Origin: Methanocella sp.
GTDB lineage: Archaea > Thermoproteota > Bathyarchaeia > Bathyarchaeales > Bathycorpusculaceae
Reading direction: 5' to 3'
DNA length: 12,368 nucleotides
NCBI GenBank assembly: GCA_050261115.1
Contig: JBLNCY010000060.1
Span: 1 to 12,368 of the forward strand
The number at the start of each line of letters is the position of its first letter. Position 1 is the first letter of the stretch. Position numbers and translations under genes: made by a program. This document shows, one piece after another, positions 1 through 12,368 of the stretch. Below the pieces are notes generated by a model, which did not search any database, was not told the origin of the DNA, and worked only from the letters and a program-made list of their open reading frames with translations.

Positions 1-779
1 GTAATTTCGCTTTGTGTTAGCATTTCTGTATCTGCACAGACTACGCGAGAGAGCCTTGCTTGTGCTTGGGCGAATGATTTTTCTCGTCCATCAGCCGTTT
101 CTGATGTAAAATCAGCCGCACTGATGTTACCTAAGAGTAGGTGGACATCGCCTGAAGTGGAAAATAGCTCCGAGGAAACCGATGCAACGCCTCCTCGGAT
201 GGGAACAGTATGGGTTATTGTGGCTATGTTTGTCCGTAAACTTCCCGTGTAGACAAGTTCCCCACAAACGAGTTTTTCTAGGTCAGTTTTACCCTTAGCT
301 GCAACCTGTCCTTGGACGATAGGTATTATACTTGTACTTGTACTGCCAACATCTACAATAACTGCGTCTTTGAGGTACTGGCTTATTAGCCATCCAGTAG
401 CTGCCCAATTAGCTGAAGCTACCTCTAGAGGTTTACTTCTAGCTTCCTCAGAAGTAACCAGTTTTCCTGAAGAACTCAAAAAATAACAGGGTGTTCTTGA
501 GAAAACGTGATTTACGCAGGATAATATGCTGCAGACGCCTTCTCGTTTGGTTCGGTATGCATCCGATAACTCTGCAGTCATCGTCACACCCAAAGCATCA
601 AGCCCTGCTGTAACTAGTGTTTCAGCGAGTGCCCTTAGTACGTCACTTAGCTTTTGTGGATTTTTCCATATCGGAAAATATTGCGAGGCTACTTGAACGG
701 TTACCTGACCGTTATTCTCTTGCAGGTATACTGCTTTGGTGTTGGCGCCGCCGATATCGAAGCCTAACACATTGACCAA
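1..779 (-). CDS. mfnF: Hydantoinase/oxoprolinase-family methanofuran biosynthesis protein MfnF; runs off the left edge of the window
   Basis: Not in the ORF track; translated by hand from TTG at 779, with GAGG upstream. Reads MVNVLGFDIGGANTKA...TMTAELSD...ASANWAATGW...DVGSTSTSIIP...GELVYTGSLRTN...TADG...RLSRVVCAD. Lies directly downstream of mfnD. Confidence 0.88.
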   Translation of the reverse strand, partial: MVNVLGFDIGGANTKAVYLQENNGQVTVQVASQYFPIWKNPQKLSDVLRALAETLVTAGLDALGVTMTAELSDAYRTKREGVCSILSCVNHVFSRTPCYFLSSSGKLVTSEEARSKPLEVASANWAATGWLISQYLKDAVIVDVGSTSTSIIPIVQGQVAAKGKTDLEKLVCGELVYTGSLRTNIATITHTVPIRGGVASVSSELFSTSGDVHLLLGNISAADFTSETADGREKSFAQAQARLSRVVCADTEMLTQSEI

Positions 780-794
780 ACTTTTAGCCTCGAC

Positions 795-2015
795 TCATAT
801 GATGCTATGAACGCCCTTTTTAGCTTGTTCTATTTGGAGGCATGCATCCTGCATTGTAGCACCTCTGCTTGTGACTAGGGCGTATGCTGTATCGTCTTGG
901 GCTAAAGGAAAAGGTGGCGAACAAACATATTCTAATTTACCGAGTTTCTGAAAGACTTCGGCGGTGGGTTTAGTTACAGCTACCTTTGCAAAAAAGGCTA
1001 CGTATTGATTGTGGATTTTTTTCGGTAACTTGGCTGAGGTGACAGAGTCTATTATTGCCTGTGCAACATTAAAATCTGCGACTGCATGTAACCCGATAAA
1101 TGAAGTGGTTAACCGGGGATTAACGTCGACAATATACACGTCATTCTCGCTAAAGAGTACATCAACGCCAACGTAGCCGCGTAAACCCGGTATAGATTCA
1201 ATTAGCCTTTCGACAATCGAGCATGCTTTGGCAGAAAGCGGATGCTCCAATGGGACGCAGCCGCCAATATACTGTGACTCGCCTTTTGGGTTGGCGAGCG
1301 CCACTTGTTGTTCGTTGAGGCTTATAGCGACGGCTTTTTTACCGTTAGAAATTACACTGATGCTTGCAGCTAAACCGTTGATGTAGTTTTGTGCAATGAA
1401 TTTTTGATTTGTTGAGTTCTCTTTTAATTTTGCTATGGCCGGTTTGAGTTCGTTTGGTTTTTTAATTATGCTCATTCCAGAGCAGCCAGCGCCATCGACT
1501 GGTTTGAGGACCACTGGATAGGTCAATTCGTTGTTTATTAGCTGTGTAGTTGTTTCTATGTCTGCATTGAAGTCTATTGTCAGCGTTGTTGGTGTGGGTA
1601 CATCGATTTTTGTTAGATGTTCGTAGAGCCTGGTTTTGTCTGACAATCTAGCGATTGCTTCTGAAGAGCAGTTAAGTGAAGCTCGACCTGCTGCTTCTGT
1701 TACTTGGACTAGATTTTGGAGTATCTGCCCTGTCTCGGGTGCAACGATGTAGACCGCATCGTTGATTCTGGCGATATCTCCAATAAACTTCGGGGGCTCT
1801 TCTGCTTGAAGTATAGGCACCGTAAAATCAACCGCTATAGGCGGATTTAATTTTGAGACCCGGTCGTCTAATAGTACGGTCACTTCATGCCCTGCTGCTT
1901 TAAAATCAGACGTGATACTGCGAAGCATAGCATAACCTTCGGCTAGCAGGTTTCGGGGAATATCTTGCCCTATATATCCTCCGCCTGATACATACTCATA
2001 GATGAGGATTTTCAA
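795..2015 (-). CDS. mfnD: ATP-grasp tyramine--L-glutamate ligase (MfnD-like)
   Basis: N-terminal KILIYEYVSGGG...LLAEGYAML; ATP-grasp motifs YPVVLKPVDGAGC, GYVGVD and VDVNPRLTTS. TTG start with GAGGAG upstream; mfn operon context. Confidence 0.88.
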   Translation of the reverse strand: MKILIYEYVSGGGYIGQDIPRNLLAEGYAMLRSITSDFKAAGHEVTVLLDDRVSKLNPPIAVDFTVPILQAEEPPKFIGDIARINDAVYIVAPETGQILQNLVQVTEAAGRASLNCSSEAIARLSDKTRLYEHLTKIDVPTPTTLTIDFNADIETTTQLINNELTYPVVLKPVDGAGCSGMSIIKKPNELKPAIAKLKENSTNQKFIAQNYINGLAASISVISNGKKAVAISLNEQQVALANPKGESQYIGGCVPLEHPLSAKACSIVERLIESIPGLRGYVGVDVLFSENDVYIVDVNPRLTTSFIGLHAVADFNVAQAIIDSVTSAKLPKKIHNQYVAFFAKVAVTKPTAEVFQKLGKLEYVCSPPFPLAQDDTAYALVTSRGATMQDACLQIEQAKKGVHSII

Positions 2016-2068
2016 TGCTGCTCCTCGTATCCCCCATATTATTAGAGCAAGTGACTGGTGAACATACG

Positions 2069-3201
2069 TTAAAGTTTTTCTGTTTCAAGCAAAACCTTCT
2101 GGAACGCTTTGATATGTCTGCGTTTAACATGGGGCATAACTATCACGCGTATACTGCTATATCGGGGGATTGCTGAAACATACCAACCTTGCTGCGATAG
2201 TTTTTTTGTTAGTTCCTGGGGATTTTTGGTCTGGATTGCTAGTATGTTTAGGGTGGGTTCGCATAGAAGTTTAAACCCGACCTTTTTGAGGTTCTTTGCG
2301 AGGGTTTTTGTGTTATTTATGCAGGAGACTACCACTTTCCGGTAGCCTTCAATTCCAAGCGTGTTAATGACTGCCCACGCGGATGCTGCCGAAGCGCCGG
2401 AGCGTGTTCCTACGAAGGTGTACTGCTTGCTAGTGGTTAGATAAGGCGTTTCGGTCTCAAGGTGGCATAGCATCTCGGGGTTGCGTAGAAGAATTCCTCC
2501 GGCTGGGATGGCGGCCATTCCCATTTTGTGTGGATCAACTGTTAGGGTTTTTACGCCTGGAAGTTGAAAGTCGAATTGAGGGGGGTTTCTAAGGAAGGGT
2601 ATGATTAGTCCACCGAATGCTGCATCGACATGCAAATGGATGTTGTGGTTTTGGGCGATTTCTGAGAGTTTATCGATGGGGTCGATGGCGCCTAGTTCGG
2701 CTGTTCCGGCTGTGCCTACGATGGCTATGGTGTTTTGGGAAATGGCATTTTTGACTTCCGCTGGTTTCACTCTGTACTGAATGTCTAGCGGTATATAGAT
2801 GGTTTTTAGGTTGAGTAGGTTGCAGATTTTTTTAAAGGAGAAATGGGCCGATTCTGGGAGGATAATCTCTGGACTTTTTGTTTTTGCAGAGTTCTTGGCG
2901 ACCAGCAGCCCTAAGAGGTTTGCTTCTGTTCCTCCTGAAACGATAAAACCTGTCGAGGATTGATTATGTAGTAAGGTGCTTAGTTGTGCAGTGACTTCCT
3001 GCTCAAGTAAAGTAGCTGCGGGAAATATGGTTGGGTCTCCGAGGTTTGCTTCTAAGAAGAGGTTGTAGGCTTTCTTTGCTATCGGATGCGGTTTTGTGCA
3101 CATCGAACAGAGGATGCGGCCGTCCATATAGCGGTTATCCAGTCTTTGCCTCTGTTTAAGTTCAGCTAACACGTCTCTCTGGGGTTTGGGGTTTGTTTGC
3201 A

Positions 3202-3202
<1 letters not shown>
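2069..3202 (-). CDS. mfnA: PLP-dependent L-tyrosine/L-aspartate decarboxylase
   Basis: Motifs ILCSMCTKPHP, NLGDP, SGGTEAN, HVDAAFGG, PLP-lysine DPHKMG and GTRSGA. Its ATG overlaps the mfnB stop (TAATG). Confidence 0.95.
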
Positions 3203-3924
<722 letters not shown>

Positions 3925-3953
3925 TTAGTATCACAAACATGCGGCTCTTTGCT

Positions 3954-3970
3954 GCCTTTAAAGTTTTTGC
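3954..3970 (-). promoter_or_regulatory. Putative BRE/TATA promoter of the mfn operon
   Basis: Minus strand reads GCAAAAACTTTAAAGGC, with the TATA about 33 bp upstream of the mfnB TTG. The same 11-mer ACTTTAAAGGC occurs at 6597-6607. Confidence 0.55.
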
Positions 3971-4217
3971 CGTTCCTTGGCTGAGTTTCAATCCCCCTCT
4001 GTTCAACTGAATACGCTTGCGGAATGGTCGTTTAAGACAACCGTTGGCGGCAGGCAAATGTGCTGTTGCTCTGCCGAGGACCCTCTTATCTCTTCTTGTT
4101 CTTCTCCAATGTCGGGGAAGTCTTTCTCTTTAATGGGTGCGAACGGTATTCCGTCAGGCTGAGTACTTGGGCCGCAGATTTGTCCATAAAGGTGAAAAAT
4201 AGGGCGTTTTTGAGTCT

Positions 4218-4245
4218 GTATACAAAAGCATCGCCAAAACATAGT
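4218..4245 (+). repeat. 28-bp dispersed motif, copy R1
   Basis: GTATACAAAAGCATCGCCAAAACATAGT; 25/28 identical to R5. Confidence 0.92.
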
Positions 4246-4248
4246 CAT

Positions 4249-4313
4249 CTTTGCCAAAAAACCTCAAATGAGCCCTTAAAATTCGAAATTTAACGAAGCT
4301 TATATAGTCATTC
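4249..4313 (+). repeat. Promoter-like repeat family B, copy B1
   Basis: CTTTGCCAAAAA...TTCGAAATTTAACGAAGCTTATATAGTCATTC; the blocks are collinear with the reverse complement of 12285-12339. Confidence 0.75.
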
Positions 4314-4900
4314 CTCTTCCTCAAAGCCAAATTTGATTGCAAAGACAATAGCTAACCTAAAGTTATAATTAATTGTTGAACCGTACTCCTGCCAGTAACC
4401 CAAAACAAGCCAGAGGCCTCATTTAGCATTAGGCAAACAAAAAGAGTTTGCTCAAAGCCCCCAAAACAGGGACCTTTAGAGGCATTCTGCCGCGCAGGGT
4501 CATAGACAGGTGCTTTGAGGAGGCGCGCCTTGGCTGTTTTTACGCTCTATATGAATACAACTGGGGGTCTAGTGCAATAAGGTCTGCAGGTGCAAGCGGT
4601 TTTTTGAGTTGTTGCCTATTGAACTTTGGCGGCACTGCCAATTTTTGTTAGAGGCGGATGGCGAAAGATTTTCGAATGTTCACTTTTTACATTATTAAGT
4701 TAAATAATCCAGAGGGCATTAGTTAAATTTTAGATATTAAATTAAACTGGCGGTGTCTTACTCATAACTGTTGCCCTTCTGAGCCCCGAAATAGGGAAAA
4801 CTAACCTCAAGCGACCGTTGCTTTGGAAAAAAATTTATTCACAAGCCCGCATAAGCAGTAATTGTCAAAGAGTATTTTAATGAACCAAAAGGCGACGTAA

Positions 4901-5629
4901 TTGAACAAGAACATTACCTTAAATGGAAATGACGCTCTCCTCGTAACCGACATACAAAACGACTTTTTACCTGGTGGAGCTCTGCCGGTTACTGATGGCG
5001 ATAAAATAATTCCAGCCATCAACAACTACATTGAACGATTTGAAGCTGCAAAAGCACATGTGATAGCTTCACGGGACTGGCACCCCCCAAATCACATATC
5101 CTTCAAAAGTCAAGGCGGACCTTGGCCACCCCATTGCATACAGGAAACTGAAGGCGCAAAGTTTAGCACCAAACTAAAACTACCTGATCACATAGTAGTC
5201 ATTTCTAAGGCTACGGACCCCAAACACGAAGCTTACAGCGCTTTCGATAACACAAACCTAAACAACGAACTAGACCGTCTCGGAATTAAACGGTTATTTG
5301 TTGCTGGTTTAGCGACTGATTATTGTGTAGTAAATACCGTCTTGGATGCTAGAAAACTTGGGTATGACACTTTTGTGCTTATGGACGCAACCTTGGGCAT
5401 TAACGTTAACCCAGGAGACGTTGACCGCGCAGTTAAGGCGATGACGGAAAGCGGTGCAAGACTAGTCACGATCGCAGACTTTGCGGAACCTGAAGACAAG
5501 CTGCCCATAACAGAAGCTACGCCGGATGCATTTGCTGAGAAACCTTCAATGCTTGCTGACGCAAAAAAGAAAGCAAAAATGCGATCCAAAGGAGTCAATA
5601 AGCGACTTAAAACCGAGAGACGCGGTTAG
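4901..5629 (+). CDS. pncA: Nicotinamidase/pyrazinamidase (isochorismatase superfamily) with a C-terminal extension
   Basis: Motifs DIQNDFLPGGAL, RDWHPPNHISF, WPPHC, ISKA...EAYSAF and GLATDYCV (catalytic Cys). Confidence 0.93.
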   Translation: MNKNITLNGNDALLVTDIQNDFLPGGALPVTDGDKIIPAINNYIERFEAAKAHVIASRDWHPPNHISFKSQGGPWPPHCIQETEGAKFSTKLKLPDHIVVISKATDPKHEAYSAFDNTNLNNELDRLGIKRLFVAGLATDYCVVNTVLDARKLGYDTFVLMDATLGINVNPGDVDRAVKAMTESGARLVTIADFAEPEDKLPITEATPDAFAEKPSMLADAKKKAKMRSKGVNKRLKTERRG

Positions 5630-5632
5630 CAC

Positions 5633-5663
5633 TCGAACTGCTGCGAAGCTTATATAATCATGC
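5633..5663 (+). repeat. Promoter-like repeat family B, copy B2
   Basis: TCGAACTGCTGCGAAGCTTATATAATCATGC, starting a few bases after the pncA stop. Confidence 0.7.
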
Positions 5664-6025
5664 AATAAATCGTCTTTTTACACCATTTGTTTAGGCATTA
5701 AACGTTTGAGCGGACCGTAACCTACGCTATGTTGGCACAAAATGACGGCAAAATCAGTCAAGTGACCAAAAAATTTGCTAGTTCATGCCATGGTTCGTGA
5801 GTTTGAAGCCCCTTTAGAGGCGCACGGTCGGTTCTTTTGGCACGCGTGGTAGCACGAAAGCCAGGCGAACAGACAATATTTACAATAAAATGCTAAAAAT
5901 AACCCTATACGCCCATATGATTGTTAGATTAATGCTAAATTACCCCATGGACGACGCTATTATGCGCCTACGAAAGTCGAATCGGAAAAGCCGAACAAAA
6001 CCGAAAATCAAAAACCGGCGGATGC

Positions 6026-6439
6026 CTAAATGCCCAGCACTTGCACGATAAGCATTCTTTCACGGGGGTGTACATCTGTCTCAACGTAAAAAAGCGATTG
6101 CCAGGTCCCAAAAGCCACCCTACCGTCAATAAGCGGCAAAGTCTTATCAGGTGAAAGCACCATAGACCGTAAATGCGAATGAGCATTAGACGGATGTTGA
6201 TAACCTCGCCGTCTAGGGACAAGTTCTTCAAGAAAAACCCTTATGTCCTCCAGTAGTGCCGCATCATTTTCGTTTAAAATTAGCACTCCGGTGGCATGTG
6301 GTGCAAAGACATGAACGATGCCATTTTTTATGTTTGAGTTGGATGCTATTTCTTGTATCTCGTCAGATAACTCGATAAAATCAATTTCGCCTCGGGTTGA
6401 GAACTTGAGCGTCTTGTTTACTACTTTGAAGCTACACAT
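6026..6439 (-). CDS. yjbQ: YjbQ/UPF0047 family protein (secondary thiamine-phosphate synthase family)
   Basis: Motifs PHATGVLILNEND, NAHSHLRS and GTWQS; typical length (137 aa). Confidence 0.92.
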   Translation of the reverse strand: MCSFKVVNKTLKFSTRGEIDFIELSDEIQEIASNSNIKNGIVHVFAPHATGVLILNENDAALLEDIRVFLEELVPRRRGYQHPSNAHSHLRSMVLSPDKTLPLIDGRVAFGTWQSLFYVETDVHPRERMLIVQVLGI

Positions 6440-6499
6440 AAAACCGCCAACTCATCTATAGGGTTGTTTTGTTGAAAAACCTTTCTAGATTGCAACTTG

Positions 6500-6527
6500 A
6501 GTGTGTTTTGGTGATGCTTTTGTATAC
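6500..6527 (-). repeat. 28-bp dispersed motif, copy R2
   Basis: Reverse complement reads GTATACAAAAGCATCACCAAAACACACT; 26/28 identical to R5. Confidence 0.92.
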
Positions 6528-6596
6528 CATGACGCCATGGCGGCCGAATCTGGCCTGAGAGCATTTGCCTGCTACTGTTTTATGCCAATCACACAG

Positions 6597-6607
6597 ACTT
6601 TAAAGGC
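6597..6607 (+). promoter_or_regulatory. Putative TATA element of the zinc-finger gene
   Basis: ACTTTAAAGGC about 50 bp upstream of GTG 6653; identical to the 11-mer upstream of mfnB. Confidence 0.45.
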
Positions 6608-6652
6608 TCAAAATAAAGTGAATCATGAGCTTCGTTATAGGGGAGTTTTAAG

Positions 6653-6871
6653 GTGAAACCAAAAAAAGCAGTTGACCGTGAAAGATACACCGAAATATAT
6701 ACAGATGACATAGAGAACGCGCTTGCAGACTACGACGATGTGACACGACGACCTATTCCAGGCGGCTATGAATGTGGGGGCTGCGGCAAGTTTTTTGATA
6801 CTATAGAAGCCCGTGAACTGCACTGGCGCACTGTACACTACCGGGCTCAAGAAGTTTCAGTACCTATGTAG
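6653..6871 (+). CDS. Small C2H2-type zinc-finger protein
   Basis: YECGGCGKFFDTIEARELHWRTVH fits C-x2-C-x12-H-x4-H with conserved aromatic positions. SD-like AGGGGAG precedes the GTG and a T-rich tract follows the stop. Confidence 0.75.
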   Translation: MKPKKAVDRERYTEIYTDDIENALADYDDVTRRPIPGGYECGGCGKFFDTIEARELHWRTVHYRAQEVSVPM

Positions 6872-6954
6872 TTTCCGTTTTTAAATAGCTGTAGCCTCTT
6901 TTGGTTGTCACATATCAATAATAACAATTTTTTCTATCTTCCATCCGATGTTTT

Positions 6955-8154
6955 ATGGCAAAAATTGAAACTCTTGAAGTATCGACCCCTACCCGTACAG
7001 AAGCGAACGTGTTTAAACCCTTTGAACTCCAAGGACGCCCCATAGAAGACCAATTCATGAATTGGAATACAATGATAAAACCTCCCTACGACAAGGACAA
7101 AGTCGACGCCTACACCCGAACCCGAGTAATACTAATGAACGGTATAGAAAACAACGCAGTCATAACATCTCATGCAATGGCCCGAATGACAGAAAATGAT
7201 GAGATAAAACGCAAGTTGGCAATCATCAGACGAGCAGATTCACAGCACCAAGAAACAGTCGATTGGCTTAACCCGGGCAACCAAAGCATACTAGAAACGA
7301 CCATCGGTTATGAGCAAGTGGCTGTGGACTTAACTGCGAATTTGGCTAAGAATGAGCCCGAGGATTATTTCCGGCAAGTGCTGGATTTTGCGTTGCTAGA
7401 GGACTTTGACCACCTCTATAGGTACAGCATGCTCATGAAGATGCTCGAAGACAAGGACGCCGAAAAGATTGTGCAGGGCAAAACTGAAATAAAGCCCGGG
7501 CGACCCACAAGCGTCGAGCACCGCCACCCCGACGACGAAATGAGACTCCACTTTGACAAGAACTCGGTTCATGTGAAGTCTTGGATGAACTACTTCACGA
7601 TTGTATCAGGTGAGCAGCAAACCATGCTCTACTACCGAACCCATGGCGCCAACTTGGAAAACGATCTAGCACGAAAGTTATATGCCGAAATCGCAGAAAT
7701 CGAGGAACAACATGTCTCACAATACGAAAATATCGGAGACCCCACCGCGACCCCGCTACAGATAGCAACCCTCCTTCAGCTAAACGAGGCCTACAATTAC
7801 TATTCGGCAATGCAAACTGAAACCGATCAGCGTATACGCAGCATCTGGGCAGAGTTTTGTGCACATGAAATCGAGCACTTTAACATGTGTAACGAATTGA
7901 TGCTGAAGTACGAGAAAATGGATATTCGCGACTTGATAAAGGATGACAAAGTAGACCCGCTGATCGTATTTGAACCCAACAAAGAATACGTCAACAAAGT
8001 GCTAGAAGAACAAGTGAACCTTAGGCCGTATAATATGCAGTTTGTCCCTGAAGATCAACTACCTTCTGACTGGAAGTCCTTTGGCTACCAGAACAGGGTT
8101 AACGAGGGCGGGGTGCCTTCAGAGATAGTTGAGGAACGCTATCGCGAACGTTAA
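6955..8154 (+). CDS. Tandem ferritin-like (di-metal carboxylate) protein of unknown function
   Basis: 399-aa acidic ORF with four E/Q-x29-[DE]xxH units ending in DSQH, DFDH, EEQH and EIEH. Confidence 0.8.
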   Translation: MAKIETLEVSTPTRTEANVFKPFELQGRPIEDQFMNWNTMIKPPYDKDKVDAYTRTRVILMNGIENNAVITSHAMARMTENDEIKRKLAIIRRADSQHQETVDWLNPGNQSILETTIGYEQVAVDLTANLAKNEPEDYFRQVLDFALLEDFDHLYRYSMLMKMLEDKDAEKIVQGKTEIKPGRPTSVEHRHPDDEMRLHFDKNSVHVKSWMNYFTIVSGEQQTMLYYRTHGANLENDLARKLYAEIAEIEEQHVSQYENIGDPTATPLQIATLLQLNEAYNYYSAMQTETDQRIRSIWAEFCAHEIEHFNMCNELMLKYEKMDIRDLIKDDKVDPLIVFEPNKEYVNKVLEEQVNLRPYNMQFVPEDQLPSDWKSFGYQNRVNEGGVPSEIVEERYRER

Positions 8155-8171
8155 GGCACAGACACCCCCCA

Positions 8172-8183
8172 CCTTTTCTTTCT
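8172..8183 (+). terminator. Possible archaeal T-rich terminator
   Basis: CCTTTTCTTTCT about 18 bp after the ferritin-like stop; a T8 run follows at 8231-8238. Confidence 0.35.
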
Positions 8184-8239
8184 GGCAAAAGCGATCATGC
8201 CCTAGAGGCACTGGTCTATCTACGACTTACTTTTTTTTA

Positions 8240-8270
8240 ACTGTGGGTTTGGGTGATGCTTTTGTATTAC
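8240..8270 (-). repeat. 28-bp dispersed motif, copy R3 (with small insertions)
   Basis: Reverse complement reads GTAATACAAAAGCATCACCCAAACCCACAGT. Confidence 0.88.
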
Positions 8271-9298
8271 GACTGTACATGAACTTTTCGGGAACTTTTT
8301 GACTTGCAACGCCTAAGCGTTGGTTGCGCTGGTTGCATTCCACTCTCAACCAAACATAGTTTAATGCACCACCGTTCAGGCAGCAAAAAATGGAGGCTCA
8401 AAAAACAAGGGAGATGCCTCTTAGAGTTCAGCCGAATTGCCACTGCTAAAATATCATGGGACGTATTATCGAGATGTCGGATAGGATTCAAATAACCGCC
8501 AAGACACCTGAGGACGCCCAATCACAAAGTTGGCGGCATGATTTAGAAAAAAGACCCTAGCGCTCTTAGTAGCGGAATCTATTTGGGTTAACTCTGTCTC
8601 TGAACTCGATGTTTTTTCGATCAAGGTATTTTGCCAAAATAACGATTTAATCAGGCTTTTTTGCGATAAAAGGTTAGAATTTTGGTCTGTATGGTTTCGA
8701 AACGCTTTAGGCAAAAAACAACACAACATTTTTTCACCAAACACGGAATCAAAAACCCCCAATATGGCCCTTTTACACAAAATAGGCATGATTTGAGCTT
8801 TTTAGGTAGTTCCCTAAGAGACTGGCATGGGGAATATCGGCGCCTCATATAAGTACCTACGAAAATCTCCATGCGAAGCAAAACTCGACTTTTTCGATTG
8901 CCCTTCGCTACAGTCCACGCATTTCTAGCGGTTGGAGGCGGGTCTGTAAAACTTTGCCGTTTGCGTACCTCAAACTTAGAAGCCAATTAATGCTGCTGAG
9001 GGGCGTGATTTGTTTGGTGATTTGAAAGGTGTTTGGTGGTTGCGTTTTGTTTGCTGGCGAGTGCAGGGTTTGTGAATCTGGGGTTGGTTTGCTTGGTGGG
9101 TGCGAGTTTTGTCGGCTCTACTGTGTTAGCGGCGATTCGTTAGGGGCCAATTGTGCTGCGTTTATGTAGAGCTTTAGCGTCATTATTTTTAATTGTTGAA
9201 TGTTACGCGATTACTGACCAGTTGTATTGGTGACCACCGTATTGTTTTTGTTGGGTATGTTCACCAGCGGGCGCCAGCTCCACCAGTCCACCCGCCCC

Positions 9299-9326
9299 GT
9301 ATACGAAAGCATCACCCAAACACAGT
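9299..9326 (+). repeat. 28-bp dispersed motif, copy R4
   Basis: GTATACGAAAGCATCACCCAAACACAGT; 27/28 identical to R5. Confidence 0.92.
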
Positions 9327-9397
9327 AATTGCGCCCAACAGTGCAACAATTTTTTAATTAAACCAGCCGAAAAATTATGCTAAAAGGAGGATAGCAG

Positions 9398-9835
9398 TTG
9401 AGCACTGAAGAGGAACGCATACGACTAAGACGTTGGCGCAAGCGAGGCTTCTACAGCGAAACCGCTCTAGTCAAACTCCTCCAGAAGAAAGGCTACTTTG
9501 CCGTCCGAGTCCCAGTCAGCAACCCAAGCCTCAACCCCCTCCCAGACATCATCGCACGAAGAGGCCCGCACCTCTATGCATTCGAGGTTAAGAACGCCAC
9601 ATACTACGCCTACTATCCCCTACCCCAAATAGACAAACTCTTCCGTTTCCTAGACCAATTCATTCCCTCAGGCAATGAGTACAAGCATGCAGTGGTGGCG
9701 GCGCATCTGGGGAAACGGTGGCTCTTCCGCGAGATCAGTTGGCGGGACTGGGAGAAACAAAAGATCCCTGATAAGATCCGAATTCTCAAGCGGGACCGTG
9801 GGAACTTAAACATAGAAACCTGTTATCTAGAGTAG
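9398..9835 (+). CDS. hjc: Archaeal Holliday junction resolvase, Hjc-like PD-(D/E)XK nuclease
   Basis: RG..SE..LVKLLQKKGYFAVRVPVS...PLPDIIA...LYAFEVK. Strong SD AGGAGG precedes the TTG; 145 aa. Confidence 0.78.
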   Translation: MSTEEERIRLRRWRKRGFYSETALVKLLQKKGYFAVRVPVSNPSLNPLPDIIARRGPHLYAFEVKNATYYAYYPLPQIDKLFRFLDQFIPSGNEYKHAVVAAHLGKRWLFREISWRDWEKQKIPDKIRILKRDRGNLNIETCYLE

Positions 9836-9907
9836 CACAGGCATCTACCCCAAAATTATTATCCACCTACAACCCAAACGATCTATATCAGAGGACAGCG
9901 ATACCGA

Positions 9908-10535
9908 GTGGCTTATAGACATTAAAAGCCCAACTAAAGCCTACGCGTATAGATCAAAAAAATCGGAGTTCTAAAAGGCCTAACCCTCAAAATCCCCAAA
10001 GTCCAATTTGTGGTCCTCTGCGACCCCTCAGGCTCAGGCAAAACTACGCTGCTAAACACATAAGCGGATCGACCGCCCCCCACACACGGCGAAGTCGCGC
10101 GGTTGCCGGAGAAAACTTGACTGGTCAACCGAAAGAGTTCCTCGCTGATTTTCGATGTGTCCACATAGGCCATGTATTCCAAACGTACAATCCGGTTTCA
10201 ACTCACACGGTAGCGGAAAAAGTTGCGTTTCCCCTGGAATGAAAGACCAGAATTCTCGTGTTACCGATTTGGTTGAAATGGTTGGTTGCAGCATTTTAGA
10301 CATTTTCCATCGCTACTATCGGAGGGAGCAACAGCGAGTGGCTTTTGCATGTACCTTGGCAAATGACCCAAGCCAATTTTTCCGATGAACCAAAAGACAG
10401 CCTTGATGCAAAGAACGCAGACAAGAATGTTCAAGTGCTTCAGCCGCTAAAATGCCAGGGAAAGAGCATCATTGTATCCGTAACATCTGTGGCTTAGCTT
10501 ACCAAGTTGTACCTTAAAGGTGACAAACTGGCAAG
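9908..10535 (+). pseudogene. Degraded LolD/MacB-type ABC transporter ATP-binding gene
   Basis: Fragments lie in shifting frames: VLKGLTLKIPK..FVVLCDPSGSGKTTLLN (Walker A, frame stops at 10061-10063), DRPPTHGEV, GHVFQTYN, TVAEKVAFP, EQQRVAFACTLANDP, DEPKDSLDAKN, GKSIIV and LYLKGDKL. Boundaries are approximate. Confidence 0.85.
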
Positions 10536-10536
10536 T

Positions 10537-10861
10537 GCAATCTGCCTTTTCAGCTACATGATGCCGTCAACAAATGAGCAACGTCATGAATTTGCTGCCC
10601 TACGCTCAGTTGGGGCACGCCCTAAGCTGATTATTAGCATTTGTGCTATTGAGAGTTTGCTGGTTTTGCTGTCGAGTTTAGGTATTGGGCTCTCATTTGG
10701 GGTTATAACGACGATACTGATACTGATGGCGGACCTATTTCCTACGTTTCCCTATTGACCATTGTGACTTGTATGGGTGTGGCTGTGGCGTGATGTTTAT
10801 TATAAGCCTCTACCCAGCGATTAAACTCTCCAAAACCAGTATCCTACAGATCAACCGCTAA
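10537..10861 (+). pseudogene. C-terminal fragment of an FtsX/MacB-type ABC permease
   Basis: EQRHEFAALRSVGARPKLI...ESLLVLLSSLGIGLSFG, then after a frame break MFIISLYPAIKLSKTSILQINR* (stop 10859-10861). Confidence 0.8.
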
Positions 10862-11551
10862 AGTCCGGAAGGTTTTAGGGTAGAACTTTACCGCGTCGAT
10901 ATGCAGAGGGAGTTGAGATATGAAGTCTTGCAGTGAGAGCACAGGTACTATGGGGACTTCGTAGTAGAATTTGTAGGCACCCGGCATAAGCGAGAGCACT
11001 GCAGGAACAAATTTGGCTCTCTCCCAAATGGTACAATCCAGGTTTAATTTGGCGTTAGGGAGTGCGTCAGCAAGCGCTGCTGTGCGTTTGGCTTGTTCCT
11101 CAACGATTTTCCGCAGTTCTGATGCGCGAAGCGCGTGCTGCCATCGCTTGCAATCAATGCAAACGACCAGGGGTTTTCTGCAGCCAACCACGTCTATCTC
11201 GTATCTTCGACCGCCGTGTTTGAAGCGGACATTGTTGTAGACTGTGTAGCTGTTGGTTTTTAGGGCTTCAGCGGCGATTGCTTCGAATTCTTGCCAGCAG
11301 AGGTTGTCGGCGATTTTTTGCAAATCTGCGCCTAAAGTGGCTGCCTTGATGGCGATTTTTAGGCGGTCTTCACTATCGACTTGGATAGTGTCTTCTTTGA
11401 GATTAATGAGGTTATCAGATTGCATTTTTTGTAGCAAACTGTTGCAAACACTAGAGGGCAAGTGGGCGTCAATATTAACATCTTTAGTTAAAGCCGCTCC
11501 GTTTTTGGTTAGTTTGAGGACTGAAATTAGCATATTGCCCTCAAAACTCAC
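10844..11551 (-). CDS. PD-(D/E)XK nuclease (Mrr-cat/NERD/YraN-like) with a probable N-terminal winged-helix domain
   Basis: WQEFEAIAAEAL...YEIDVVG...VVCIDCKRW. Preferred start is GTG at 11551 (AGGGGG upstream) rather than TTG at 11569. The winged-helix assignment is inference. Confidence 0.75.
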   Translation of the reverse strand: MSFEGNMLISVLKLTKNGAALTKDVNIDAHLPSSVCNSLLQKMQSDNLINLKEDTIQVDSEDRLKIAIKAATLGADLQKIADNLCWQEFEAIAAEALKTNSYTVYNNVRFKHGGRRYEIDVVGCRKPLVVCIDCKRWQHALRASELRKIVEEQAKRTAALADALPNAKLNLDCTIWERAKFVPAVLSLMPGAYKFYYEVPIVPVLSLQDFISQLPLHIDAVKFYPKTFRTLAVDL

Positions 11552-11634
11552 ACAAATGGCCCCCTGCAAATTGCTGCCGTTGGAGCAAAAAATGGCTTTC
11601 TAGCGCTTAAATTGAGCACATATTGGGGGCTGCC

Positions 11635-11662
11635 GTATACAAAAGCATCACCCAAACACAGT
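11635..11662 (+). repeat. 28-bp dispersed motif, copy R5 (consensus)
   Basis: GTATACAAAAGCATCACCCAAACACAGT. Confidence 0.92.
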
Positions 11663-12284
11663 TCACCAAACCCAAACCGCCAAGACCCAATAACCATGTC
11701 CACGGGGCACCCTACGGCAAATTTACGTGAAGTCGCAAAAATAACCTTTCCTCCGATTTCATGGAAAACTTGCCAAGGATGCGGAAAATCGGAGCATCGC
11801 CGATTGTCTTCGATGCCCGTAATGGCTTACTCTGGCATAAGTCATGGAACATGTTATTAAAGATTGTTTTTTTGATTGTTGCAGTGGCAGCATTTTAACT
11901 GTTTAGTGTAAAAAGCACAAATTCGTTTCTTTTTCGAACAATCTTCGAAGGGCACTGAAGAATCTTTGCCAAAAAAGAGGGTGATCCCGAGATAGCCAAA
12001 GGCAAACCTGCTTGTCTGCGGGACCCTTGAACCTACAGCGAAGCAACAGAACCGCCTATTTGGTGCAAGACGCATTGAATTTTGGTTGATGAGGGATTAA
12101 AATGGGTTTTTGCGGTTGTTTGGTGGTGTTTTTTGGTTCGATTTTTGCATTTTGGAGAACCTAAAAATGTTTTGACATCCGTCATACGGCGCCTGAGGCA
12201 CCCTCGAGTTCACAGCCCAACCGCTAAAGTGCCAAAAAACAAACTGGCCACCAACAACCGCAGCCCTTAAAGCTGGAAAGCTCT

Positions 12285-12339
12285 GAATGATTATATATGC
12301 TTCGAACAATTTCGAACAAATTGGCTGTTTTTGGCAAAG
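12285..12339 (-). repeat. Promoter-like repeat family B, copy B3
   Basis: Reverse complement reads CTTTGCCAAAAACAGCCAATTTGTTCGAAATTGTTCGAAGCATATATAATCATTC. Confidence 0.75.
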
Positions 12340-12368
12340 TTTTCGCTCCACTGAGATACCTGGGAAGG

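Follow-up and report, generated by a model that had tools for sequence, protein, structure and literature searches.

What are the short repeats that separate groups of genes in this archaeal contig, and why are they kept there? The window, by which we mean the whole stretch of 12,368 nucleotides, was reported in a preliminary description to carry five intergenic copies of a sharply bounded 28-bp motif, for which a recombination site defining gene cassettes, a transposon end or footprint, and a genome-wide protein-binding site were proposed. Our comparison with related genomes points to a putative binding site of a candidate regulator of genome-maintenance and metabolite-repair genes, a reading that we hold tentatively, with a probability of about 0.45.

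Five copies of an asymmetric motif lie between the genes of the window

A pattern scan allowing up to 3 mismatches returned four copies, at 4218(+), 6500(-), 9299(+), and 11635(+), and a repeat-family search added the fifth, at 8240-8270(-), which shares 92% identity with the 6500 copy over 25 nt and differs by small indels. This copy appears gapped partly because of one extra window base at 8267; the base is absent from all four of the four public runs, and its removal gives back the canonical GTATAC. The five copies are real, since none of 200 dinucleotide-preserving shuffles of the window contained a match, for a chance expectation of 0. The copies and their associated features are as follows:

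4218..4245, + strand: motif copy R1, found by pattern scan and repeat search
6500..6527, - strand: motif copy R2, in the divergent spacer between the UPF0047 and zf-C2H2 genes
8240..8270, - strand: motif copy R3, 87 nt past the stop of the 399-aa ferritin-like gene
9164..9298, + strand: extended 5' flank of R4, GTATTG..TTCACCAGC..CCAG, from alignment with relatives
9299..9326, + strand: motif copy R4, with the hjc start 71 nt downstream
11635..11662, + strand: motif copy R5, with the start of the Mrr/NERD-type nuclease gene 65 nt off on its 5' side
12126..12150, - strand: possible degenerate sixth copy, weak (72% to R2), convergent with R5

Each of the five copies falls between credible genes, as had been described, and alignment of their flanks in the window revealed no similarity beyond the motif. 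The module borders had also been named correctly, the order being mfn operon / pncA and UPF0047 (yjbQ) / zf-C2H2 gene and 399-aa ferritin-like gene / about 1 kb of ORF-poor DNA / hjc to Mrr/NERD nuclease. R1 turns its 5' (GTATAC) side toward the start of the mfn operon, 293 nt off; on its 3' side come a promoter-like TCG-N8-CGAA/TATA box at 37 nt, some 600 nt free of ORFs, and then pncA. The UPF0047 start codon lies 60 nt from the 3' end of R2, and the zf-C2H2 gene lies 125 nt from its 5' end. The tail of R3 carries a 2-nt indel relative to R5. A T/A-rich TATA-like box is found 23 nt past R4, whose extended 5' flank matches a conserved unit that accompanies the two outward-facing copies flanking LonB in relatives; unlike in those relatives, LonB is absent beside the unit of the window. 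R5 is followed on its 3' side by an ORF-poor spacer of about 460 nt, and in relatives the far end of this spacer holds another copy, convergent with the first, where the possible sixth copy of the window lies.

The motif is informative along its whole length and does not fold

The motif is about 30 bp long, strand asymmetric, and devoid of a hairpin, with the consensus YC-GTATACAAAAGCATC-AMCMAAACACA-NT, often followed by TTT. It includes two direct heptads, ACAAAAG and ACAAAAC (ACAAAAS), 12 nt apart from start to start. A logo of 169 unique copies showed a bias for C at -2/-1 and for T at +29 to +31, and information fell to about 0 at -3 and past +31. The edges are sharp, as first described, and the motif is slightly longer than 28 bp. 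Positions 16 to 26, which played no part in picking these copies, nevertheless carry 0.6 to 2.1 bits each, indicating that the motif is under purifying selection. The total of about 38 to 40 bits, to which positions 1 to 15 contribute values inflated by the selection of copies, is about twice what some 6 to 10 sites in a 2-Mb genome need, which is unusual for a plain operator. Apart from GTATAC, the logo is asymmetric and lacks inverted recombinase-binding arms.

The five window copies fold no better than shuffles (0 to -1.1 kcal/mol; z from -0.8 to +1.1), confirming the reported absence of a hairpin, and RNAalifold found 0 pairs on 24 extended units. Rfam gave no match in the window at E values up to 1 and a tRNA alone on 7 related loci. 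An exact-string search of the literature did not match the motif either, and within the papers, Rfam models, and viral contigs searched, the view that it is not a described element stands. It had also been argued that REP, attC, and CRISPR patterns do not fit, and we agree: the copies are spaced at 1 to 2.3 kb in mixed orientations with genes between them (CRISPR repeat), they form no hairpin, number about 10 per genome and have unrelated flanks (REP/MITE), and they are accompanied by no adjacent integrase (attC). A dif site was rejected as well, having failed its test.

The motif is conserved in four families of one order

The same genome harbors further copies at C38:46712(+), C6:72428(-), and C31:62288(+) and a weak one at C56:4049(-), making about 10 copies in 2.1 Mb, and the majority of its gene boundaries are without the motif. 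A first search matched 46 of 101 family genomes (34 of 70 genera), in which the reversed-pattern control gave 0 matches. With the family consensus, 72 of 301 genomes of the class matched, almost all of them in four families of one order: 45 of 48 genomes in the window's own family (f1), 14/16 in f2, 10/12 in f5, 1/1 in f6, and 1/5 in f20, with none in other families. Across the four families, the motif is kept nearly letter-perfect. The motif is not restricted to the window, but neither is it distributed genome-wide: each genome holds about 3 to 10 copies, mainly within one neighborhood of about 20 kb ordered LysE/Macro, Tsr3-Nnr, PncA-UPF0047, LonB, Hjc-ABC-FtsX-nuclease. Of the proposed genome-wide protein-binding site, we accordingly retain the binding as the favored reading and drop the genome-wide part.

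Copies before hjc, UPF0047/GNAT, mobA, and nnr occupy positions common to several genera. Solitary copies stand at conserved sites elsewhere, namely upstream of mazG beside PolD (6 genomes of the genus), of gdh-GINS-MCM (5 genomes of the genus), and of a rubrerythrin gene (genome G000), and an SSB-like gene has a copy in two genomes of one genus. The same genes are therefore preceded by the motif in different genomes, also outside one syntenic block. These orthologous positions across four families, together with the purifying selection, argue against a mobile-element relic (a MITE, solo terminal repeat, or excision footprint). The short length, sharp edges, and dispersal to module borders would suit such a relic, but we saw neither a transposase enclosed by a pair of inverted ends nor target duplications, genomes hold few copies, and 2.9 million viral contigs yielded 0 matches. 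The suggestion of a solo transposon end or footprint is not supported, and such an origin is extremely improbable.

Single copies adjoin PolD, GINS-MCM, and SSB-like genes, and the most widely retained arrangement is an inverted pair about 245 to 280 bp apart; both would fit an ORB-like replication origin or a chromosome-partition site. In genome G008, however, three copies lie at 297 to 301 kb of a 1.46-Mb contig on which the two Orc1/Cdc6 genes are found at 1080 and 1361 kb. Neither cumulative GC skew nor gene strand turns at the cluster within +/-200 kb, the copies occupy several intergenic spacers instead of crowding around a single AT-rich stretch, and the ParA-like neighbor is of the Mrp/NBP35 type. 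We rejected the origin recognition box on the Orc1/Cdc6 distance and the skew, and we regard an origin or partition role as highly unlikely.

Most copies lie in promoter-bearing spacers

Among 85 copies with called neighbors, 74 have the 5' end of a gene on at least one side; 30 copies are in divergent, 25 + 19 in tandem, and 11 in convergent spacers. There is no orientation rule, a gene 5' end being found on the 3' side of the motif for 55 copies and on the 5' side for 49. By eye and without a statistical test, BRE/TATA-like boxes were assigned about 6 nt past the motif for mobA (3 genomes), about 14 nt for mazG, and 16 to 26 nt for hjc and GNAT; the gap, likewise judged by eye, is usually 6 to 26 nt and spans about 6 to about 75 nt overall. 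The start of a divergent gene is often found 55 to 130 nt from the 5' side. Where the box is downstream, the motif is upstream of the core promoter and not transcribed from that promoter.

At several genes such a box separates the motif from the start codon, which speaks against an RNA-level role as shared leader or trailer, processing site, or small-RNA target. Strict strand asymmetry, sharp edges, the T-run after the motif, and one low-depth RNA contig that reads through R3 are consistent with such a role. Still, both orientations occur relative to neighbor genes, and there is no fold, no covariation, and no Rfam match, so that we consider it very unlikely.

A second set of observations concerns gene ends. 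Several copies abut stop codons (Tsr3 at 0 to 9 nt, Lrp at 15 nt), and toward convergent genes the 3' end of the motif lies a median of 26 nt from the stop codon (30 copies). The motif could thus be a transcription-unit boundary element, either a roadblock or insulator formed by a bound protein or a bidirectional termination signal, and fork pausing at it would make the sites break-prone, explaining rearrangements. There is roughly one copy per boundary regardless of gene orientation, the bottom strand has two T4 runs, and the top strand becomes T-rich at +28 to +31; oligo-T composition is typical of archaeal terminators. Asymmetric, high-information, low-copy sites also resemble Tus-Ter and RTP-Ter. 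On the other hand, termination by oligo-T does not call for 28 conserved bases, most boundaries are without the motif at about 10 copies in 2.1 Mb, the orientations do not form two opposed groups, and we know of no roadblock system of this kind in archaea. A boundary element therefore seems to us quite unlikely.

Gene order changes at the copies

It had been proposed to ask whether synteny breakpoints coincide with copies. The modules are arranged differently from genus to genus, and strongly so within the window's genus, where mapped genomes show at least five orders, with copies at nearly all changed junctions. Three between-genus reconstructions require crossovers at copies only, and in them each half of the motif, 5' and 3', stays on its own side. 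The LonB segment is flipped between two inverted copies in loci L035-L038 relative to the common order. The Tsr3-Nnr unit was cut out between two direct copies and put back in inverted orientation at a third copy (L041/L042 versus L043). Finally, the zf-C2H2 and 399-aa genes lie between two direct copies in the window, and G016, of the same genus, has one copy and neither gene. In genomes with an unrelated flank on the other side, homology of the Nnr-side flank (75 to 82%) reaches within 2 to 5 nt of the motif. Alternative junctions with polarity kept were thus found both between genera and within the genus. Every reconstructed between-genus rearrangement and most within-genus differences fall at copies, although gene order is conserved across copies in several genera.

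These data fit a dedicated site-specific recombination site. Two copies would be aligned in parallel by a recombinase encoded elsewhere, strand exchange would take place within the motif, and the transcription units bounded by it would behave as cassettes open to inversion, excision, and re-insertion. The high information content and strict asymmetry of the motif are suited to such a site, and contig C38 of the same genome stops exactly on the last base of a copy, as if the population branched there.

The recombination reading survives as an unlikely alternative, against which several observations count. No recombinase is encoded within about 8 kb of the cluster in 14 annotated relatives. Five genomes have tyrosine recombinases that are unlinked to it: the one closest to a cluster is about 10 kb off, beside a primase-like gene, and one in G278, about 0.5 to 1.3 kb from a lone copy, is part of a 5.4-kb element that has 30-nt direct repeats of its own and lies 360 nt from this copy. 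The motif has neither a hairpin nor inverted arms such as tyrosine and serine recombinases bind. No deletion or inversion joint between copies appeared in four public runs, which were compared as Logan contigs; loose ends at motif edges in them can be other copies. Copies are not generally homogenized within a genome, tail identity being 0.572 within genomes versus 0.607 between genera at the same position. Moreover, the cargo consists of housekeeping genes, and solitary copies that stay at orthologous positions before particular genes are not cassette-like. Rare homologous recombination between 28-bp repeats would give the same polarity-keeping junctions; no other long near-identical sequences occur in the neighborhood. 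The cassette site first proposed is partly supported, by the polarity-keeping junctions. Against it stand the absence of a nearby recombinase, of arms, and of recombinant joints in the contigs, as well as the synteny kept across copies in several genera, which the preliminary description itself had named as evidence against cassettes.

Framed more broadly, the motif might be the working site of a dedicated DNA-breaking or DNA-exchanging system acting exactly at the copies, which may be a recombinase whose sites are asymmetric and hairpin-free or a polar barrier, tightly bound, at which breaks are provoked. If true, archaeal housekeeping transcription units would in both cases be shuffled as cassettes in an integron- or shufflon-like manner without attC hairpins or a linked integrase. 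We rate this as unlikely.

A candidate regulator-binding site that recombination would have shuffled

We therefore return to the regulator-binding site. The motif is read as an operator or activator site because it is located in promoter-bearing spacers with a BRE/TATA-like box on its 3' side and often a divergent gene on its 5' side. One sequence-specific DNA-binding protein would recognize it in double-stranded DNA, and the two direct heptads suggest head-to-tail binding of two subunits or domains. From such upstream sites, the protein would coordinate hjc, the Mrr/NERD nuclease, LonB, UPF0047/GNAT, nnr-tsr3, pncA, the macro-domain gene, mobA, mazG beside PolD, gdh-GINS-MCM, the SSB-like gene, and rubrerythrin. 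Recombination between near-identical copies would, as a by-product, repeatedly have inverted, moved, or inserted the transcription units they delimit, and we propose that the copies resemble cassette borders for this reason. The 11 convergent copies of the 85, the variable TATA distance, the absence of an orientation rule, and the copies abutting stop codons count against an operator, and a mere operator would not predict the unusually fluid gene order around copies inside one genus.

Almost nothing is known of gene regulation and chromosome dynamics in this uncultured archaeal order, and the motif offers a concrete handle, as bait for its binding protein. The candidate regulon would link DNA repair and replication (hjc, nuclease, SSB-like gene, GINS-MCM, mazG beside PolD) with protein quality control (LonB) and with NAD and metabolite repair (nnr, pncA, macro domain). 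In addition, the motif marks out a part of the chromosome in which the order of modules varies even inside a single genus, nearly always at the motif. If these changes are catalyzed rather than accidental, they would represent a new kind of archaeal cassette system; if not, they clearly illustrate how short regulatory repeats can steer genome rearrangement in nature.

Comparison with known systems

Like attC and the shufflon sfx sites, the motif is a short site at module borders, the modules vary in order and orientation, and each junction carries a site with its polarity kept. It differs from them in having no hairpin-forming imperfect inverted repeat, no adjacent integrase, mixed orientations, housekeeping cargo, and stable single copies upstream of particular genes. 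The Tus-Ter and RTP-Ter replication fork barriers of bacteria are asymmetric sites of 23 to 30 bp with high information, present in 5 to 10 copies per genome and served by one dedicated protein. The motif shares their asymmetry, information, and low copy number, but its copies do not form two opposed orientation groups and no skew turning point marks the cluster; to our knowledge, archaea have no Tus or RTP analogue. Archaeal ORBs are conserved, polar elements of 20 to 36 bp that occur in inverted pairs. Unlike them, the motif lies far from orc1/cdc6, is scattered over spacers, gives no skew signal, and bears no sequence likeness to the known ORB core.

The window contains a second repeat, TCG-N8-CGAA, which abuts a TATA box at 4283(+), 5633(+), and 12315(-). 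It matches the box of the methanogen redox regulator MsvR, published as TTCGN7-9CGAA (PMC3729527); the 28-bp motif lacks an inverted repeat of this type. The 95%-complete genome yielded no V4R-domain protein.

A known parallel among regulatory sites is the GvpE activator site of haloarchaeal gas-vesicle promoters, described as 20 nt long and made up of two conserved 8-nt parts just upstream of BRE, at divergent promoters (PMC2241852). The motif is unrelated to it in sequence and lineage, is longer (28 to 30 bp) with an extra invariant GTATAC end, lies at variable distances from TATA, would serve a dozen or more genes, and sometimes lies in convergent spacers. Both are nevertheless two-part sites upstream of BRE or of a BRE/TATA-like box, and the motif, too, often lies in divergent spacers.

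Five copies of the motif and the genes around them

We scanned the window with the 28-mer, allowing up to 3 mismatches. This returned four matches, at 4218(+), 6500(-), 9299(+) and 11635(+), while 200 dinucleotide-preserving shuffles of the window returned none. The fifth copy, R3 at 8240-8270(-), was recovered by a repeat search (92% over 25 nt), confirming all five copies of the preliminary description. The GTATAC of R3 is disrupted by an extra base at 8267, which is absent from 4/4 public runs; removing it restores the canonical GTATAC start, and the tail still differs by 2 nt. Single-base indels at 8231, 8267, 8657 and 12098 separate the window from all three public DNA runs, and two of them also from the RNA run; minor misassembly at homopolymer-like stretches is the probable cause. 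Alignment of the 60-nt flanks revealed nothing common to the copies outside the motif, and none of the five (0/5) folded better than shuffled sequence, in line with the unrelated flanks and lack of a hairpin described before. A hairpin or cruciform at the motif was therefore discarded. Scans of the window for tRNAs and Rfam families gave no match.

Gene calls and annotation agreed with the modules initially described.

Gene modules of the window
3-3924, minus strand: methanofuran (mfn) operon
next module: pncA (isochorismatase family) and, convergent with it, a UPF0047/YjbQ gene
next module: 72-aa C2H2 zinc-finger gene and a gene for a 399-aa protein with weak ferritin-like matches
8270-9298: ~1-kb stretch lacking any credible gene
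last module: hjc, ABC/FtsX transporter remnants and a Mrr/NERD-type nuclease gene

The 399-aa gene was considered as a recombinase and set aside, the only matches found being the weak ferritin-like ones. Where the window is empty (8270-9298), relatives carry a gene for a 745-778-aa LonB with a 520-740-nt leader. LonB of this type was not found in the window's genome (best match 26% identity, located elsewhere), nor was it found at the corresponding locus in several genomes of the same genus. R4 retains the extended 5' unit that follows the 3' end of LonB in relatives, although LonB itself is gone. Additionally, the genes for an ABC-transporter ATPase and a FtsX/MacB-type permease have decayed at 9900-10800, where an 83-aa FtsX fragment and ATPase pieces with broken frames are all that is left; in relatives, intact 229-aa and ~620-aa transporter genes lie between hjc and the nuclease gene. 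A putative ORF of 56 codons, which includes a CxxC pair, begins 30 nt past R5 (11693-11863, plus strand).

A second repeat with promoter-like boxes

The window also contains a second repeat, in which a strong TATA box immediately adjoins TCG-N8-CGAA (..CGAAGCTTATATA.TCAT).

Occurrences of the second repeat
4282-4313, plus strand: TCG-N8-CGAA/TATA box
5633-5664, plus strand: TCG-N8-CGAA/TATA box
12284-12316, minus strand: TCG-N8-CGAA/TATA box

These are the only three occurrences of the composite pattern in the whole 2.15-Mb genome, all on the window contig. Downstream of each, 360-600 nt lack any credible ORF, and comparison of these stretches revealed no homology among them. The boxes fit the published MsvR box, TTCGN7-9CGAA (PMC3729527). 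No V4R-domain protein was found in the window's genome.

Further copies in the genome and in relatives

The window is one entire contig of a 2.15-Mb genome that is 95% complete. Searching this genome with the 15-base core (up to 2 mismatches) gave 15 matches versus 6 for the reversed control, and weak genomic matches are therefore unreliable. Four additional copies had convincing tails or contexts.

Additional copies in the window's genome
C38:46712, plus strand: upstream of nnr; the 28th motif base is the final base of contig C38
C6:72428, minus strand: 48 nt upstream of mazG, which adjoins the PolD large subunit gene; on the other side of the copy, a divergent glyoxalase/bleomycin-resistance-like gene is 74 nt away
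C31:62288, plus strand: 31 nt upstream of the rubrerythrin gene, with a flavodiiron protein gene adjoining
C56:4049, minus strand: weak copy between convergent genes

The wider scan suggested in the preliminary description showed that the motif is not private to the window contig. The 25-base window variant (up to 3 mismatches) was found in 46 of 101 family genomes and 34 of 70 genera, and its reversed control gave no match in any of the 101. A 20-base family consensus (up to 2 mismatches) was then searched in a sample of 301 genomes of the class, and 72 were positive.

Genomes with a match to the family consensus, by family
f1 (the window's own family): 45/48
f2: 14/16
f5 (motif starts GGATAC): 10/12
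f6: 1/1
f20: 1/5
f3: 0/2
f4: 0/6
f19: 0/71
f30: 0/43
all remaining families of the class, f7 included: 0

By this distribution, the element is old and conserved in four families belonging to a single order. The logo of 169 unique copies reads YC-GTATACAAAAGCATC-A(A/C)C(A/C)AAACACA-N-T, and positions +29 to +31 are biased toward T. Positions 1-15 are inflated because copies were selected on them; the unselected tail positions 16-26 carry 0.6-2.1 bits each, and C18 is present in 168/169 copies. Information drops to about zero at -3 and past +31. Inside the motif, ACAAAAG (positions 5-11) and ACAAAAC (17-23) are direct repeats whose starts are 12 nt apart.

Copies sit at transcription-unit boundaries

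Near-complete relatives carry 3-7 copies each, mostly within 4-25 kb on one contig. We mapped 14 related loci of 10-20 kb each and found one order common to five genera (M, motif copy; arrowheads, orientation or strand):

<Macro <LysE [M>] <Tsr3 <Nnr [M>] (<Lrp) PncA> <UPF0047 [M<] <LonB [M<] [M>] Hjc> ABC> FtsX> <Nuc [M>] ~550 nt [M<] ... <MobA [M<] <Mrp-type ParA

Each transcription-unit boundary has a single copy, and upstream of LonB two divergent copies lie ~250-280 bp apart. The smallest sets, in genomes G008 and G021, consist of just three copies around LonB. Both outward-facing LonB-flanking copies possess an extended 5' unit of ~160-190 nt, TAGGCTAAA .. ATTTT .. GGTG .. GTATTAC .. TCACCAG .. 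CACC .. motif, whose blocks are conserved and whose spacers are not. A structured RNA in this unit was rejected, RNAalifold predicting 0 pairs from 24 sequences.

The neighbors of 85 copies with called genes were counted; orthologous positions enter these counts repeatedly and are not independent.

Orientation of neighboring genes
divergent (5' ends on both sides): 30/85
tandem, start of the following gene on the motif's 3' side: 25/85
tandem, motif reversed: 19/85
convergent (3' ends on both sides): 11/85

By inspection, BRE/TATA-like boxes follow the motif at ~6 nt for mobA (3 genomes) and one hjc, ~14 nt for mazG, 16-26 nt for most hjc and GNAT genes and ~60-75 nt for UPF0047. The Tsr3 stop codon lies 0-9 nt from the motif's 3' end in 7 genomes, and an Lrp-like stop at 15 nt. 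Outside the main cluster, orthologous single copies occur in the window's genus upstream of mazG adjoining PolD (6 genomes) and upstream of glutamate dehydrogenase-GINS-MCM (5 genomes). Copies are more scattered in genomes G098, G051, G030 and G065. Genes adjoining scattered copies include those for macro-domain, MntP, nitroreductase, CPBP protease, GNAT, LeuA/LeuB and Alba proteins and, in two genomes of the same genus, an SSB-like gene; one copy is 715 nt away from a catalase gene. The annotations suggest a recurring theme of genome maintenance, protein quality control and metabolite/redox damage control.

Two further features were observed in relatives. Upstream of LonB, at a distance of ~330 nt (for instance ~9750-9830, minus strand, of locus L034), the block TCGAAG-N-CGAA ... 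CATGGAGATTTTCGACAGTTTTTATATGAGG ... TCCATG is very highly conserved, and a TATA-like box within it is enclosed by a short inverted repeat; a second promoter-like box, TTTTGAAATAAC..CTTTAATTG, follows closer to the LonB start codon. The block may be a regulated promoter or a LonB leader RNA. In locus L057 (G098:C38), a rolling-circle Rep-like gene (REP_ORF2-G2P, 1171-1872) lies ~1.1 kb from a copy near the contig end.

Gene order changes at the copies

With UP denoting the motif side that carries GTATAC and DOWN the opposite side, three between-genus differences can each be obtained by crossovers at copies alone, UP flanks remaining UP. In loci L035-L038, the LonB segment is inverted relative to the common order, as expected from recombination between its two inverted flanking copies. 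In genus g3 (L041 and L042), the junctions LysE|PncA-side, Nnr|UPF0047 and LonB|Tsr3 stand in place of LysE|Tsr3, Nnr|PncA and LonB|UPF0047, an arrangement that matches excision of Tsr3-Nnr between two direct copies and re-insertion at a third. In G030, a copy joins the Hjc-to-nuclease block to PncA.

Gene order is strikingly fluid within the window's own genus. The Nnr-Tsr3-LysE-Macro block adjoins PncA in six members (G016, G361, G241, G298, G273 and G246) and lies beyond the nuclease gene in two (G278 and G262). Contig C38 carries this block (Macro-LysE-Tsr3-Nnr), its terminal copy being at 6713-6740 of locus L052, and may join onto the window's right end, since these two members have the block there. 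In G195, different genes occupy the PncA-UPF0047 place. The zinc-finger and/or 399-aa genes adjoin UPF0047 in four genomes of the genus, the copy lying between UPF0047 and the zinc-finger gene in the window and between PncA and UPF0047 in G246 and G278. In the window, R1 connects the mfn operon to PncA. Nnr-side flanks are 75-82% identical up to 2-5 nt from the motif where the opposite flank is unrelated, a comparison of limited power given that 3'-side flanks are poorly conserved even among same-order genomes.

Synteny breakpoints were compared with the copies, as the preliminary description proposed: nearly every changed junction carries one, the exceptions being LonB-Hjc in L035, EamA-PncA in L034 and LysE-Tsr3 in C38. 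The recombinase that might be expected next to copies did not appear within ~8 kb in the 14 annotated related loci, and linkage to an integrase was rejected, tyrosine recombinases being unlinked in five genomes examined. A recombinase ~0.5-1.3 kb from a copy in G278 belongs to a separate 5.4-kb insert (L087, G278:C6), located 360 nt from a lone copy, bounded by 30-nt direct repeats (5071-5100 and 10472-10501, 93% identical) and containing several ORFs that have no Pfam hit and a tyrosine integrase gene broken into two parts.

Recombinant joints were sought in assembled contigs of public runs. The locus is present in pieces, at 99% identity, in three DNA runs from three studies. Digester, sludge and biofilm samples contain the organism. 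Contig breaks or loose ends fall exactly at motif edges (4215, 4246, 6527 in two runs, 11633, 11635 and 11662), and one loose end repeats the Nnr-side flank of C38. These ends may represent other copies, or relatives sharing only the 28-30 bases. Among the joints listed, none linked two window copies; the three in question involve short pieces at other repeats. ORF-poor stretches lacked coverage in the RNA run, which proves nothing. Among the 113 matches listed in the 25-base family search, 9 were no farther than 1 kb from the start of a contig, a number that by a rough estimate does not exceed what contigs of 10-20 kb would give.

Other readings

Several other readings were rejected. A suspected rRNA between inverted copies turned out to be LonB, and Rfam searches of seven related loci gave one tRNA and nothing else. 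Concerted evolution or homogenization of copies was not supported by tail identity (0.572 within genomes versus 0.607 between genera); the only copies with common tails are the two LonB-flanking ones of one clade. GTATAC is not an avoided restriction site (311 observed versus 314 expected). A replication origin was also rejected: on the G008 contig that carries the copies (297-301 kb), the two Orc1/Cdc6 genes are far off, at 1080 and 1361 kb, and neither cumulative GC skew nor gene strand has a turning point in the 200 kb to the left or right of the cluster. The nuclease is no motif-specific partner, being present in 239/301 class genomes, motif-free families included. Finally, a mobile or viral origin was dismissed, with 0 motif matches in a viral contig collection.

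A putative regulon site

The motif resembles a regulon site because it adjoins BRE/TATA-like boxes of a recurring gene set, also outside the main cluster. It has no fold, is placed upstream of core promoters while facing either way, and would be recognized as double-stranded DNA. A protein binding head to tail through two subunits or domains would suit the motif's length, its asymmetry and the direct repeat inside it. We put this reading, a putative protein-binding site, at a probability of about 0.45 and no higher, because there is no rule of motif orientation or distance, the information content is ~2x what a site of such copy number needs, and the rearrangement rate at copies is very high within one genus. 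The same three observations leave room for a dedicated recombination system at the motif, which is fairly unlikely, and for a bound barrier or boundary element, which is less likely still. Either, if true, would be more novel than a regulon site.

The motif core, on both strands, had no exact-string match in 8.1 million open papers or 0.36 million preprints, and a word search of the open literature for conserved intergenic motifs in this archaeal group returned nothing relevant. For the regulon site, a known analogue in architecture is the haloarchaeal GvpE site (PMC2241852).
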